From: Candidatus Latescibacterota bacterium
GTDB taxonomy: Bacteria > Latescibacterota > UBA2968 > GCA-2709665
Reading direction: 5' to 3'
NCBI GenBank assembly: GCA_965116875.1
Contig: OZ220733.1
Location: forward strand, 3,808,001 to 3,872,000
Length of the DNA: 64,000 bases
Both the position numbers and the translations under genes were made by a program. Under the pieces are notes generated by a model. The model was not told where the DNA came from, ran no database searches, and saw nothing but the letters and a program-made list of their open reading frames with translations. How positions within the stretch are numbered: the stretch's first letter is position 1; each line of letters begins with the position of its first letter. Positions 1 through 64,000 of the stretch are shown here, in pieces.

Positions 1-177
1 TGTGACACTCGTCACGGCTGGCGAAGCAGTACATCCGGTGAGGGGAGTTCAATGGCAATTCATGCGAAGCCTCAGTTTTGATCGTTGTCCTGTGGATCCA
101 TGTTCCACAGCATCTATTCTCGACCACTGCTGTCCACGACAGAAACCGACCTGTGACCGGCGCGGTTGGCGTTCCCG

Positions 178-326
178 GGAGCGAGGGCATCCTGCCCTCG
201 CTGGCTGATTCGCGAGGCTCTGGCCCCGACGCCTTCAGTATGATTTCGGATGCAAGGGGAACAGAGGGCCCATAATGTGGGTATTGATGGGTCACACGAA
301 GTTCGAGGGCAGGATGCCCTCGCTCC
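178..326. repeat. Inverted REP doublet (REPIN-like)
   Basis: GGAGCGAGGGCATCCTGCCCTCG (178-200) and its exact reverse complement (304-326); each copy is an imperfect palindrome. Confidence 0.75.
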
Positions 327-817
327 GGAAATGGGTGGATCATGCCACGAAGTAGGCCGGATCGTCTTCGGTCGCAGGGCGCTCGTGTCAGGTGTGGCGA
401 CAAAAGGGTTTTACCAGGTTCTGTGGCGATGCGTAAGGAGAAGATTCCAGGTCGGATATGTAACAATCCTGAAACAACGATTTTGGACAGGTGGGATTCT
501 CAATAGACTTTCGTTACGAAACGCGACCTGCATGGATGGACAGGGCGAACAGGATAGGACTCAAACCGGCCGGCCAGCACATCGATCATTCCTGCCAATG
601 CGGTTCCTGATTCTGCCTTCGCGAGGTTGTTGCCGGACACTGCCTCTGTATTCTTGGAATGTGCTACGGATTCTCGCCATGCACCACGTCCTATATCGTA
701 CTTTGCTCTGTCTGAATGGTTGTACTGCTCTTATGCTCTTGTGCCTTTATCCTGTTCATCCATGTAGGGTAATGTTTCGTCTTGGGGGGGCGGGCAGGGG
801 GTAGCGTCAATCCCGTA

Positions 818-1198
818 CTACCAGATCGTCTGTGGATAGAACGCCTGGATGACTGAATCGGATGTGACGATCGGGCAGGCGTTCAGGCTGGCGGTTGCGA
901 CGATGGTGCGATGGGCAGGATCACGATGGTCCCAATCGAGTTCGAGGTTCCTGATCCATGTCCGGACGCATACAGGCAGGATTTCGACGCGGTCGACCTG
1001 CTCCAGTCTGCGAGTGAATTCACGAATGGGCAATGGAATAACCAGTTGATTTTTCTTCACTTTAATGCCGATTTCCCATATGGAGACGGCGCTCAGTGCA
1101 ATCCTGTCGGCGTCGGCGATGGCCTGAGCCGCTGCCGTCGTGAGCCGATCGCGATCCAGCGTCCAGAAAACAAGCGCCGAAGTATCCAGCAGAACCAT
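818..1198 (-). CDS. vapC: PIN-domain VapC-family toxin
   Basis: MVLLDTSAL...SAVSIWEI...HRDPAHRTIVATA...IVTSD; ATG overlaps the antitoxin stop (TAATG). Confidence 0.9.
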   Translation of the reverse strand: MVLLDTSALVFWTLDRDRLTTAAAQAIADADRIALSAVSIWEIGIKVKKNQLVIPLPIREFTRRLEQVDRVEILPVCVRTWIRNLELDWDHRDPAHRTIVATASLNACPIVTSDSVIQAFYPQTIW

Positions 1199-1428
1199 TA
1201 CAGGTCCGTCCATTCATCGGCGGTTGGCAGATTGATGTCTTCGTGATAGATCACGCCGCCCTGAATCGCGCCGAAAACCTCTTCGACCGTCTTTTTTTTC
1301 GAAATGGGCTGAATGCGCAACACCGGACGGCTGCGGTCCGTGACAATCAGCTCGTCGCCGGAACTCTCGAGTTCACGAAAGATACGGAGCATATTGGCTT
1401 TCAATTTGCTCTTTGAGATGGATTGCAT
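1198..1428 (-). CDS. Phd/YefM-family antitoxin
   Basis: MQSISKSKLKANMLRIFRELESSGDELIVTDRSRPVLRI; GAGGAG RBS; directly upstream of the PIN toxin. Confidence 0.88.
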   Translation of the reverse strand: MQSISKSKLKANMLRIFRELESSGDELIVTDRSRPVLRIQPISKKKTVEEVFGAIQGGVIYHEDINLPTADEWTDL

Positions 1429-1449
1429 GCGTTCTCCTCGATTGATATA

Positions 1450-1477
1450 AATGACCAGGGCCATAACTATAGTCATT
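1450..1477. promoter_or_regulatory. Putative TA operator inverted repeat
   Basis: AATGAC-N16-GTCATT in AT-rich DNA just upstream of the antitoxin. Confidence 0.45.
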
Positions 1478-1659
1478 ATACGCTAAAATAAAAATCCTGT
1501 CAACAATTCAACAAACATGGATGGACAGGATTCTAATGTGAAAATGCTTGATTCGTGATTTTTCGGGGACGTTAATACGAACATTTGACAGTTAGTGAAG
1601 GCGATTAGACGACGGATTATCCGGATACACCAGGTCAGTGGACGTGTTCGGGGCTTCTT

Positions 1660-1860
1660 CCCCCGGCCCCTCGAAGCGGTGAGACGGGAGACGGGAGAGG
1701 GGAGAGATTACCTGCCTTGTGAGGATTCCGTTCGTTCCGAAGGCAAGGAGGGAAAACATCCCGGGCGAGGATTTCTTCTACCGTCTCGCCTCTACCGTCT
1801 CCCCGCATTCAGGCTCTTTGTGGCCAACTTGACTGTAGTCTTCATTCGAATTGAGGTTAA
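1660..1860. mobile_element. MITE-like repeat family C, copy 1
   Basis: Heptamer arms (GGGAGAC/GGTAGAG) and their complements around a GAGATTACCTGCCTTG...GGCAA core, with tail GGCTCTTTGTGGCCAA...TTGAGGTTAA; matches 18190-18390 (inverted) and 52975-53183. Confidence 0.75.
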
Positions 1861-1940
1861 GCTCTATGATTTTTCGGGATTCAGGCAAATGGAGGGAAGA
1901 CCGGGAAGGAGGCGTTTGAGATCTGAACGACGGATTGATC

Positions 1941-2168
1941 TCAGCCCGGATCCAGCCTATCCTGAGTGTCCACGTTGCCCTTCTCTTCGCGAAGCCGGAT
2001 CTTGATTTCGTCAACCGAAGCCGTATCGAGGAACGACGCCAGTTCCTTCTTCAGATTTTCCCGGGATTCGGCTGCGGTTTTACCCTGGCTCGCGATATCC
2101 AGCTCGGGGCAGAGCGCGACGTACCCATCGCCCACGCGCTCGATAACTGCCGTCAACGGCCTGCTCAT
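1941..2168 (-). pseudogene. HicB-like antitoxin, C-terminus replaced by repeat B, no hicA
   Basis: LTAVIERVGDGYVALCPELDIASQG...IKIRLREE followed by repeat-encoded GNVDTQDRLD. Confidence 0.7.
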
Positions 2169-2482
2169 TACCAACTCACGCAATTCCGATTCGAAAAACA
2201 GAAACGGATTCAACAGCACGATGGGGAAACATTCCGGTTCACCAAGAGTTCAAGCGATTTCTGCGTTATCTCTGTATTTTATATGATTATTCCTGCGGTG
2301 GGTTCCCGGTTTTATCCTGTGTATCCTGTGTATCCATTTTTCATGGATCTTTGCGCCGATGTCTATCTGCGTGAACAACCACAGCGCATCAAGATTGTGA
2401 CTGGCCAGCCGGCGATGTACGTGTTACATTGACTACGCGCGAAGAGACGTCAATATTGGTCTATCGTCACAGGGAACTGAAA

Positions 2483-2773
2483 ATGCACATGAAGAGCCCG
2501 CCGCATCCTGGATTCTCGGTGCGTTACGATTGCCTGGAACCGCTTGGTCTGAGTGTGGCTGAAGCGGCAAGGAAACTCGGTGTCGCACGCACACACCTGT
2601 CCGATGTGGTCAGCGGTCAGGCTGGCATCTCACCCGAGATGGCGATTCGCCTGGGCAAGGCATTCGGCGGCGGCGCGCAAACGTGGTACCGGATGCAAGC
2701 CGCGTACGATCTTGCGCAGGCCATGCAAAAGGCCGACGAAATACGCGTCGAGCGCCTCGCAGCGCACGAGTGA
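2483..2773 (+). CDS. higA: HigA-family HTH antitoxin (orphan)
   Basis: PPHPG...[20 protein letters not shown]...ISPEMAIRL...[10 protein letters not shown]. Confidence 0.88.
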
Positions 2774-2921
2774 TGTCTGATTGTACAGACGAATTTTAGT
2801 CGCCCACACGGATATCCCACCGATCCCGACCACCCCACCATTCTGCCTTCCTCAATTTGAGTTAGATCCGCACGCGGTTATACCGGCTCGCCGGATTTGT
2901 AGTTTTCCGCCTTTATCCTGC

Positions 2922-3536
2922 CTATCCTGTGTATCCATGTTCCCTGCTGTTTGGTTTTTCCCAAGCCTTCGTAAACGTCTCCGGTTCGACGCCGAGCGCA
3001 TCGGCCACGCGGTTGATGTAGTTGAAAAAGCCGATGATCTGGACCGCGTCGTGGATGGCGCGGTCGTCGAAGCCGTGCTCGCGCAGCCCGTCGACGTCCG
3101 CGGCCGTTGAAGTTTGCGGATCCACGCTGAGTCTCTCGGCAAAGGCGCACAGCGCGCGGTCCGCGGCCGGCAGGTCGGCCCGGCGCCAGTCCGCGGCCAA
3201 CTGATGCACCAGCCGGTCGGCCTCTTCGCCGTCCTCGACGTCGAACTCTTCGGCGACCTCGGCACGGAGGTCGTGGGCGTGGGAGCGTATTCAGTACACG
3301 CAATGGTTCGCGGCCGAGACCACCACGGCAAGCATCTCCCGCCGCGCGCGGCTGAGCGGTGAGGGGCCGTGCATCAGCGTGCCGTAGAAGTCCAGCGAAG
3401 CCTTCATCGCCGGCGGATTGGGGCTCATGACGGCGACGATGCCCCAGATCCGCCCCGCCCGTTTCATCGCGGCGTCATAAAGCTTCTTCAACAGGCCGGT
3501 GGCCCTGTCCGGAGGAATAACATCGATATACGGCAT
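2922..3536 (-). CDS. AhpD/carboxymuconolactone-decarboxylase-family selenoprotein (in-frame UGA at 3291-3293 read as Sec)
   Basis: ORFs 3291-3536 and 2922-3209 are in one frame; readthrough gives REMLAVVVSAANHCVY-U-IRSH (AhpD CxxCxxxH pattern) and continues to GFFNYINRVADALG. Confidence 0.88.
3254..3273 (-). promoter_or_regulatory. Bacterial SECIS-like hairpin
   Basis: CGACCUC-CGUGCC-GAGGUCG, a 7-bp stem starting 17 nt after the UGA, with G in the loop. Confidence 0.65.
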
Positions 3537-3861
3537 CAGGAGGCCCCCTTCAACACGATCAAATCAAAAGCAACTTACATGGATGGACAGGATGAAAACC
3601 AGAAGAAACTACGAAAAAAGCGAAAGTCACGAAAACCGCAAAGACAGGTCAAGCCAGGACCGCTCAACATGGCGGGGCAGGATATACAGGATTAGAACCG
3701 CGAAAATCGGTAAAACCAGACTAACCTGTGCATTGATATTTCCTGCCTTTTTATTATTGGTAGCAATCTTTAGTTTACCTCGTCCCTTGTAACGGTTCAG
3801 CTTGTTGAAGCGTTACTTGAGCCTACCGAAACGTGATCACTGAGCATGCCTGCATTGAGCT

Positions 3862-4413
3862 CGGTCCCTGAGCCTGTCGAAGGGTGTCGAAATGTCGAAG
3901 TGCCCGTGTTTCGGTGCCCGTTCGACTCGCTTGCACAGCCCTTCGCCGACCCTTCGACAGGCTCAGGGAGCGGCTCCGGGCAAGGCATAGGACCACAGTA
4001 TTGTATACGCGCTACAATGTCTCGTCGCACCCCACGTCCTGTGTCGCGCTGCCCTGAACTCCTTGCTTGTTCCACTTTTGCGGCTTTCCGCCTTTATCCT
4101 GCCTATCCTGTGCATCCATGTTACCCTGTTTCAATTCTTCGTGCAGGCGCTGTTTGATCTCCGTATCTGATGCCGTCTCCAGGAACAGCTCCAACGCCTC
4201 CTTCAGATTGTCCCTTGCTTCCGACACGGTTGTTCCCTGACTGGCGACGTCCAGCTCAGGGCAGAGGGCGACGTAGCCGTCGTCTTCGCGTTCTATAATT
4301 GCTGTCAACTGTCTTGTCATTGCAGGCTCACTCGTTTCGGCGCCGGTTCCGCTACCTTGGACAGCCCTTCGCCGACCCTTCGACAGGCTCAGGGAACGGC
4401 TCCGGGCAGGGCA
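3862..4413. repeat. CCCTTCGACAGGCTCAGGG palindromic repeat cluster
   Basis: Inverted copy at about 3865-3884; about 80-bp direct repeats at about 3908-3987 and 4334-4413. Confidence 0.8.
4012..4320 (-). pseudogene. HicB-like antitoxin, C-terminus replaced by repeat B, no hicA
   Basis: MTRQLTAIIEREDDGYVALCPELDVASQG...IKQRLHEE followed by repeat-encoded GNMDAQDRQD. Confidence 0.72.
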
Positions 4414-4584
4414 AACGAGCTCAGGTTTGGAGGCGACGGCTTGGTTCAACTGAGACAGTGTCTCATCAATCTCCACGGCCCGTGTCCTGACTTTCCTGCT
4501 TGTCCCGCTCTTATGCCTTTCCACCTTTATCCTGCCTATCCTGTGTATCCATGTTCCCCTGCATCCATTCTCGATGGTCCTTCG

Positions 4585-5082
4585 CTACCACCCGCCCACC
4601 TGAGTCCGGTCCACGATATCCCGTGTCAGGATCTCGAACGCCGCGCCGAGGCCTTCATGACGAGCTTCTTCGCGTTGACCGGCGGCGCTGTAGATGCCGT
4701 ATCCCTTCAGGCGCTTCTCCTCCCACAGCAGCTTCTTGTTTTTCACGTCGTAGCAACCGACGTCCAGGAAGACAGAGATCTGGAACTGGTCCTCCTGGCC
4801 GCGGTAGGTGAACGGGTCGTCCCGCACCTCCACGATGGTACCCCGTAGCACAATGTCCGCGCGGTCTTCGTCCGTGACGCGCAGCGCAGCGTCCTGGAGG
4901 AACGCCTGGATCAGGCTGTCGGTGAGCGCCTGCTGGATTTCCGGCTCCAGACTCTCGTTTTCCATCAGTGGAATGGCCACCGAGCGAAATCCCGAGCCCC
5001 CGGTCGCGGAGGTCGAGTAGTACGCGCATCCGCCCAGCCAGAACAGGAACAGCGCCGCGCAGGAGAGAAGGGAACGCTTCAA
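4585..5082 (-). CDS. lptE: LptE-family lipoprotein
   Basis: Lipobox LGGC; VAIPLMENESLEPEIQQALTDSLIQAF; ends DIVDRTQVGGW. Confidence 0.75.
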   Translation of the reverse strand: MKRSLLSCAALFLFWLGGCAYYSTSATGGSGFRSVAIPLMENESLEPEIQQALTDSLIQAFLQDAALRVTDEDRADIVLRGTIVEVRDDPFTYRGQEDQFQISVFLDVGCYDVKNKKLLWEEKRLKGYGIYSAAGQREEARHEGLGAAFEILTRDIVDRTQVGGW

Positions 5083-5582
5083 TCCGATTCCTCCTTCGAA
5101 TCCGATGCCGCCTCGTCCTTCGGCGCCTCCGCTTCAGCGGCCCCGGCAGCGTCACCACCGCTCTGCTCCGTGGATCCATCCTGCTCCGGCGCCTCTGCTT
5201 CCGTGCTCCCGTCGGCATCTTCGCTGCTCTCCTCCGCGGATGCTTCGGCTTCAGCCGCCGGCGCCTCGGCCTCATCGGCGGGCGCTTCCGTCTCGTCGGG
5301 TCCCTTGTTCGCTTCGTCGATGTAGTTCATTCTCAACTCGTACAGCGCGTGCTCCAGGAACTTTGTTTCGTTGTCGCTGAGATTGCCCTTCGTCTTCGCC
5401 TGCAGCATGCCCAGGATGTCAATGGTGTTCTTCGCCTGGGCGAGGTCCCGTTCCACCTTGTTGGTGGCGGGGTTCATCACCTTGCCCAGATGCTGCCAAG
5501 CCGCTCCCTGAAACATCAGTACGATCTGCGTAAACAGAAACTCGTTCATCTGCTCCTGGGAAATGGGTTCGCTTTCGGCCAT
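5079..5582 (-). CDS. DUF1844-family protein with acidic low-complexity tail
   Basis: HLGKVMNP...DLAQAKNTIDILGMLQAKTKGNL...LYELRMNY. Confidence 0.85.
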   Translation of the reverse strand: MAESEPISQEQMNEFLFTQIVLMFQGAAWQHLGKVMNPATNKVERDLAQAKNTIDILGMLQAKTKGNLSDNETKFLEHALYELRMNYIDEANKGPDETEAPADEAEAPAAEAEASAEESSEDADGSTEAEAPEQDGSTEQSGGDAAGAAEAEAPKDEAASDSKEESD

Positions 5583-5656
5583 GAAGATATCCTCCTTGAA
5601 ATGAATGGCTCAATCACTTTTAGGCAATATGCGTATCGAAGCGTTAATCAGGATGT

Positions 5657-5868
5657 GGGTAGACGGAAGAGGTAAGAGGGGAGAGGATTTCCTGCCTTGT
5701 GAGGTTTCAACTCAGGCCGTAGGCAAGCTGAGGGAACCTATCGGGCAATGACGTCATCTACCCTCTTCCGTCTCCCCTCTCACCGCTCTTAGGATTTCCT
5801 CTACCGTCTCACCTCTAACGTCTCCCCGCTCTCAGGGCTTCATCTTCCGTCTCCCGTCTACCCTCTAC
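5657..5868. mobile_element. MITE-like repeat family C, copy 2
   Basis: GGTAGACGGAAGAGG...CCTGCCTTGTGAGG...CTACCGTCTC...CCCTCTACCC. Confidence 0.7.
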
Positions 5869-6491
5869 CCGCCCATGGCTTTCTCCATCCGCGCCATCGC
5901 GGTTTCGGCGTTCGCCCAGCCGCGGACGACGTCTGTCTGCGCATCGCCGTGTTTTACGACCACGCTCGGAAACTCCCGGACGCCCATCGACCGGCGCAGG
6001 TTGAAGCCCTCCTGCAATTCCGCCTCGATCTCCGGCGACCTGATATCCCGTTCGAACCGTTCCACGTTCAGAGACGGTGAAAGCGATCCGGCCACAGCGG
6101 TCAACGTTTCGATATCCGAGGGGTTCCGCGCCTCACGGTAATACGCCCGCTGGATGGCGTCGAACATTTCGGGCACGGCGTCTCCACGCTGCGCCCTGGC
6201 CGCCAGCACCGCGCGGCAGGCGGGATAGGTGGAACGGCGCGGCTTGCATTTGCGCCAGAAATCCCAGTTGAATTCCGCCCCTGTCGTCGCCGTGACCTCC
6301 CGCCAGTTCCGCTGCACGTACGCGCGCGTCTCTTCGGGCATCGGATCGCCCGAGTCCTTTGCCAGCCCGCCCATCACGTATGCCACCGGAACGGACCCGG
6401 GAAGGGACGATACGATCGCGTGCAGCACCGGCCGGAAGCCCCAGCACCACGAACACATCGGGTCCGCCACGTAGTAGAGTGTGGGATCCAC
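5865..6491 (-). CDS. DsbA-family thioredoxin-fold protein
   Basis: YVADPMCSWCWGF; STYPACRA; GVREFP. Confidence 0.88.
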   Translation of the reverse strand: MDPTLYYVADPMCSWCWGFRPVLHAIVSSLPGSVPVAYVMGGLAKDSGDPMPEETRAYVQRNWREVTATTGAEFNWDFWRKCKPRRSTYPACRAVLAARAQRGDAVPEMFDAIQRAYYREARNPSDIETLTAVAGSLSPSLNVERFERDIRSPEIEAELQEGFNLRRSMGVREFPSVVVKHGDAQTDVVRGWANAETAMARMEKAMGG

Positions 6492-7017
6492 TTTTTGTCC
6501 CCTCTAAAAAGTCCATTTCGGTGAAAGGACCGTCGGGTCGAAGTGCGTGAACTCAGACGGTCCGGAACGCGAAGCCGGATTCCGCGCCCGTGAGATGGAT
6601 ACAATATTAAAGACGCGAGCGAAAAAAGGCAAGCGCATCGACCCTGTCTGCGGCCAGGCAATTCCGCTTCGATGCGCTGTTCCCGCGGCTCGGTAAAATC
6701 CACTTGCGCAGGCGTATCGGTTGTGCGTACCTTCATCACCCTTAACCTCAATCCGAAAAAACAGCAACGCGGCGACGCGATAAAACCCTCCGAAAACGGG
6801 GCGCTATCGACGTAAAGAAGGACGTTTTCTCCCTTCACGTCCAGTGACCTGATGTATCCTGGTAATCCGCAGTTTAATCGCCTTTATCAACTTGCATATA
6901 TTTGACTTAACGTCCACGAAACCATACGAATCACGGTCAATTTTGCCAACATCGATTCTTGCGGAAAATCGTTAACGGGACCGCGAAAACGGGAAACACA
7001 CAAAAAGGAGGTGGCCA

Positions 7018-7482
7018 GTGAACGTGGAAGTCACCATTAACGGCGAGCGCCACAGCCACGACGTGGAGCCCAGGCTGCTGCTTGTGCACTATCTGCGCGA
7101 CGTCGTCGGCCTGACCGGCACCCACGTGGGCTGTGAAACCAGCCTCTGCGGCGCCTGTACCGTGATGCTCGACGGGCAGGCGGTCAAATCCTGTACCCTG
7201 CTCGCGGTACAGGCGAACGGCGCCGAGATCACCACCATCGAAGGCCTTGCCGAGAACGGCGAACTTCATCCTGTGCAGGAAGGCTTCTGGGAGTGCCATG
7301 GCCTGCAGTGCGGCTTCTGCACGCCCGGGATGATTATCGCCGCCCACCAGTTGCTGGAGCGCAACTCGCGGCCCACCGAGGCGCAGATCCGGCGCGGCAT
7401 CGAGGGCAACCTGTGTCGATGCACCGGGTACCAGCACATTGTCGACGCCGTCCAGTACGCAGCCAGAAAAATGAGGTCTTGA
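7018..7482 (+). CDS. coxS: CoxS-like [2Fe-2S] subunit
   Basis: [10 protein letters not shown]; QCGFCTPG; GNLCRCTGY. Confidence 0.92.
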
Positions 7483-7495
7483 AAGGAGATCTTCC

Positions 7496-9826
7496 ATGCC
7501 TGTCAGCAAATCAGTAGGCGCCAGAGTCAAGCGCAGGGAAGATCCCCGACTCATCCAGGGCCTTGCGCAGTACGTAGACGACATCCAGCTGCCCGGTACG
7601 CTGCACGTAGCCGTTCTCAGAAGCCCGTACGGACACGCGCACATCCGGGACATCGACACCTCCGCCGCGGCAGACCACCCGGGCGTGGTTGCCGTGGTGA
7701 CCGGCGACGATCTCAAAGGCAATATCGGCGCCATACCGTGCGCCACCACGGATCCCGAGGGCTTTCCGGGTATCCAGGTTCCCGAGCATCCGGTCCTGGC
7801 CCACGGTAAAGTGCGGTTCGTCGGGGAACCGGTTGCGGCCGTGGTGGCCGACAGTCCGTACACCGCGCGTGACGCGGCCGACCTCATCGAGGTGGATTAC
7901 GATCCGCTCGACGCCGTCAATTCCGCAGCGGCCGCGCTGAAGGACGGCGCGCCCGTTCTTCACGAGGAATTCGGCAACAACCAGGCATTTACGTGGGCCA
8001 TCGCCGGCGGCGACATCGACGACGCATTCGCACAGGCCGACCGCGTGGTCAAACAGCGTTTCGACCATCAGCGCCTGGTGCCGAACCCGCTGGAGACCCG
8101 CGGCGTGGTCGCGCATTTTCAACCCGGAGACGGCAAACTCACGGTCTGGTCCTCCACCCAGATCCCGCATCTGCTCAAGACCCAGCTCTCGGTGATTCTC
8201 AGCCGGCCCGAACAGCTCGTACAGGTCATCGCGCCCGAGGTGGGCGGCGGTTTCGGCTGCAAATTGAACGTGTACGCGGAGGAAGCCCTGGTCGGGCATC
8301 TCGCGATCCAGCTCAAGAGGCCGGTCAAGTGGATCGAGAGCCGGCGCGAGAATTTCCTGCACACGATCCACGGACGCGACCAGGTGGGCGACGTGGAAAT
8401 CCCGGTCAAGAACGACGGGACCATCCTGGGCCTCAAATACACCGTTGAGGCCGACGTGGGGGCCTACTACCAGTTGCTCACGCCGGCCATCCCCACGCTC
8501 ACGGGGCTGATGCTCTGCGGCTGCTACAAATTCCAGAATGTATCGATGGAGCTCACTGCCGCCTTTACCAACAAGATGGCCACCGATGCCTATCGCGGCG
8601 CGGGAAGGCCGGAAGCCACGTACCTCATCGAGCGTATGCTGGACTGCGTGGCTTACGATCTGGATATGGACCCGCTCGAGGTCCGGCGCAGGAACTTCAT
8701 CGGTAAGGATGAGTTTCCCTTCGAAACCGGAACGGCCGTTGCCTACGACAGCGGTGACTACGAAATTGCGCTGACCAAGGCGCTGCGGAAGATCGATTAC
8801 GAAGGCTTCCGCAAGGAACAGACGGAAGCACGCGAACAGGGCCGGTACCTCGGCATTGGCTTCTCCACGTACGTGGAGATCTGCGGGATGGGTCCCTCGG
8901 CCGCCATGCCGGCGGGCGGTTGGGAGAGCGGCACCGTACGCGTGGACCCCACCGGCAAAGTCACGGTTCTCACCGGCGTCTCGCCCCACGGCCAGGGCCA
9001 GGAGACGACGTTTGCGCAGCTCATCGCCGACGGTCTCGGGGTGGACATCGACGACGTGCGGATCATCCACGGCGATACGGAAGCCGTGCAGTACGGCATC
9101 GGTACGTTCGGCTCGCGCGCAACCGCGGTTGGCGGTACGGCCATGGTGATGGCCATGGAAAAGGTCAAGGAAAAAGCCATCAACATCGCCGCGCACCTTC
9201 TGGAGAGCAATCCGGATGACATCGTGGTCGAAGACGGCAAATACGGCGTCACGGGGTCGCCCGACCAGGGCGTGACCCTGGCGGACATCTCCATGGCGGC
9301 CCACGGGGGCGTAAATCTGCCGCCGGACACCGAGCCGGGCATGGCTGCCACGCATTTCTTCGAACCGTCCAACTTCACCTACCCGTTCGGCACGCATATC
9401 GCCATCGTGGAGGTGGACGCGGACACCGGCGAAGTGGACATCCTCCGGTATATCGCCGTCGACGACTGCGGCCGGATCATCAACCCGATGATCGTCGAGG
9501 GCCAGATCCACGGAGGTATCGCCCAGGGTCTGGGCCAGGCGCTGTATGAAGAAGCCATCTACGACGAGAGCGGACAGATGATCACCGGCTCGTTCATGGA
9601 CTATGCCCTGCCCAAGGCGCATAACTTCCCGCGCTTCGAACTCGACAACACGGTCACGCCGTCGCCGGTGAACCCCATGGGCGTCAAGGGCGTGGGCGAG
9701 GCGGGAACCATCGGCTCCACACCGTCCATCGTCAACGCGGTGGTGGACGCGCTCAGGCCGTTCGGCGTGCGGCACATCGACATGCCGCTGCGTCCCGAAA
9801 AACTCTGGAAGCTCATGCAGGGGTAG
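7496..9826 (+). CDS. coxL: Molybdopterin large subunit, CoxL form II/xanthine dehydrogenase family
   Basis: VGGGFGCK; AYRGAGRPE; HGQG; GTFGSR; KGVGEAG. Confidence 0.9.
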   Translation: MPVSKSVGARVKRREDPRLIQGLAQYVDDIQLPGTLHVAVLRSPYGHAHIRDIDTSAAADHPGVVAVVTGDDLKGNIGAIPCATTDPEGFPGIQVPEHPVLAHGKVRFVGEPVAAVVADSPYTARDAADLIEVDYDPLDAVNSAAAALKDGAPVLHEEFGNNQAFTWAIAGGDIDDAFAQADRVVKQRFDHQRLVPNPLETRGVVAHFQPGDGKLTVWSSTQIPHLLKTQLSVILSRPEQLVQVIAPEVGGGFGCKLNVYAEEALVGHLAIQLKRPVKWIESRRENFLHTIHGRDQVGDVEIPVKNDGTILGLKYTVEADVGAYYQLLTPAIPTLTGLMLCGCYKFQNVSMELTAAFTNKMATDAYRGAGRPEATYLIERMLDCVAYDLDMDPLEVRRRNFIGKDEFPFETGTAVAYDSGDYEIALTKALRKIDYEGFRKEQTEAREQGRYLGIGFSTYVEICGMGPSAAMPAGGWESGTVRVDPTGKVTVLTGVSPHGQGQETTFAQLIADGLGVDIDDVRIIHGDTEAVQYGIGTFGSRATAVGGTAMVMAMEKVKEKAINIAAHLLESNPDDIVVEDGKYGVTGSPDQGVTLADISMAAHGGVNLPPDTEPGMAATHFFEPSNFTYPFGTHIAIVEVDADTGEVDILRYIAVDDCGRIINPMIVEGQIHGGIAQGLGQALYEEAIYDESGQMITGSFMDYALPKAHNFPRFELDNTVTPSPVNPMGVKGVGEAGTIGSTPSIVNAVVDALRPFGVRHIDMPLRPEKLWKLMQG

Positions 9827-9926
9827 GCTGTCTGCCCGGACCGTTAGGGGGCGCGGTAACCGGATGAATAGCGGTTGAACGCGCTCGCGCGGAAGTCCAA
9901 TATATCCGATACGTGGAGAGATACCA

Positions 9927-10793
9927 ATGATTCCCAGCCCATTCGACTATCATGCGCCAAAGACCCTGAGAAAGGCGCTCAGCCTGCTTCAGGAGCATGG
10001 CGGCGACGCAAAGATCCTGGCAGGCGGCCACAGCCTCATCCCGCTGATGAAGCTGCGGTTCGCTTCGCCGGCGACCCTCATCGATCTGGGGGGCATTACG
10101 GGTCTGCGGAAGGTCGTCGCCGGAAACGAAACGATCTCGATCGGCGCCCTGGCGACGCACTACGCGGTGGAGAGCCACAGGCTGCTGAAGTCCAGGTGCG
10201 GCCTGCTGCCGGAAACGGCGGCGGCCATCGGAGACGCCCAGGTGCGCAATCGCGGCACGGTGGGCGGCAGCCTGGTCCACGCGGACCCGGCCGCGGACTG
10301 GCCCGCGACGATGCTGGCGCTGAACGCCCAGCTCGAAATCTCCGGCCCGGGGGGCGAGCGGAGCGTCGCCGTCGGCGATTTCTTCGAAGATCTGCTCACC
10401 GTCGCTATCGGCGAAGACGAAATCCTCACGCGGGTCCGGATCGCCACGCCTCCGGACAACTCCGGAGGCGCGTACGTCAAGATGCACCAGTCCGCATCGG
10501 GATTCGCCATCTGCGGCGTTGCGGCGCAGGTCACGCTGGACAACGGCAGTTGCGCGTCGGTCGGCATCGGCGTCACGGGCGTATCGCCGGTGGCCTACAG
10601 GGCCTCGGCCGCTGAAGCCTCGCTGCAGGGAGGCCCGCTGAACGCCGAAACGATTGCCTCGGCGGCCGACAAGGCGGCCGACGGCGTGGAAGACTTCCAG
10701 GAAGACCACCACGCCTCGGGCGACTACCGCGCCCATCTGGCCAGGGTCTTCACGCGGCAGGCGCTCACGAGTGCCGCAGAGCGCGCAGCCTGA
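9927..10793 (+). CDS. coxM: CoxM-like FAD subunit
   Basis: AGGHSLIPLMKLR; QVRNRGTVGGSLVHADPAAD. Confidence 0.92.
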   Translation: MIPSPFDYHAPKTLRKALSLLQEHGGDAKILAGGHSLIPLMKLRFASPATLIDLGGITGLRKVVAGNETISIGALATHYAVESHRLLKSRCGLLPETAAAIGDAQVRNRGTVGGSLVHADPAADWPATMLALNAQLEISGPGGERSVAVGDFFEDLLTVAIGEDEILTRVRIATPPDNSGGAYVKMHQSASGFAICGVAAQVTLDNGSCASVGIGVTGVSPVAYRASAAEASLQGGPLNAETIASAADKAADGVEDFQEDHHASGDYRAHLARVFTRQALTSAAERAA

Positions 10794-10918
10794 CCGCCGC
10801 CTCACATCGATTTGAACGATAAACGCGTGCGCCCGGTTTACGCCGCCGGGCGCACGCACTCGCGTACCAGTTCACGGAAACCGCTGGGAATTTCAAGACA
10901 ACTTCCAGGGAGGCGTTC

Positions 10919-11428
10919 TTGAAGATCAAGGGCACGCACACCATCAACGCGCCGCGACAGCGCGTCTTCGAAATGCTCACCGACCCCGAGGCCCTCGCCA
11001 AATGCATACCCGGCGCACGGAAGCTGGCGCTTGTGGGCGAGAACACGTACGAACTGGAAATCAACGCCGGCGTGGGACCCATCAGAGGCAGTTACAGCGG
11101 TACGGTCCGCCTGGAAGACCTGAACCCGCCCGAATGCTATCGCATGGTCGTGGACGCAAAGGGCAAGACAGGATTCGTCCGCGGAGAGGGAAGTATCAAC
11201 CTCGCCGCCGAGGGGGACGGCACTCAGGTGACGTACAGCGGCGACGTGCAGTTGGGCGGGCCCGTTGCGGCGGTCGGCCAGCGGCTGCACGTGAGCGTCT
11301 CGAAGATGATGACCCGTCAGCTCTTCGGCGCCATCGAGGCCGAGGCCAGCGCCGCTCCCGGCGAGACCGTCAAGCACGGCATCCTGAGGGACTATCTCCG
11401 CGGAAAGAAGCCGGGGGCCGGGCAGTAA
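10919..11428 (+). CDS. coxG: CoxG/SRPBCC-family protein
   Basis: LTDPEALAKCIPG; GVGPIRGSY; GPVAAVGQRL. Confidence 0.85.
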   Translation: MKIKGTHTINAPRQRVFEMLTDPEALAKCIPGARKLALVGENTYELEINAGVGPIRGSYSGTVRLEDLNPPECYRMVVDAKGKTGFVRGEGSINLAAEGDGTQVTYSGDVQLGGPVAAVGQRLHVSVSKMMTRQLFGAIEAEASAAPGETVKHGILRDYLRGKKPGAGQ

Positions 11429-11499
11429 CGATCCTTGACCGGCACGGCTGAGATGATCCATGATCAATCGAATTCCACAACCCAAACCCGGAACCCCGT

Positions 11500-11865
11500 A
11501 TGCCCCATATCGACTGGATCGACGTCCCCGTCAATGAACTCGCGCCCGGCGTGCGCATCCGCGCGCCCTATGGCGAGAATCTCATGATCTCCTTGCTGGA
11601 AATGGATGAGGGCGCGGTTGTGCCGCTGCACCATCATCCGCACGAGCAGGGGGGCATCATGCTGGAGGGACGGGTCGAACTGACCATCGGCGACGTCACC
11701 CGGACGGTTGAGAAGGACGCCGCCTATCTCATCCCGCCCAACGTGCCCCATCGCGCGGTTGCGGTGGACGGCCCCGCCGTCGTGCTGGACATCTTCAGCC
11801 CCGTCCGGGAAGACTACGTGGAACTGGGCAACCGCTACATCCCGCCGGAAGACAGAGCACGATAG
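11500..11865 (+). CDS. Cupin-domain protein
   Basis: PLHHHPHEQ...IPPNVPH...DIFSPVREDY. Confidence 0.88.
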   Translation: MPHIDWIDVPVNELAPGVRIRAPYGENLMISLLEMDEGAVVPLHHHPHEQGGIMLEGRVELTIGDVTRTVEKDAAYLIPPNVPHRAVAVDGPAVVLDIFSPVREDYVELGNRYIPPEDRAR

Positions 11866-11901
11866 GTCAACCACAGCGTCGATGAAATTTGATCGAAAGA
11901 C

Positions 11902-11938
11902 AACAGCGGATCGGGATTCAATCCCGTCCCGCTGTTTT
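11902..11938 (+). terminator. Intrinsic terminator
   Basis: AACAGCGGATCGGGAT-TCA-ATCCCGTCCCGCTGTTTT. Confidence 0.6.
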
Positions 11939-12007
11939 GTGCTATTGTAGAGACACTAAAAATCCACATCTCCCCAAATTCCCTGCCTACGGCGGGTTCC
12001 TTACAAG

Positions 12008-12140
12008 CGGGGAGACGGAAGACGGGAGAGGGTAGAGATTACCTGCCTTGTGCGGATTCTTTAAGTGCCGAAGGCAAGGAGGGAAAACATTCCGGGCAAG
12101 GATTTCTTCTACCGGCTTCCCTCTACCCTCTTGCCGCCTT
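12008..12140. mobile_element. MITE-like repeat family C, copy 3
   Basis: GAGACGGAAGACGGGAGAGGGTAGAGATTACCTGCCTTG...GAAGGCAAGGAGGGAAAACAT, closely matching copy 1. Confidence 0.75.
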
Positions 12141-12364
12141 TGGAATAGTCGCCGCTGGGCGCGGGGCCTGCTCTATGCATGGCGCGAATACCCTCACAGG
12201 ACGCACCGGATATGCTGGCCTGCGAACGCCGGAGGATATCGTAATTTCGAGCGGGACGGAACAACGCGCCCTGCTCTGGAAGTGCTCTGGAGTGGCATCG
12301 CGTTAAACAATCGAATGCCCGACCGAGGGCGAGCGAAATGACATTGTGATATCACAACCGCCAT

Positions 12365-12391
12365 GTGGGCAACCACAAGGGTTGCCCCTAC
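12365..12391. repeat. REP palindrome
   Basis: GGGCAACCACAAGGGTTGCCCCTAC; a related copy GGGCGACCACGAGGGTCGCCCCTAC lies at 16094-16118. Confidence 0.7.
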
Positions 12392-12702
12392 AAATCCAGA
12401 TTCCGCGCAAACGGTTGTGGTGTGGGGGGTCTTTCCGTGTTAATCCGTACAGCACCGGGGTTTTGGTACAGCAGAGGGACGTGAAGGCCACCCGAATTCC
12501 CGTTTCTCCACTGAGTTGGTTCACGGAAAAACCGGCCCCCTGCCGAAGGGCGCGCTTCTTTTTGGTCCTTTTTCTTCCGCGCATAAGAAAAAGGACGTAA
12601 AATAAGGAAAACAAAGGATTTATAAAAAAACTGGTATGCAAATGACATACCTGTAGTTTGCCTTTCTATTCGAAATCATGCCTACGGCGTCTTCTTTGAA
12701 AC

Positions 12703-12860
12703 CGGGTAGACTCAAGACGGGAGTGGGGAGAGATTACCTGCCTCGTGAGATTTCCTTTTGTGCCTGAGGCAACGAGGAATGAATTATAGGGCAATGATTC
12801 CGTCTACCGTCTCCCCACTCTTTTTCCTTCTTCCTTCTTCCTTCTACTTCCCCTCTACCC
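12703..12860. mobile_element. MITE-like repeat family C, copy 4
   Basis: GGGTAGAC...GAGATTACCTGCCTCGTGAG...GGCAA...CTACCGTCTCCCC...CCCTCTACCC. Confidence 0.7.
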
Positions 12861-15800
12861 GATTGATCGCGGCCGAAGAATATTACGCGCGAATCCCCTC
12901 AGGAAGACCCTCAGGTCATCCAGATACGTGTAGAACAGCGGCACGACGAAGAGGGTCAATATCGTTGACGATAACAGGCCGCCGATCATCGTGATACCGA
13001 GCGGGGCATAGGGCGTGCCAAGCATGGTCGCCGAGCCTGCGGCCATGGGGAACAGCCCGAAAACTGTCGTGAAGGTGGTCATCAGAATAGGCCGGAACCG
13101 GTTGAAACCGGCCTCCTCGATCGCCTCCGTCCGGCTCATGCCGGACACCCTCAGCCGGTTGATCATGTCCACAAGCACGATCGCGTTGTTCACCACCACG
13201 CCGATCAGCAGGATGATGCCCATCTGCGCCATCTTTCCCATCACGGTATTCGTCAGGAACAGACCCCAATACACACCCAGGAACGCGAAGGGAATCGACA
13301 GCAGCACCGCGAACGGCAATACGAACGACTCGAACAGCACGCCCATCAGCAGGAATACGCAGGTGATCGCCATCGTGATCGCAAACGACATCGTGTCGTC
13401 GGCCTCCTGGAACCTGGAATAGGTCTCTCCCTTGTTCCAGGAGTATCCGCGAGGCATGGCGAATCCTTCCATCGCCCGGTCGATCTGAGCCCACAGTCCC
13501 TTCAGGTCCTCCTGGGTTGTGTACGCCCGCACCCGCATCCGCATCTTTCCGTCCTCCCTCCGGATGGTGCCGCTGCCTTCCGCTATCTTGAACGTGGCAA
13601 ATGCCGACAGGGGTACCTGGGCGCCGGTTTTTGAGCGAAACGGAAAGCTCTTGAGTTGGGCCAGCGTCTGGCGGTCGTCTTCGTCCATGAAGAGCCTGAC
13701 CGAGAACCTCCGGTCTTCCTCGTAGTACGGCGCCAGGTTGACGCCGCGAAGCTGATAGGAAATGCTGCGCCCTATGGCCTGGGCGGAAATCCCGTACGAA
13801 TGCGCCTGTTCCTTGTTGATGAGTACCTGCACCTCTTTTTCCGCGAACTCCAGATCACTATCCACGCTGACGACGTCCGGAATCGCCTCCATGCGTTGCC
13901 GCACGGCCTCCGACAGCCGCCCCAGCAGATCAATGTCCTCTCCGTACAGATAGACCGAGACACCCGGCTCACTGCGCCAACGCGTCTGAACCATCACCCG
14001 TACGCCGACGAATTGCGGAATGTGTTTCTTGGCGTCCTCGATCACCTCCGCTCGCGTCATCCAACCCTTGACGGGAAAACCCGCCTTCTTTCGAACGCTC
14101 TTGTAAAACTGGTACCACCAGTCCCGGTTCGGTTCTTCCTCCAGATACACCCGGATAAACCCGCGTTGACGCCAGTACCCCAGCCGCACCGTTTCGATCC
14201 GATACGTCTCCCGTTTGCTGTCCAGGAATGCCTCGATCTGGGTTGCCACGCGTTCCATCTCCGCACGCTTGAAAAAGGGCGGGGCGGTGAATCGAATGAA
14301 AAATTCGTTGTTTACCCGGGCGCGACCGGTGGTCTTCTTGACGTTCGAAGCCGGATAGAAAACCGAAACGAACAGGATGATGAAGATCAGGGAAGCATCC
14401 CGCCGGTGTTTCAGAATCCACCGCAGGCCTCCGTGGTATCTGCGCCGCATCCACCGGACCGACCCCGGATCCTTCCTGGCGGCGTGCCTTCCGAGTACCT
14501 TCGCCGCGAGCGGGATGAAGATGAGCGCCACGAACAAAGAGCCCAGCAGCGACACGACCACCGGAATGCCGACCCTGGTGAGTTCAAAGGTCAGTCCGAT
14601 GTCACCCGTCATAAACATCAACGGCATGAAGACCACCACCGTGGTCAGCGTTGCCATCGATATGGCCATGCCCACTTCGCTGGCGCCGGTAATGGACGCC
14701 TCGTGCGCATCCATCCCCTTTGCGCGCATGCGATAGATGTTTTCCACGATCACGATCGCGTTATCCACCACCATTCCCATCCCCACCATCAGGCCCATCA
14801 TGGTCAGCAGATTCAACGACCAGTCCAGAAAATAGAGCACGGAAATCGTCATCATGATGCACAGTGGAATCGACAGGGTAATCAGGGCCGTCATCCGGAC
14901 GGCGCGGAGGAAATACAGAAGGATCAGTGAGGCGAACAACGCGCCCCAGATCGCGGTCGTTCGAATATTGTCGATCGAATCGCGCACCGCCCGGCCCTGA
15001 TCCCACATGACGTTGAACTGTGCTCCGGTTTCCTCGCTGATCCGTTCCAGTTCCTCCTTCACCCGGACCGATACGTCCACCACGTTGGCGCTCGATTCCT
15101 TGTACACGTCCAGCCCAACCGCTTCCTTTCCGTTGATTCGCCAGGATCCCAGTCGCGGCGGCATTCCGAACAGTACGCCCCCGACGTCGGACACGCTGAC
15201 CGGTCCCATCCCGTTCGACCGCTGGATCGGAATCCGGCGGATCTCGTCCATGTCCGTATACCGAGCCAGGGAGCGGATGAAGTACTTCTTGCCGCCCTCG
15301 TGTACATAACCGCCCGCCAGCGCGAAGTTCTCGCCCTGAAGGGCCTGTACCACGTCGGCGGGCCGGACGCCGAGCGAACGCATGCGCTCCTGCAGCACAA
15401 CAACCGTGATCTCCTTCCTGAATCTTCCCCAGAAGGAAATCTTCGCCACCCCGTCGATCCGCTCCAGACGCCGTTGAACCCTGTCTTCAATGAAGGACTG
15501 GATATCCTCAAGTCCCTCCGGCGGGGCCACCCCCATCCAGATAATTTCCTGGTCGGTCTCCTCGTTATATTTCCAAACCCCCGTCCGATCGCGTTTCTCG
15601 GCGGGCAATTCCAGTTTCAGCCGGTCCAGACGGTCCATGACCTGGTTGTAGGCCAGAGACATGTCCGTCTCCGGACGAAACCTCAAACCGGCATCCGCCC
15701 AGTTCTTGCCTGCCCAGGTACGCATGGACCGGAGGTTCTTCACCGTACCGAGATACGTTTCGAACAGCCGGCAGATTTCCTGGTCGTTCTCCCTGGGCGA

Positions 15801-15980
15801 CGTATCCCTGCTATCGACCCACACCCACAGCCGCTTCCAGTCCCATCCGGAAGGGAAGGCCTGCAGGCGTATCTTCATATAGGATACGCAGCCGATCACC
15901 AGCAGCGCCACAAGGCACATGGCCACCGTCACCGGCCTGGATATGGAAAACCTCGGCAGAAGCGCCTGTCGATCCTTCAC
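12855..15980 (-). CDS. RND (AcrB-family) transporter permease
   Basis: SISRPVTV; GMVVDNAIVIVENI; GVVVNNAIVLVD; RFRPILMTT; 1041 aa. Confidence 0.92.
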   Translation of the reverse strand: MKDRQALLPRFSISRPVTVAMCLVALLVIGCVSYMKIRLQAFPSGWDWKRLWVWVDSRDTSPRENDQEICRLFETYLGTVKNLRSMRTWAGKNWADAGLRFRPETDMSLAYNQVMDRLDRLKLELPAEKRDRTGVWKYNEETDQEIIWMGVAPPEGLEDIQSFIEDRVQRRLERIDGVAKISFWGRFRKEITVVVLQERMRSLGVRPADVVQALQGENFALAGGYVHEGGKKYFIRSLARYTDMDEIRRIPIQRSNGMGPVSVSDVGGVLFGMPPRLGSWRINGKEAVGLDVYKESSANVVDVSVRVKEELERISEETGAQFNVMWDQGRAVRDSIDNIRTTAIWGALFASLILLYFLRAVRMTALITLSIPLCIMMTISVLYFLDWSLNLLTMMGLMVGMGMVVDNAIVIVENIYRMRAKGMDAHEASITGASEVGMAISMATLTTVVVFMPLMFMTGDIGLTFELTRVGIPVVVSLLGSLFVALIFIPLAAKVLGRHAARKDPGSVRWMRRRYHGGLRWILKHRRDASLIFIILFVSVFYPASNVKKTTGRARVNNEFFIRFTAPPFFKRAEMERVATQIEAFLDSKRETYRIETVRLGYWRQRGFIRVYLEEEPNRDWWYQFYKSVRKKAGFPVKGWMTRAEVIEDAKKHIPQFVGVRVMVQTRWRSEPGVSVYLYGEDIDLLGRLSEAVRQRMEAIPDVVSVDSDLEFAEKEVQVLINKEQAHSYGISAQAIGRSISYQLRGVNLAPYYEEDRRFSVRLFMDEDDRQTLAQLKSFPFRSKTGAQVPLSAFATFKIAEGSGTIRREDGKMRMRVRAYTTQEDLKGLWAQIDRAMEGFAMPRGYSWNKGETYSRFQEADDTMSFAITMAITCVFLLMGVLFESFVLPFAVLLSIPFAFLGVYWGLFLTNTVMGKMAQMGIILLIGVVVNNAIVLVDMINRLRVSGMSRTEAIEEAGFNRFRPILMTTFTTVFGLFPMAAGSATMLGTPYAPLGITMIGGLLSSTILTLFVVPLFYTYLDDLRVFLRGFARNILRPRSIG

Positions 15981-16150
15981 GCGAAACTCCCGCGGGAATC
16001 AGAATAGAAAAACCGGTTTATCAAGAGCGGTAAAGGTAAAAGATACACATCCGGCGGCCCGGAAAGCAAATATTCGATTCGAACTGAGTGGAAGGGCGAC
16101 CACGAGGGTCGCCCCTACCACCCGCAATCTGACGTTTCCCCCCTTTCTCC

Positions 16151-16179
16151 TTGACATGAATCGTGCAACATCCTACATT
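16151..16179 (+). promoter_or_regulatory. Sigma70 promoter of the pheS leader
   Basis: TTGACA-17 bp-TACATT. Confidence 0.8.
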
Positions 16180-16186
16180 CTCACCC

Positions 16187-16490
16187 AAAGCGATGACGGA
16201 GGAAAGTAGGCCGTCCCCAACCGGAAAGGGAGGGGGCGCCCCGGACTGAAAGCGCCCTCGCGGCATGAACGGCCGAAGTTCCCTCTCGAGCTGCAACGCT
16301 GAATGCGATTCCTGGCCTGATGGACGTTCAGGGCAATTGCTACTAGGCGAAGCCGGTGACTCCCGCCGACAATGGAGAGGGGCGGTTCTTGCCGCCTGAA
16401 GAGCGGCGCCTGCACGGCGCAAATAGGGTGGTACCGCGGAAGACGTCACGTCCTTTCGTCCCTATGGGGATGAAAGGTTTTTCTTTTTTG
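16187..16490 (+). promoter_or_regulatory. T-box riboswitch, Phe specifier
   Basis: GCGATGA, AGTA, GGACTGAAA stem I motifs; GAAG-TTC specifier at 16279-16281; T-box AATAGGGTGGTACCGCG at 16422-16438; terminator CCTTTCGTCCC...GGGATGAAAGG plus U tract. Confidence 0.9.
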
Positions 16491-16562
16491 TCCATTGCGG
16501 ACCGAACACGTCGCCATAGGGTGTCTCGACAATCCCAGGTTCCGAATCCGGGGAGCATTGCC

Positions 16563-18149
16563 GTGAATCAGCCGATCGACCTGTCTTCCCTTCACGCGCT
16601 CGAAATCAGGACGCTGCGTGCCTTCGAGCCGCGTGAGGACCACGAAATCACCGACGCCGGCCTCCCTCGGGCCGCGGGCATCGGACCCGGCCAGGTCCGG
16701 CGCGCGCTGGAGTGGCTGCGTTCCAAGGGTCTTATCGAAGTCGTTTCGGAAGCGACGGTCACCACCGTCAGCCTCACCGAGCCGGGGGCCGTTCAGGCCC
16801 GCATCGGCGCGACGCCCGAAGTCGCGCTGCTGGTTCGTGCCGGCGAGGAGCCCGCGCCGACGCTCAGGCAATTGCAGGAAGACACCCGTTTTGACAGGGG
16901 CGAATGGGGCAGCGCCTTCGGCGGGCTGAAGGCGGAGGGTACAATCCGTCAGGAAGGCGCGGTCATCCGCATCGCCAATCCCGAAAGGGCCGCGTTCTTC
17001 GTGGAGAGGCTGATGCCCGGGCTCTTCGGACGCCTTCAGGAGGCTGGCGACGAGGCCGGGTTGAGTCTCGGCGACTTCACGGAAGAGATCCAGTCATATA
17101 TCCGGGAGCGAACGAGCAAACGCGGGAAGGGGCGGGCAGCCGTCCGCGTGGACGAACGCCTGGAGCGTGCGTACAGACTCACGTCGCCGGGCGTCCGGAC
17201 GCTGGCCGGCATTCTGGAGGCCAATCTGACGGGCGAAGAGGTCTCCCGCCTGACGCCGGAAATGATCCGGTCCGGAGGCTGGAAGAACGTGTCGTTCCGC
17301 CGGTACGACATCAGCATCAAGCCCCCGCGTATCCTCATCGGCCGTCTGCATCCCTACCGCACCTATCTGGACGGCGTGAGGCGCAAGCTGCTCTCGCTTG
17401 GATTCGAAGAAATGAAGGGGCCGCTGGTGGAAACCGAGTTCTGGAACATGGATGCCCTGTTCATGCCGCAGTTCCACGCGGCCCGTAATATCCATGACGC
17501 CTACTACGTAAAGGACCCCGTCCGTTCCAAAGCGGCTGAAGAACCCTTCTTCTCAAAAGTGGCCGAAGCCCACGCCAACGGCGGCGACACGGGTTCCCGC
17601 GGCTGGCGGTACGAATTCAGCCCCGCGCGCGCGCGCCGTCTCATCCTGCGCAGCCAGGGTACCGCGCTGTCAGCCCGCACGCTTGCATCGGGCCCGGACA
17701 TCCCCGGGAAATACTTCGCCGTTGCGCGCTGTTTCCGGTACGACGACGTCGACGCCACACACGCGGCGGATTTTTTCCAGGTGGAGGGCATCGTACTGGG
17801 CGAGCGCATCAATTTCCGGAGTCTGCTCGGCCTGCTCAAGCTCTTCGCGCTGGAAATCGCACAGGCGCAGGAGTGCCGTTTTGTGCCGGACTATTTCCCG
17901 TTTACGGAGCCGTCGGTCGAACTTCAGGCCAGGCACCCCTCGCTGGGCTGGATCGAATTCGGCGGCGCCGGCCTCTTCCGGCCCGAACTCACGCGTCCCC
18001 TGGGCGTCGATGTTCCCGTCATCGCGTGGGGTCTGGGCATCGACCGCATGGCAATGGTGGCCCTGGGAATCGACGACATCCGCGACCTTTTCAGCACCGA
18101 CCTGGCCCGGATACGGAACGAGAGAGAGAACAGACCGACGGTCAAATGA
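16563..18149 (+). CDS. pheS: Phenylalanyl-tRNA synthetase alpha subunit, archaeal/eukaryotic long type
   Basis: 528 aa with long N-terminus; GRLHP; FWNMDALFMPQFHAAR; CFRYDDVDATH; YFPFTEPS; AWGLGIDR. Confidence 0.93.
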   Translation: MNQPIDLSSLHALEIRTLRAFEPREDHEITDAGLPRAAGIGPGQVRRALEWLRSKGLIEVVSEATVTTVSLTEPGAVQARIGATPEVALLVRAGEEPAPTLRQLQEDTRFDRGEWGSAFGGLKAEGTIRQEGAVIRIANPERAAFFVERLMPGLFGRLQEAGDEAGLSLGDFTEEIQSYIRERTSKRGKGRAAVRVDERLERAYRLTSPGVRTLAGILEANLTGEEVSRLTPEMIRSGGWKNVSFRRYDISIKPPRILIGRLHPYRTYLDGVRRKLLSLGFEEMKGPLVETEFWNMDALFMPQFHAARNIHDAYYVKDPVRSKAAEEPFFSKVAEAHANGGDTGSRGWRYEFSPARARRLILRSQGTALSARTLASGPDIPGKYFAVARCFRYDDVDATHAADFFQVEGIVLGERINFRSLLGLLKLFALEIAQAQECRFVPDYFPFTEPSVELQARHPSLGWIEFGGAGLFRPELTRPLGVDVPVIAWGLGIDRMAMVALGIDDIRDLFSTDLARIRNERENRPTVK

Positions 18150-18189
18150 CCGCTCAGCCGACCCGACACCAGCGCGGTATGATGAACGA

Positions 18190-18390
18190 TTAACCTCAAT
18201 CCGAAAAAGACAACAGTTTAATTGGCTACAAAGAGCCTGAATGCGGGTAGAGGGTAGAGGGAAGACGGTAGAAGAAGCCCTCGCCCGATAATCTATACCT
18301 TCTTGCCTTCGGCAGGAGAAGAAACTCCACAGGGCGGGAAATCTCTCCCGTCTCCCGTCTCCCCCAGAGCGGGGTGGATTGGCGGGGTGA
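18190..18390. mobile_element. MITE-like repeat family C, copy 5 (inverted), between pheS and pheT
   Basis: TTAACCTCAATCCGAAA...TTGGCTACAAAGAGCCTGAATGCGGG is the reverse complement of the copy 1 tail. Confidence 0.78.
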
Positions 18391-18407
18391 TGGATGAAGG
18401 AGCATGC

Positions 18408-20093
18408 ATGCCCACCATTACCGTCATCAGACAGGATCTCGAACGACTCGCGGGCAGGAAGTACGATCTGCCCGAACTCGAACGCGCCCTGGAGGCCGTC
18501 AAGGCCGAAGTCAAAGTCGAGGATGACACCCGGCTGAGGATTCAGCTGAAGGATACCAACCGACCGGACCTGTGGTCGTCCGAGGGGGTTGCCAGGCTGC
18601 TCAGGGGGCATCGGAACGGCAGGCACGAATCCTATCCCTTTTTCGGGGAATCCGCGACGGATCTGGAACTGCGCGTCGATCCCTACCTGAAGGGCATCCG
18701 GCCCTGGATCGCCGCCTTCGCATGCAAAGGGATACCGGTGGACGGTGCGGCCCTCGAGCAACTCATCGAGGCCCAGGAAAAACTGGCGGAAGGATACGGG
18801 CGCGGGCGAAGCGCCGTGGCAATCGGCATCTACGACGCTTCCAACATCGTGTTTCCCGTCAACTTCGCCGCCGCGGACCCGGATGCCGCCCGCTTTGTCC
18901 CGCTGGGCATGGAAGAGGAGATGACGCTTCGGGATATCCTGAGTGAACACCCGACGGGCCGGACGTACGCGCATCTGCTCGAAGGCTTCAACCGGTTTCC
19001 CCTCATCACCGACAGCAGGGGCGACGTCCTCTCCATGCCTCCCGTGATCAACAGCCGAAACCCGGGCGCCGTGGAGGCCGGCGACACGTTTCTCTTCTGC
19101 GAGGCCACCGGCACCGAGCTCGACGCCGTACTCCTTTCCGTATCCATTATGGCCGCCAACATGGCGGACCGCGGCGGGCGCATCCTGCCCGTCAACGTAG
19201 TCTATCCATACGACACGCCGCGAGGGCGGGAGATCCGGTGTCCTGTGGATATGACGGAACCGGTGGAAGTCGATTTGGACGACCTGCGGCGCGTCATCGG
19301 CGGCGGAATCGACAACGAAGAAATCGAAGCCGCCCTGGCCGCCATGGGGTACCGTGACGTCGCGCTGGACCCAACCTGCGTCCGGGCGAGGCCGGCGCCG
19401 TACCGGGACGATATCCTGCATCCCGTGGACCTCATCGAGGACGTGATCGTGGCCGTGGGCTTCGACAGCTTCGAACCCGAGTTGCCGCGCGATTTCACCG
19501 TGGGCAAGTCCGCGCCCGAGGAAGACCTCGCGGACCGCATCCGCGGCCTGATGGTCGGCTGCGGGTTCCAGGAGCTCTTCCTGCCCATTCTTTCGTCGCG
19601 CGTTGACCTGACGGAACGAATGCGCGACACGGAAGCCGAGATCGTCGAGATTTCCAACCCCATGTCGGAGAACTACAGCGCGGTCCGGAACGCCCTGATG
19701 CCCGGGCTGCTCCGCGTGGAAGGGGCGAGCCGAAAAGCCCTGTATCCCCATCACGTCTTCGAGGTGGGCGAGGTCTCCGTCGTCGCACAGGACGACCTGT
19801 ACGGCACTCGCACCGAAATCCGACTCGCCGCGCTGGAGGCGCACGCCGAGGCCAATCTCTCGGGGATTCAGAGCCACCTCGAAGCCATCGCCTACTACCT
19901 CGGCTTCGACTACCGCCTCACGCCGTCGGCGCATCCCGCCTTCCTCCCGGGGCGGGCAGGGGAGATCCACGTGGACGGAGAAAGCTACGGCATCATCGGC
20001 GAGATCCATCCCGAAGTTCTGGAGAACTGGAGCGTCTCGGTGCCCGTGAGCGCGTTCGAAATCAACATCGATATCGCCCGCGTTCAACCGTGA
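18408..20093 (+). CDS. pheT: Phenylalanyl-tRNA synthetase beta subunit, archaeal short type
   Basis: 561 aa; MPTITV; NRPDLWSSEGVAR; LSMPPVINS; YRDDILHPVDLIEDV; no B2 OB-fold and no C-terminal FDX-ACB domain. Confidence 0.93.
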   Translation: MPTITVIRQDLERLAGRKYDLPELERALEAVKAEVKVEDDTRLRIQLKDTNRPDLWSSEGVARLLRGHRNGRHESYPFFGESATDLELRVDPYLKGIRPWIAAFACKGIPVDGAALEQLIEAQEKLAEGYGRGRSAVAIGIYDASNIVFPVNFAAADPDAARFVPLGMEEEMTLRDILSEHPTGRTYAHLLEGFNRFPLITDSRGDVLSMPPVINSRNPGAVEAGDTFLFCEATGTELDAVLLSVSIMAANMADRGGRILPVNVVYPYDTPRGREIRCPVDMTEPVEVDLDDLRRVIGGGIDNEEIEAALAAMGYRDVALDPTCVRARPAPYRDDILHPVDLIEDVIVAVGFDSFEPELPRDFTVGKSAPEEDLADRIRGLMVGCGFQELFLPILSSRVDLTERMRDTEAEIVEISNPMSENYSAVRNALMPGLLRVEGASRKALYPHHVFEVGEVSVVAQDDLYGTRTEIRLAALEAHAEANLSGIQSHLEAIAYYLGFDYRLTPSAHPAFLPGRAGEIHVDGESYGIIGEIHPEVLENWSVSVPVSAFEINIDIARVQP

Positions 20094-20131
20094 ACGCCGA
20101 AAAAGCCGTCGGGCCATGGTCAAAACACAGA

Positions 20132-20168
20132 AACGGGTTACGCCAGATTGGCGTAACCCGTTGTTTTT
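20132..20168. terminator. Bidirectional terminator between pheT and tRNA-Leu
   Basis: AACGGGTTACGCCA-GAT-TGGCGTAACCCGTT. Confidence 0.8.
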
Positions 20169-20169
20169 C

Positions 20170-20257
20170 TGGTGCCGAAGGGGGGATTCGAACCCCCACG
20201 AGCACAAGGCTCACTGCGCCCTGAACGCAGCGCGTCTACCAGTTCCACCACTTCGGC
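20170..20257 (-). tRNA. tRNA-Leu(CAG)
   Basis: GCCGAAG acceptor stem; anticodon arm CTGCG-TTCAGGG-CGCAG; long variable arm; GGTTCGAATCC; encoded CCA. Confidence 0.96.
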
Positions 20258-20302
20258 ACATGAGCCCGTGGCCCGGGGCCGGAGCCCGCAGACCGGAAGG
20301 GA

Positions 20303-20331
20303 AATATATAATATCGCCTTGAGGTTGTCAA
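20303..20331 (-). promoter_or_regulatory. Sigma70 promoter of tRNA-Leu
   Basis: TTGACA-17 bp-TATATT. Confidence 0.7.
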
Positions 20332-20762
20332 GATCCCTCGCCCGCGAACAGGCGCCGGAACCCTTCGGGCATCCGCTTCGGTTTCCGCGTGGCGTAGTCG
20401 AGGAAGGCGATCCCGGTCTTGGCGCGGACGACTTCGGCGCCGGTTTCCCTGTCGGTAATGCGGTAGAAGACGTCGCAGCCGATGCGGCCGATGTCGCCCA
20501 CGGCGACTTCGAAAGTCAGCGTCTGGCCGTAGAAGGCTTCGGACTTGTACTGGATGACCGCGTCCACCATGATGAGGCCCACCCCGTCCACGTCCAATTC
20601 GCTGTAGCCGTGGCTCTCAAGGAACCGTACCCGCGCCTCGTGGACGAGCGAGAGCACGGCGTTGTTGTCCATATGCCCGCCGTAGTTGATGTCGGAGACG
20701 CGAAGGCGGATATCGGTGGCGTATATAAACGTCTCGGGCAACCCGAGTTTGACGCGGGACAT
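20328..20762 (-). CDS. Hot-dog-fold thioesterase (4HBT/YbgC family)
   Basis: RVSDINYGGHMDNN...HEARVRFL. Confidence 0.88.
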   Translation of the reverse strand: MSRVKLGLPETFIYATDIRLRVSDINYGGHMDNNAVLSLVHEARVRFLESHGYSELDVDGVGLIMVDAVIQYKSEAFYGQTLTFEVAVGDIGRIGCDVFYRITDRETGAEVVRAKTGIAFLDYATRKPKRMPEGFRRLFAGEGS

Positions 20763-20821
20763 GGCGGGAGTGGCGGTTCCTATCTATTTTTGAGTGTCCG
20801 AATACTGCCCCTTTTTGCGCC

Positions 20822-23800
20822 TCAGGGCAACGTCAGGCGCCAGACGTCGTTCACCACCGGCCAGGTATTGCCCGCGACAACCCAGAGGCTGTTCCGGAAC
20901 ACGTAGCACGTGGACTCGTGACGCGGCGAAAAACGGGTGTCGGGCTTGAACTCGTGCCAGTCCCGGCCGTTTTCGGTGTACCAGACGTCCCCGAGGTTGA
21001 CGTAGTTTACGTTGTCGTACCCTCCGATGATCCAGAGCCTGCCCGCGTAGACTTTCGGAATGAACCACATCCGCGGCGACCACGGGGCGTGTTCGAGCAC
21101 CCGCGTCCAGTGGACGCCGTCCTCCGAACACCAGACGTCGTTGAGGGTGGTGTAGTGGGGGTAGCCCTTTTCGGGCGGATCGTTGGGCAGGTCCTTGCGG
21201 CCGCCCATGACCCACAGCCGGTCGTTGTACGCCGCCACGGCGGTCGCGGACCGGTCTCCGTACGGCGCGTCGGTTGTGACGCGTGACCACGCGATGCCGT
21301 CATCGGTGTGCCAGACGTCGCTGCCGCTGCCGAGTTGCCACATCCGGTCCCGAAAAACCAGAAGTTCACCGTAACCGCGCGGGCCGAAGGGGGTTTCTTC
21401 CAGCACCCGGGCCCACTCAACGCCGTCCGCGGAGTTCCACACGCTTCCCTTCACCGCCCAGATGCGGTCCCTGTAGACCGTCATTTCGCTGTATCCGTCG
21501 TAAGGCGTGGCTTCGCTGACCAGACGCCAGCTGATGCCGTCGGTTGAGTTCCAGAGGTCCCGGGTGAGGATGCTGTTGTGGTAGTACGCGTTGCTGATCC
21601 AGAGCTTGTCCTGAAACACCACGTCTTCGGACGTGTCGCGCGGCGTGAACGGCGCGTTGCGGACCAGGTTGATCCAGTCCCCGGTCCTGGTTGCGTTGAC
21701 GCCGGTCGTGTTGATGCGCAGGCTGGTCACGGTGGGGATTTCGACCTTCGCAGTGCCCGTCCAGGACCGCCCGGGGAAGAACAGGAGCCGTCCGCCGTCC
21801 GCGGTGATTTCATACCCCGGGTCGTCCTCCAGCTCCAGCAGGGCGCCGCCTTCTTCCGGGTGTTGCAGGCCCTTGATCTTATGGCCGTACGTGAATCCGT
21901 CGCCATCGGTGACAACGGCGGTGAGGCCCATGAGGTCCACGCCCGTTGGCAGACCGGTATCGATGAGGAGCCCGTTCACGTCGTCTCCCGCGGCCATTCT
22001 CCTGGTTCCCAGGACGGCGCCGCTGCGCGTTCCCCGGCCGCCGAGCCTGCGCCCGCCCTTCTCGAGCAGCGTGCCCCCGATCAGGATCATCTCTTCGACC
22101 TCGCCGTTTCGTTCCCGGACGAAGCCGACCCGACCGCGAAAGCGGAGGTCTCCGGCCCTGAGCGTCCGGCCTTCGTCCGTCGCGGACAGAATATAGTCCG
22201 TAACCTCGCCGGAGACGACCCTGAGCCCGATATCCGTATCCGCGGCGCCGTCCACGTCGAGGGGTTCCGCGCCGGTGATGGCCGGACGGTCGCCGACGGG
22301 TTCCAGGATCGTGCTGAAAACGGTGGAAAGGTTCTCACCTTCGCGACGGTGGACCAGCATCGGCATGGTGATCTCGTCCAGCCGGACGTCGTCCTCATCG
22401 GCATTCCGGATGGACGGCGCCTGCGCGGTGAAGAGTTCTCCTCCGGGGCGGGTCAGGCTGTGCACCCGGACGGACCCGTCCGGCTCCGCCGTGCTGGAGA
22501 ACTTCGCCGTCCACGGACGGGTGACATCGGCGCGGCGAACGTCCCGGAAAAACGCGTATCCCAGGTTGTGTCCCTCGGCGTCGCCCTTGACGCTCTCTCC
22601 CGTGGGCAGGGTGGCGGTCACGCCCTCCGGGAGAAGCGTGTTCCCATGCGGCGCGGCTGGCAGGTCGATCTCGACCGCGCCGTCGTGGTCGGCGTCGCCC
22701 GCGAGGATGTATTCGTGGCGGCGTCCGCCGGCCACCCTGAACAGGTCGACCACGTAGGTCTGATCGGGCGAGAGCCCGACCTGGATCAGCAGCCGGCGGT
22801 AACTCGACGTCACGCCGGGATAGGCGCGGTCGCCCGAGGCTTCGATCGCCTGAAACGTGTCGCCGTGCGGCGCGAACAGTAGGAGGTTGCCGTCAGACGG
22901 CGCGTTTTCGGAGCCGTAAGCCTGGTCATTGCCGTCCACGGCAACCGTGTTGTGCGACAGCGTGGAGATGGTCCAGCACCGGTGGCGCGTGTGGGTATAG
23001 CCGATATCGCTCAGCCGTTCCTGGCCGCGCGCGTAGAGGGTGAGGCTCAGGAGGTCTGCGTGCTGATGGCCGTATCCCCCTGAGAAATGGAGATAGGTCT
23101 GGGTCTGGTTCTCACCCCTCCCCATATCCAGGCGGGCGTGGCCCATGCCGGGCAGAAGCAGCGGGCCGGATGTCTCAGGGGGCGTCTGCCGCCCCTTCGC
23201 CCACGTGTCGTGGGTGGGCACCACGCGGCCGTTGGGATAGCAGAGGAGTTCGGGGATGCCCGCGGCCTTTGTGAGGATGGGAAAGCGGGCGTTCAGGTCC
23301 AGATTGTCGTAGCGTTCGCCGTCGACGGGGTGGACGTATCCTTCGGGATCGCTGTAACCGTTCAGCCTTTCCATCACCTGCCGCAGCCCGCCGATCGTCT
23401 GGTTGTGATAGGAAATCGCGCCTTCGCGCCATACGCCGTCCACGAAGAAGTTGGCGGCGATGAGTTTCTCGATCCGGTCGACCGCGTCGTGGATATAATC
23501 CGGTTCCTCCAGGACCCTTCCGGCCGCAACCATGCCGCGAAGCAGCGTGGGGTCCATATTGCCAAGCGCGGGCGGGAAGCCCCGGATGAAGGCCACGCTG
23601 GCGTGGAAGAACCCGTCTTCGATGCGCCGGACCATCGTGCTGTCGAGTTCGCCGCTGTCCCGGATGAGGTCGTAGGTGTAGATCAGATTCTCGGGAATGT
23701 CCATGTACGCCCACCAGTCCCACTTGGAGGCGCGGTAGTCCTGGACCGGGTAGGGAAACCCCTGGCTTCCGGGAAAGATGATCTTCTGCCGGAAGGGCAG

Positions 23801-24367
23801 GTCGTGGTGGACGCAGTACCCGGGATAGACCTCGGCGAACCGGTTCAGAATGAGGGCCGCCCGACGGGCGAAGGACGGGTCTCCCGTTGCAGAGTAGAGC
23901 GCCGCCAGGTCGTGGGCGGCGGCGGCGAAGTAGGCCCGCGCCCGGTACCATCCTTTGGCCTGAAAGAAATGCCTGTACCCGGTTTCGTCCTCCCAGTACG
24001 GATATTCCTGGGTCTCACCCACGGGGTTGACCACACCCAGGGTTTCCGTATCCGGGAATTTCTCATTGGGGTACCTGAGGCCGCAGTATTTGCAGAAAAC
24101 ACGGTCCGGGTCCTCAATGGTCCAGTCGATCTGACCCTCCTGCGCGCCGCCGTCGCAGTTGGGGCAATCCACGAAGTAGATGCCCGCGCGGTCGGGAATG
24201 ATGCGCAGCATTTCGCTCTCGGAAAGTGCGAGAACCGGTTCGAGGTTCCGGCGCAGGCGCGCCACGTCGGATTCGTCCAGGTCCGGCGGAAAGACGGGGC
24301 TTGCCTCCGCGGGATCCGGCAGGAGTGCGAGAATGATCAGGACGAGTGCCACGACGAGAATCAGCAT
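20822..24367 (-). CDS. Secreted heparinase II/III-family lyase fused to a C-terminal Kelch-like propeller
   Basis: Signal peptide; DGVWREGAISYH; GHQHADLLSL; TLSHNTVAVDG; repeated DVW.S.DG..W...AP(W/F)SPR blades. Confidence 0.75.
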   Translation of the reverse strand: MLILVVALVLIILALLPDPAEASPVFPPDLDESDVARLRRNLEPVLALSESEMLRIIPDRAGIYFVDCPNCDGGAQEGQIDWTIEDPDRVFCKYCGLRYPNEKFPDTETLGVVNPVGETQEYPYWEDETGYRHFFQAKGWYRARAYFAAAAHDLAALYSATGDPSFARRAALILNRFAEVYPGYCVHHDLPFRQKIIFPGSQGFPYPVQDYRASKWDWWAYMDIPENLIYTYDLIRDSGELDSTMVRRIEDGFFHASVAFIRGFPPALGNMDPTLLRGMVAAGRVLEEPDYIHDAVDRIEKLIAANFFVDGVWREGAISYHNQTIGGLRQVMERLNGYSDPEGYVHPVDGERYDNLDLNARFPILTKAAGIPELLCYPNGRVVPTHDTWAKGRQTPPETSGPLLLPGMGHARLDMGRGENQTQTYLHFSGGYGHQHADLLSLTLYARGQERLSDIGYTHTRHRCWTISTLSHNTVAVDGNDQAYGSENAPSDGNLLLFAPHGDTFQAIEASGDRAYPGVTSSYRRLLIQVGLSPDQTYVVDLFRVAGGRRHEYILAGDADHDGAVEIDLPAAPHGNTLLPEGVTATLPTGESVKGDAEGHNLGYAFFRDVRRADVTRPWTAKFSSTAEPDGSVRVHSLTRPGGELFTAQAPSIRNADEDDVRLDEITMPMLVHRREGENLSTVFSTILEPVGDRPAITGAEPLDVDGAADTDIGLRVVSGEVTDYILSATDEGRTLRAGDLRFRGRVGFVRERNGEVEEMILIGGTLLEKGGRRLGGRGTRSGAVLGTRRMAAGDDVNGLLIDTGLPTGVDLMGLTAVVTDGDGFTYGHKIKGLQHPEEGGALLELEDDPGYEITADGGRLLFFPGRSWTGTAKVEIPTVTSLRINTTGVNATRTGDWINLVRNAPFTPRDTSEDVVFQDKLWISNAYYHNSILTRDLWNSTDGISWRLVSEATPYDGYSEMTVYRDRIWAVKGSVWNSADGVEWARVLEETPFGPRGYGELLVFRDRMWQLGSGSDVWHTDDGIAWSRVTTDAPYGDRSATAVAAYNDRLWVMGGRKDLPNDPPEKGYPHYTTLNDVWCSEDGVHWTRVLEHAPWSPRMWFIPKVYAGRLWIIGGYDNVNYVNLGDVWYTENGRDWHEFKPDTRFSPRHESTCYVFRNSLWVVAGNTWPVVNDVWRLTLP

Positions 24368-24400
24368 TACGGGACGTCCTTTCGAATGGAAACCTTCCGG

Positions 24401-25960
24401 TCAGTTCGCCGACGATGTGTTGCGGCGCAGCACCCGGCCCGGAAACGCGCCGGTGGGGACGCCGCCTTCCACCGCCGGCTCCCCGTTGACCAGTACCCAC
24501 GGGATTCCCACGGGACCCCCGGTGGGGTTCTCGAACGTGGCGGTCGCGTTGACGGTCCGGGGATCGAAGATCACGATGTCGGCGGCCTTCCCGGCGGCGA
24601 TCTCTCCGCGGTCTGCAAGGCCGAATCGACGGGCGGGAAATCCGCTCATTTTATGGATGGCTTCCGCGAGAGAGATCAGGCTTTTCTCACGGACGAATAC
24701 GCCCGGCACGCGCGCGAAACACCCGAAACCGCGGGGGTGGGGATGGCGCACGTTGTAGACGCCGTCGCTCGCGATCATCAGTCGCGGGTGGTTGACGGTG
24801 TTTCTGATCGTTTTGTCGTTGGTCTCGGGCGAATCCTGCCAGGGAAATATATAGGTGGATTGGCCTTCCTCCTCCAGGATGAGATCGTAGGCGAAGTCCT
24901 CCGGAGCGACGCCTGCCCCGGCAGCCAGGTCCGACAGGGTCGCGCCGATATAGCGCCCGGAGCGGGTGTGGCCGACCACCTGGTCGCACTTGCCCAGCCA
25001 GCCGCGGAGGTGGGGCAGGATGCGTTCCTTTACCGTGGGGTCCGCCAGGTGTTCGAGTACGTCCGACGGGGCGCCGACCTGGTCCGGGATGGGGAGCATG
25101 ATGGTCATGTGGGACATCCCGGCGGGATAGAGGTAAGACTCGAAGCTGAGGTCGACGTCCTCCCGGTCGGCGAGCTCGAGAAGGTCGGCGCCCTCCCGGT
25201 CGGCCCGTTCGTGGGAATGATGTACCGGGATGCCGGACTGCCGGAAGATCTCGAAGGTTTCCTTCCATGCCTCCGCCCTGCCGAGAAGATGGTTTCGGAT
25301 GTGCGCCGCGTAGATGCCCCCGTAGGACGCCGTTACTTTGCACAGTTCAACCAGTTCGCGAAGGTCCGAATTCGCGCTCGGCTGGTAGTCCAGGCCAAGA
25401 CAGAGGCAGCCCGCGCCCGCTTCCATCCACTGTCGCACCAGGTCGGCCATCTCGTCGATCTGTGCGTCCGTGGCCGGGCCGGCCGACCAGCCGCAGACGT
25501 TGAGCCGCACGGCGCAGTGGGGCACCTGAGGGTAGACGTTGCACGGGCTGTTTCCGGGAAAGAGGTCCAGGTAGTCTTCGATGGTTTCCCAGGTGAGATC
25601 GATGTCCGCGGAGCCGGCGATGAACCGGGTATATTCCCACATCTGGCCGCGAAGGTCCGGAGGCAACGGAGCCCATCCGAATCCGTCCGGCGCCAGAAGC
25701 TGGGTGGTGATGCCTTGAACGACGCCCGCAAACCGGTGGTTTCCGGTCAGGAGGGCGGGTTCACAATGCACGTGGACGTCGATAAAGCCCGGGCAGACCA
25801 CGTGGCCCCGGGCATCGATCTCCCGTTCAGCGCGGGCATCCGCCAGACGACCCACCGCGGCGATGCGGTCGCCCAGAACGGCGACGTCCGCAAAGAACGG
25901 CTCTTCGATGCCGGTCCCGTCAACCACGGTGCCGTTGCGGATGAGTAGATCGAAAGTCAT
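24401..25960 (-). CDS. N-acyl-D-amino-acid deacylase (D-aminoacylase)
   Basis: LIRNGTVVDGTG; PGFIDVHVH; HPHPRGFG; GKAADIVIFDP. Confidence 0.88.
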   Translation of the reverse strand: MTFDLLIRNGTVVDGTGIEEPFFADVAVLGDRIAAVGRLADARAEREIDARGHVVCPGFIDVHVHCEPALLTGNHRFAGVVQGITTQLLAPDGFGWAPLPPDLRGQMWEYTRFIAGSADIDLTWETIEDYLDLFPGNSPCNVYPQVPHCAVRLNVCGWSAGPATDAQIDEMADLVRQWMEAGAGCLCLGLDYQPSANSDLRELVELCKVTASYGGIYAAHIRNHLLGRAEAWKETFEIFRQSGIPVHHSHERADREGADLLELADREDVDLSFESYLYPAGMSHMTIMLPIPDQVGAPSDVLEHLADPTVKERILPHLRGWLGKCDQVVGHTRSGRYIGATLSDLAAGAGVAPEDFAYDLILEEEGQSTYIFPWQDSPETNDKTIRNTVNHPRLMIASDGVYNVRHPHPRGFGCFARVPGVFVREKSLISLAEAIHKMSGFPARRFGLADRGEIAAGKAADIVIFDPRTVNATATFENPTGGPVGIPWVLVNGEPAVEGGVPTGAFPGRVLRRNTSSAN

Positions 25961-26074
25961 GGGTTTCGCCTTCCGGGATTCACGGTTGCGGTTGGTTTGT
26001 CTCGTCGGATCCTCTGAGGCTGACGCCGGAAGATAAGTACGATTTGCCTCCGGCGCACCGGAATTGTGGCAGCG

Positions 26075-28042
26075 CTACCAGTCGTTCAGCTTGTGCCCGT
26101 CACCGTTGAACCAGACGAAGTCCGCGACCACGCCCAGACCCACGCCCGCAAGATAACCCATGAACATCCCAAGAAAAAGCGGCGCCAACCGCCGGTAGCT
26201 GTTGAGGCCGCCGAATCTCATGATCATGGCCTTGGCGAGCCATGCGATGAATATGGAGGTGACGCTGCTTCTGAGGACGTTGGAGGCGGAAATGGTGAAT
26301 CCGATGGGGTGAATCGGGAATCCCGGATAGCGGTATCTCAGGAAGACGAGGAGGCCGGTGAACGCGGCGCCGATGCCGAAGAACCCGACGCGGTCCCAGC
26401 TTGTGCCGGCGGTCCCTTCCTGGATGCGGGCGGCGGTATATCGCCAGATACCCACGGCGCCGTCGCCGGAACCGTTGAAGCTGACCACGCCGAAGTTATA
26501 GCTGCCCACGCCGTAGTAGCCGTGGTAGAGGATGAAGCCGATGACGGAAAGCGCGCCGGCCAGCGCCCCAAGGAGGACGCCGGGCGCCAGCAGGCGCCGG
26601 CGATCGGGCCGCATGGCCATGCCCAGCCTGGGGACGTGGGCGAGGGCGGTGACCGCCCAGGTCTTCGCGTCGCAGAAAAACGTGTAGGTCAGGCCGAGCG
26701 CAACCGCGCTGTGCGCGCCCATCCCCGCAATGCCGAACAGGTGCCACGTGAACGCCTGCGCCGTAATGGGTCCCCTCAGGTACACGAGGCCGCTTTCCAC
26801 GATGATGCGCGCCAGGCCCAGGTAGAGAACGAGGGTGGCGAACCAGAAGGCGAGCAGGGGCCCTGCGGCCATCCCCGCGCGGAACAGCCACACGAGCAGG
26901 TAGGCGCAGCCGGCCAGGAGCAGGTACACCGCCGCGCGGTAGGAAATGAGTTCCTTCGAGTCGTCGATATGGCCGGACCCTTCAGTGTGATTCCCATCCG
27001 CTGAACGCGCGAAGGCGCTCCTGAACACGGCGGCCAGGTGGCTTCGCGCAACCCAGAGGCCCCAACCCGTAAAGACGGTGAGACCGCCGAAGCTCTGCCA
27101 GCCGATGGCGGGGTCGAAGGAGCACCACATATCCGAACCGCCGATACTGAAGCCCAGGCGATTGAAGATGCCAACCTGCAGGATGGCCAGCAGGTGAAAA
27201 AGCCAGATGCTGAACAGGACGCTTGATTCCGTGAAGTACGCGAACGCGATCGTCATCGGATGAATCGAAAACGCAAAGTATGGGAAACCCTGGCCGATCC
27301 GGATAATCTTGCGGCTGAGGACGGTCATGGGCACGTCGAGTACGGGTATGGCCCTGACGAACCAGGTCGAGATGTTCCAGCAGAAGATGGCGACGATCAG
27401 CCAGAAACCGAACCGGAACAGGCGCGACCGTACCAGGGTGGACAGGCTGCGCTCGGAACCGGAAACTCCGGTGAGCTCAAGCACGGCGGTGGCGATCGGG
27501 AACGTGAGACGTTCGTTGTCCATCCACTGCTTCCGCAGAATCACGACCAGGCAGAAACTGACGGTTAGCACCGATCCAAGAAACCCGGCCCACCAGAAAA
27601 CCGGCGCCGCCCATGCGCCCCAGGGGAATTTCTGGCCCTTGAACAGACTCTCGTAGAAGCCGGTGGTGGCCGCCGGGTCCGCGACGACGGTCCACGACGG
27701 GATCCTGGTGAGCAGGTGGTCGGACCATTGGTTTTCGGGCGTGGCGAAGTAGGTGGGCGCCGTCACCACGCCGAGCAGATATCCCGAGAGCCATTCTCCC
27801 TGCATCGTTGCGGCGACCATCCCAATACAGCAGACGGCCAGCAATTCCGAGGCAGACAGGCCGCGGCCGCGTCGGTAAAGCGGCAGATTGAGGCCGAGCA
27901 GGCAGATGAAGGGAATCAGCAGGGCCACCGACAGGTGCGCGTAGTCGGCGCGCGAAGAATGCGCAATGAGGCTGGAGTAGGTGGGCCAGAGGTTGACCCA
28001 GACGGCCATGGCCAGGCCGATGAGGAGCGCGCGAAGCGTCAT
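26075..28042 (-). CDS. Polytopic membrane protein, DUF6785/DUF6784-like
   Basis: YFATPENQW; LRKQWMDNERLTFP; FPIHPIGF; many TM segments. Confidence 0.7.
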   Translation of the reverse strand: MTLRALLIGLAMAVWVNLWPTYSSLIAHSSRADYAHLSVALLIPFICLLGLNLPLYRRGRGLSASELLAVCCIGMVAATMQGEWLSGYLLGVVTAPTYFATPENQWSDHLLTRIPSWTVVADPAATTGFYESLFKGQKFPWGAWAAPVFWWAGFLGSVLTVSFCLVVILRKQWMDNERLTFPIATAVLELTGVSGSERSLSTLVRSRLFRFGFWLIVAIFCWNISTWFVRAIPVLDVPMTVLSRKIIRIGQGFPYFAFSIHPMTIAFAYFTESSVLFSIWLFHLLAILQVGIFNRLGFSIGGSDMWCSFDPAIGWQSFGGLTVFTGWGLWVARSHLAAVFRSAFARSADGNHTEGSGHIDDSKELISYRAAVYLLLAGCAYLLVWLFRAGMAAGPLLAFWFATLVLYLGLARIIVESGLVYLRGPITAQAFTWHLFGIAGMGAHSAVALGLTYTFFCDAKTWAVTALAHVPRLGMAMRPDRRRLLAPGVLLGALAGALSVIGFILYHGYYGVGSYNFGVVSFNGSGDGAVGIWRYTAARIQEGTAGTSWDRVGFFGIGAAFTGLLVFLRYRYPGFPIHPIGFTISASNVLRSSVTSIFIAWLAKAMIMRFGGLNSYRRLAPLFLGMFMGYLAGVGLGVVADFVWFNGDGHKLNDW

Positions 28043-28099
28043 GGTGTGCGCCGTCGGATGGGTTGAACGGATTGCGCCAGCGTCAATCCGGAGGCGGAA

Positions 28100-29152
28100 C
28101 TACAGACTTCCGGATACCGCGATCTTGATGGCGTCTCTGCCGTCCAGACGGTAACTGCCCGCGAGGGCGTTGAAGCCTTCGGGCACCCGGTCCAGCGGTA
28201 TGGTGTGGCTGACCATGTCGGCAAAGGGGAATTCGTTCTTTTCCAGGATGGGAAGGCCCCGCACGAAGTGATCGGCTGAACTCGCCCAGACGGCTTCGAA
28301 GCGCAGGTTCTTGCGCATGAACATCCGGTTCGGGTTGCATTCGAAAGTCCCGACGTCCACAAAATGGCCCATTTCGACGTAGGTGCCGTTCTGGCGCAGA
28401 TAGTCCAGACCCTCGGGCAGGGCCTGCAGGAAGCCGGCGCATTCAAAGACAATGTCCGCACCGGCCCCCCCGGGCGTGCTGTCTCTGACCGCTCGTTTTC
28501 GTTCCTCCGGGTCCGGAACCTCGGCGATGTCCACGGTCACGTCCGCGCCGATTTCGCGGGCGAGGTCCAGGCGCCCGGGCGGTCCACCGACCATGATCAA
28601 CCGTCCGGCGCCGCTGACTTTGGCGCAGATGAGGGTGACGAGGCCGATGGCGCCGGATCCCTGAACGACGACGGTGTCTCCAAACTGAATGCCGGCCCGC
28701 ATCACGCCGTGGACGCCGATCGTGAAGGGCTCCAGGAGGACGGCGACCTCGGGCGGCAGATCGGTCTTGAAGAAAACGGTCTCCGGGTTCCAGAGATAAA
28801 TGTATTCGCCAAAGCCGCCCCGGAGATAGGGTTGTTCTCCGGCCGGAATGAATCCGTATGCGCCCTGGGACGTTCCGGGCACGAGAGCGATCCGGTCTCC
28901 GGTTCTGACGGGACGTCCCAGATGGTCGTGGGTCACGCCTTCCCCCAGTGTGTCGACGATGCCGACGTTTTCGTGTCCCAGGATCATCTCGTCATTCAGT
29001 CTCTGATATTCCCAGTTATGCAGATCGGTGCCGCAGATGCCGGCCAGTTCCTGTCTCAAAAGGACGGTACCGGGCGCGGGTTCCGGGACGGGGTACTCAC
29101 GGATTTCAAAACGTTCGCCGACGACAACCGATGCACGGCCGGTTCTGGACAT
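28100..29152 (-). CDS. Zinc-binding (MDR) dehydrogenase
   Basis: GICGTDLH; LGHE; GSGAIG. Confidence 0.88.
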   Translation of the reverse strand: MSRTGRASVVVGERFEIREYPVPEPAPGTVLLRQELAGICGTDLHNWEYQRLNDEMILGHENVGIVDTLGEGVTHDHLGRPVRTGDRIALVPGTSQGAYGFIPAGEQPYLRGGFGEYIYLWNPETVFFKTDLPPEVAVLLEPFTIGVHGVMRAGIQFGDTVVVQGSGAIGLVTLICAKVSGAGRLIMVGGPPGRLDLAREIGADVTVDIAEVPDPEERKRAVRDSTPGGAGADIVFECAGFLQALPEGLDYLRQNGTYVEMGHFVDVGTFECNPNRMFMRKNLRFEAVWASSADHFVRGLPILEKNEFPFADMVSHTIPLDRVPEGFNALAGSYRLDGRDAIKIAVSGSL

Positions 29153-29188
29153 GGAGATGTCCCTCCCTCCGACTTTCGGTCGGATGTG

Positions 29189-29989
29189 TCAGGATTGCGC
29201 GTAGAAACGGATTTTCGGGATGTCTTCGATAAAGCCGGATTCGTGGGCGTATCTGAAAAAGAGGTTCAGGCCCTCCAGTTCGGCCTCGCCAAAGTCGTAG
29301 CGGATCTTTTCGCCGAGGAAGTCGGCATAGAATGCGGCCGAACCCTGGCCTGACGACGCGCAGATCGCCGCAATATGGCGGATCTCGCCCACCCCCAGCG
29401 CCTTTGACCGGATGAGTTGCGCGGTCTGGTCGGGATCCAGCGCGCCGGGCGGGCCCGCCCAGCAGGCGTAGACGAAAGGAAGCCCGGTAAGCACGGTCCA
29501 CGCATTCCCCAGGTCGATTGCGCAACACGAGGCTGTATCCACGGCAAGCGCCGCGTCCCCGATGATGACGGCGGCATCGGCGAGGTCCAGCATGTGTCCG
29601 GCATCGGGAGGCAGGTGGAGGACGTCGGGCCTGCACCGGTATCTCTTCTCCAACAGTACGCGGCTGAGGACACTCGACGTCCGGGAGTTGACGTCGAGAG
29701 CGAGCGTCCGGATATCGGCGGGGTCTGTCCGGTGCAGGAGCAGTACGCTTCGAACCGGGCCCCGGGAGGAGATGCCAACCTCGGGCACGACGCAGTATGG
29801 AACGGGCCCGCGGGCGATTTCGATGGATGGGATGAGGGCCGCGTCGGCGTCGCCGCTGTGGAGGCGTTCGGCGCAGCGGGAGGGCACGTCGTAGGAAAGA
29901 TCGAAGCGGTGTTCGATCCGGCCGTTCTCCAGGGCGTGCACCAGCGGACGGGTGTTCAGAAACGAGACCACAGCGAGGCGGGTTGCCAT
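29189..29989 (-). CDS. mqnA: Chorismate dehydratase (futalosine pathway)
   Basis: VSFLNTRPL; GPVRSV; SRTS; IIGDAAL; DLG..W...TGLPFVYA.W. Confidence 0.9.
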   Translation of the reverse strand: MATRLAVVSFLNTRPLVHALENGRIEHRFDLSYDVPSRCAERLHSGDADAALIPSIEIARGPVPYCVVPEVGISSRGPVRSVLLLHRTDPADIRTLALDVNSRTSSVLSRVLLEKRYRCRPDVLHLPPDAGHMLDLADAAVIIGDAALAVDTASCCAIDLGNAWTVLTGLPFVYACWAGPPGALDPDQTAQLIRSKALGVGEIRHIAAICASSGQGSAAFYADFLGEKIRYDFGEAELEGLNLFFRYAHESGFIEDIPKIRFYAQS

Positions 29990-30000
29990 TCGCACGGCTT

Positions 30001-31101
30001 TCAGTTCACGATTTCGTACCGGGTGTCGCGTCTCGCCGGCCGGTAGCCGGCATCCCGGATGAGGCGTAACATCTCGGGAAGACTCATGTCGTCGGTGTGG
30101 CTGGTGCCCGCGGCGGAAACGACGTTTTCCTCCATCATGGTGCTGCCGAAGTCGTTGACGCCGTATTTGAGGCCGACCTGGGCGATCTTGGGACCCTGGG
30201 TCACCCACGAGGCCTGAAAACTCGGAATGTTGTCCAGGAACAGGCGGGAAACCGCAATGGTGCGCAGGTAGTCGTATCCAGTGGCCATCTTACCGTTCCA
30301 GCGGGCGTTGTCGGCGGCCAGATCGGTATCGTCCGGCTGGAAATTCCACGCAATGAATGCCGTGAGGCCGCCGGTGTCGTCCTGGAGGTCCCGGATGTGT
30401 TTCAGGTGTTCGAGGCGCTGCTCGACGGATTCCACGTGGCCGTACATCATGGTGGCGGTGGTGCGCATGCCCAGTTCGTGCGCGGCGCGATGCACCTCCA
30501 GCCACTCGTGGACGCGGTCCTTGCGGAAGCCGATGATATCGCGGACCTCATCCGACAGGATTTCGGCCCCGGCCCCCGGAATGGAGTCCAGGCCGGCGTC
30601 CCGGAGGCGCCGGATACAGTCCGGGATGGACAGACGCGAGATGTGCGCGATATAGATGATCTCGGTGGCGGAAAGGCAGTGCTGGTGGACCGACGGATAG
30701 CGGTCCCGTATGCTGGAGAAGAGATCTTCGTAATAGTCGATGCGAAGTTTGGGGTTCAGGCCGCCCTGCATGAGAATCTCGTTGGATTTGGGAATCCGCC
30801 CCCCGGCGTCCACAAGTTCGTCGATCTTCCGGAAAATCTCCTCACGGGGCAGGACGTACCCCTCGCCGGACCCGGGCGGGCGGTAGAACGCGCAGAAGTC
30901 GCATCGCACCCAGCAGACGTTCGTGTAGTTGATGTTGCGGCCGATGTTGTAGGTGACCACGTCTGCCGGCCATTTGCGCCTTCGCACGGTGTCGGCGAGC
31001 AGGCCCAGTTCGGCAATGTTGGGATGCGCCATCAGCCGCCGGGCGTCCTCCACCGTGATTCGTTCTTCCGCGTCGATCCTTTTGGCGATATCGTCGATCA
31101 T
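30001..31101 (-). CDS. mqnC: Cyclic dehypoxanthine futalosine synthase (radical SAM)
   Basis: RNINYTNVCWVRCDFCAF; LMQGG; QASWVTQG; NDFGSTMMEENVV. Confidence 0.9.
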   Translation of the reverse strand: MIDDIAKRIDAEERITVEDARRLMAHPNIAELGLLADTVRRRKWPADVVTYNIGRNINYTNVCWVRCDFCAFYRPPGSGEGYVLPREEIFRKIDELVDAGGRIPKSNEILMQGGLNPKLRIDYYEDLFSSIRDRYPSVHQHCLSATEIIYIAHISRLSIPDCIRRLRDAGLDSIPGAGAEILSDEVRDIIGFRKDRVHEWLEVHRAAHELGMRTTATMMYGHVESVEQRLEHLKHIRDLQDDTGGLTAFIAWNFQPDDTDLAADNARWNGKMATGYDYLRTIAVSRLFLDNIPSFQASWVTQGPKIAQVGLKYGVNDFGSTMMEENVVSAAGTSHTDDMSLPEMLRLIRDAGYRPARRDTRYEIVN

Positions 31102-31147
31102 CGATCCATTCTCCGGGCCGAATGGTGCGTTTACACCTCGACAGGCT

Positions 31148-32299
31148 TCACGGAAGCACGGGCAATTCGCCGGGTACGGCTACAGGGTCCCCGTTTTCAA
31201 CGGCGTCCGGTTCCGTGTGGAGTTCGTTGTAGAGATTGTCGCGTTCCGCCGGAACCCGACCGGCTTCGATAATGCGTTCCACGAGGTGTTTCCGAGTAAG
31301 CACCTGGCGGGTCTCCTCGTACGTGCGCCTCGTGATCTCGTATTCCTGGATGGTGCCGTCGATGTCGTCCGCGCCGTACCACAGGGCGACCTGTGAGATC
31401 TCGATCGTATTCATGATCCAGAACGACTTGATATGCGGGAAGTTGTCCAGCATGAGGCGGGCGACGGCGATTTCGCGCAGGTCGGCTTCGCCGGTGGGCG
31501 CCGGCAGGTCTTCCAGTTCGGTGCGTTCGGGGTGGAAGGAAAGCGGGATGTAAGCCAGAAAACCGCGGGTTTCGTCCTGGAGTTCCCGCAGGCTGACGAG
31601 ATGCTGCACCCGTTCGTCAGGATTCTCGATGTGGCCGTAGAGCATCGTGGCGTTGGTGGGCAGACCGACTTCATGCGCGGTGCGGGCAACGCGCATCCAT
31701 TCGTCGGAGTCGGCCTTGGTCCAGAACATCTCCGCCTGAACACGATCGCTGAAGACTTCGGCGCCTCCGCCGGGAATTGACGAGACGCCCGCCGCCTTGA
31801 GTTCGAGCATGACTTCCCGGAGCGTTTTCTTTGCGGCTCTGGCGATCTGCACCCACTCGATCGCCGTAAATGCCTTGACAGCCACCTGGGGACGGACTTC
31901 CTTGACCGCGCGTACGATGTCGATATAGTAGGTATAGGGCAGTTTGGGGTTGATTCCCGCGACCATGTGGATTTCGGTGATGGGGATGTGCAGATATTGT
32001 CTTACGCGTTCCTGAATGTCTTCAGGGGAGAGCACATACCCCCTGCTGTCCTTCGGCGGCACGTAGAAGGAGCAGAATCTGCAGAGCTTGTTGCAGATGT
32101 TGGTGTAGTTGATGTGCTGGTTGCGCACGTACCAGGCCACGTTTCCGCAAAGACGTTCGCGGACGATATTGGCCATATATCCCACCGCATTGAGATTCAC
32201 CGTATCGTAAAGGCGCATGCCGTCGGCGGCGGAAAGGCGTTCGCCAGCGATGACTTTCTCGTAGATATCGTAGAGTTCGCCAGGAATTTTCGGCTTCAC
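31148..32299 (-). CDS. mqnE: Aminofutalosine synthase (radical SAM)
   Basis: HINYTNICNKLCRFC; PGGGAE; NATMLYGHIE; LDNFPHIKSFW; GADDIDGT. Confidence 0.88.
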   Translation of the reverse strand: MKPKIPGELYDIYEKVIAGERLSAADGMRLYDTVNLNAVGYMANIVRERLCGNVAWYVRNQHINYTNICNKLCRFCSFYVPPKDSRGYVLSPEDIQERVRQYLHIPITEIHMVAGINPKLPYTYYIDIVRAVKEVRPQVAVKAFTAIEWVQIARAAKKTLREVMLELKAAGVSSIPGGGAEVFSDRVQAEMFWTKADSDEWMRVARTAHEVGLPTNATMLYGHIENPDERVQHLVSLRELQDETRGFLAYIPLSFHPERTELEDLPAPTGEADLREIAVARLMLDNFPHIKSFWIMNTIEISQVALWYGADDIDGTIQEYEITRRTYEETRQVLTRKHLVERIIEAGRVPAERDNLYNELHTEPDAVENGDPVAVPGELPVLP

Positions 32300-32357
32300 C
32301 GGGCACTCCTTCCGGCTCTGGCAGCGACCCGACGGGGGCGGGTCCGCCGGCGGGCCT

Positions 32358-34058
32358 TCAATTTTGACTGAGCAGTTCGCGGGCGTGTTCCATGGTAACG
32401 GCAGATATTTTTTCTCCGCCCAGCAGCTTCGCGAGTTCCCTGGCGCGGTCTTCGTCGCCCAGGTGGATCACACGCGTGACGGTGCGGCCGTCCGAATCGT
32501 CCTTGTGCACGGCCAGATGGGTGTCCGCCATTCGGGCGATCTGCGGCAGATGGGTAATACAGATGGTCTGGCGCGCGCGTGACAGGCTCTTGAGTTTCCG
32601 TCCGACCACGTCCGCGATGCGGCCGGAAATACCGATATCGATCTCGTCGAAGATGAGAATCTGAACCGGATCCGATTTGGAAAGTACGGATTTCAGGGCA
32701 AGCATGATCCGGGACACTTCGCCGCCGGAAGCCACCTTGACCAGCGGCCTGAGGGCTTCGCCGGGATTCGTGGAGATATGGAATTCAACGCGTTCGATGC
32801 CCTTCGGGCCGGCCCGATACCGACGCTTGTCCAGGTTTATCCAACCGTCGGGCGACTCTTCCCGCGTAAGCGCAACGTGAAATTCGGCCCTCGGAATCCC
32901 GAGGTCGCCGAGCGCCTCCGTCGTTTCACCGGAGAGTTCGCGTGCGGCGCCTTCACGCGCTCCCGAGAGCCGTGCGCACAGCTCCGTGAGGTCCGCGCGG
33001 GCGGCGTCGATTTCGCCTTCGATCTCCGTAAGCGAACGGTCCAGACGCTCTGACTGCGCCAGTTCCGCTTCCGCGTTCTCCCGGTGCTCGATCACCGCCT
33101 GAAGGCTGCCTCCGTATTTCTTCTTCAGATTCGCCAGGAGGTCCAGGCGACCGGTGACCTCCGCCAGGCGTTCGGGGTTATGTTCGACGCCCCGTGCGTA
33201 ATCCGCGAAAAAGCGGGCAAGTTCCTCTATCGCGTAGCGCTGCCCGGTCAATTCATCAGCCTGGGTTCCGAGCGATTCGTCCATCTGGACGGCGTCTTTC
33301 AGGAACTGCTCGGCCGCGCCCAGACGATCCACGATGGAGTCGTCGCCCTGGTAGAGCAGGGCTTCGAGGTGCATGGCGGTTTCGATCAGCCGTTCGGCAT
33401 GGGTAAGCAGCGAACGTTCCTGAAGGAGACGCTCGTCCTCGTCCGGTTCCGGGTCTGCCGCGGCGATTTCCTCAACCTGGAACTCCAGAAGCTCCCTCCT
33501 GTCACGCGACCGGAGGGCTTCGGCGCCGGCGTTCTCCCGCTTTTCCAGGAGGTCCGCCAGACGACCGTGGGCGACGCCGACCGAGTCTCTGAGTTCTCCC
33601 AGGCCGGCGAAGCCGTCCAGGAAATCGATATGACGTTCGGCATAAAGGAGGGACTGGTGATCGTGCTGTCCGTGCAGGTCAACCAGCGCTCCGGCCAGAT
33701 CGAGCAGGCTGCGGAGAGGCACGGCGAGGCCGTTGATGAAACTGCGGCTTCGACCATTCGCCACGACCTCCCTGCGAAGGATCAGTTCATCCTGATCGGC
33801 GTCGATGCCCATGGCGTCCAGGAGGCGCAGACACCGGTGATCCGGCCGCAACCGGATGATTGCCTCCACGAGACACCGTTTCTCGCGGCTCCGGACCACT
33901 TCCGGGCTGGCACGCATTCCGAGAACCAGGCCCAGCGCGCCGATGAGGATGGATTTACCCGCGCCGGTCTCGCCGGTGATGATGTTCAGCCCGGGTCCGA
34001 ATTCGATTTCAACCCTGTCGATCAACGCGTAGTTGACCACCAGCAGTCGGCAAAGCAC
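32358..34058 (-). CDS. recN: DNA repair protein RecN
   Basis: TGETGAGKS; ASGGEVSR; FDEID; ITHLPQIA. Confidence 0.95.
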   Translation of the reverse strand: MLCRLLVVNYALIDRVEIEFGPGLNIITGETGAGKSILIGALGLVLGMRASPEVVRSREKRCLVEAIIRLRPDHRCLRLLDAMGIDADQDELILRREVVANGRSRSFINGLAVPLRSLLDLAGALVDLHGQHDHQSLLYAERHIDFLDGFAGLGELRDSVGVAHGRLADLLEKRENAGAEALRSRDRRELLEFQVEEIAAADPEPDEDERLLQERSLLTHAERLIETAMHLEALLYQGDDSIVDRLGAAEQFLKDAVQMDESLGTQADELTGQRYAIEELARFFADYARGVEHNPERLAEVTGRLDLLANLKKKYGGSLQAVIEHRENAEAELAQSERLDRSLTEIEGEIDAARADLTELCARLSGAREGAARELSGETTEALGDLGIPRAEFHVALTREESPDGWINLDKRRYRAGPKGIERVEFHISTNPGEALRPLVKVASGGEVSRIMLALKSVLSKSDPVQILIFDEIDIGISGRIADVVGRKLKSLSRARQTICITHLPQIARMADTHLAVHKDDSDGRTVTRVIHLGDEDRARELAKLLGGEKISAVTMEHARELLSQN

Positions 34059-34060
34059 GG

Positions 34061-34927
34061 TCAGGACTCCTGCGGTTCCCGCCGGTCCAGGCTCCAGTCC
34101 AGCTTGCGCCTGAGCAACTGGTAAAAGGAGAGCCCCTGCAGGTTGATCAGACGCGTGGTATGGTCGGCCTGTCGGATGTGAATGCGTTCCTCGGACTGAA
34201 TGGGGGATACGATCGTGCCGTCGGCGGTGACCATGATATCGGTGTGTTCGGCGATGACCTGCACGGTGATCGACTGACGGCCCGGGATTACCGCGGGGCG
34301 CAACGAGAGCGAGTGTGCGCAAATGGGCGTGACAACGAACGCGCGCAGATCCGGATGGAGTATGGGTCCTCCCGCGGAAAGGTTGTAGCTGGTTGAACCG
34401 GTAGGGGTAGATACGATCATGCCGTTCCCGAAAAAGGAACTGAACGGCGTGTCGGAGACCCAGGACTTCACCTGGACGAGGCGGGCGAGTACTCCCTTTT
34501 CGATGACGAACTCGTTGAGCGCGAAGAAGGTCCTGTTTCCGATTTCCGCTTCCAGGACCATGCGTTCTTCGAGCTGGTATTCTCCCCGCTTCAATCTGCC
34601 CAGACTCTCCCTCAATTCTTCGGGCGCGGCTCCGGCCAGAAATCCCAGGCGGCCAAGATTGACGCCGAGAATGGGTTTCTGCGCGGTCTCGACGAGCCTG
34701 GCCGCCCTGAGTATTGTGCCGTCCCCACCCAGCGCAACGACAATATCCGAATAGCGGGCGAGGTCGGCGGCCGGTCGATAGGTGACCCGGTTGAACGCGC
34801 AGATTTTCTTTAACGGTTCCTCCAGAATGAGTTCGATGGCCTGATCGTGCGCGAGCTGAACGAAATTCTGGATGATGGGACCAATGCCGTCCCGTTCGAT
34901 ATATGCAAGAATGCCAATGCGTTTCAT
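34061..34927 (-). CDS. nadK: NAD kinase
   Basis: GGDGT; GRLGFL; NE; TPTGSTSYNLSAGG. Confidence 0.93.
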   Translation of the reverse strand: MKRIGILAYIERDGIGPIIQNFVQLAHDQAIELILEEPLKKICAFNRVTYRPAADLARYSDIVVALGGDGTILRAARLVETAQKPILGVNLGRLGFLAGAAPEELRESLGRLKRGEYQLEERMVLEAEIGNRTFFALNEFVIEKGVLARLVQVKSWVSDTPFSSFFGNGMIVSTPTGSTSYNLSAGGPILHPDLRAFVVTPICAHSLSLRPAVIPGRQSITVQVIAEHTDIMVTADGTIVSPIQSEERIHIRQADHTTRLINLQGLSFYQLLRRKLDWSLDRREPQES

Positions 34928-35006
34928 AGGGTCCGGATGCCAGTGGAAAAGTACACTGATTCTACGCTATAAATGTACCCTGATTTCCCGGATCTCGCAA
35001 CCGGTG

Positions 35007-35255
35007 TTACTCTGCCCGTTGTTCTTCACCGGCATCCAGGTCGGTGAGACTGAAGTCGTTCCCGCTCTCGGCGGCCAGGACTTCAACGCGCTGCTTCGCC
35101 TCTTCCAGCCGGGCGCGGCAGAGATTTGACGCTCTCAGTCCCTCTTCGAAGAGACGGAGCGCTTCCGCCAGGGGCAGGTTTCCGGATTCCAGGGTTTCGA
35201 CCGCGGTTTCCAACTGCTTGAGCGCATCTTCAAACGTGGGTTCACCTTCGGCCAT
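35007..35255 (-). CDS. xseB: Exonuclease VII small subunit
   Basis: TFEDALKQLE...LESGNLPLAEALRLFEEG. Confidence 0.92.
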   Translation of the reverse strand: MAEGEPTFEDALKQLETAVETLESGNLPLAEALRLFEEGLRASNLCRARLEEAKQRVEVLAAESGNDFSLTDLDAGEEQRAE

Positions 35256-35292
35256 CTGACTCCTCATGGGGTTGCGTTGAAAAAGAGCTTCT

Positions 35293-36504
35293 TCAACAAT
35301 CCGCGGGGTTCCTGGCCAGAATGCCGTCGACCGTGCAGGTGATTTCGCCTTCCGACAGGCGAACCCGGACCCGATCGTCTTCGGCGAGGGATCCGGCGCG
35401 TGTAACCAGTTCATCGTTGTCTGCACGGTGCGTGAGGCTGTACCCACGGCTCAGGACGGAGAGGGGGCTCAGCGCCCCCAGTTCGCCGGTGTGGCGGAGG
35501 TACGACTCCAGACTCCTGTCGAATGTGCGCCGCACGCCGTTCTGAAGGCCTTTCTGAAGTTCGTCGACTGCCTGAATGCTCTGATGGATGTTGTCTTCAA
35601 CCTTTCGTAATCCGTACCGTCCCAGATAACTGTCGAGCAGATCCTGGTTTTCTTTCAGGTATCGATTGAGTGCGGCGTACGACCTCCCTGCGAGGTTCTG
35701 AATCCGTGCGCGCAACTCGCCTGCGTCGCGAACGGCCAGTTCGGCCGCCGCGGACGGCGTGGGCGCCCTGCAGTCCGCGGCGAGGTCCGCAAGTGTGACG
35801 TCGACTTCATGGCCTACGGCCGAAATCACCGGGATCCCGGAACCGCGGATGGCCCGCACGACGACTTCCGTGTTGAAAGCGGCCAGGTCTTCCGCGGAAC
35901 CCCCGCCGCGTCCCACAATCAGCACGTCGACCCTGCCGAAGGCATTCAGTTCGTCGATGGCCAGCGCGATGTCTTCCGGGGCTCCGGCGCCCTGAACCAG
36001 GGTGGGTCTGACCACGACGTTGACCCCGCGGAACCGCCTTTCCAGCACGTGCAGAATGTCTCTGATCGCCGCTCCCGTGCGCGAGGTAACCACGCCGATT
36101 GAAAGCGGGAACGCCGGTAGCGGACGCTTCCGCGCCTCGTCGAACAGTCCTTCCTCCTGAAGTTTGAGCTTCAACGCTTCCAGGGCGAGTTGCTGCTGCC
36201 CGCTGCCGGCCGGAAAGAGCTGGCTGACGTTCAACTGATACTCCCCGCTGCGTTCGTAGACCGTAATCCGTCCCCGGGCGAGCACCTTTACGCCGGCTTC
36301 GGGCCTGAAGGCAGGCGTGGCGGACCGCCACATGACACAGCGAAGCTGACAGTTCTGATCCACAAGCGTGAAATACCGATGCCCTGAAGCCGCCTGGTTG
36401 TATTGCGAGATTTCACCCACGATCCAGAGGACGGGGAACTCCGCTTCCAGGTTCCGTCGGATGGCCTGTGTTATTTCTGTAACGGTGTATGGTCGCGCCG
36501 CCAC
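35293..36504 (-). CDS. xseA: Exonuclease VII large subunit
   Basis: GEIS; SGHRYF; GRGGGSAEDL; SAVGHE; APTPSAAAE. Confidence 0.95.
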   Translation of the reverse strand: MAARPYTVTEITQAIRRNLEAEFPVLWIVGEISQYNQAASGHRYFTLVDQNCQLRCVMWRSATPAFRPEAGVKVLARGRITVYERSGEYQLNVSQLFPAGSGQQQLALEALKLKLQEEGLFDEARKRPLPAFPLSIGVVTSRTGAAIRDILHVLERRFRGVNVVVRPTLVQGAGAPEDIALAIDELNAFGRVDVLIVGRGGGSAEDLAAFNTEVVVRAIRGSGIPVISAVGHEVDVTLADLAADCRAPTPSAAAELAVRDAGELRARIQNLAGRSYAALNRYLKENQDLLDSYLGRYGLRKVEDNIHQSIQAVDELQKGLQNGVRRTFDRSLESYLRHTGELGALSPLSVLSRGYSLTHRADNDELVTRAGSLAEDDRVRVRLSEGEITCTVDGILARNPADC

Positions 36505-36506
36505 GT

Positions 36507-37295
36507 TCAGGCCTCCCGCCAGTCGACGCGCAATCTTTCAATACGCGTGGCTTTCCCGGTTTCGTCTTCGACTTCCACAATGACGCCGCAAAGCTTGACG
36601 TCGTTTTCAGCCGGTTCAAACCGCACAGGCATCCGGTCCAGAAACCGCTGGATAACGGCCTCCTTCCGGGCGCCGATCACGGAGTCGTGGGGGCCGGTCA
36701 TGCCGGCGTCCGACACGTAGGCCGTGCCGCCCGGAAGAATGCGCTCATCGGCGGTCTGTACGTGGGTGTGCGTGCCAAGTACGGCGCTGGCACGGCCGTC
36801 CATAAACCATCCATATGCGATTTTTTCGGAACTCGCTTCCGCATGAAAATCCACGACGATCACCGGAGTGCGTTGTCTCAGGCGGTCCACGATATCCCGT
36901 CCGACGCGGAAGGGGCAATCCAGGTCGAGCATATTGACCCGACCCTGCATGCAGACGACGCCGACCGGGGCGCCATTCGAGGCGTTGAAAATGCCGAAGC
37001 CGGCGCCGCCGACACTCTCCGGGAAGTTGGCAGGGCGCAGAACCCGGTCGGCGGCGAAAATGTACGGGATGTCGTCCTTCCGATCCCAGACATGGTTTCC
37101 GGTGGTGATTACGTCCGCCCCGTAGGCGAAGAGTTTCTTCGCGATGTTCTCGGTGATGCCGAAGCCGCCCGCGGCGTTTTCGCCGTTGGCAATGCAAAAG
37201 TCGATCCGGTGGCTTTCTTTGAGCCGGGGTATCAGTTCCGCGGCCGCCTTTCTGCCCGGCTTCCCGTAAATATCGCCCACAAACAGGATATTCAA
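36507..37295 (-). CDS. ymdB: YmdB/TIGR00282 metallophosphoesterase
   Basis: GDIYGKPG; NGENAAGG; DFHAEASSEK; GTHTHVQTADE. Confidence 0.92.
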   Translation of the reverse strand: MNILFVGDIYGKPGRKAAAELIPRLKESHRIDFCIANGENAAGGFGITENIAKKLFAYGADVITTGNHVWDRKDDIPYIFAADRVLRPANFPESVGGAGFGIFNASNGAPVGVVCMQGRVNMLDLDCPFRVGRDIVDRLRQRTPVIVVDFHAEASSEKIAYGWFMDGRASAVLGTHTHVQTADERILPGGTAYVSDAGMTGPHDSVIGARKEAVIQRFLDRMPVRFEPAENDVKLCGVIVEVEDETGKATRIERLRVDWREA

Positions 37296-37458
37296 AAGGA
37301 CACCCACAATGAGCAGTCAAGGATTGACCGTGCGCAAGACGCACGACGGCGTATTGCTTTTCGTCCCGAGGGAGAGCCTGTAATGGCCCTGCGGACGCAA
37401 GGGATGCGGATGCCGCAGGAGAGTACACCCGGCAGCTGACCGGAGTCTCGCCGGCCGG

Positions 37459-39045
37459 TCAGCGTGCGAAATCCACCGAGCGCGTTTCTCTGATGACGGT
37501 GACCTTGACGGGACCGGGGCAGGTGGCGTCCTCGGTGAGGCGTGAAACGATCTGCGTCGCCAGGCGTTCCGTGTCTGCGTCGCTCATCATATCGGAGTCC
37601 GCAACCACACGGACTTCCTGTCCTGCCTTGATGGCGAAGACCGATTCCACGCCCTGCACCATCTTGGCGATGGACTCCAGGCGTTCCAGCCGCCGGACGT
37701 AATTCTCGATCTGTTCGCGCTGCGCGCCCGGCCGGGACCGGGATATGGAATCGGCGGCGTCCACAAGTACGGCGACCGGGGAAACGGGGTCCGAATCTCC
37801 ATGATGGGCTTCGATCGCGTTGATAACGATCGCGTCTTCGCCGTATTTGCGCGCCAGGTCAGCGCCGTTCTCACCGTACGTGCCCTCGGCCTCGTGCGCC
37901 AGCCCTTTTCCGATATCGTGGAGCAATCCCGCACGTTTTGCCAACTGGGCGTCCAGGCCGAGCGACGTGGCCATCATGCCGGTAAGGAAGGCCACCTCCT
38001 TGCTGTGATTCAACACGTTCTGACCGTAACTCGTCCGGTATTTGAGCCGGCCCAGGCAGGCGACGAGGCGATCGTGCAGGCCCGGTACGCCAGCGTCGAA
38101 TGCCGCCTGAACGCCGGCATCGTGCATGACCTCCTGAATGGACTCTCGCGATTTCTGAACAATTTCCTCGATCCGGCCCGGGTGGATGCGTCCATCCAGA
38201 ATCAGTTGCTCCATGGCAATCTGAGCAATCGCGCGGCGTATGGGATCGAACCCCGACAGGATGACTGCTTCCGGGGTGTCATCGATCGTGACATCCACGC
38301 CGGTTGCCATTTCAAAGGCGCGGATGTTTCGCCCCTCACGGCCGATGATTCGCCCCTTCATCTCGTCGGAAGGAAGCCGAACGACCGCAACGGTGGATTC
38401 AATGGTGTGATCGGCGGCCAGTCGCTGAATCGCTCCCGCGATAATCTCCCGGGCTTCGTCGTTGGCACGGACGAGCGCGTCGTCGCGGATTTCCTTGAGA
38501 CGCCATTCCGCATCCCGTTCCGCCGCCGCCTCCATATTGGCCATCAGGACGCGTTTCGCCTCGTCCTTCGTGAGTCCGGCGATTTGTTCCAGACGCCTGT
38601 TCTGCAACAGACGGCTCTGTTCGAGATCCCGTTCCCGGCCGGTGAGTTGCTCCTCCAGCTGCCGGAGTTGTTCATTCTTCTCCGTCGCCAGCTTCTCCTT
38701 GTCGTTCAGCAGATCCGCACGTTTGTCAAGCTGCCTTCTGAGACTGCTCAGCTTGATCTCCTCCCGCGCGGACCGATTGCGTTTTTCATCGAGTTCCTGT
38801 TCAAACCGGAGCTGCTCCTGCTGGATCCTGTCCTTGGCCTCCAGGACTGCGGTCCGCTTCATCGCGTCCGCCTCGTTCTGGGCATCTTCAAGAATCTTTT
38901 CCGCGGACAGTTCGGCGCGATGGATCTTGCTTTGCCCGATCTTGCCGCTGATCAGCCATCCCAGGATAAATCCCAGTACAAGCAGACCGGCCGACAGCAT
39001 GATGACCGTCACGACTCCCATGGTCGTATCTATCGGCAGGTTCAT
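37459..39045 (-). CDS. rny: Ribonuclease Y
   Basis: N-terminal TM, coiled coil, KH (MKGRIIGREGRNIR), HD (LLHDIGK). Confidence 0.95.
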   Translation of the reverse strand: MNLPIDTTMGVVTVIMLSAGLLVLGFILGWLISGKIGQSKIHRAELSAEKILEDAQNEADAMKRTAVLEAKDRIQQEQLRFEQELDEKRNRSAREEIKLSSLRRQLDKRADLLNDKEKLATEKNEQLRQLEEQLTGRERDLEQSRLLQNRRLEQIAGLTKDEAKRVLMANMEAAAERDAEWRLKEIRDDALVRANDEAREIIAGAIQRLAADHTIESTVAVVRLPSDEMKGRIIGREGRNIRAFEMATGVDVTIDDTPEAVILSGFDPIRRAIAQIAMEQLILDGRIHPGRIEEIVQKSRESIQEVMHDAGVQAAFDAGVPGLHDRLVACLGRLKYRTSYGQNVLNHSKEVAFLTGMMATSLGLDAQLAKRAGLLHDIGKGLAHEAEGTYGENGADLARKYGEDAIVINAIEAHHGDSDPVSPVAVLVDAADSISRSRPGAQREQIENYVRRLERLESIAKMVQGVESVFAIKAGQEVRVVADSDMMSDADTERLATQIVSRLTEDATCPGPVKVTVIRETRSVDFAR

Positions 39046-39064
39046 TCAGGTCTCCCCGTATGAT

Positions 39065-39150
39065 CAGCCCGTTGAAAACGTCCATCCGGTCTACCTGCCT
39101 GCCAGGACTTCACTGGCAGGCCCGCAGAGCGACTTTGTCAACGGACTGTT
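39065..39150. mobile_element. MITE family E, short copy
   Basis: Terminal inverted repeats CAGCCCGTTGAAAA / TTTGTCAACGGACTG; shares GCAGAGCGACTTT with 47430-47593. Confidence 0.7.
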
Positions 39151-39171
39151 ATGGGAACCACGCAAAAAAAA

Positions 39172-39281
39172 CCCGCTGGCATTCATCCGGTTCCGTACAT
39201 CCCGTCCGGGCGGGAGCGTCCGCTCCGGATGGTTACAGATGAACGCAGCAGGCAACACCGGAATCGATTATCCGGCAGGGG
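39172..39281 (-). ncRNA. Candidate 6S RNA (ssrS)
   Basis: Lies between zapA and rny, a common ssrS position; forms an extended hairpin with an internal bubble, followed by a U tract; short and not a clear consensus match. Confidence 0.4.
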
Positions 39282-39322
39282 CGCCCTTGACGGCCGGCAC
39301 GCCCTTTTGTTTGAGGTCGTCT

Positions 39323-39607
39323 CTACGCGATCCGTTTCGTGAAAGATGCCAGATTGTGGGTCTGTTCGGTCAAGGTCTCTCCCATCTTCCGACTGGCTTC
39401 TTCCTCTCTGAGCAGTTCGTGCGCAAGATTCACGGCCGCAACAACTGCGATTTTGGCAACCGAACGTAGTGAAATGTAGTTTGCGACATCACGCATTTTC
39501 CGGTCCACGTGTCGAGCGACGGCCCGGGCATGGTCCGGGTCGCCTTCAGCGTGGATGTTGTATTCGGTGCCGAAGATCTGGACGCGTATTGCCGATTGTT
39601 CAGACAT
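39323..39607 (-). CDS. zapA: Cell division protein ZapA
   Basis: VQIFGTEYNI...VARHVDRKM...IAVVAAVNLAHE. Confidence 0.88.
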   Translation of the reverse strand: MSEQSAIRVQIFGTEYNIHAEGDPDHARAVARHVDRKMRDVANYISLRSVAKIAVVAAVNLAHELLREEEASRKMGETLTEQTHNLASFTKRIA

Positions 39608-39674
39608 GAGTCCTCTAGACATCCGGAGGCGACGTGAAACGACGTGGTTCCATGTGGATGTCGACGTTGCTGTT

Positions 39675-40238
39675 CTACGCTGTGTTCACTGAATCCAGAC
39701 GCGAGATCATGGTTTCGATTTTGCGTTGGATCTCCTCCTTGTTCTCAATCAGGGAAGCATTGCTGTCGTAAATCGACCGGAGACGTTCCCGTTCGGCCTG
39801 CAACCCGTTGATCACCTGGTCCTGCTCTTCCAGCCGCTGCCGGAGTTCCCCGTTTCTCTGCTCGAGCCCGGCGATTTCCTCTCGTAACTGCCCGATAATG
39901 CCGACCGCGCGATCGATCTCGCCAAAAAGCAGATCCAGCTGACTGGAAACGAGATTTTCCGACTCCTGCCGGTCGTCCTCCGTTTGTTCGGCTTCCTGCT
40001 CACCGTCTGCCCGGTCGTCGAGTTCAATCTGTGGATCTTCCCGGCCATCCGGTTCCGACTGTTCGTCTGTCGGGTCGGGGGATTCGAAGGAACCGCTCTG
40101 CTGATCCTGCAGATCGAGTTGCCCGTCTGCCGGGCCGTCCGATTCCAACCGTTCGTCCGGTTCATTGACAGATTCGAAGGGTGCGCTGTCACTGGCTTCC
40201 GAATCCAGCTGTTTGTTTACCGGATCTTGCGCTTCCAT
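39675..40238 (-). CDS. ZapB-like coiled-coil protein with acidic repeat N-terminus
   Basis: C-terminal coiled coil ending EIQRKIETMISRLD; directly upstream of zapA. Confidence 0.65.
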   Translation of the reverse strand: MEAQDPVNKQLDSEASDSAPFESVNEPDERLESDGPADGQLDLQDQQSGSFESPDPTDEQSEPDGREDPQIELDDRADGEQEAEQTEDDRQESENLVSSQLDLLFGEIDRAVGIIGQLREEIAGLEQRNGELRQRLEEQDQVINGLQAERERLRSIYDSNASLIENKEEIQRKIETMISRLDSVNTA

Positions 40239-40322
40239 ATTCTCACCCTCTCCTTACTGACGCAATTCTCAGAAAGTCGTGCATTGAGGCGACAATGAAA
40301 CGTCTGTGCAACCCTACTACGC

Positions 40323-40351
40323 AATGTAACACGTCCAAGGACCAAAGTCAA
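40323..40351 (-). promoter_or_regulatory. Sigma70 promoter for the zapB-like/zapA genes
   Basis: TTGACT-17 bp-TACATT. Confidence 0.65.
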
Positions 40352-40445
40352 GGACGGGATACCGGAAGCGAACGGATCGGGAACGGGATCGGAAGCGTTT
40401 CGAGGGGGCGCTGCTGCGGCAAGTTCCGTTGACCTGGCGGGCAAA

Positions 40446-40799
40446 TTACGTGTATTGGCGGGCCTGTTGGGCCAACGCGGAGAACGCCGCCGGATCCGTG
40501 ACGGCGAGGTTGGCCAGCACCTTTCTGTCAACAGAAATATCGGCCTTTTTCAGCCCGTTGATCAGGCTGCTGTACGAGAGCCCGTTCAGCCGGGCGGCGG
40601 CATTGATTCGTACGATCCACAACGATCGGAAATTTCTCTTTTTCTGACGACGGTCCCTGTATGCATAGGAAAGGGCCCGATTGACGGCGTCGTCCGCGGT
40701 GCGATACAGCTTGCTTCGCCCTCCGCGGTATCCGCGGGCGGCCTTCAGTACTTTCTTTCGTCTGCGTCGCGATGCAACGCTGTTCGTCGTTCTTGGCAT
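40446..40799 (-). CDS. rplT: 50S ribosomal protein L20
   Basis: [24 protein letters not shown]. Confidence 0.97.
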
Positions 40800-40929
40800 G
40801 TCGATTGTCTCCTGGTGGCGCCCGGCAGTCGTGCGCGCCGTGTCTGCTTCCGGATCGGTTCGTCCTGAATCTGAAAGCCGCCGAGATTACGATGGAAAGG
40901 CGCTTCCAATCTGAAACCGGTTCCGCCCG

Positions 40930-41124
40930 TCAGTTGGGAAGCAGGCGCTGAACCCGGTCCTGATCGGATTTGTGCACTACGGTGGGTTTGCGCAGGTGCA
41001 TCTTGCGTTTGCTGCTTTTGCTTGTCAGATTATGCGTGACCGTTGACTTCCCACGGCCAATGACGCCGGATTTCCGGCGCTTGAACCGCTTCGCCGCTCC
41101 CCGGTGGGTTTTCATTTTGGGCAC
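40930..41124 (-). CDS. rpmI: 50S ribosomal protein L35
   Basis: [13 protein letters not shown]. Confidence 0.95.
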
Positions 41125-41199
41125 GTTCAACTCCTTTGTAAGCTTCGTTGTCGACGTACAACGAATATGGAAACCGGCAGCCGGACCGGTCGGCGCACG

Positions 41200-41736
41200 C
41201 TACTTCGGCGCCATGATGACGACGATGTTTCGTCCCTCGTCCCGGATGGGCATTTCGGCCGCGCCGACCTCCTGAAGGTCCTCTTTGGCCCGTTCCAGCA
41301 GTTCTCTGCCCTGCATTCGGTACATATTCTGACGGCCGCGAAATTCCACGGTGATTCTGACCTTGTGCCGATGTTTCAGGAAATTCTCGGCATGGCGTAT
41401 CTTGAATTCGTAATCGTGATCGCTGATCCTGGGACCAAGGCGGATCTCTTTCAGTTGCGATGCGGTCTTCTTGCCTTTCTTCTGCTTTTTGCTCTGCTCA
41501 TACCGGTACTTGCCGTAGTTCATGATCCGGCAGACCGGCGGGCGGGCGTTAGGAGCGACTTCGACAAGGTCCAGATCGGCCTCCATTGCCATTTCCATCG
41601 CCTTCCTGGTTTCTACAATGCCAACCTGTCCGCCGTCTTTGTCGACAAGCCGGATCTGGGGTATACGGATCTGTTCGTTGACGCGGGGCGCTCTTTCCTG
41701 CTTTCGATCTCTGAAGACTCTTGGACCTCTGTTGAT
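41200..41736 (-). CDS. infC: Translation initiation factor IF-3 (probable ATC start)
   Basis: RVNEQI; DLVEVAPNARPPVCRIMNYGKY; GGAGGTG lies 6 nt before an in-frame ATC. Confidence 0.93.
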   Translation of the reverse strand: MNRGPRVFRDRKQERAPRVNEQIRIPQIRLVDKDGGQVGIVETRKAMEMAMEADLDLVEVAPNARPPVCRIMNYGKYRYEQSKKQKKGKKTASQLKEIRLGPRISDHDYEFKIRHAENFLKHRHKVRITVEFRGRQNMYRMQGRELLERAKEDLQEVGAAEMPIRDEGRNIVVIMAPK

Positions 41737-41785
41737 ACCGATCACCTCCGAATTCAGTCCTGGCCGCTGGCGGGCCTGATTGGAT

Positions 41786-43723
41786 TTACTGGACGCTTTT
41801 CGTCTGGACTTCCGTGTGCATCCTGGCAATGAGGTCAAGCGTGGACATGCTTCCCAGGTCGCCGGCGCCATGCCTGCGGACCGAGATGGACCGCGCATTG
41901 AGTTCCTGCTTCCCCACGATGACCATATAAGGGATTTTCCGGATTTCAGCCTCGCGGATCTTGAAACCGAGCCTGGCATCCTGCGTGTTCAATTCGGCTC
42001 GGAGACCCGCGTTGTTGAGCTGGCTGGCAACCTCGCCGGCATAGTCGGCAAACGGATCGGATACCGGAAGTACGACGGCCTGCACCGGAGCCAGCCAGAG
42101 CGGGAAGTTACCCGCATAGTGTTCGATCAGCAGGCCGAAGAACCGTTCCATGGCCCCCAGAAGGGCGCGATGGACCATGTACGGCCGGTGGAACTTTCCG
42201 TCTGGCCCGACATAGCTGAGGTCGAAACGTTCCGGTAGGTTGAAATCGAACTGTATGGTCGTGCACTGCCATTCCCTGTTGAGGGCATCATTGATCGTCA
42301 CGTCGATCTTCGGACCGTAGAACGCACCGGCGCCTTCGTCGATCCGGTACGGCAGCTTCCGGGTATCGACGGCGCGCTTGAGGGCGTCTGTGGCTCGTTG
42401 CCAGTCTGCCGGATCTCCAACCGCTTTTTCGGGACGTGTTGAGATGTAGACGTTGAAGTCTTCGAAACCGAACGACTTGAGGATGAACAGCGTAAAGTCG
42501 ATCACCCGGGAGACTTCGTCCTCCACCTGATCCGGACGACAGAAGATGTGTGCGTCGTCCTGGGTGAATCCTCGTACCCGTAACAGGCCATGCAGCGTGC
42601 CGACCATCTCGTAGCGGTAGACTGTACCCAGTTCGGCCCAGCGGAAGGGAAGCTCTCTGTAGCTGCGCCTGCGGGATTTGTAGATGAGGCTGTGGAATGG
42701 ACAATTCATCGGTTTGGCGAAATATTCCTGGCCGTCGATGTCCATTGGGGGGTACATGTTCTCGCGAAAGAAATCCAGATGCCCGCTGGTTTCCCAGAGA
42801 CGGGACCTGCCGATATGGGGCGAGCCCACCAGGTCATAGCCGCCGCCGTAATGCGCTTCGCGCCAGAAATCTTCAATCTGGTTCCTGATTCTCGCCCCGT
42901 TGGGGTGCCAGAGAACCAGACCGGGGCCGGCGGTATCGTTGATTGAGAAAAGATCGAGTTGCCCGCCGAGGGTCCGGTGGTCCCTGTTCTTCGCTTCTTC
43001 CAGGTACTCGAGATAGGCGTTGAGGTCTTTCTGTCCCGGAAAGGAAATGCCGTAGATGCGCTGGAGCATTACGTTGTTTTCGTCGCCCCGCCAGTATGCG
43101 CCCGACGAACTCAGCAATTGAACGGCCTTTATCCGGCCGGTGTGGGGAACATGCGGTCCCCGGCAGAGGTCCAGCCACCGGTCGGCATTCCTGTAGATGC
43201 TGATGGTCTCACCGGGTTCGATCTCCTCCAGGATTTCCAGCTTATAGGTCTCGCCTCGTTCCCGGAACAGATCGATCGCGGCCTCGCGGGTGATTTCCTG
43301 GCGCTGGAAGGTCTGGGCTTCCGCGATGATTTTCCGCATTCTGGCTTCGATTCTGCGCAATTCGTCCGGCGTGAACGGCTTCTCCCGATCGAAGTCGTAA
43401 TAGAAGCCATTCTCGATGGGTGGACCCAACGTGACTTTGACGTCCGGAAACAGGTCCTGCACCGCCTGCGCCATAATATGGGCGGTGCTGTGCCAGTACA
43501 CTTCCTTGCCCGCGTCGCTGGAGAAGGTGAGGATTTCCAGTTCGACGTCGTCTTCCAGGGCACAGCTGAGATCCACGGCCCTGCCATTGACCTTGCCCGC
43601 CAGCGCGGCGCGCGCAAGGCCGGAGCCGATGGATTCGGCCACCTGCAGGACGGTGACGCCCACCGGAAAGCCCTTTCGGGAGCCGTCCGGCAGGGTGACG
43701 GTTATGTTGTCTGTTCGGGGCAT
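41786..43723 (-). CDS. thrS: Threonyl-tRNA synthetase
   Basis: TGS domain; WHSTAH; DLCRGPH; KPMNCP; RVRGFTQDDAH. Confidence 0.97.
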   Translation of the reverse strand: MPRTDNITVTLPDGSRKGFPVGVTVLQVAESIGSGLARAALAGKVNGRAVDLSCALEDDVELEILTFSSDAGKEVYWHSTAHIMAQAVQDLFPDVKVTLGPPIENGFYYDFDREKPFTPDELRRIEARMRKIIAEAQTFQRQEITREAAIDLFRERGETYKLEILEEIEPGETISIYRNADRWLDLCRGPHVPHTGRIKAVQLLSSSGAYWRGDENNVMLQRIYGISFPGQKDLNAYLEYLEEAKNRDHRTLGGQLDLFSINDTAGPGLVLWHPNGARIRNQIEDFWREAHYGGGYDLVGSPHIGRSRLWETSGHLDFFRENMYPPMDIDGQEYFAKPMNCPFHSLIYKSRRRSYRELPFRWAELGTVYRYEMVGTLHGLLRVRGFTQDDAHIFCRPDQVEDEVSRVIDFTLFILKSFGFEDFNVYISTRPEKAVGDPADWQRATDALKRAVDTRKLPYRIDEGAGAFYGPKIDVTINDALNREWQCTTIQFDFNLPERFDLSYVGPDGKFHRPYMVHRALLGAMERFFGLLIEHYAGNFPLWLAPVQAVVLPVSDPFADYAGEVASQLNNAGLRAELNTQDARLGFKIREAEIRKIPYMVIVGKQELNARSISVRRHGAGDLGSMSTLDLIARMHTEVQTKSVQ

Positions 43724-44001
43724 CGGATCTGGCGTTCTCAGGACTGACATGGAGATTCGGCAAAGCAGTGAATCACGACAAACGGATGCCATTCCGGAAT
43801 GGAGAGGCACGGGCGCATCGCGAGTGCCGGCGCGATCCGCGACGTCGGATTTCGTTCCTGTACGAAAATCTGAATAATAAAAAAACGCGCGACTCCTCTA
43901 CTTGCGCGTGGTATTCAGCAAAGCACCTGGTGACAAACGATCCCTTCCGCTGACACTCCTCCGCAAGCAGGTTGATGGGCTTAAACTCAAAACATCAGAC
44001 A

Positions 44002-44030
44002 AATTTATACGATCCTGAAAGGGTTGTCAA
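44002..44030 (-). promoter_or_regulatory. Sigma70 promoter upstream of thrS
   Basis: TTGACA-17 bp-TAAATT. Confidence 0.6.
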
Positions 44031-44160
44031 GCGAAAACTCCTGTTTCCGCGGCCCATATCAGCGCGATTTCGTGGCACGCGAACGGCCCGTCCGGTCCGG
44101 TGTTTCCGGTTCCGGCTCCCGCACTTCCACGCCGCCGGGTTCGCGGCGCCCGCGCCGTCG

Positions 44161-44793
44161 TTACGGGAGGTCGAGCATTTTGTGGATCCTGCAGGAAAGC
44201 CGCCATGCGGGGTGCCGTTTGAGGACGTCGATGGCCTTCCTGATGTATTCAGGTTTGCTCGACTCGGGCTGGAGGTAGACATAATCGGCACGTTCTTCCG
44301 CGACCATGTCTTCCTCAAAGTGTTTTCCGACCACGTACTTGAGCTCCGTAATGTAGCGTAGGCCCCCGGCGATGGACTTTCTCTTGGGAGAGACGGTCCA
44401 GTGTTCGATGAGGTTGTAGAGGTCCGGGTGCGGATCGATCGCGCCGTTCGTCTCGATGTGAATACGGTAGTCTCCGGACCGGAGTTCCCGGCAGAGCGGC
44501 CCGATGTTCTGGCCCAGGGGTTCTCCGCCGGTGAGGCAGACCCATGAGGCGGAATAGCGGCCGACTTCCGCCAGGATTTCGCCGATATCGAGTTCGGTGT
44601 ACGTATCGAATTCGGTGTCACAGAAAAAGCAGCGCAGATTGCATCTGGCGAGGCGCACGAAGGTGGTGGGCTGCCCGACGCGCAGGCCTTCTCCTTCTAT
44701 GGAGTAGAAGATCTCGTTCACCTGCAGCGTCCGGCCGTCTTCGCGCCACAGCGGCATCCGGTCGGGGTTCGCAAGCGGGATACCTTCCAGCAT
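44161..44793 (-). CDS. queE: 7-carboxy-7-deazaguanine synthase
   Basis: EIFYSIEGEG; FVRLARCNLRCFFCDT; TGGEP; IETNG; VSPK. Confidence 0.9.
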   Translation of the reverse strand: MLEGIPLANPDRMPLWREDGRTLQVNEIFYSIEGEGLRVGQPTTFVRLARCNLRCFFCDTEFDTYTELDIGEILAEVGRYSASWVCLTGGEPLGQNIGPLCRELRSGDYRIHIETNGAIDPHPDLYNLIEHWTVSPKRKSIAGGLRYITELKYVVGKHFEEDMVAEERADYVYLQPESSKPEYIRKAIDVLKRHPAWRLSCRIHKMLDLP

Positions 44794-45053
44794 GTCGGGG
44801 TCTCTGGGGGTCAGGACGGGCTCCGGGTGTCAGGCGAAACGGGAATGATTCGAGCGCATTTGAAATAATGGAAAACCGGGACATGAGACAAGGAAAATCC
44901 TTGACATCGTCCACCGCCGCTCGAATATTGTCGCCCGTACGGAGCATCCAAAAGGGAGCGCGCCGGTTTTTTTTGTGTAAATCACATGGCGCCCGGGTTT
45001 CCGATGGATCCTCTCCACGGTTGCGTTCCACGGCGTTACTGAAGGGTTTTCGT

Positions 45054-45734
45054 GTGACAGATCGAACCTATGATGCCGTAATCTTCGACGTCGATGGCGT
45101 AATCGTGGATTCAGAAACGGTTTACTGCGAGACATTCAACGCGACGCTGGGAGACTACGGCGCCGGGATGAGCCGGGAGGACTATGCGGTCTGCGTGGGC
45201 CATCCCGTGGAGGAAAACAGCGCGTACGCCGTGGAACGATACGGGCTGGACGTGGCGCCCGCCGTGTTCCGCGAGATCTGGATGGATCGATTCGAGCGTG
45301 CGATCTCCAATCCCGACCGGGTGTTGCCGATACCGGGTATTCCGGAGCTTCTGGCGCACGTCCGGGATCGCGGTTATCCGCTGGCGGTGGCGTCGTCCAC
45401 GCAGCGGGAACGGATGATGAAGACGCTGCACAGCGGCCTGCTGTCCAGAATGGACGACGTGCGCGACCTGGCCGAGCTGTTCGACGTGACGTTGTCAGGC
45501 AGCGACGTGGAACGCCTGAAACCGGCGCCTGACATCTATCTGTCAGCGGCCGGGAAGTTGAAGGTCGAACCGGGTCGATGTGCGGTCATCGAAGACAGCG
45601 AGGCGGGCGTCAAAGCCGGAAAGGCCGCGGGGATGACGGTGTTCGCGGTGCCGAATTTCTTCACCGCGCGTCAGCGGCACGAAATGGCCGATTTCATTCT
45701 GGGCGGGTTATCGGAATTGAAGCGATATCTTTAG
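45054..45734 (+). CDS. HAD-family phosphatase
   Basis: FDVDGVIVDSE; KPAPDIY; IEDS. Confidence 0.9.
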   Translation: MTDRTYDAVIFDVDGVIVDSETVYCETFNATLGDYGAGMSREDYAVCVGHPVEENSAYAVERYGLDVAPAVFREIWMDRFERAISNPDRVLPIPGIPELLAHVRDRGYPLAVASSTQRERMMKTLHSGLLSRMDDVRDLAELFDVTLSGSDVERLKPAPDIYLSAAGKLKVEPGRCAVIEDSEAGVKAGKAAGMTVFAVPNFFTARQRHEMADFILGGLSELKRYL

Positions 45735-45779
45735 CCCGCGGCGATCCCGCGTCCGGAGCCGGAGTTTCGGTCCGGTCGG

Positions 45780-46502
45780 TCATGCGCAGGTCTCCGCGTT
45801 GTCTTCGGGGGCGTAGCCCAGCTCCTCGCGGGCGTTTCGGAGGTCCCAGTACGCGCGGGTATTGTTCGATATGCCGTAATAGATACCGAAATGGACGTCG
45901 GTCTCGATGCTGCAGCGCACGAGTTGAACGGTATCGCGGTGGCTGAGCCAGGACGCGAGGATCCGGTCGCTCGTGCGGTTGATGACCGAGTCGTCGGGCT
46001 GAAACGACCCGATCCGCAGGCAGATCACAGAAAGCCCGAACGCGTCCGCATAATAACGCCCCAGGTCCTCGCCGTACGCCTTGCTGGCCCCGTAGAAGCT
46101 GTCCGGCCGCGCGTTCACCTCGGTCGTGATACCGATGCCGTTTTTTTCGTAATATCCGGTAACGTGGTTGCTGCTGGCAAACACGACCCGTCCGACGCCC
46201 GTCCTGCGCGCCGCTTCGTAAACGGTGTAGGTTCCACGGATATTCGCTTCGAGGATTTCTTCGAAAGAAGCGCTCCCGTTGGGATTTCCGGCCATGTGGA
46301 CCACGGCATCCACACCCTTCACCGCCGCGATGACCCGGTCCAAATCGGTTATGCTCGAAACATGCACCTCTTCGCCGGGACGGGCCGGGAGGATGGTATT
46401 GTGATACAGCAGTCTGAGGCGGTAGTCGTCCTTCAAACCCTCCCGCAGGACCCGTCCGATTCTGCCGGCGGCGCCGGTGATGAGGATTTTCCTTTTCGGC
46501 AC
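45780..46502 (-). CDS. NAD-dependent epimerase/dehydrogenase (uronate dehydrogenase-like)
   Basis: ITGAAGRIG; FASSNH; YGASK; LRIG. Confidence 0.85.
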   Translation of the reverse strand: MPKRKILITGAAGRIGRVLREGLKDDYRLRLLYHNTILPARPGEEVHVSSITDLDRVIAAVKGVDAVVHMAGNPNGSASFEEILEANIRGTYTVYEAARRTGVGRVVFASSNHVTGYYEKNGIGITTEVNARPDSFYGASKAYGEDLGRYYADAFGLSVICLRIGSFQPDDSVINRTSDRILASWLSHRDTVQLVRCSIETDVHFGIYYGISNNTRAYWDLRNAREELGYAPEDNAETCA

Positions 46503-46589
46503 GTTACACCTTTCGTCTGAACCGTGAGTCGGTACCGGTTGCCTGCGCGGCTTCCACGACAACGGCGGGTGCGCAACCCGGACAGGACG

Positions 46590-47426
46590 TCACAACGGCG
46601 TGACACCGGCCCACTCGGGAAGGAGCCTGGCGGCATTGTTCCAGAGGATGTCCCTTTTGGTCGCATCGGAAAGATCGGCGCCCAGGGTTTTTCCGAGGCA
46701 TTGGCCGAAGAGGCGAACCGGCAGATCCGACGCGAAGACGACGCGACGGCCTCCCAGCGCGCCAACGGCGGCGTCGACGATTCCCGCCTCAGGATCCCCG
46801 CCGCCGGTGTCCACCACCAGATTCGGGCAGTCCGCGACGTGCTCGATTCCCCGGAGCCCGCATCCGTTCAGATGGGCCATGATGATCCTGGCGCCGGGGT
46901 GCCTCCGCGCCAGGCTGGCCACGTCCTGCGGAAACGACTCGCCGGGCAGGTTGCCCGTGGTCTTGTCCCACGCGTGCTGCAGAACGGGTACGTCGAGGTC
47001 GACGGCGCGCTGCATGATCGGGTCCAGGCCGGCATCGGTGGCCCGGCGCGCCACCCACAGCTTGATTCCGCACATGCGCTCTTCAACGATGCACCGGTTG
47101 ATCTCATCGACGGACGCGTCGGGCCAGGCGGGATTGACGTAGCAGAAGGGAAGAAAGGCATCAGGGGCCTCATCGCGCATTCGCAGATTGTAGTCGTTGC
47201 CGTCCCGGCAGTGTCGCATCGCGGGGTCGTGGAGGCGGCTGCCGGCGCCCGATTCCGGATGCAGCAGAAAGATGCACATCTTCGTAATCCCCGCGCGTCC
47301 GGCGGCGTCGAGGATCCTCCTGGCGTCGGCCTTTACGGATGCCGCCCCCGTGCCGAGCGGGTGGACGTGCACGTCCAGCACGTCGCAGGGCGGCTTGAGT
47401 CTCTCTCTCAACGTGGTCAGGTTCAC
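46590..47426 (-). CDS. Amidohydrolase-family protein (paralog A')
   Basis: DVHVH; GIKL; LQH; IMAH; VFASD. Confidence 0.85.
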   Translation of the reverse strand: MNLTTLRERLKPPCDVLDVHVHPLGTGAASVKADARRILDAAGRAGITKMCIFLLHPESGAGSRLHDPAMRHCRDGNDYNLRMRDEAPDAFLPFCYVNPAWPDASVDEINRCIVEERMCGIKLWVARRATDAGLDPIMQRAVDLDVPVLQHAWDKTTGNLPGESFPQDVASLARRHPGARIIMAHLNGCGLRGIEHVADCPNLVVDTGGGDPEAGIVDAAVGALGGRRVVFASDLPVRLFGQCLGKTLGADLSDATKRDILWNNAARLLPEWAGVTPL

Positions 47427-47429
47427 TCT

Positions 47430-47593
47430 AACAGTCCCTTGATAAAGCCCATCCGGGCTACGGCCGGCCCTTGCGGTCGAAATACTGCGTTGCGCTCCCT
47501 CGCCGAATCGCAAGATGGGACTCGGTTGCGCGCCTTGTCTTCGCCCGCAATGGCTCGGCCTCGCCTGCAGAGCGACTTTATCAACGGACTGCT
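47430..47593. mobile_element. MITE family E, long copy
   Basis: Terminal inverted repeats AACAGTCCCTTGATAAAG / CTTTATCAACGGACTGCT. Confidence 0.72.
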
Positions 47594-47602
47594 AAAACCC
47601 CG

Positions 47603-48355
47603 TTACCAGTTGACGATTCGCCCGGCGTTGCCCCCCAGGATGGCGGCCGCGTCGTCGTCTGAGAGATCGGTGACGACCCGCGAAATCGCGGAATAGGGGA
47701 TGAAGAGCGGCGCATGAGAGCCGAACAGCAATTTGTCTCTCAGCCCGTCTTCCACCAGCACCTTTACGGCATCCATCCCGTCCGACTGGGAGACGTCCGC
47801 GTAGAGGTTGGGGAGCTCCAGGATCCTGTCTTTCAGCGCTCTGACTTCACCCGTGCGCGGCCCTCCCATGATGATGAGAAGGCCGGGATGGCGCTTTGCG
47901 GCGTCCGCGATTTCGGCCGCGGGCACATCGGGTACCCGTGCGAGTGGATGCTGCCTTCGCGGGTCTTCGAGCCGCGTCTGCACGATAACGCCGAGACCGG
48001 CCTGGGCGAGGGACCCGAACAGGTCGGACGCGAAATCCAGATCGTACCCGCAATAGGCGGGAAGGAGTTTGACCAGGCGGACCCGGGGCTGCTCCTTCGC
48101 CCGCTCGAGTTCGTCGCGCCAGGTGGCGATGGTCGGATCCAGAACGGGCACGGGCCAGACGTCGCCGGTCGCGCTGGAAGCGTCGTAGAGACCGGCATTG
48201 AATCGATGCGGATTGCGGCACCACGCGGCGTCGAGGGGCGAAACGCACATGCGTTCCACGCCGAATTCCCCGAGGGAGGCGCGAACGGAATCCAGGGCGC
48301 CGTCCACGGGATGGGTGGGCCAGTGTCCGGTGTAGGCGTTGACGTCGATGATCAT
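47603..48355 (-). CDS. Amidohydrolase-fold protein with degenerate metal motif
   Basis: MIIDVNAYTGHWP; LEDPRRQH; LLFGSHAP; ILGGNA. Confidence 0.8.
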   Translation of the reverse strand: MIIDVNAYTGHWPTHPVDGALDSVRASLGEFGVERMCVSPLDAAWCRNPHRFNAGLYDASSATGDVWPVPVLDPTIATWRDELERAKEQPRVRLVKLLPAYCGYDLDFASDLFGSLAQAGLGVIVQTRLEDPRRQHPLARVPDVPAAEIADAAKRHPGLLIIMGGPRTGEVRALKDRILELPNLYADVSQSDGMDAVKVLVEDGLRDKLLFGSHAPLFIPYSAISRVVTDLSDDDAAAILGGNAGRIVNW

Positions 48356-48417
48356 GTCGTTCTCTCCGTCGCAGATCGATTTCATTTTGTACGACTCAGG
48401 CCCGCCGCAACGATCGA

Positions 48418-49251
48418 TCAGAGGGTCCGGACGCCGGACCACGCCGGCAGAAGGCGGGCGGTGTTGTTCCAGAGGATCTCCTTCCTTACGGTCTCCGGAA
48501 GGTCGGTTCCGAGCGTCTTGCCGAGTTGCACGCCGAAGTGGCGGATGGGAGCGTCGGACCCGAAGACGATGCGTTCGGGACCGATGGTTGACGCAGCCGC
48601 TTCGACGATGCCGCTGTCCGGGTCCCCTCCCGAGGTATCGACGTAGATGTTCGGGCAGTCCGCCACGTCTTCCATGCCCGCAAGCCCGCAGCCATTCATG
48701 TGGGCCATGATGAGTTTGGCCTCCGGGTGGCGCCGCGCCAGGTGAGCCACGTCGGCCGGAAAGGATTCGCCCACAAGATTGCCGTCCGTCTTGATCCACG
48801 CGTGCTGAAGCACCGGAACGCCGAATTGTACCGCGCGTTCCAGAATGGGGTCCAGGCCCGGATCGGTGGCGCGGCGCGCGACCCACAGCTTGATTCCGCA
48901 CATGCGCTCGTTTTCGATGCAGCGGTCGATTTCCGCAACGGATTCGGCGGGGTACATCGGGTTCACGTAACAGAAGGGAATGAAGACATCCGGCGCGAGA
49001 TCACGCATCGCCAGAGCATAATCGTTCGCCAGCCTGAATTCTTCAACCGACGGTTCTCTCGGGCAGGTCGTGTACAGTGAGAACAGGCACATCTTTTCCA
49101 CCCCCGCGCGCGCGGCGGAATCGATTATGAGGCGCGCGTCCTGCCGGGCGTCGGCGATCCTGTAAAGACCGAAACAGTCCAGCGGATGCACGTGGACGTC
49201 CAGGGCGGGGCAGGCCGGCTTCAGGCGGTCCATCAGTACGGAAGGCGTCAT
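48418..49251 (-). CDS. Amidohydrolase-family protein (paralog A)
   Basis: DVHVH; GIKL; LQH; IMAH; VFGSD. Confidence 0.85.
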   Translation of the reverse strand: MTPSVLMDRLKPACPALDVHVHPLDCFGLYRIADARQDARLIIDSAARAGVEKMCLFSLYTTCPREPSVEEFRLANDYALAMRDLAPDVFIPFCYVNPMYPAESVAEIDRCIENERMCGIKLWVARRATDPGLDPILERAVQFGVPVLQHAWIKTDGNLVGESFPADVAHLARRHPEAKLIMAHMNGCGLAGMEDVADCPNIYVDTSGGDPDSGIVEAAASTIGPERIVFGSDAPIRHFGVQLGKTLGTDLPETVRKEILWNNTARLLPAWSGVRTL

Positions 49252-49445
49252 CGCACGTCTCCTGGATAAGGGGATTCGCACATGCAGGAACCCATCGGCA
49301 CGGGTGTTTTTCAGGATAACTCCTTGCCCCTGCAACCCATCCTATATATAATTAACCCTGGACTGAATGTCAGCAGATTTCGGCCAGGCCGGTGAAGCAA
49401 CCGGAGGGGATGTCCGGTGATCCGGACCCCGTCCCGGGGAGGAAG

Positions 49446-50198
49446 ATGAAAGCGATCGTTATTGCGGCGGGTTACGCCACGCGGCTCTACCCCCTTACGC
49501 TGAATTTTCCGAAGGGGCTCCTCGAGGTGGGCGGGCGCGCGATCGTGGACTATCTGATGGACCAGATCGAGTCCGTACCCGACGTTGACGGGGTGTATCT
49601 GGTAACCAACAGCCGGTTCGCAGGCCATTACGGCCGGTGGGCGGCCGGGCGGAACGGTCGCCTGGACATCGACGTGATCGACGACGGGACCACGTCCAAC
49701 GAGAACCGTCTGGGTGCGGTGGGGGACATCCGGTTCGCCATTCGGACGCGGGACATTTCAGATGATGTCCTGGTATGCGGCTCCGACAATCTGTTTCAGT
49801 TTCGCCTTACGGACCTGGTGGCGGACTTCCGCGCGAATCCGGCAGCCCACATCTGTGTATGTCACGTGGACGACCCGGAGGACCGCCGCCGGCGCGGCAT
49901 TGCAGTTCTGAATGCGGAAAACCGGGTGGTCAGGTTCGACGAAAAGCCCGAAGTCCCGGAGTCGTCCTGGGGTTCGGCCGCTTTCTACGTCTACCCGGCG
50001 TCCACGTTGAAGCGGTTCGACGAATACATCGAGAGCGGCCGGACGCCGGATGCGCCCGGCCACTTCGTGGAATGGCTCTGTCACGCGGAACCCGTGTATG
50101 CGCACAGGCTTCGCGGAACGGCAATCGATATCGGAAATCCCGAGACCCTGGAGCGGGCGAGACGTGAGTACGAGAAAAAGGTCGACGGTAGACGGTAG
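49446..50198 (+). CDS. Sugar-phosphate nucleotidyltransferase family protein
   Basis: IAAGYATRLYPLT..PK; EKP; DIG. Confidence 0.88.
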   Translation: MKAIVIAAGYATRLYPLTLNFPKGLLEVGGRAIVDYLMDQIESVPDVDGVYLVTNSRFAGHYGRWAAGRNGRLDIDVIDDGTTSNENRLGAVGDIRFAIRTRDISDDVLVCGSDNLFQFRLTDLVADFRANPAAHICVCHVDDPEDRRRRGIAVLNAENRVVRFDEKPEVPESSWGSAAFYVYPASTLKRFDEYIESGRTPDAPGHFVEWLCHAEPVYAHRLRGTAIDIGNPETLERARREYEKKVDGRR

Positions 50199-50280
50199 AG
50201 GCGAGAGGTCCATACCACACCCAACCGGTCTCGCGCTCCCGTTCGCGATGAATTCCCTTTCTTAATCAATAGGTTCAAGG

Positions 50281-51735
50281 ATGAATGTGCGCTGCTGCTT
50301 CGTACTGGGCTCGTTGATTGTGCTGCTGATTCCCGGTGCGGTCCTGTCCCACAGTCTCGGGGCGGATTTCGACGGGAACGGCGAAGTGGGGTTCACGGAT
50401 TTCCTGCTGTTCGCCGAAGCGTACGGGTCCACGAACGTCCGGTTCGATCTGAACGACGACGGACAGGTGGACTTCGACGACTTCCTGCTGTTTGCCGGTG
50501 ACTTCGGCAAGGTAACCCACGAGGAGGGAGAGACCGGCGTCGGCGGCGTCCGCTCCACGTTCGAGGCGATACAGGACCATATCTTCAACGAGAGCTGCAT
50601 CAGCAGTTCCTGCCACAGCTCAGCGTGGGCCGCCGCCGGGCTTTCGCTCGAGCCCGACGTGGCATACGAGCAACTTGTGGGGCGGGTGCCGCAGAACGCG
50701 AAGGCGCGGGAAGAGGGGATGCTGCTGGTCAGGGCGGGGGAACTCGAAACGAGTTTCCTGATGACGAAGCTGACCGGTTCCGGTGTGGGGTACGGCGATC
50801 GGATGCCCAGGTCGTATTCCAGCCTGAGCGGGGTCGCGATCGATGCGATCCGGTCGTGGATCGCGGCCGGGGCGCCCCGAGACAGCGTCGTGCCGGATGC
50901 GCCGGACCTGGACCGGGTCCTGCACAATACGGAGTTCTATTTTCAGCCGCCCGCGCCGCCCGCGCGGGGCATACAGCTTCACCTGAAACCCTTTGCGATC
51001 GCGCCACGGTCGGAGCGGGAGATTTTCTCGACGACGCGGCTGAGGGTTACGGAAGACCTGATGGTGAACAAAATCGAAGTGTTCCAACCGGAAGGCAGCC
51101 ATCACTTCATCCTCTATCAGTCGACCAACGATAACCCGCCCCCTCCCGGAATTCGCGATCTGGATCCGGTCGAGGCGCTCGGTATCTTCCGGAAACGGTT
51201 CGTCGTGGGCAGCCAGTCGCCCGAGGCGGTTTTCGATTTCCCGGAGGGCATCGCGATCCCGATGCCTGCCGACGCGGTCTACGAACTGAACTCCCATTTC
51301 GTGAACACGTCGGGAGAGAACACGCTCATCGGCGAAGTGTACGTCAATCTGCACACGATTCCCGCGGACAGCGTCAAGGTGGCGGCAAAGCCCATCTTTA
51401 TCAGCAATTTCGGCATATCGGTTCCTCCGGGTCGAACGGAGACGACCGCACGGGACTGGACGCTGGAGCGCGACGTCAACGTGATCATGCTGTCGTCGCA
51501 CATGCATCGTCACGGGCGGCGTTTCGATATTTTTCTGGGGGACGAACGGATATATCGGAACGAGGAGTGGGACGAACCGGTGACGCTCGTGTTCAATCCG
51601 GCGCTTCAGGTCAAGGCCGGAGAAAGGGTGAGTTTCGAGTGCACCCACGAAAACGACGACAAGGACTTCACCATCCGGTTCGGATTTACGGCTGAAAACG
51701 ACGAGATGTGCATCATGCTGGGATATTACTACTGA
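50281..51735 (+). CDS. Secreted EF-hand + cytochrome c-like + copper type II monooxygenase fusion
   Basis: Signal peptide; DFDGNGEVGFTDF and DLNDDGQVDFDDF; CISSSCH...RMP; SHHF, NSHF, SHMH, EMC. Confidence 0.75.
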   Translation: MNVRCCFVLGSLIVLLIPGAVLSHSLGADFDGNGEVGFTDFLLFAEAYGSTNVRFDLNDDGQVDFDDFLLFAGDFGKVTHEEGETGVGGVRSTFEAIQDHIFNESCISSSCHSSAWAAAGLSLEPDVAYEQLVGRVPQNAKAREEGMLLVRAGELETSFLMTKLTGSGVGYGDRMPRSYSSLSGVAIDAIRSWIAAGAPRDSVVPDAPDLDRVLHNTEFYFQPPAPPARGIQLHLKPFAIAPRSEREIFSTTRLRVTEDLMVNKIEVFQPEGSHHFILYQSTNDNPPPPGIRDLDPVEALGIFRKRFVVGSQSPEAVFDFPEGIAIPMPADAVYELNSHFVNTSGENTLIGEVYVNLHTIPADSVKVAAKPIFISNFGISVPPGRTETTARDWTLERDVNVIMLSSHMHRHGRRFDIFLGDERIYRNEEWDEPVTLVFNPALQVKAGERVSFECTHENDDKDFTIRFGFTAENDEMCIMLGYYY

Positions 51736-51804
51736 AGAAACCGGCAGACGTTCGTCGCCGATTGAGGGAAGCGTCCGTCGGCCTTCGCACGACGTTGATC
51801 TCCG

Positions 51805-52572
51805 TCAGATACTCCGCATCACGTCGTCGAACAGGACCCCGTTTGTGGAAATCGCCTCGTCGCCCCGGATGGTCGGGTTTCCGCTCCAGTCCGTAAACGT
51901 GCCGCCCGCTTCTTCCAGTATCGGCTGCAACGCGGCGCAGTCCCACACGGCCATAATGGGGTCCAGCATGATTTCCGCACGGCCCGTGGCGACGAGGATG
52001 TGCCCGTAACAGTCCCCCCATCCCCGGCAGTAAGCGACCCTTCCCGCCAGTTTTCTGTACGCGCCGTCCCTTCCGAACTCGGCGAACGATTCGACGTCGG
52101 TGGCGCAGAGGAGGGCGTCTTCCAGGCGCGAGACCGTGGAGACGCTGGCCGGGCGGCCGTTCCACGTACAGCCCGATCCCCTGGCGGCGCAGACCATCTC
52201 GTTCATTGCGGGAAGGTGGACCACGCCGACGGAGGGGACGCCATCGATTTCCACGCAGATCATCACGCCGTAGAGCGGAACGCCGTGGACGAAGGACTTC
52301 GTTCCGTCGATCGGGTCGATAATCCAGCGACGCCCGGTCCGGCCGTCCCGGTCGCCGAATTCTTCTCCCACGATGGCGTCGTCCGGAAAACGGTCCTGTA
52401 TCAGTCCGGCGATCCTGCGTTCCGCGGCCCGGTCGGCTTCGGTAACGGGGCTGTCGTCCGATTTTCTGTCAACCTGGACGCCGGTCTGAAAGTAGCGCAG
52501 GGTAATGCGCCCGGCCTGCCAGGCCGCGTGGGTGCTGAAGGCCAGAAGATCCTGGAGTGATGGCTGGGCCAC
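51805..52572 (-). CDS. hisN: Histidinol-phosphatase HisN / inositol monophosphatase family
   Basis: PVTEAD; GEE; IDPIDGTKSF; GDCYG; WDCAA. Confidence 0.8.
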   Translation of the reverse strand: MAQPSLQDLLAFSTHAAWQAGRITLRYFQTGVQVDRKSDDSPVTEADRAAERRIAGLIQDRFPDDAIVGEEFGDRDGRTGRRWIIDPIDGTKSFVHGVPLYGVMICVEIDGVPSVGVVHLPAMNEMVCAARGSGCTWNGRPASVSTVSRLEDALLCATDVESFAEFGRDGAYRKLAGRVAYCRGWGDCYGHILVATGRAEIMLDPIMAVWDCAALQPILEEAGGTFTDWSGNPTIRGDEAISTNGVLFDDVMRSI

Positions 52573-52685
52573 GGGCGTTCCTTTCTCGGAAGTTGTTTTA
52601 AGATTACCGGCGAGTTCCGGGGCGCGAGCGGAAAAGTGGCGGTCAAGGCGGGAAAATCCGCGAATATTTAACGTATCATGGCAGG

Positions 52686-52772
52686 AATGTATGCAGGCGG
52701 CGGAAGGAAGTCAAGTCAGCCGCGGTAATTCTCGGAGTTCCGCTTGCGTTTTCGCACGGGAATGCTTATATT
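52686..52772. promoter_or_regulatory. Divergent sigma70 promoters
   Basis: Minus strand TTGACT-17-TACATT (52714-52686); plus strand TTGCGT-17-TATATT (52744-52772). Confidence 0.6.
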
Positions 52773-52777
52773 TTTAC

Positions 52778-52918
52778 ATGGACGTTGTATCCTCACGGAT
52801 TCAACCTCTAAAAGTGCCTTGAATCTACGGAAGGGTGACCCAACCGGAAGTTATTCCACAGGTTACTGTGGAACTTCGTCAATAATTTTCGGCGCCTGGT
52901 AGGTTAGGCGCTTTTTTT
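52778..52918 (+). ncRNA. Candidate structured small RNA or leader
   Basis: Own promoter, two hairpins closed by GACG/CGTC, terminator GCGCCT...AGGCGC-T7. Confidence 0.5.
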
Positions 52919-52974
52919 ATCGCCATACTCCGTTTGCGGGACGTGCGGCGGCCCGTCGGCGTACGGGACCTCTC

Positions 52975-53183
52975 CCCCCGGCCCATCAGAAGCGGGTAGA
53001 CGGTAGAGGGGAGAGATCGGATGCCGAAACGGGATTCCTTTTATGCGTCAGGCAATTCGGAAGAATAGACGGGCAAGGGCTTCTTCTCCCGTCTCCCGTC
53101 TTGCGTCTACCCGATTTTTCACCTCTACCGTCTCCCCGCATTCTGGCTTTTTGTGGCCAATTTTTTTTCGAAATAAGGCTGAT
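52975..53183. mobile_element. MITE-like repeat family C copy
   Basis: GGGTAGACGGTAGAGGGGAGAGAT...CTCTACCGTCTCCCCGCATTCTGGCTTTTTGTGGCCAA. Confidence 0.72.
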
Positions 53184-53198
53184 CGAAGGGGCGAACAG

Positions 53199-53972
53199 AT
53201 GCTGGACGTCGAGTTTGTGGAACCGTCGGAAGTGGAGAAGGCGGCGCGAATTTTCCATCGGGACGGGCTTGTCGTGATGCGAAACGCACTGACAGCAGAA
53301 CAGCTTTCCTTTGCGCGGTCGGGGGCGGATCGCGTGATCGCCCAGCAGACGGCCGCCATTCCGTTGGAGGATGCGAACCGGGGGTACGCCCGCTACTCCT
53401 TCGGACAGCAGATCCACCACCCGGAGTGGGCCCAACTGATTGATTTACAAACGGTTCTACCAGTCCTGGAAGCGATCTGGACGAGCAGTGATTTCCACTG
53501 CTGGGGCGCCGGAGGAGATTATTCGCTGCCCGGCGCAAGGATACAGAAGCTGCACGCGGATATCACGGATATGCTCCGCGACCCCCAGGGGCGGGTGAAT
53601 GTATTCGACCTGCCAACGCCGGTAATTGTCGTGAATTTCCCCATGGTGGATTTCAGGGAGATCAACGGCGCGACGCGGTTTGTGCCCGGCACCCACCGCA
53701 ATCGCGAGCCGGCGCCCGGGCTGGAGGATGAGCCCGACTGGATGAAGCGGTCGATTGTATGCGGACCGGCCGGCGGGGCGGTTATTCGCGACATCCGATG
53801 CTGGCACGGGGGCACGGCCAACCGGTCGGATGAGATTCGCGCGATGACCAGCGTGGGTTATTCGGCGCCGTGGTTCGTGTGGCTCAGAAAGGAACACCCC
53901 TTGCCCCGGTCCATGTACGACTCCCTTTCGGATCGGGCGAAGGACCTGACCCGCTTTATCGTGGAAATCTGA
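53199..53972 (+). CDS. Phytanoyl-CoA dioxygenase (PhyH)-family protein
   Basis: QKLHAD; NGATRFVPGTH; WHGGTANRS...R. Confidence 0.88.
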   Translation: MLDVEFVEPSEVEKAARIFHRDGLVVMRNALTAEQLSFARSGADRVIAQQTAAIPLEDANRGYARYSFGQQIHHPEWAQLIDLQTVLPVLEAIWTSSDFHCWGAGGDYSLPGARIQKLHADITDMLRDPQGRVNVFDLPTPVIVVNFPMVDFREINGATRFVPGTHRNREPAPGLEDEPDWMKRSIVCGPAGGAVIRDIRCWHGGTANRSDEIRAMTSVGYSAPWFVWLRKEHPLPRSMYDSLSDRAKDLTRFIVEI

Positions 53973-54080
53973 GCCGCAGGCAACCGGGACGCGGTCCGGT
54001 GATGGAGGGACAGCAGCGAATGGCAAACCGATCGGCCCCGCAACCCGGGGCCCGGACCAGGGCATATTGAGGCGAGCGGC

Positions 54081-54122
54081 ACACGCGGGGCGCAACTGAC
54101 GTTGCGCCCCGCGTGTTTTTTT
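54081..54122 (+). terminator. Intrinsic terminator
   Basis: ACACGCGGGGCGCAAC-TGAC-GTTGCGCCCCGCGTGT followed by a T tract. Confidence 0.85.
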
Positions 54123-55140
54123 ATGGTTCGTGACCGACGTCCTGAAGCGAGATCTGCCTTCCGGCGTTGTGCGCTTTGACCGCCGCGGTGGATACCGCGA
54201 CGCTTTCCAGTATTTCGGCGTAGGGAACCGGGGGCTGGCGGGACTCGACCATCTCCTTCATCAGCTTGATGTTCTCGTACGCGCCGTAGGGGAAGACGTA
54301 GTCGCCAAGGGGGGCCGAATGAATATCGCCCATATTTCCGTACGCGCTGGCGTAGAACGCGCAGTGGTACGTTTCGCCGGTATCGCAACTGAGCATGGCG
54401 CCGCAACGGGGAAAGCGCGGTTCGTCCGGGTAGACCAGGCGCATGAAGCCGCCCGTGTTTTCCCCCATGGATTCCACGGCGCGCACGCCGGGTCCGAAGA
54501 AGTTCTGGGCCAGGCAGATGGCATGGATCTGGCCTGCCAGGGAGGGGCCTCCCCCGCGGATGGAGACGAATTCCAGATTGCCGACTTCCGGAAAGCGGGC
54601 GGCGAATTGCCTGGCCTGAGGCAGCGTATTCAGAATGGAGCGTGAAAGCAAGGGGGCATTGTGTTTCCGGGCCAGGCTGACAATGGCGTTCGCGTTGTCC
54701 AGATTGTTCGCAAGCGGCTTGTCGATGAAGGTGGGCACCCCTCTTTCCAGGCCGGGCCTGGCCAGCTCCAGATGGTCGGCGCCGTCGTAGTTGCAATCGG
54801 CTACAAGAACGAGGTCCACGTCGTCCGAGACTTCGTGAACATGGTCGCACACCAGCGGTCTGGAGTTGAAGACCTGCGCGAAGACGTCGCCGACACCGGG
54901 ATGTTCGTCCCATACGCGGGCGATTTCGAATTCGTGAAGGCACGGAACGGTCATGCGGGTGGGGTCGCTGTAGAATGTATAGAAATAAAAGTGGGCCCCG
55001 CCGCTCATCCAGGTGTATGGCGCGCCGGCGCTGTCATCCATGGGGTTCTGCAGCCGCAGCGGCGCGTGTTCGGCCATCAACGCGCCGTAGTACATGCCGT
55101 GCATGTCGCAGCGGACCAGTCCGATCCGTATTTTTTTCAT
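54121..55140 (-). CDS. Gfo/Idh/MocA-family oxidoreductase
   Basis: IRIGLV; DVDLVLV; HLELA; TFIDKPLA. Confidence 0.8.
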   Translation of the reverse strand: MKKIRIGLVRCDMHGMYYGALMAEHAPLRLQNPMDDSAGAPYTWMSGGAHFYFYTFYSDPTRMTVPCLHEFEIARVWDEHPGVGDVFAQVFNSRPLVCDHVHEVSDDVDLVLVADCNYDGADHLELARPGLERGVPTFIDKPLANNLDNANAIVSLARKHNAPLLSRSILNTLPQARQFAARFPEVGNLEFVSIRGGGPSLAGQIHAICLAQNFFGPGVRAVESMGENTGGFMRLVYPDEPRFPRCGAMLSCDTGETYHCAFYASAYGNMGDIHSAPLGDYVFPYGAYENIKLMKEMVESRQPPVPYAEILESVAVSTAAVKAHNAGRQISLQDVGHEP

Positions 55141-55257
55141 CGCAATTCTCCCGAATAGAACAGGCATACAGACGCTTGACCGGGTATGCAGTGATTGCCC
55201 GGAACTTACGAGTGCGAAAAGTATGAAAAAAAGTGCGCCGGAACAAGAAGTTTCTAC

Positions 55258-55286
55258 TTGAATACTGAACATATGTTCAGTATATT
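55258..55286 (+). promoter_or_regulatory. Sigma70 promoter with a perfect 22-bp palindromic operator (LexA-like)
   Basis: TTGAAT-17-TATATT; ATACTGAACATATGTTCAGTAT at 55262-55283 contains GAAC-N4-GTTC. Confidence 0.75.
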
Positions 55287-55373
55287 TCCGTGTGCTGGAG
55301 TACACTGCATGTTTCCAGGGCGCGTCAACAATTCTCAATCGGACGTGTACCTTCAGTTCACGGAGGTTGGGCG

Positions 55374-56228
55374 ATGATTGCCGGAATCCACGAAGGTTGT
55401 GCCACGTTGGAAGACAGGTCGCTGAAATACTACTACAAAGAGGTCGATCGACATCCGCGGATCGATCCGGCCGAAGAACGGGCCCTCACGGCCAGGGTCG
55501 AAGCGGGGGACGAAGCCGCAATCGCGGCGCTCGTAAATGCGAATCTTCGATTTGTCATTCATATCGCCAGAGGATATCAGAACCAGGGCCTGCCGCTGGG
55601 CGATCTCATCAACGAGGGCAATTGCGGGCTGTTTACCGCTGCGCGAAAATTCGATCGGAGCCGGGGATGCAGGTTCATCACGTACGCAGTCTGGTGGATC
55701 CGGCAGCACATTCTGAAGGCGCTGGACGTCCAGACCCGGACCGTCCGTGTGCCGGCCAGTGTCCTGAACGACATCGGCCGGTTGCGAAAAGCCGAGGACC
55801 GTCTGATGCAGCGCCTGGAACGAAATCCGGAGCCGCGGGAAGTCGCCGCCTGCGCCGGTTTGCCGGACAAAAGGCTTGACCGCTGTCTGGACGGGGGCGC
55901 GAACGCCGTCTCGCTCGATTCCGCAGGTTCGGACGACCGACTCAGTATTGCAGAGACGCTTCCGGACCGGCACGTCGCGTCGGCGGAAGAGACGCTCCAC
56001 GAGAAGTGCCGAACACGCGCCGTAAAGGACACGCTCGATGCTCTTTCGGAACGGCACAGGACAGTCATAACGCTCTATTTCGGTATGCACGGGGAGGAGC
56101 CGACCACCTACCAGGAGATCGGACGCCGCCTGGGAATCAGCCGGGAACGGGTGAGGCAGTTGAAGGAGGACGCATTCGGAAAGTTGAGGCAGCCGTCGGT
56201 AAGGAAGCGTCTGGCGGCGCATCTCTAG
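55374..56228 (+). CDS. RpoD/SigA-family alternative sigma70 factor without region 1.1
   Basis: ANLRFV; DLINEGNCGL; FITYAVWWIRQ; SRERVRQ; GGAGG RBS. Confidence 0.92.
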   Translation: MIAGIHEGCATLEDRSLKYYYKEVDRHPRIDPAEERALTARVEAGDEAAIAALVNANLRFVIHIARGYQNQGLPLGDLINEGNCGLFTAARKFDRSRGCRFITYAVWWIRQHILKALDVQTRTVRVPASVLNDIGRLRKAEDRLMQRLERNPEPREVAACAGLPDKRLDRCLDGGANAVSLDSAGSDDRLSIAETLPDRHVASAEETLHEKCRTRAVKDTLDALSERHRTVITLYFGMHGEEPTTYQEIGRRLGISRERVRQLKEDAFGKLRQPSVRKRLAAHL

Positions 56229-56361
56229 CAGGTTTTGAAATACCCGTTCTTTTCGTCCGGCTCCGCGGATTTACGGACGTTTGCCCTTGACGAAATCGGG
56301 CAAATGCATCAACTTATATCCGTTCACAGCCCTCGATTCGGTTTCTCAAGGCCGTTTGCCC

Positions 56362-57147
56362 GTGCAGATCATCATTATCGCGATTCTTGGCGCCCTGACT
56401 TTGATATGGGCCGGCGTTTTTGCGCTCATCCAATGGGCGAAACCGCTGTCGCCGAAGCACCTGTTGGGCTTTGGCGGTTACGTGAGCGTCGTGTCCGGCC
56501 TGATGGTCTTCCTTGTGATTCAAACGGCCCTCCGGCAGCAGGACGCGGCGATGAAAGACACCCGGGAACGGCTGGACAGGACGGTGGAGACCTTTCGGGA
56601 GAAGCTGGACGAACAGGGCGCGAAACTGCTGGACCGGACGCTGGAAAAGGTGGATCTGACGAAGTCGGAATGGGAAGTGCGGGCGGACCTGCAGGAGGAG
56701 CGGTCGCGCCATGCGCGCACAAAAGCCGATCTCAAGGAATTGCGCGCCCGGCTTGGGCAGACGCAGGCGGAGCTGACGGAAGAAGAAAACGCCCGCGGCG
56801 CCTATTCGGACAGCCTGAATACGGAACGCGCGCTCAGACGGGACTTGCAGGCGCGCCTCGCACGTGAGGAGGCGCGCCACAGGAAAACCGTTGAAAACCT
56901 CGCCCGAACGCGCAGAAACCTGGCGGGTGCGGAAGCGCGCGTCGATCGACAGGAAAATGAAATGGCCCGGTTGCGCACATCCCTGCAACGCACGGAGCAG
57001 CGCGCTCGGCTGGCGCTGAAGAACGCGGCTGCGGCGCAGAATGAACTCATCAACGCGATGATCAGGCAGGGCAGGGCGGCTGACACCCTTCAGGCTGCCG
57101 TGGATTCCATCTACGGCAAGGTCATGAAACGACCGCGGAAGCCATAG
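56362..57147 (+). CDS. Two-TM membrane protein with long coiled coil
   Basis: Two hydrophobic segments followed by about 190 aa of heptad-rich sequence; start uncertain. Confidence 0.7.
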   Translation: MQIIIIAILGALTLIWAGVFALIQWAKPLSPKHLLGFGGYVSVVSGLMVFLVIQTALRQQDAAMKDTRERLDRTVETFREKLDEQGAKLLDRTLEKVDLTKSEWEVRADLQEERSRHARTKADLKELRARLGQTQAELTEEENARGAYSDSLNTERALRRDLQARLAREEARHRKTVENLARTRRNLAGAEARVDRQENEMARLRTSLQRTEQRARLALKNAAAAQNELINAMIRQGRAADTLQAAVDSIYGKVMKRPRKP

Positions 57148-57265
57148 CCTGAACGCGGGCAGGAAACACCCCGATCTGCGTGTTCAGATACCTGTTGCGC
57201 AATATCCAGCCTGACGTCTCACCGCGGTTCACCCGGCGTGAATCCGCATTTTTCGGAGGTGGCTC

Positions 57266-58132
57266 GTGAACAAAGGACCCGATCCATCCGGCGACAGGAA
57301 GCGTATCGTGATCGCCGTCGGCTTTCTGGCGGCATTGATGGTTATTCTGTTGTTGACGGTATGGAAGCCGGATACCGTTCCGGAGGTCGACCCGCAGGTC
57401 GCGCAACTGGAGAGCGATATCGAGCTCTATACGGGCCAGATCGATTCGTTGAACGCGCTGGTGGATGAAATGGACTCGCGAATCGATGCCATGCGCGCCC
57501 ATGTAGACAGCGCGAGAGTGTCCAACCGGAAACTTCTGACGTCGCTGCACAGGGTAACGAGCGAAATGAGGGAGTATCAGGCGCTGTACAGGAAGCAGCA
57601 GGCGATGAACGAGAAGCTGGTAGCGGAACTCAAGCAGCTCCGGGGCGAGAAGGATCAGGCGACCGCGGCCGTCAGGACGTTGAAGATCGAGGTCGACACG
57701 CTGAACAAACTGCTGCACGACAAGACAACCCGCCTGATCAGGCTGGAATCCAGCCTGAAGGAAGCCGTTGAACAGGCGCAGACGATGCAGGAAACCGCAA
57801 CTTCCGTGCTGGTCTACGTTGGAACCGAAGCCACGTTGAAAGAGGCAGGGTATCTGAAAACGTCGCGGGGGATTACGATCCGGAAGAACTACAAACTCGT
57901 CGGCTTTCCGGACGTTACCGATGAACAGAGCCTGGATACCATCAAGAGGGCGTCTATCGGTGCAACCATCGCGATTCCGGGCGAACTGGCGGCGCTGTGC
58001 GACCGTCACGGCAAGTTGAGCAAACGAAAGGAATATCGCGCCAGCAAAGGGCCCGAGGGGCAGACGATGGTCACATTCTGGGACTCAACGCTCATGGGCC
58101 AGCGCGTGCTGGCGGTGTTGAAGAAAAAATAG
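57266..58132 (+). CDS. Membrane-anchored coiled-coil protein with C-terminal globular domain
   Basis: N-terminal TM; coiled coil; YVGTEATLKEAG; GGAGG RBS. Confidence 0.75.
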   Translation: MNKGPDPSGDRKRIVIAVGFLAALMVILLLTVWKPDTVPEVDPQVAQLESDIELYTGQIDSLNALVDEMDSRIDAMRAHVDSARVSNRKLLTSLHRVTSEMREYQALYRKQQAMNEKLVAELKQLRGEKDQATAAVRTLKIEVDTLNKLLHDKTTRLIRLESSLKEAVEQAQTMQETATSVLVYVGTEATLKEAGYLKTSRGITIRKNYKLVGFPDVTDEQSLDTIKRASIGATIAIPGELAALCDRHGKLSKRKEYRASKGPEGQTMVTFWDSTLMGQRVLAVLKKK

Positions 58133-58155
58133 GCAAGACATTCGCTGCAAATCCC

Positions 58156-58191
58156 AAACCGGCCGTACATGGAGACGGCCGGTTTTTTTTT
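58156..58191 (+). terminator. Intrinsic terminator
   Basis: AAACCGGCCGT-ACATGGAG-ACGGCCGGTTT followed by a T tract. Confidence 0.8.
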
Positions 58192-58222
58192 GCACAGATG
58201 TGGACGATGTGGCGGCTGCCAA

Positions 58223-58645
58223 CTACCACATATGGACGAAGACCGCCGGACGGACCTTCTTCCCGGTGGGGGCCGTGGAGAGCAGCGAGTCGGCGTAGGC
58301 CGCGTGTCTGACCATATAGTCGCGGCTACCGCCGCGCAGGAACAGGTGGAGGTTGCGTTCGGGCTGGGTGATCAGTCCGGCCGTGAGGCGCTCGAATTCC
58401 CCGGGCCCGAGCAGCCGTTCTACGGATTTTCCGTCACTCGACAGGCCGGGTCCCTTTGCCGTGTAGATGAGGACCAGGTCGTCCGATCCGGGGTCGTGGT
58501 GATGCACCCGCCAGACCGGCTGGGCGACGTTCAGGATCATAATGCCCAGGGTGAGCATGAGCATCATGATGCCGAGGAAGAGTTCCTTGCTGACGTCGTG
58601 TTCTTCCGCCTGGGCTGCGGCGCGCTGCAGAAATCGGCTCCTCAA
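58223..58645 (-). CDS. Single-TM protein, ExbD/TolR-like by position
   Basis: TTG start overlaps the upstream stop; DVSKELFLGIMMLMLTLGIMIL TM followed by a small soluble domain. Confidence 0.55.
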   Translation of the reverse strand: MRSRFLQRAAAQAEEHDVSKELFLGIMMLMLTLGIMILNVAQPVWRVHHHDPGSDDLVLIYTAKGPGLSSDGKSVERLLGPGEFERLTAGLITQPERNLHLFLRGGSRDYMVRHAAYADSLLSTAPTGKKVRPAVFVHMW

Positions 58646-59439
58646 TTGGCTTCGCTCCCCGGGTCGTCTCTCATCGCCAGCCATGCCCGTTCCAGGGCGC
58701 CGACCCGTCCCATCAGAATGTCGATGCACTTTCTCAGTGGCAGGTACGCCAGCAGGGCGATCAGGGTGGTCTTGAAGGCCAGTGTCAATCCGTCGGCCAT
58801 ATCGCGGAGCACCTTGAACGTCTCGGTGGCTTCGTCCAGCCGGCTGAGTTCCTGCGCCATGAGCAGGATACCGCATACCGTGCCAAGATAGCCATAGAAG
58901 GGGATGCGTCCCAGGGCGCGATGGCCGGCCAGCAGCTGCTCGCCGATCACCCCGACCAGGTCCGTGATCAGCTCGTCGTCTCTCGTCTTCAGATCCGTGT
59001 ACGAGTCCGTTTCGGTCCTGAGGTCTCCAAGACCGGCCTGCCTCTGGGCAAGCAGGGTGGGCGCCCCTGAAGCGGATGGGATCGAACCCAGGGCCTCCTC
59101 TTCCACGCGAATCCGTTTCCATACGTGGACAATAACGGAAAGGTGCGCGGTGGAAGCGGCCAGGATGAGCGCGTATGCGGAGCGGCCCACCCACTCGATC
59201 CAGCTTTCCGGAAGCGCAATGTAAAGGTAGTAGTAGATGCCCAGCGCGGCGACGCCGAACCCCGCAAGGCCGCCCAGAACGCCGCTGGTCAGTCTCGCCA
59301 GGTTTTCCGGCAGCCCGTACCGCAACTCTTCCCGGCAGATCAAGACGATCTTCTGGATCAGTGTAAGCGCGCCTGCCATGGCGCACGCGGAGGCGAAGAC
59401 AACCACAATCAGGATCTCATACCAGACCAAATGCGACAC
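58642..59439 (-). CDS. MotA/TolQ/ExbB proton-channel family protein
   Basis: IPFYGYLGTVCGI...GLTLAFKTTLIAL, with extra N-terminal TMs. Confidence 0.8.
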   Translation of the reverse strand: MSHLVWYEILIVVVFASACAMAGALTLIQKIVLICREELRYGLPENLARLTSGVLGGLAGFGVAALGIYYYLYIALPESWIEWVGRSAYALILAASTAHLSVIVHVWKRIRVEEEALGSIPSASGAPTLLAQRQAGLGDLRTETDSYTDLKTRDDELITDLVGVIGEQLLAGHRALGRIPFYGYLGTVCGILLMAQELSRLDEATETFKVLRDMADGLTLAFKTTLIALLAYLPLRKCIDILMGRVGALERAWLAMRDDPGSEAN

Positions 59440-59463
59440 GACCTGTCCTCACGTTGGAGTTGT

Positions 59464-60729
59464 TCAGATGCGCAATCCATCCGTGCCTTTGGAAACGACG
59501 TACCAGATATAGGCGGCGAGGACGATGCTGGGAAACAGCAGCCCTGCACGCGACCCGCGCCCGCCGCTCCCCCCAAAACCTCCGCGCTTGCCGGATTCGG
59601 CTGCGTCGGACCGGCCTTCCCTGCCGCGTCTTGCAGAAACCGTTTCTTCACCGGGCGACCGTTCGTCGGGAGGGCGGTAGGCGTCCCGACGATCGCCGCT
59701 TTCTGTCCCGACCGCCGACGGTCTCGCGGCCTCAATGGCGGCGTCTTCTCCCTTCAGCGTCCGTCGCACGGGGTAGACGAGACGCTTCTCCGACTCGGCC
59801 AGCTTCTCCGCCCACAGTTCGACTTCCTTTGCGAAGGTGAGCGACGTCTCTTCCCTGAGCGGACCCGCCTTGCCCAGGGTGAAGCTGACTTCAGGATTCC
59901 GATGGCCCGTATAAGCGGTCTGAAGGTCGGGATCCGTGGTTTCCACAAGCTGGCGCTTGAGTCTGGCGCGTGTTGCCTGCAGGGATACAAGATTCTGCAG
60001 AAATCCGTGGTAGTCCATGCGATTCTTCCGGGTCCCCGGCGCGTGGGCGCGCGGCGGTTTCGACAGGGCCCTTTCGATTTCCCTCCGGGTGAATTCCTTC
60101 GAGAATTCCGCCCTGCCGAAGATCATGGAATGCCAGATGACACGGGCAGACGGGATGTCGGGAACGGGATGCGCATAGGTGATTTCAACCGCCGGGCCTT
60201 TTTCGGTCTGCCAGCTTTCGTCGGAAACCAGAATCGGGTGCAGCGCGCCGTTTGACTGCTTCAGATAGAGACCGAAGAGGAATCCGCTTTCCACGTGGTC
60301 GGTGTCCCAGCACCGGGCGCGGATCCGATTCGTGCCCCTCAGGTAGAGGTGCGGGACCTCGACTTCCACGGGCGTGAGGCGGGTTTCGCCAACGGGAAAG
60401 TCATTGAGCCACACGCGCGCCTCGTCATCGGCCCAGAAGATGCAAACAACCGAGGTCCCTTTCGGAAGACGCAGGACGTCTGCGTTTCCGGGCAGGCGTT
60501 TCTTGTCGATGGCTCCCGGGTCTTCGGCGCTCATCACGCGGATCAGACTGTCGATCTGCGCCGAGACCGCGTTGAACTCCTGACGGATCGAGAACGGGTT
60601 CGGCGCGGATGCGGCAGCCCGGTCATCCGCATTGCCCGAAACGTCAGCCGGCAGCACAGGCGAAACGGACAGCGCGAGCACGGCGAGCCATCTGTTTCGC
60701 GAGCGGTACCTGTGGGTCGTCTCTGGCAT
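59464..60729 (-). CDS. Exported protein with beta-sandwich domain and C-terminal TM anchor
   Basis: N-terminal hydrophobic segment; WADDEARVWLND; Gly-rich linker then LLFPSIVLAAYIWYVV. Confidence 0.65.
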   Translation of the reverse strand: MPETTHRYRSRNRWLAVLALSVSPVLPADVSGNADDRAAASAPNPFSIRQEFNAVSAQIDSLIRVMSAEDPGAIDKKRLPGNADVLRLPKGTSVVCIFWADDEARVWLNDFPVGETRLTPVEVEVPHLYLRGTNRIRARCWDTDHVESGFLFGLYLKQSNGALHPILVSDESWQTEKGPAVEITYAHPVPDIPSARVIWHSMIFGRAEFSKEFTRREIERALSKPPRAHAPGTRKNRMDYHGFLQNLVSLQATRARLKRQLVETTDPDLQTAYTGHRNPEVSFTLGKAGPLREETSLTFAKEVELWAEKLAESEKRLVYPVRRTLKGEDAAIEAARPSAVGTESGDRRDAYRPPDERSPGEETVSARRGREGRSDAAESGKRGGFGGSGGRGSRAGLLFPSIVLAAYIWYVVSKGTDGLRI

Positions 60730-60770
60730 ATCGGGAGCTGACTGACGCGTGTTTACAGTTGCGTTATCCG

Positions 60771-61895
60771 CTAATAGTCCGCGAAGGATCCGTCTTCTTT
60801 CGAGCGCCACATGCCGCGGAAGCGAAAGCGTTCGTCCCGCGTGGCATCGAGTGCATCGTCGTCGATCTCGAATCCGAGACCCGGCCCTGCGGGAAGTTCG
60901 ATATAACCATCGTTGAACGTAAGCGGCGGCTTCAGAAGACCTTCGCCCCGGGTCGTGCCGCCCTCGCAGATGAGAAAATTGGGGACCGTGGCCATGGTAT
61001 GGATGGACGCGGCAACGCCGATGGGACCGGCCGCGTTGTGCGGCGCAATGGCAATGTCCCTGATTTCCGCCAGCGTGGCGATCTTCTTCATTTCCGAGAT
61101 GCCTCCGACGTGCCGGATATCCGGCTGCAGAACGGCACAGGCCTGTTTTTCCACGATGTCCCGGAAACTCCAGCGGGTGAGGTGGCGTTCGCCGGTTGCG
61201 ATGGGTGTTGGGGTCGAGCGGGAAAGGGTCAGCAGGGCGTCGTTGTTTTCAGGATGGCAGGGTTCTTCCGCAAAGAGCAGATGATAGGGTTCGAGCGCCT
61301 TGACCGTGATGACGGCCATCTGCGGGCTGAGGCGGCGGTGCAGATCGACCGCGATGTCCACGTCGTCGCCCACGGCTTCGCGGACGGCTGCGACACGGGC
61401 GACCATTTCGTCGACCGCGCGTGCCGTATCCACGAAACGGACGGGTTTGACGGCGCCGCCCATCTTGATGGCCGTGAACCCGTCTGCGACCCGCTTGCGC
61501 GCAGATTCCGCACAGGATTCCGGCGTGTCTCCCCCGGCGTGGGCGTAGACCCGCACGCGGTCCCGGACCGAACCTCCCAGAAGTCTCCAGACGGGAACGT
61601 CCAGGACTTTGCCCATGATGTCCCACATGGCCATATCCGTGCCGCTGAGCGCGCCAATGATGATCGGCATGCTGCGGCTGTACGTGGAGCGAAAGAAGGT
61701 CTGCCAGTGGTCTTCGATCTGGAGCGGATCCTTGCCGATGAGGTATTCGGCCAGGTCGTCTATGGCCCGTGCGACGATTCGCCAGTGCGTATAGTCCAGG
61801 GGTTCGCCATAGCCGACGACGCCCTCGTCGGTGTGCATTTTCAACACGAGGAACCGCTGTGCGACAGGGACGGTTTCAAGGCGGGTGATCTTCAT
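60771..61895 (-). CDS. dgoD: Galactonate dehydratase-like enolase-superfamily enzyme
   Basis: ALSGTDMAMWDIMGK; VDLHRR; EEP; ATGER; QPD; PHN; DGSFADY. Confidence 0.8.
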   Translation of the reverse strand: MKITRLETVPVAQRFLVLKMHTDEGVVGYGEPLDYTHWRIVARAIDDLAEYLIGKDPLQIEDHWQTFFRSTYSRSMPIIIGALSGTDMAMWDIMGKVLDVPVWRLLGGSVRDRVRVYAHAGGDTPESCAESARKRVADGFTAIKMGGAVKPVRFVDTARAVDEMVARVAAVREAVGDDVDIAVDLHRRLSPQMAVITVKALEPYHLLFAEEPCHPENNDALLTLSRSTPTPIATGERHLTRWSFRDIVEKQACAVLQPDIRHVGGISEMKKIATLAEIRDIAIAPHNAAGPIGVAASIHTMATVPNFLICEGGTTRGEGLLKPPLTFNDGYIELPAGPGLGFEIDDDALDATRDERFRFRGMWRSKEDGSFADY

Positions 61896-62019
61896 GAGGT
61901 TGACCTCTCGGAGGAATCTTTCGACACCGCGTTTTCGGTATCCGGAAGTTTGGATCCGTTCCGCGGCCATGCGCGGGGGTTCACCCTGTTACACGGATCT
62001 ACAGGGAGACCCGAGCGGC

Positions 62020-62889
62020 TCACCGGTCTGAGTCTACGCCCCTTTCCTTCTCCCGTTTCGCATCGGCAAGAACCGGTGCGATCCTGTCGACAAACCGGAT
62101 CAGGCTGTTGTCATCCGGGTTGTAGCCGATGAGCTTGCGGGCGTTGGCGATACTCCAGAAATTGTGGCTGTTTCCGCTGATGCCGTAGAAAATCTGAAAG
62201 GGGATGCCATTCTCGTCTTCGATGTTCTCCGTCTCGATGCTCTTGATCAGAAGCTGGGTCTGGTCACGTGCGCTCAGGTACGCCCCGAGGCTGCGGTGCA
62301 TACCATTCAGGTTGTTCGCCCTGAGGTTATCGGCCACGGTGTCTCGGGGACCTCCGATCCGCAACTGGATATTCTGGAGCTTTCTTCCGTTTCCGACCCT
62401 GCCCGCGGCAAAGGCGAACCCCAGAAGTTCGTACGCGGCCTTCGCCCAGCCGTAGAAATTGTCGGAAAGCGGGCGCATATCCGGTGTCACGAATTCCATG
62501 CGGCCGGACCAGATGAGCGTCTCGTAGAAATCGGTGGCGTGGTTGGAACTGATGACGATCACCCTGCGGACGTTCTCTTCCAGGCAGGTCTGGTAGACGT
62601 TGTAGGCCATGGCGATGTTGTCGGATTCAGCCCAGAACTGGTCCCCGGGTGCGTTGGCACGGGTGAAACCGCAGTGTATCACCGCGTCTGTGTCCGTGAA
62701 ATGCCGTCGATATGCGTTCCGGTCCCGATTGAGAAGGTCGGTCTGGACGATACCCTCCACCTCGTTGCCGTTTCGGTCCGTCTTTCGCACGTCCAGCAAG
62801 CCGAGGTCATAGCGCTCCTTGAGGGCCGGCAGACTCCGTCCCGCGATATAACCGGCCGCGCCGGTGATGACAACCCTGCGTTTCGTCAT
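62020..62889 (-). CDS. NAD-dependent epimerase/dehydratase
   Basis: ITGAAGYIA; SSNHA; YGWAK; LRIG. Confidence 0.85.
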   Translation of the reverse strand: MTKRRVVITGAAGYIAGRSLPALKERYDLGLLDVRKTDRNGNEVEGIVQTDLLNRDRNAYRRHFTDTDAVIHCGFTRANAPGDQFWAESDNIAMAYNVYQTCLEENVRRVIVISSNHATDFYETLIWSGRMEFVTPDMRPLSDNFYGWAKAAYELLGFAFAAGRVGNGRKLQNIQLRIGGPRDTVADNLRANNLNGMHRSLGAYLSARDQTQLLIKSIETENIEDENGIPFQIFYGISGNSHNFWSIANARKLIGYNPDDNSLIRFVDRIAPVLADAKREKERGVDSDR

Positions 62890-62900
62890 CGCAATTCTCG

Positions 62901-63650
62901 TTATGGGAATGGAAAGGGACTGGTAGAAAGCGGATGGTGCGTACATCGGTTGACGCCGCGCACCAGGATGGGCCGCCAGTCCTGGCCGATCGAGTTGGAT
63001 TCGACCTGCCTGGCTTCGGGCGGGATGAAGCGGACGGTAAGACCGCAACGCCGCCGATTCGAGGTATTGGGCATGCTTGCGTGGAATAGCTGGCCGTGGT
63101 GGACCGAAACCTGGCCCGCGCTGAGTTCCAGGTCGATCGCACGGCTGGTGTCGACGAGTTCGTCCGGGATTTCCTGGTTGATGCTCAGCAGATTTCCGTC
63201 CCGTTCCGATGTGCCGTGAGTGACGATCCCGTTTTTGTGGGACCCCGGGATGACGCGCATGCACCCGTTTTCCGCGTCGCTGTCGTCGATGGCGATCCAG
63301 GCCGTATGCGCCAGCGGCGGTTTGAGACCCCAGTACGTGACATCCTGGTGCCACGCGACAAAGTGCTTTTCGGCCCTGGCGGGGTATTTGCAGAAGAAGT
63401 GCGTGGCCAGCAGAAGGATATCCTTACCCATGGCCTGTTCCATGACGTCCAGAATGCGCGCGTCGGCGGACAGCCGCCAGATAAACTCCTCGTCGAAGTG
63501 CCGGGACTGAAGACCCACCTGGCAGACGTCTCTGCCTTCTCTGCCTTCGAGTTCGTCGAACTGCGCCCTGAATGCGCTGATCTCGGATTCGGAGAAGACG
63601 TCGATTCGAGGCAACACGCCATTGGCTTCGTAGGTTTCGCTCAGGTGCAT
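62901..63650 (-). CDS. PhyH-family dioxygenase
   Basis: WHQDVTYW; NGCMRVIPGSH; FHASMPNTSNRRR. Confidence 0.9.
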   Translation of the reverse strand: MHLSETYEANGVLPRIDVFSESEISAFRAQFDELEGREGRDVCQVGLQSRHFDEEFIWRLSADARILDVMEQAMGKDILLLATHFFCKYPARAEKHFVAWHQDVTYWGLKPPLAHTAWIAIDDSDAENGCMRVIPGSHKNGIVTHGTSERDGNLLSINQEIPDELVDTSRAIDLELSAGQVSVHHGQLFHASMPNTSNRRRCGLTVRFIPPEARQVESNSIGQDWRPILVRGVNRCTHHPLSTSPFPFP

Positions 63651-63868
63651 AGCGGCATCCCCTCGGGTGCAGTGCAGGACGCGGACAATCTACGGTGAAC
63701 GGTGCGCCGGTGCAACCCGTTTCTGGTGCCCGCGCACAATCCCTGCGTGGGCATTGACATGCCGAACCGGGGAGGGTATCATGCGCAGTCGAAACCTGCT
63801 GTACACCCGGGATTGCGCACGGCAATGCTGCCGTGGCGCGGACCGATTTCGAAATGCGGAGGCTTGAA

Positions 63869-64000
63869 ATGAAGATCACCCACGTTACCGCGATGGTGTT
63901 GCGGCTCCCTCACGTCACGGACAGCTGCGACGGTACGCAGGATACCTGTTTGATCAAGGTCGAAACCGACGCCGGACTCACCGGCTGGGGAGAGGTGGAT
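63869..64000 (+). CDS. Mandelate racemase/enolase-family protein, N-terminal part (cut by window end)
   Basis: MKITHVTAMVLRLP...DGTQDTCLIKVETDAGLTGWGEVD; GGAGG RBS. Confidence 0.85.
   Translation, partial: MKITHVTAMVLRLPHVTDSCDGTQDTCLIKVETDAGLTGWGEVD

Follow-up and report, generated by a model that had tools for sequence, protein, structure and literature searches.

How did a bacterium come to make its phenylalanyl-tRNA synthetase (PheRS) from an archaeal-type gene pair that stands behind a bacterial regulatory leader? The question is raised by a locus of a Candidatus Latescibacterota bacterium (GenBank assembly GCA_965116875.1, contig OZ220733.1), which we studied within a window of 64,000 nucleotides (positions 3,808,001 to 3,872,000, forward strand). 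A first-pass annotation, made from the letters alone, had described pheS, pheT, a promoter, a T-box and a tRNA-Leu gene at this place, and all of them are present with the same coordinates. It had also proposed a horizontally acquired synthetase now under bacterial tRNA-sensing control. Our comparisons support this reading, since sister families carry bacterial pheT and a predicted Phe-specific T-box stands in front of the genes. Judging by sequence, we consider it very probable that pheS and pheT form an operon encoding a sole PheRS of archaeal/eukaryotic type, that it is controlled by class I T-box attenuation and that it goes back to a single ancestral replacement. The parts of such a system are already known. 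Its interest, a modest one, lies in their combination and in the origin of the switch.

The pheST genes and their products

The operon and its downstream end comprise the following features:
16563-18149, plus strand: pheS, archaeal/eukaryotic-type PheRS alpha subunit, 528 aa, GTG start
18189-18365, unstranded: insertion in the pheS-pheT spacer, one copy of a dispersed repeat that forms a hairpin
18408-20093, plus strand: pheT, archaeal-type PheRS beta subunit, 561 aa, ATG start at 18408
20132-20162, unstranded: 14-bp hairpin in the gap from pheT to the convergent tRNA-Leu gene, with a T-run on each strand
20170-20257, minus strand: tRNA-Leu(CAG) (ARAGORN; Rfam tRNA, 49.1 bits)

The open reading frame holding pheS spans 16356-18149 in full. 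The GTG at 16563 has GGGGAG 8 nt upstream and aligns with the ATG or GTG start of two 92%-identical relatives (L005 and L006). Its product matches NF003210 with 525.3 bits over residues 9-521 (cut-off 350; NCBI models), showing a long N-terminal extension and a class II core; TIGR00468 and PF01409 match as well (NCBI models and Pfam). This match and the translation bear out the earlier description of PheS as a 528-aa protein with a long N-terminus and the FWNMDALFMPQFHAARN motif. The best PDB matches of PheS are eukaryotic-type alpha chains, e.g. 3l4g_A.

PheT matches TIGR00471 (pheT_arch) over residues 1-555 with 482.4 bits (cut-off 282.65). TIGR00472 (pheT_bact) reaches 106.1 bits, fails its cut-off of 402.65 and covers the C-terminal half only. 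In the Pfam scan (E <= 0.01) PheT consists of B5 and the tRNA_synthFbeta core only, with no match to tRNA_bind (B2) or FDX-ACB (B8), as had been claimed for this short subunit. A second scan of residues 1-331 at E <= 5 added only a weak hint of PhetRS_B1. Pfam B3_4 went undetected, though residues 1-352 align with 2cxi_A, an N-terminal fragment, at E 1.9e-67. Among further PDB chains, 3l4g_B aligns with residues 50-554 and bacterial beta chains with residues 283-555 only.

The genome (5.45 Mb in a single contig, 97.7% complete) has one PF01409 locus, which is pheS, and the only other pheT_bact match falls in MetRS, on its tRNA-binding domain at the C-terminus. The suggested search for a second, bacterial-type pheST, run on the whole genome with PF01409 and the pheT_bact profile, found none, and the archaeal-type pheST is the only PheRS of this genome. 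A single tRNA-Phe gene is present; it has the anticodon GAA and encodes discriminator A73 and CCA.

The spacer between pheS and pheT measures 258 nt (18150-18407); in the close relatives L005 and L006 it is about 20-30 nt. The repeat within it recurs at 40 more places in the genome with 76-93% identity and folds with -69.1 kcal/mol (z -2.7). A spacer of this length with its hairpin repeat could disturb the co-expression of pheS and pheT. The hairpin downstream of pheT was picked up on both strands by a terminator search and is likely a two-way terminator ending the operon. That the operon ends at the 3' side of a tRNA gene proved correct as well: tRNA-Leu(CAG), convergent with pheT, is a neighbour outside the operon, and on its side a minus-strand promoter-like TTGACA-17-TATATT lies at 20331-20303.

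The promoter and the T-box leader

Upstream of pheS the following elements were located:
16151-16179, plus strand: sigma-70-like promoter, TTGACA (16151-16156), 17 nt, TACATT (16174-16179), 10/12 matches
16184-16466, plus strand: class I transcriptional T-box leader with Stem I, Stem II region, Stem III and antiterminator (RF00230)
16279-16281, plus strand: specifier UUC (Phe), within GAAGUUCC (16275-16282) of the Stem I specifier loop, from the Rfam alignment
16422-16438, plus strand: T-box sequence AAUAGGGUGGUACCGCG, with the bulge UGGU at 16429-16432
16452-16489, plus strand: intrinsic terminator, 11-bp stem 16452-16462/16467-16477, loop 16463-16466, then U-run UUUUUCUUUUUU at 16478-16489

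Promoter-like sites number two in 4.5 kb, with 0.5 expected from shuffles, and a TTGAC -35 with a TAnnnT -10 is likewise placed in seven relatives (L005, L007, L008, L010, L011, L015 and L016). The RF00230 match covers the full length of the model (1-219 of 219; E 3.6e-17), and its 78.9 bits lie under the curated gathering score of 93 bits, which is why a default Rfam scan missed the T-box. Searched with RF00230, the whole genome contains this T-box only. The description of the operon as having its own sigma-70 promoter and a complete T-box is thus borne out, albeit with a subthreshold score.

UUC occupies the model-aligned specifier position and fits both the downstream PheRS and the sole tRNA-Phe(GAA). 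In the distal part of Stem I an AG-bulge-like AAAGGGAG (16225-16232) aligns to the model; the distal loop GGACUGAAAGC (16243-16253) is aligned too but off consensus. The UGGU bulge is complementary to the 3' end ACCA of tRNA-Phe, its variable base N being the U that matches A73. Segment 16452-16462 takes part in two helices, as 5' arm of the terminator and as 3' arm of the antiterminator. The terminator folds with -17.5 kcal/mol (z -5.3), a stability that none of 200 shuffles reached. The antiterminator alone reaches -16.9 kcal/mol, but its fold (z -0.36) and that of Stem I (z +0.25) are no better than those of shuffles, so that support for these two parts comes from covariation and not from energy.

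We aligned 31 distinct leaders with 63 consensus pairs, 27 of which show compensatory changes, in Stem I e.g. at columns 35/100, 37/98 and 47/89. The specifier columns read UUC in all 31 leaders and UGGUACC is present in 30, L101 having UGGUAAC. The terminator pairs are kept in all of them, three with changes on both sides. The leaders are 302-394 nt long on account of variable inserts in the Stem II region. The base after a T-box specifier is usually a purine; here it is C in 29/31 leaders. UUC is the specifier in 99% of Phe T-boxes according to the portion of the TBDB article consulted (PMC7778990).

The sequences themselves show the gene types, their single copy, the parts of the switch, their covariation and their distribution; read-through in response to tRNA, and the sequence and origin of the two acquisitions discussed below, are what we infer. 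Transcription would start from the promoter, and tRNA-Phe(GAA) would dock on Stem I by way of the UUC specifier. In the uncharged state the ACCA end of this tRNA would be free, pair with the UGGU bulge and hold the antiterminator, and RNA polymerase would read into pheST. With charged tRNA the terminator would form and transcription would stop. For a class II T-box, a switch on translation instead of transcription, nothing specific speaks in favour. Such T-boxes are known in Actinobacteria, as stated in the same portion of PMC7778990, but this leader has a full Stem I and a strong hairpin with 12 nt of U-rich sequence right behind it, and the Shine-Dalgarno sequence lies about 70 nt past the hairpin and is not sequestered by it. 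We regard a translational switch as exceedingly improbable.

The mechanism of the pheST switch, read as transcriptional attenuation, is ordinary for its class. It shares with class I T-boxes (RF00230), of which the Bacillus subtilis pheS leader is the classic example, a Stem I with GA/K-turn motif, a UUC specifier loop, a 14-nt T-box sequence with UGGN bulge, competing antiterminator and terminator, the U-run and a cargo gene that encodes an aminoacyl-tRNA synthetase. It differs in that the cargo is an archaeal-type PheRS and not a bacterial one, and in that there is one T-box per genome and, apart from a single leuS leader, no others in the host phylum. Further differences are the variable inserts of the Stem II region and scores below the Rfam cut-off in one family (f1).

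Distribution within the phylum

The survey of the phylum covered 151 genomes: G000, f1 (18), f2 (30), f3 (64) and the rest (38). Archaeal-type pheT (pheT_arch) exceeded its cut-off in 45 genomes, all in the sister families f1 and f2, and pheT_bact in 99 genomes, all in f3-f14. T-boxes were present in 41 genomes, namely G000, 18/18 of f1, 21/30 of f2, 1/64 of f3 and 0/38 of the rest. Forty of the 151 carry the Phe T-box of pheS, confined to f1 and f2. Among 30 T-box loci, archaeal-type pheS follows directly downstream in 28; of the other two, one belongs to leuS and the other is truncated at a contig end. The leuS T-box belongs to a family with bacterial pheT (G060). None was found on pheS in families with bacterial pheST among the 151 genomes. 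The pairing of archaeal-type PheRS and Phe T-box is thus common to one order (two families) of the phylum.

Scores below 93 bits are frequent, in 24 of the 41 genomes with an RF00230 match; the other 17 comprise 16 homologous f2 pheS leaders and the leuS leader of G060. In f1 the low scores reflect divergence and inserts, not absent parts.

Nine of the 30 f2 genomes are without a T-box. Five of these are assembled in 1-2 contigs, are 97-99% complete and have archaeal-type pheT, so that the switch is dispensable. This loss, the Rfam score below threshold and a loop that can also be read as AGU, GUU or UCC speak for a decaying relic in front of a constitutive pheST, or for a leader sensing a tRNA other than tRNA-Phe. 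However, every element from the promoter through specifier and T-box sequence to the terminator is intact, and these elements are conserved with compensatory changes in two families, and UUC at the model specifier position matches PheRS and the sole tRNA-Phe including its discriminator base. We consider a relic or another cognate tRNA very unlikely.

Descent of the synthetase and of its leader

In the PheS tree the 12 Latescibacterota-type rows group together in a single clade (SH-aLRT 100). It belongs to a larger clade of 34 rows (97), within which all 12 named Nitrospirota rows fall into another clade (97). The bacterial PheS group is joined (96) to a Woesearchaeota/Nanoarchaeota clade. This tree covers PheS only, without bacterial-type or known spirochaete sequences, and most of its other rows are cluster representatives. 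In 80/80 loci pheT lies 3' of pheS on the same strand, and it gives the same identity ranking. A single PheS clade beside Nitrospirota indicates a replacement that is old and order-wide. As the nearest relatives are bacterial, the transfer is not traced directly to an archaeal donor, and the bacterial pheT of the sister families supports replacement by transfer. The bacterial genes would have been replaced once, in the ancestor of the order, with the homologous T-box leader acquired on the same branch and lost later in some members.

The first-pass annotation had called archaeal-type PheRS a trait of few bacteria such as some spirochaetes. The trait stands; its rarity does not, as 41/61 sampled Nitrospirota genomes, not all, carry pheT_arch. 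Nitrospira moscoviensis (L040) and Leptospirillum ferrooxidans (P0275) belong to the neighbouring PheS clade. Nitrospirota proteins are 51-55% (PheS) and 41-47% (PheT) identical to those of the window, and the gene order is the same, but a leader is absent. In four loci (L018, L019, L022 and L040) no more than about 30 nt separate the pheS start from the preceding reading frame, which we take to encode ribulose-phosphate epimerase. Spirochaetaceae (Spirochaeta, Borrelia, Treponema) also have archaeal-type PheRS, as described in the sections of Andam and Gogarten (2011; PMC3191353) that we draw on. There too the type and size of both subunits are archaeal, the bacterial enzyme was replaced in one clade that the trait marks, and other members of the phylum keep the bacterial form. 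According to those sections (PMC3191353) the spirochaete genes, for which they mention no T-box, lie near Thermococcales, whereas the closest named relatives of the present genes are Nitrospirota and, among named archaea, Woesearchaeota/Nanoarchaeota come closest.

The leader is the only T-box of its genome and none stands on pheS in the bacterial-pheST families; the switch was therefore probably imported too, outside any resident T-box repertoire. Leader and pheST might have been imported together, ready-made, from a bacterial donor with the same combination. Leader and pheT_arch fall on the same branch, in f1 and f2 only among the 151 genomes, the leaders of both families are homologous throughout, and these genomes have no other T-box as a copying source. 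On the other hand, a donor-like lineage was not seen: no T-box motif was found upstream of pheS in the 66 non-Latescibacterota loci inspected, a set without the basal lineages P0124, P0131, P0133, P0134 and P0147. In 101 sampled Nitrospirota genomes, T-boxes stand on leuA at 28/30 loci and on pheS at 0, and the L073 genome has none. Joint import is possible, though we rather doubt it.

Alternatively, a Phe T-box, from a T-box-rich phylum or a transient bacterial pheST, was joined separately to an archaeal-type pheST from a Nitrospirota-like bacterium. The nearest PheS relatives are without leader, and lone T-boxes on leuS in G060 and on leuA in Nitrospirota, in genomes otherwise free of them, suggest that leaders move alone or with single genes. 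Against separate joining, no intermediate was found, neither a leaderless archaeal-type pheST at the clade base nor a Phe T-box on bacterial pheST in the phylum. All three leaderless members in the PheS tree (L009, L013 and L014) are nested among leader-bearing ones, which fits later loss. The leader profile scores weakly against leuA and leuS T-boxes (13-31 bits, mostly in the conserved 3' core). We see separate joining as close to evenly balanced. Its fuller form, a chimera of two imports on one branch, with pheST of archaeal descent arriving via a Nitrospirota-like bacterium and the leader coming from a T-box-rich lineage, is plausible but held more tentatively. If this chimera is real, it would mean, together with the lone leuA T-boxes and the leuS T-box of G060, that leaders move from one phylum to another as self-sufficient cassettes. 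The host would supply only tRNA and RNA polymerase, and a leader could be attached to the gene of a foreign enzyme.

The leuA T-boxes of Nitrospirota resemble the pheST leader in being lone in their genomes, in a phylum otherwise poor in T-boxes. They differ in cargo and in specifier (CUC in L120), and the resemblance is confined to the conserved core. Similar leuA T-boxes in Deltaproteobacteria were reportedly described by Vitreschak et al. in 2008.

Layout of the pheS-pheT operon and its leader

The first-pass annotation had described a pheS-pheT pair with its own promoter and a complete Phe T-box, ending at a tRNA gene. This finding is real and was correctly read. The Phe T-box leader 5' of pheS matches RF00230, the Rfam T-box model, from end to end, a promoter-like site lies just 5' of it, and beyond pheT and a hairpin the operon ends at a convergent tRNA-Leu(CAG) gene.

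Features of the pheS-pheT locus in the window
16151-16179, plus strand: promoter-like site TTGACA-17-TACATT (motif match)
16184-16466, plus strand: T-box leader, 283 nt (RF00230, 78.9 bits, E 3.6e-17, model positions 1-219 of 219)
16452-16489, plus strand: terminator, 11-bp GC-rich hairpin followed by a 12-nt U-rich run (hairpin search and folding)
16563-18149, plus strand: pheS, 528 aa, GTG start at 16563 (reading frame and NF003210)
18150-18407: pheS-pheT spacer, 258 nt, containing a dispersed repeat
18408-20093, plus strand: pheT, 561 aa, ATG start at 18408 (TIGR00471)
20132-20162: 14-bp hairpin with T-runs on both strands, between pheT and tRNA-Leu(CAG)
20170-20257, opposite strand to pheST: tRNA-Leu(CAG), convergent with pheT

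A default Rfam scan of the window did not report the T-box, since its score lies below the curated gathering score of 93 bits; a scan by E-value recovers it. The specifier loop holds GAAGUUCC, with UUC at 16279-16281 in the Rfam alignment, and the T-box sequence AAUAGGGUGGUACCGCG is located at 16422-16438. Among the 49 tRNA genes of the genome there is a single tRNA-Phe (C1:3889429-3889504), which has the anticodon GAA and A73 as discriminator and whose gene encodes the CCA end. Its anticodon is complementary to UUC and its ACCA end to UGGU. According to the figures given in PMC7778990, 99% of the Phe T-boxes in TBDB have a UUC specifier. Positions 16452-16462 form both the 3' arm of the antiterminator and the 5' arm of the terminator. 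Folded alone, the terminator reaches -17.5 kcal/mol (z -5.3; 0 of 200 shuffles as stable) and the antiterminator -16.9 kcal/mol, which is not better than shuffles. The leader has the components of a class I T-box, the type that acts by transcription attenuation. It would respond to tRNA by the same mechanism as Firmicute-type T-boxes.

One metatranscriptome (X1, contigs) contains short pieces of pheS and pheT with 97-99% likeness, from a library that may include DNA and in contigs that give neither ends nor levels; none of the X1 contigs covers the leader. On the minus strand, a further promoter-like site, TTGACA-17-TATATT (20303-20331, 11/12 matches), precedes the tRNA-Leu(CAG) gene by 46 nt and probably drives it.

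The repeat in the pheS-pheT spacer is about 125-175 nt long (core about 18189-18365) and folds into a long imperfect hairpin, for which an inverted-repeat search of the spacer found no exact arms. A second copy lies in the window at about 1686-1860 on the minus strand, and at least 40 further genomic copies show 76-93% identity (40 scored of 169 candidates). From the end of the T-box to the start of pheT the distance is 1942 nt in the window's genome and 1968 nt in G129, another genome of the phylum sample; of the 12 genomes of the same genus that have both elements on one contig, 11 show distances of 1696-1805 nt. The spacers of two relatives, loci L005 and L006, measure about 20-30 nt. Given these short spacers and shorter distances, the insertion is recent; the inserted sequence looks like a small non-coding mobile repeat.

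An archaeal-type PheRS as the only PheRS of the genome

PheS scores 525 bits on the archaeal-type model NF003210 (cut-off 350) over its whole length. PheT reaches 482 bits on the archaeal-type model TIGR00471 (cut-off 283) and, over its C-terminal half only, 106 bits on the bacterial-type model TIGR00472 (cut-off 403). With both archaeal-type cut-offs passed and the bacterial one failed, the annotated type is confirmed. PheT had also been described as devoid of the B2 and FDX-ACB domains; in agreement, a Pfam scan detects B5 and a catalytic-like core, and neither tRNA_bind nor FDX-ACB. In sequence comparison with PDB entries, PheT residues 1-352 match 2cxi_A and residues 50-554 the human beta chain 3l4g_B, whereas bacterial beta chains match over residues 283-555 only. 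PheS shows the same pattern.

The genome, a single contig of 5.45 Mb (97.7% complete), was searched for a second, bacterial-type pheST. It has one PF01409 locus, and the only other match to TIGR00472 is the tRNA-binding tail of MetRS, so that this pheST is the cell's only PheRS. The same genome encodes a tRNA-SeC(TCA) outside the window (C1:184343-184440) and therefore probably uses selenocysteine.

The archaeal-type PheRS of Spirochaetaceae, as presented in PMC3191353, is a parallel enzyme replacement, and the locus adds another case of whole-enzyme PheRS replacement in bacteria to this published one. T-box regulation depends on the host's own tRNA and can therefore act on any enzyme that charges this tRNA, whatever lineage the enzyme comes from. 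The locus is a natural example of a bacterial RNA switch over an enzyme of archaeal descent. We found no literature on the pairing of a Phe T-box with an archaeal-type PheRS; the TBDB tables may already hold such leaders. The mechanism is ordinary, the locus belongs to known kinds of T-box and PheRS, and the current view of their function is unaltered.

Distribution and conservation of the leader in Latescibacterota

The phylum sample comprised 151 genomes, namely families f1-f14 and the window's own genome (G000). Families f1 and f2 are sister families of one order.

Occurrence of pheT types and T-box in the phylum sample
pheT_arch (TIGR00471) over cut-off: 45 genomes (G000, f1 18/18, f2 26/30)
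pheT_bact (TIGR00472) over cut-off: 99 genomes (99/102 in f3-f14; 0 in f1 and f2)
T-box: 41 genomes (G000, f1 18/18, f2 21/30, f3 1/64, f4-f14 0/38)

The remaining four f2 genomes are fragmented, with gene fragments in two and nothing in two. Five f2 genomes assembled in 1-2 contigs have the archaeal-type pheT and lack a T-box. Exactly one T-box is present in 40 of the 41 T-box genomes. Directly 3' of it lies an archaeal-type pheS at 28 of 30 loci; of the other two, one is truncated where its contig stops and one, in f3, precedes leuS. Closed chromosomes of named Latescibacterota gave three with one T-box each, of the pheS type, and two without. Archaeal-type pheST together with the T-box cleanly marks a single order of Latescibacterota as a clade. 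In the sister family f2, leaders score above the Rfam threshold, and annotation pipelines running Rfam would probably label them.

The one T-box outside f1 and f2 belongs to an f3 genome with a bacterial pheT (G060, locus L085). At locus positions 1501-1744 it has the best Rfam score of the phylum sample (124.5 bits) and precedes a leucyl-tRNA synthetase-like ORF, named by eye from its HIGH-region sequence; its specifier context is GAACUCGCC.

We aligned 31 distinct leaders from relatives, with boundaries taken from the Rfam matches. UUC is invariant in all of them, and 30 carry UGGUACC. Of 63 pairs predicted by RNAalifold, 27 show compensatory changes; these fall in Stems I and III, in the Stem II region and in the terminator. 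In all seven relatives whose upstream sequence was compared, the -35 and -10 boxes have equal positions. The leader is under selection as RNA. An apparent UUU specifier in one leader (L008) was ruled out by the alignment, as the altered base precedes UUC.

Descent of the synthetase and source of the leader

The PheS tree (IQ-TREE quick, LG+C20, SH-aLRT) has 63 rows: the window, 11 Latescibacterota-type loci, 11 other loci and 40 stored proteins. The phylogeny is one of PheS only, and its rows include no bacterial-type and no known spirochaete sequences; PheS rows of <440 aa or >560 aa were excluded from the first tree. The 12 Latescibacterota-type PheS form a single clade (SH-aLRT 100). Together with a 20-row clade (97), which holds all 12 named Nitrospirota rows including Leptospirillum, it lies within a 34-row clade (97), and this group is joined by a Woesearchaeota/Nanoarchaeota clade (96). 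At all 80 loci pheT is found 3' of pheS and in the same orientation. Relative to the window's PheT, identity is 57-92% for the Latescibacterota type (13 full-length matches from 14 loci) and 41-47% for other loci (60 from 66). The records of the two closest relatives, L005 and L006 (PheS 92% identical), bear the title 'Gemmatimonadota bacterium', those of all other clade members Candidatus Latescibacterota; since the tree puts both inside the Latescibacterota clade, this label is probably misassigned.

Upstream of pheS, the T-box motif was found at 0 of 66 non-Latescibacterota loci, where degenerate matches are either within coding sequence or at a great distance from it. Archaeal-type PheRS is common, not universal, in Nitrospirota (of 61 genomes sampled, 41 have an archaeal-type pheT above the cut-off). 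In a Nitrospirota sample of 101 genomes, 30 have exactly one T-box each (L120-L149), preceding leuA at 28 of 30 loci and pheS at none; in Nitrospira moscoviensis (L120, locus positions 1501-1736) the specifier context is GAACUCGCC, that is CUC (Leu). The window's leader matches leuA and leuS T-boxes weakly (13-31 bits), mostly in the conserved 3' core, which is uninformative on its origin.

The source of this lone T-box on a foreign synthetase is a point of mild interest, and the locus is tractable for studying how regulatory leaders pass between phyla. Confinement of T-box and archaeal-type pheST to the same families places gene replacement and leader on the same branch. An unseen donor may have carried both together, a possibility we consider real though the less probable. 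Among the sequences compared, the nearest relatives of the archaeal-type pheST genes have no such leader. Slightly favoured, at somewhat below an even chance, is that the leader was joined separately onto the archaeal-type pheST.

Three leaderless loci of named Latescibacterota with archaeal-type pheS (L009, L013, L014) branch among leader-bearing members, and this nesting requires at least two losses of the leader. The gene upstream in L013 has a repeat-rich C-terminus identical in kind to that in the leader-bearing L011 and L012, and in L013 the leader seems to have been deleted cleanly.
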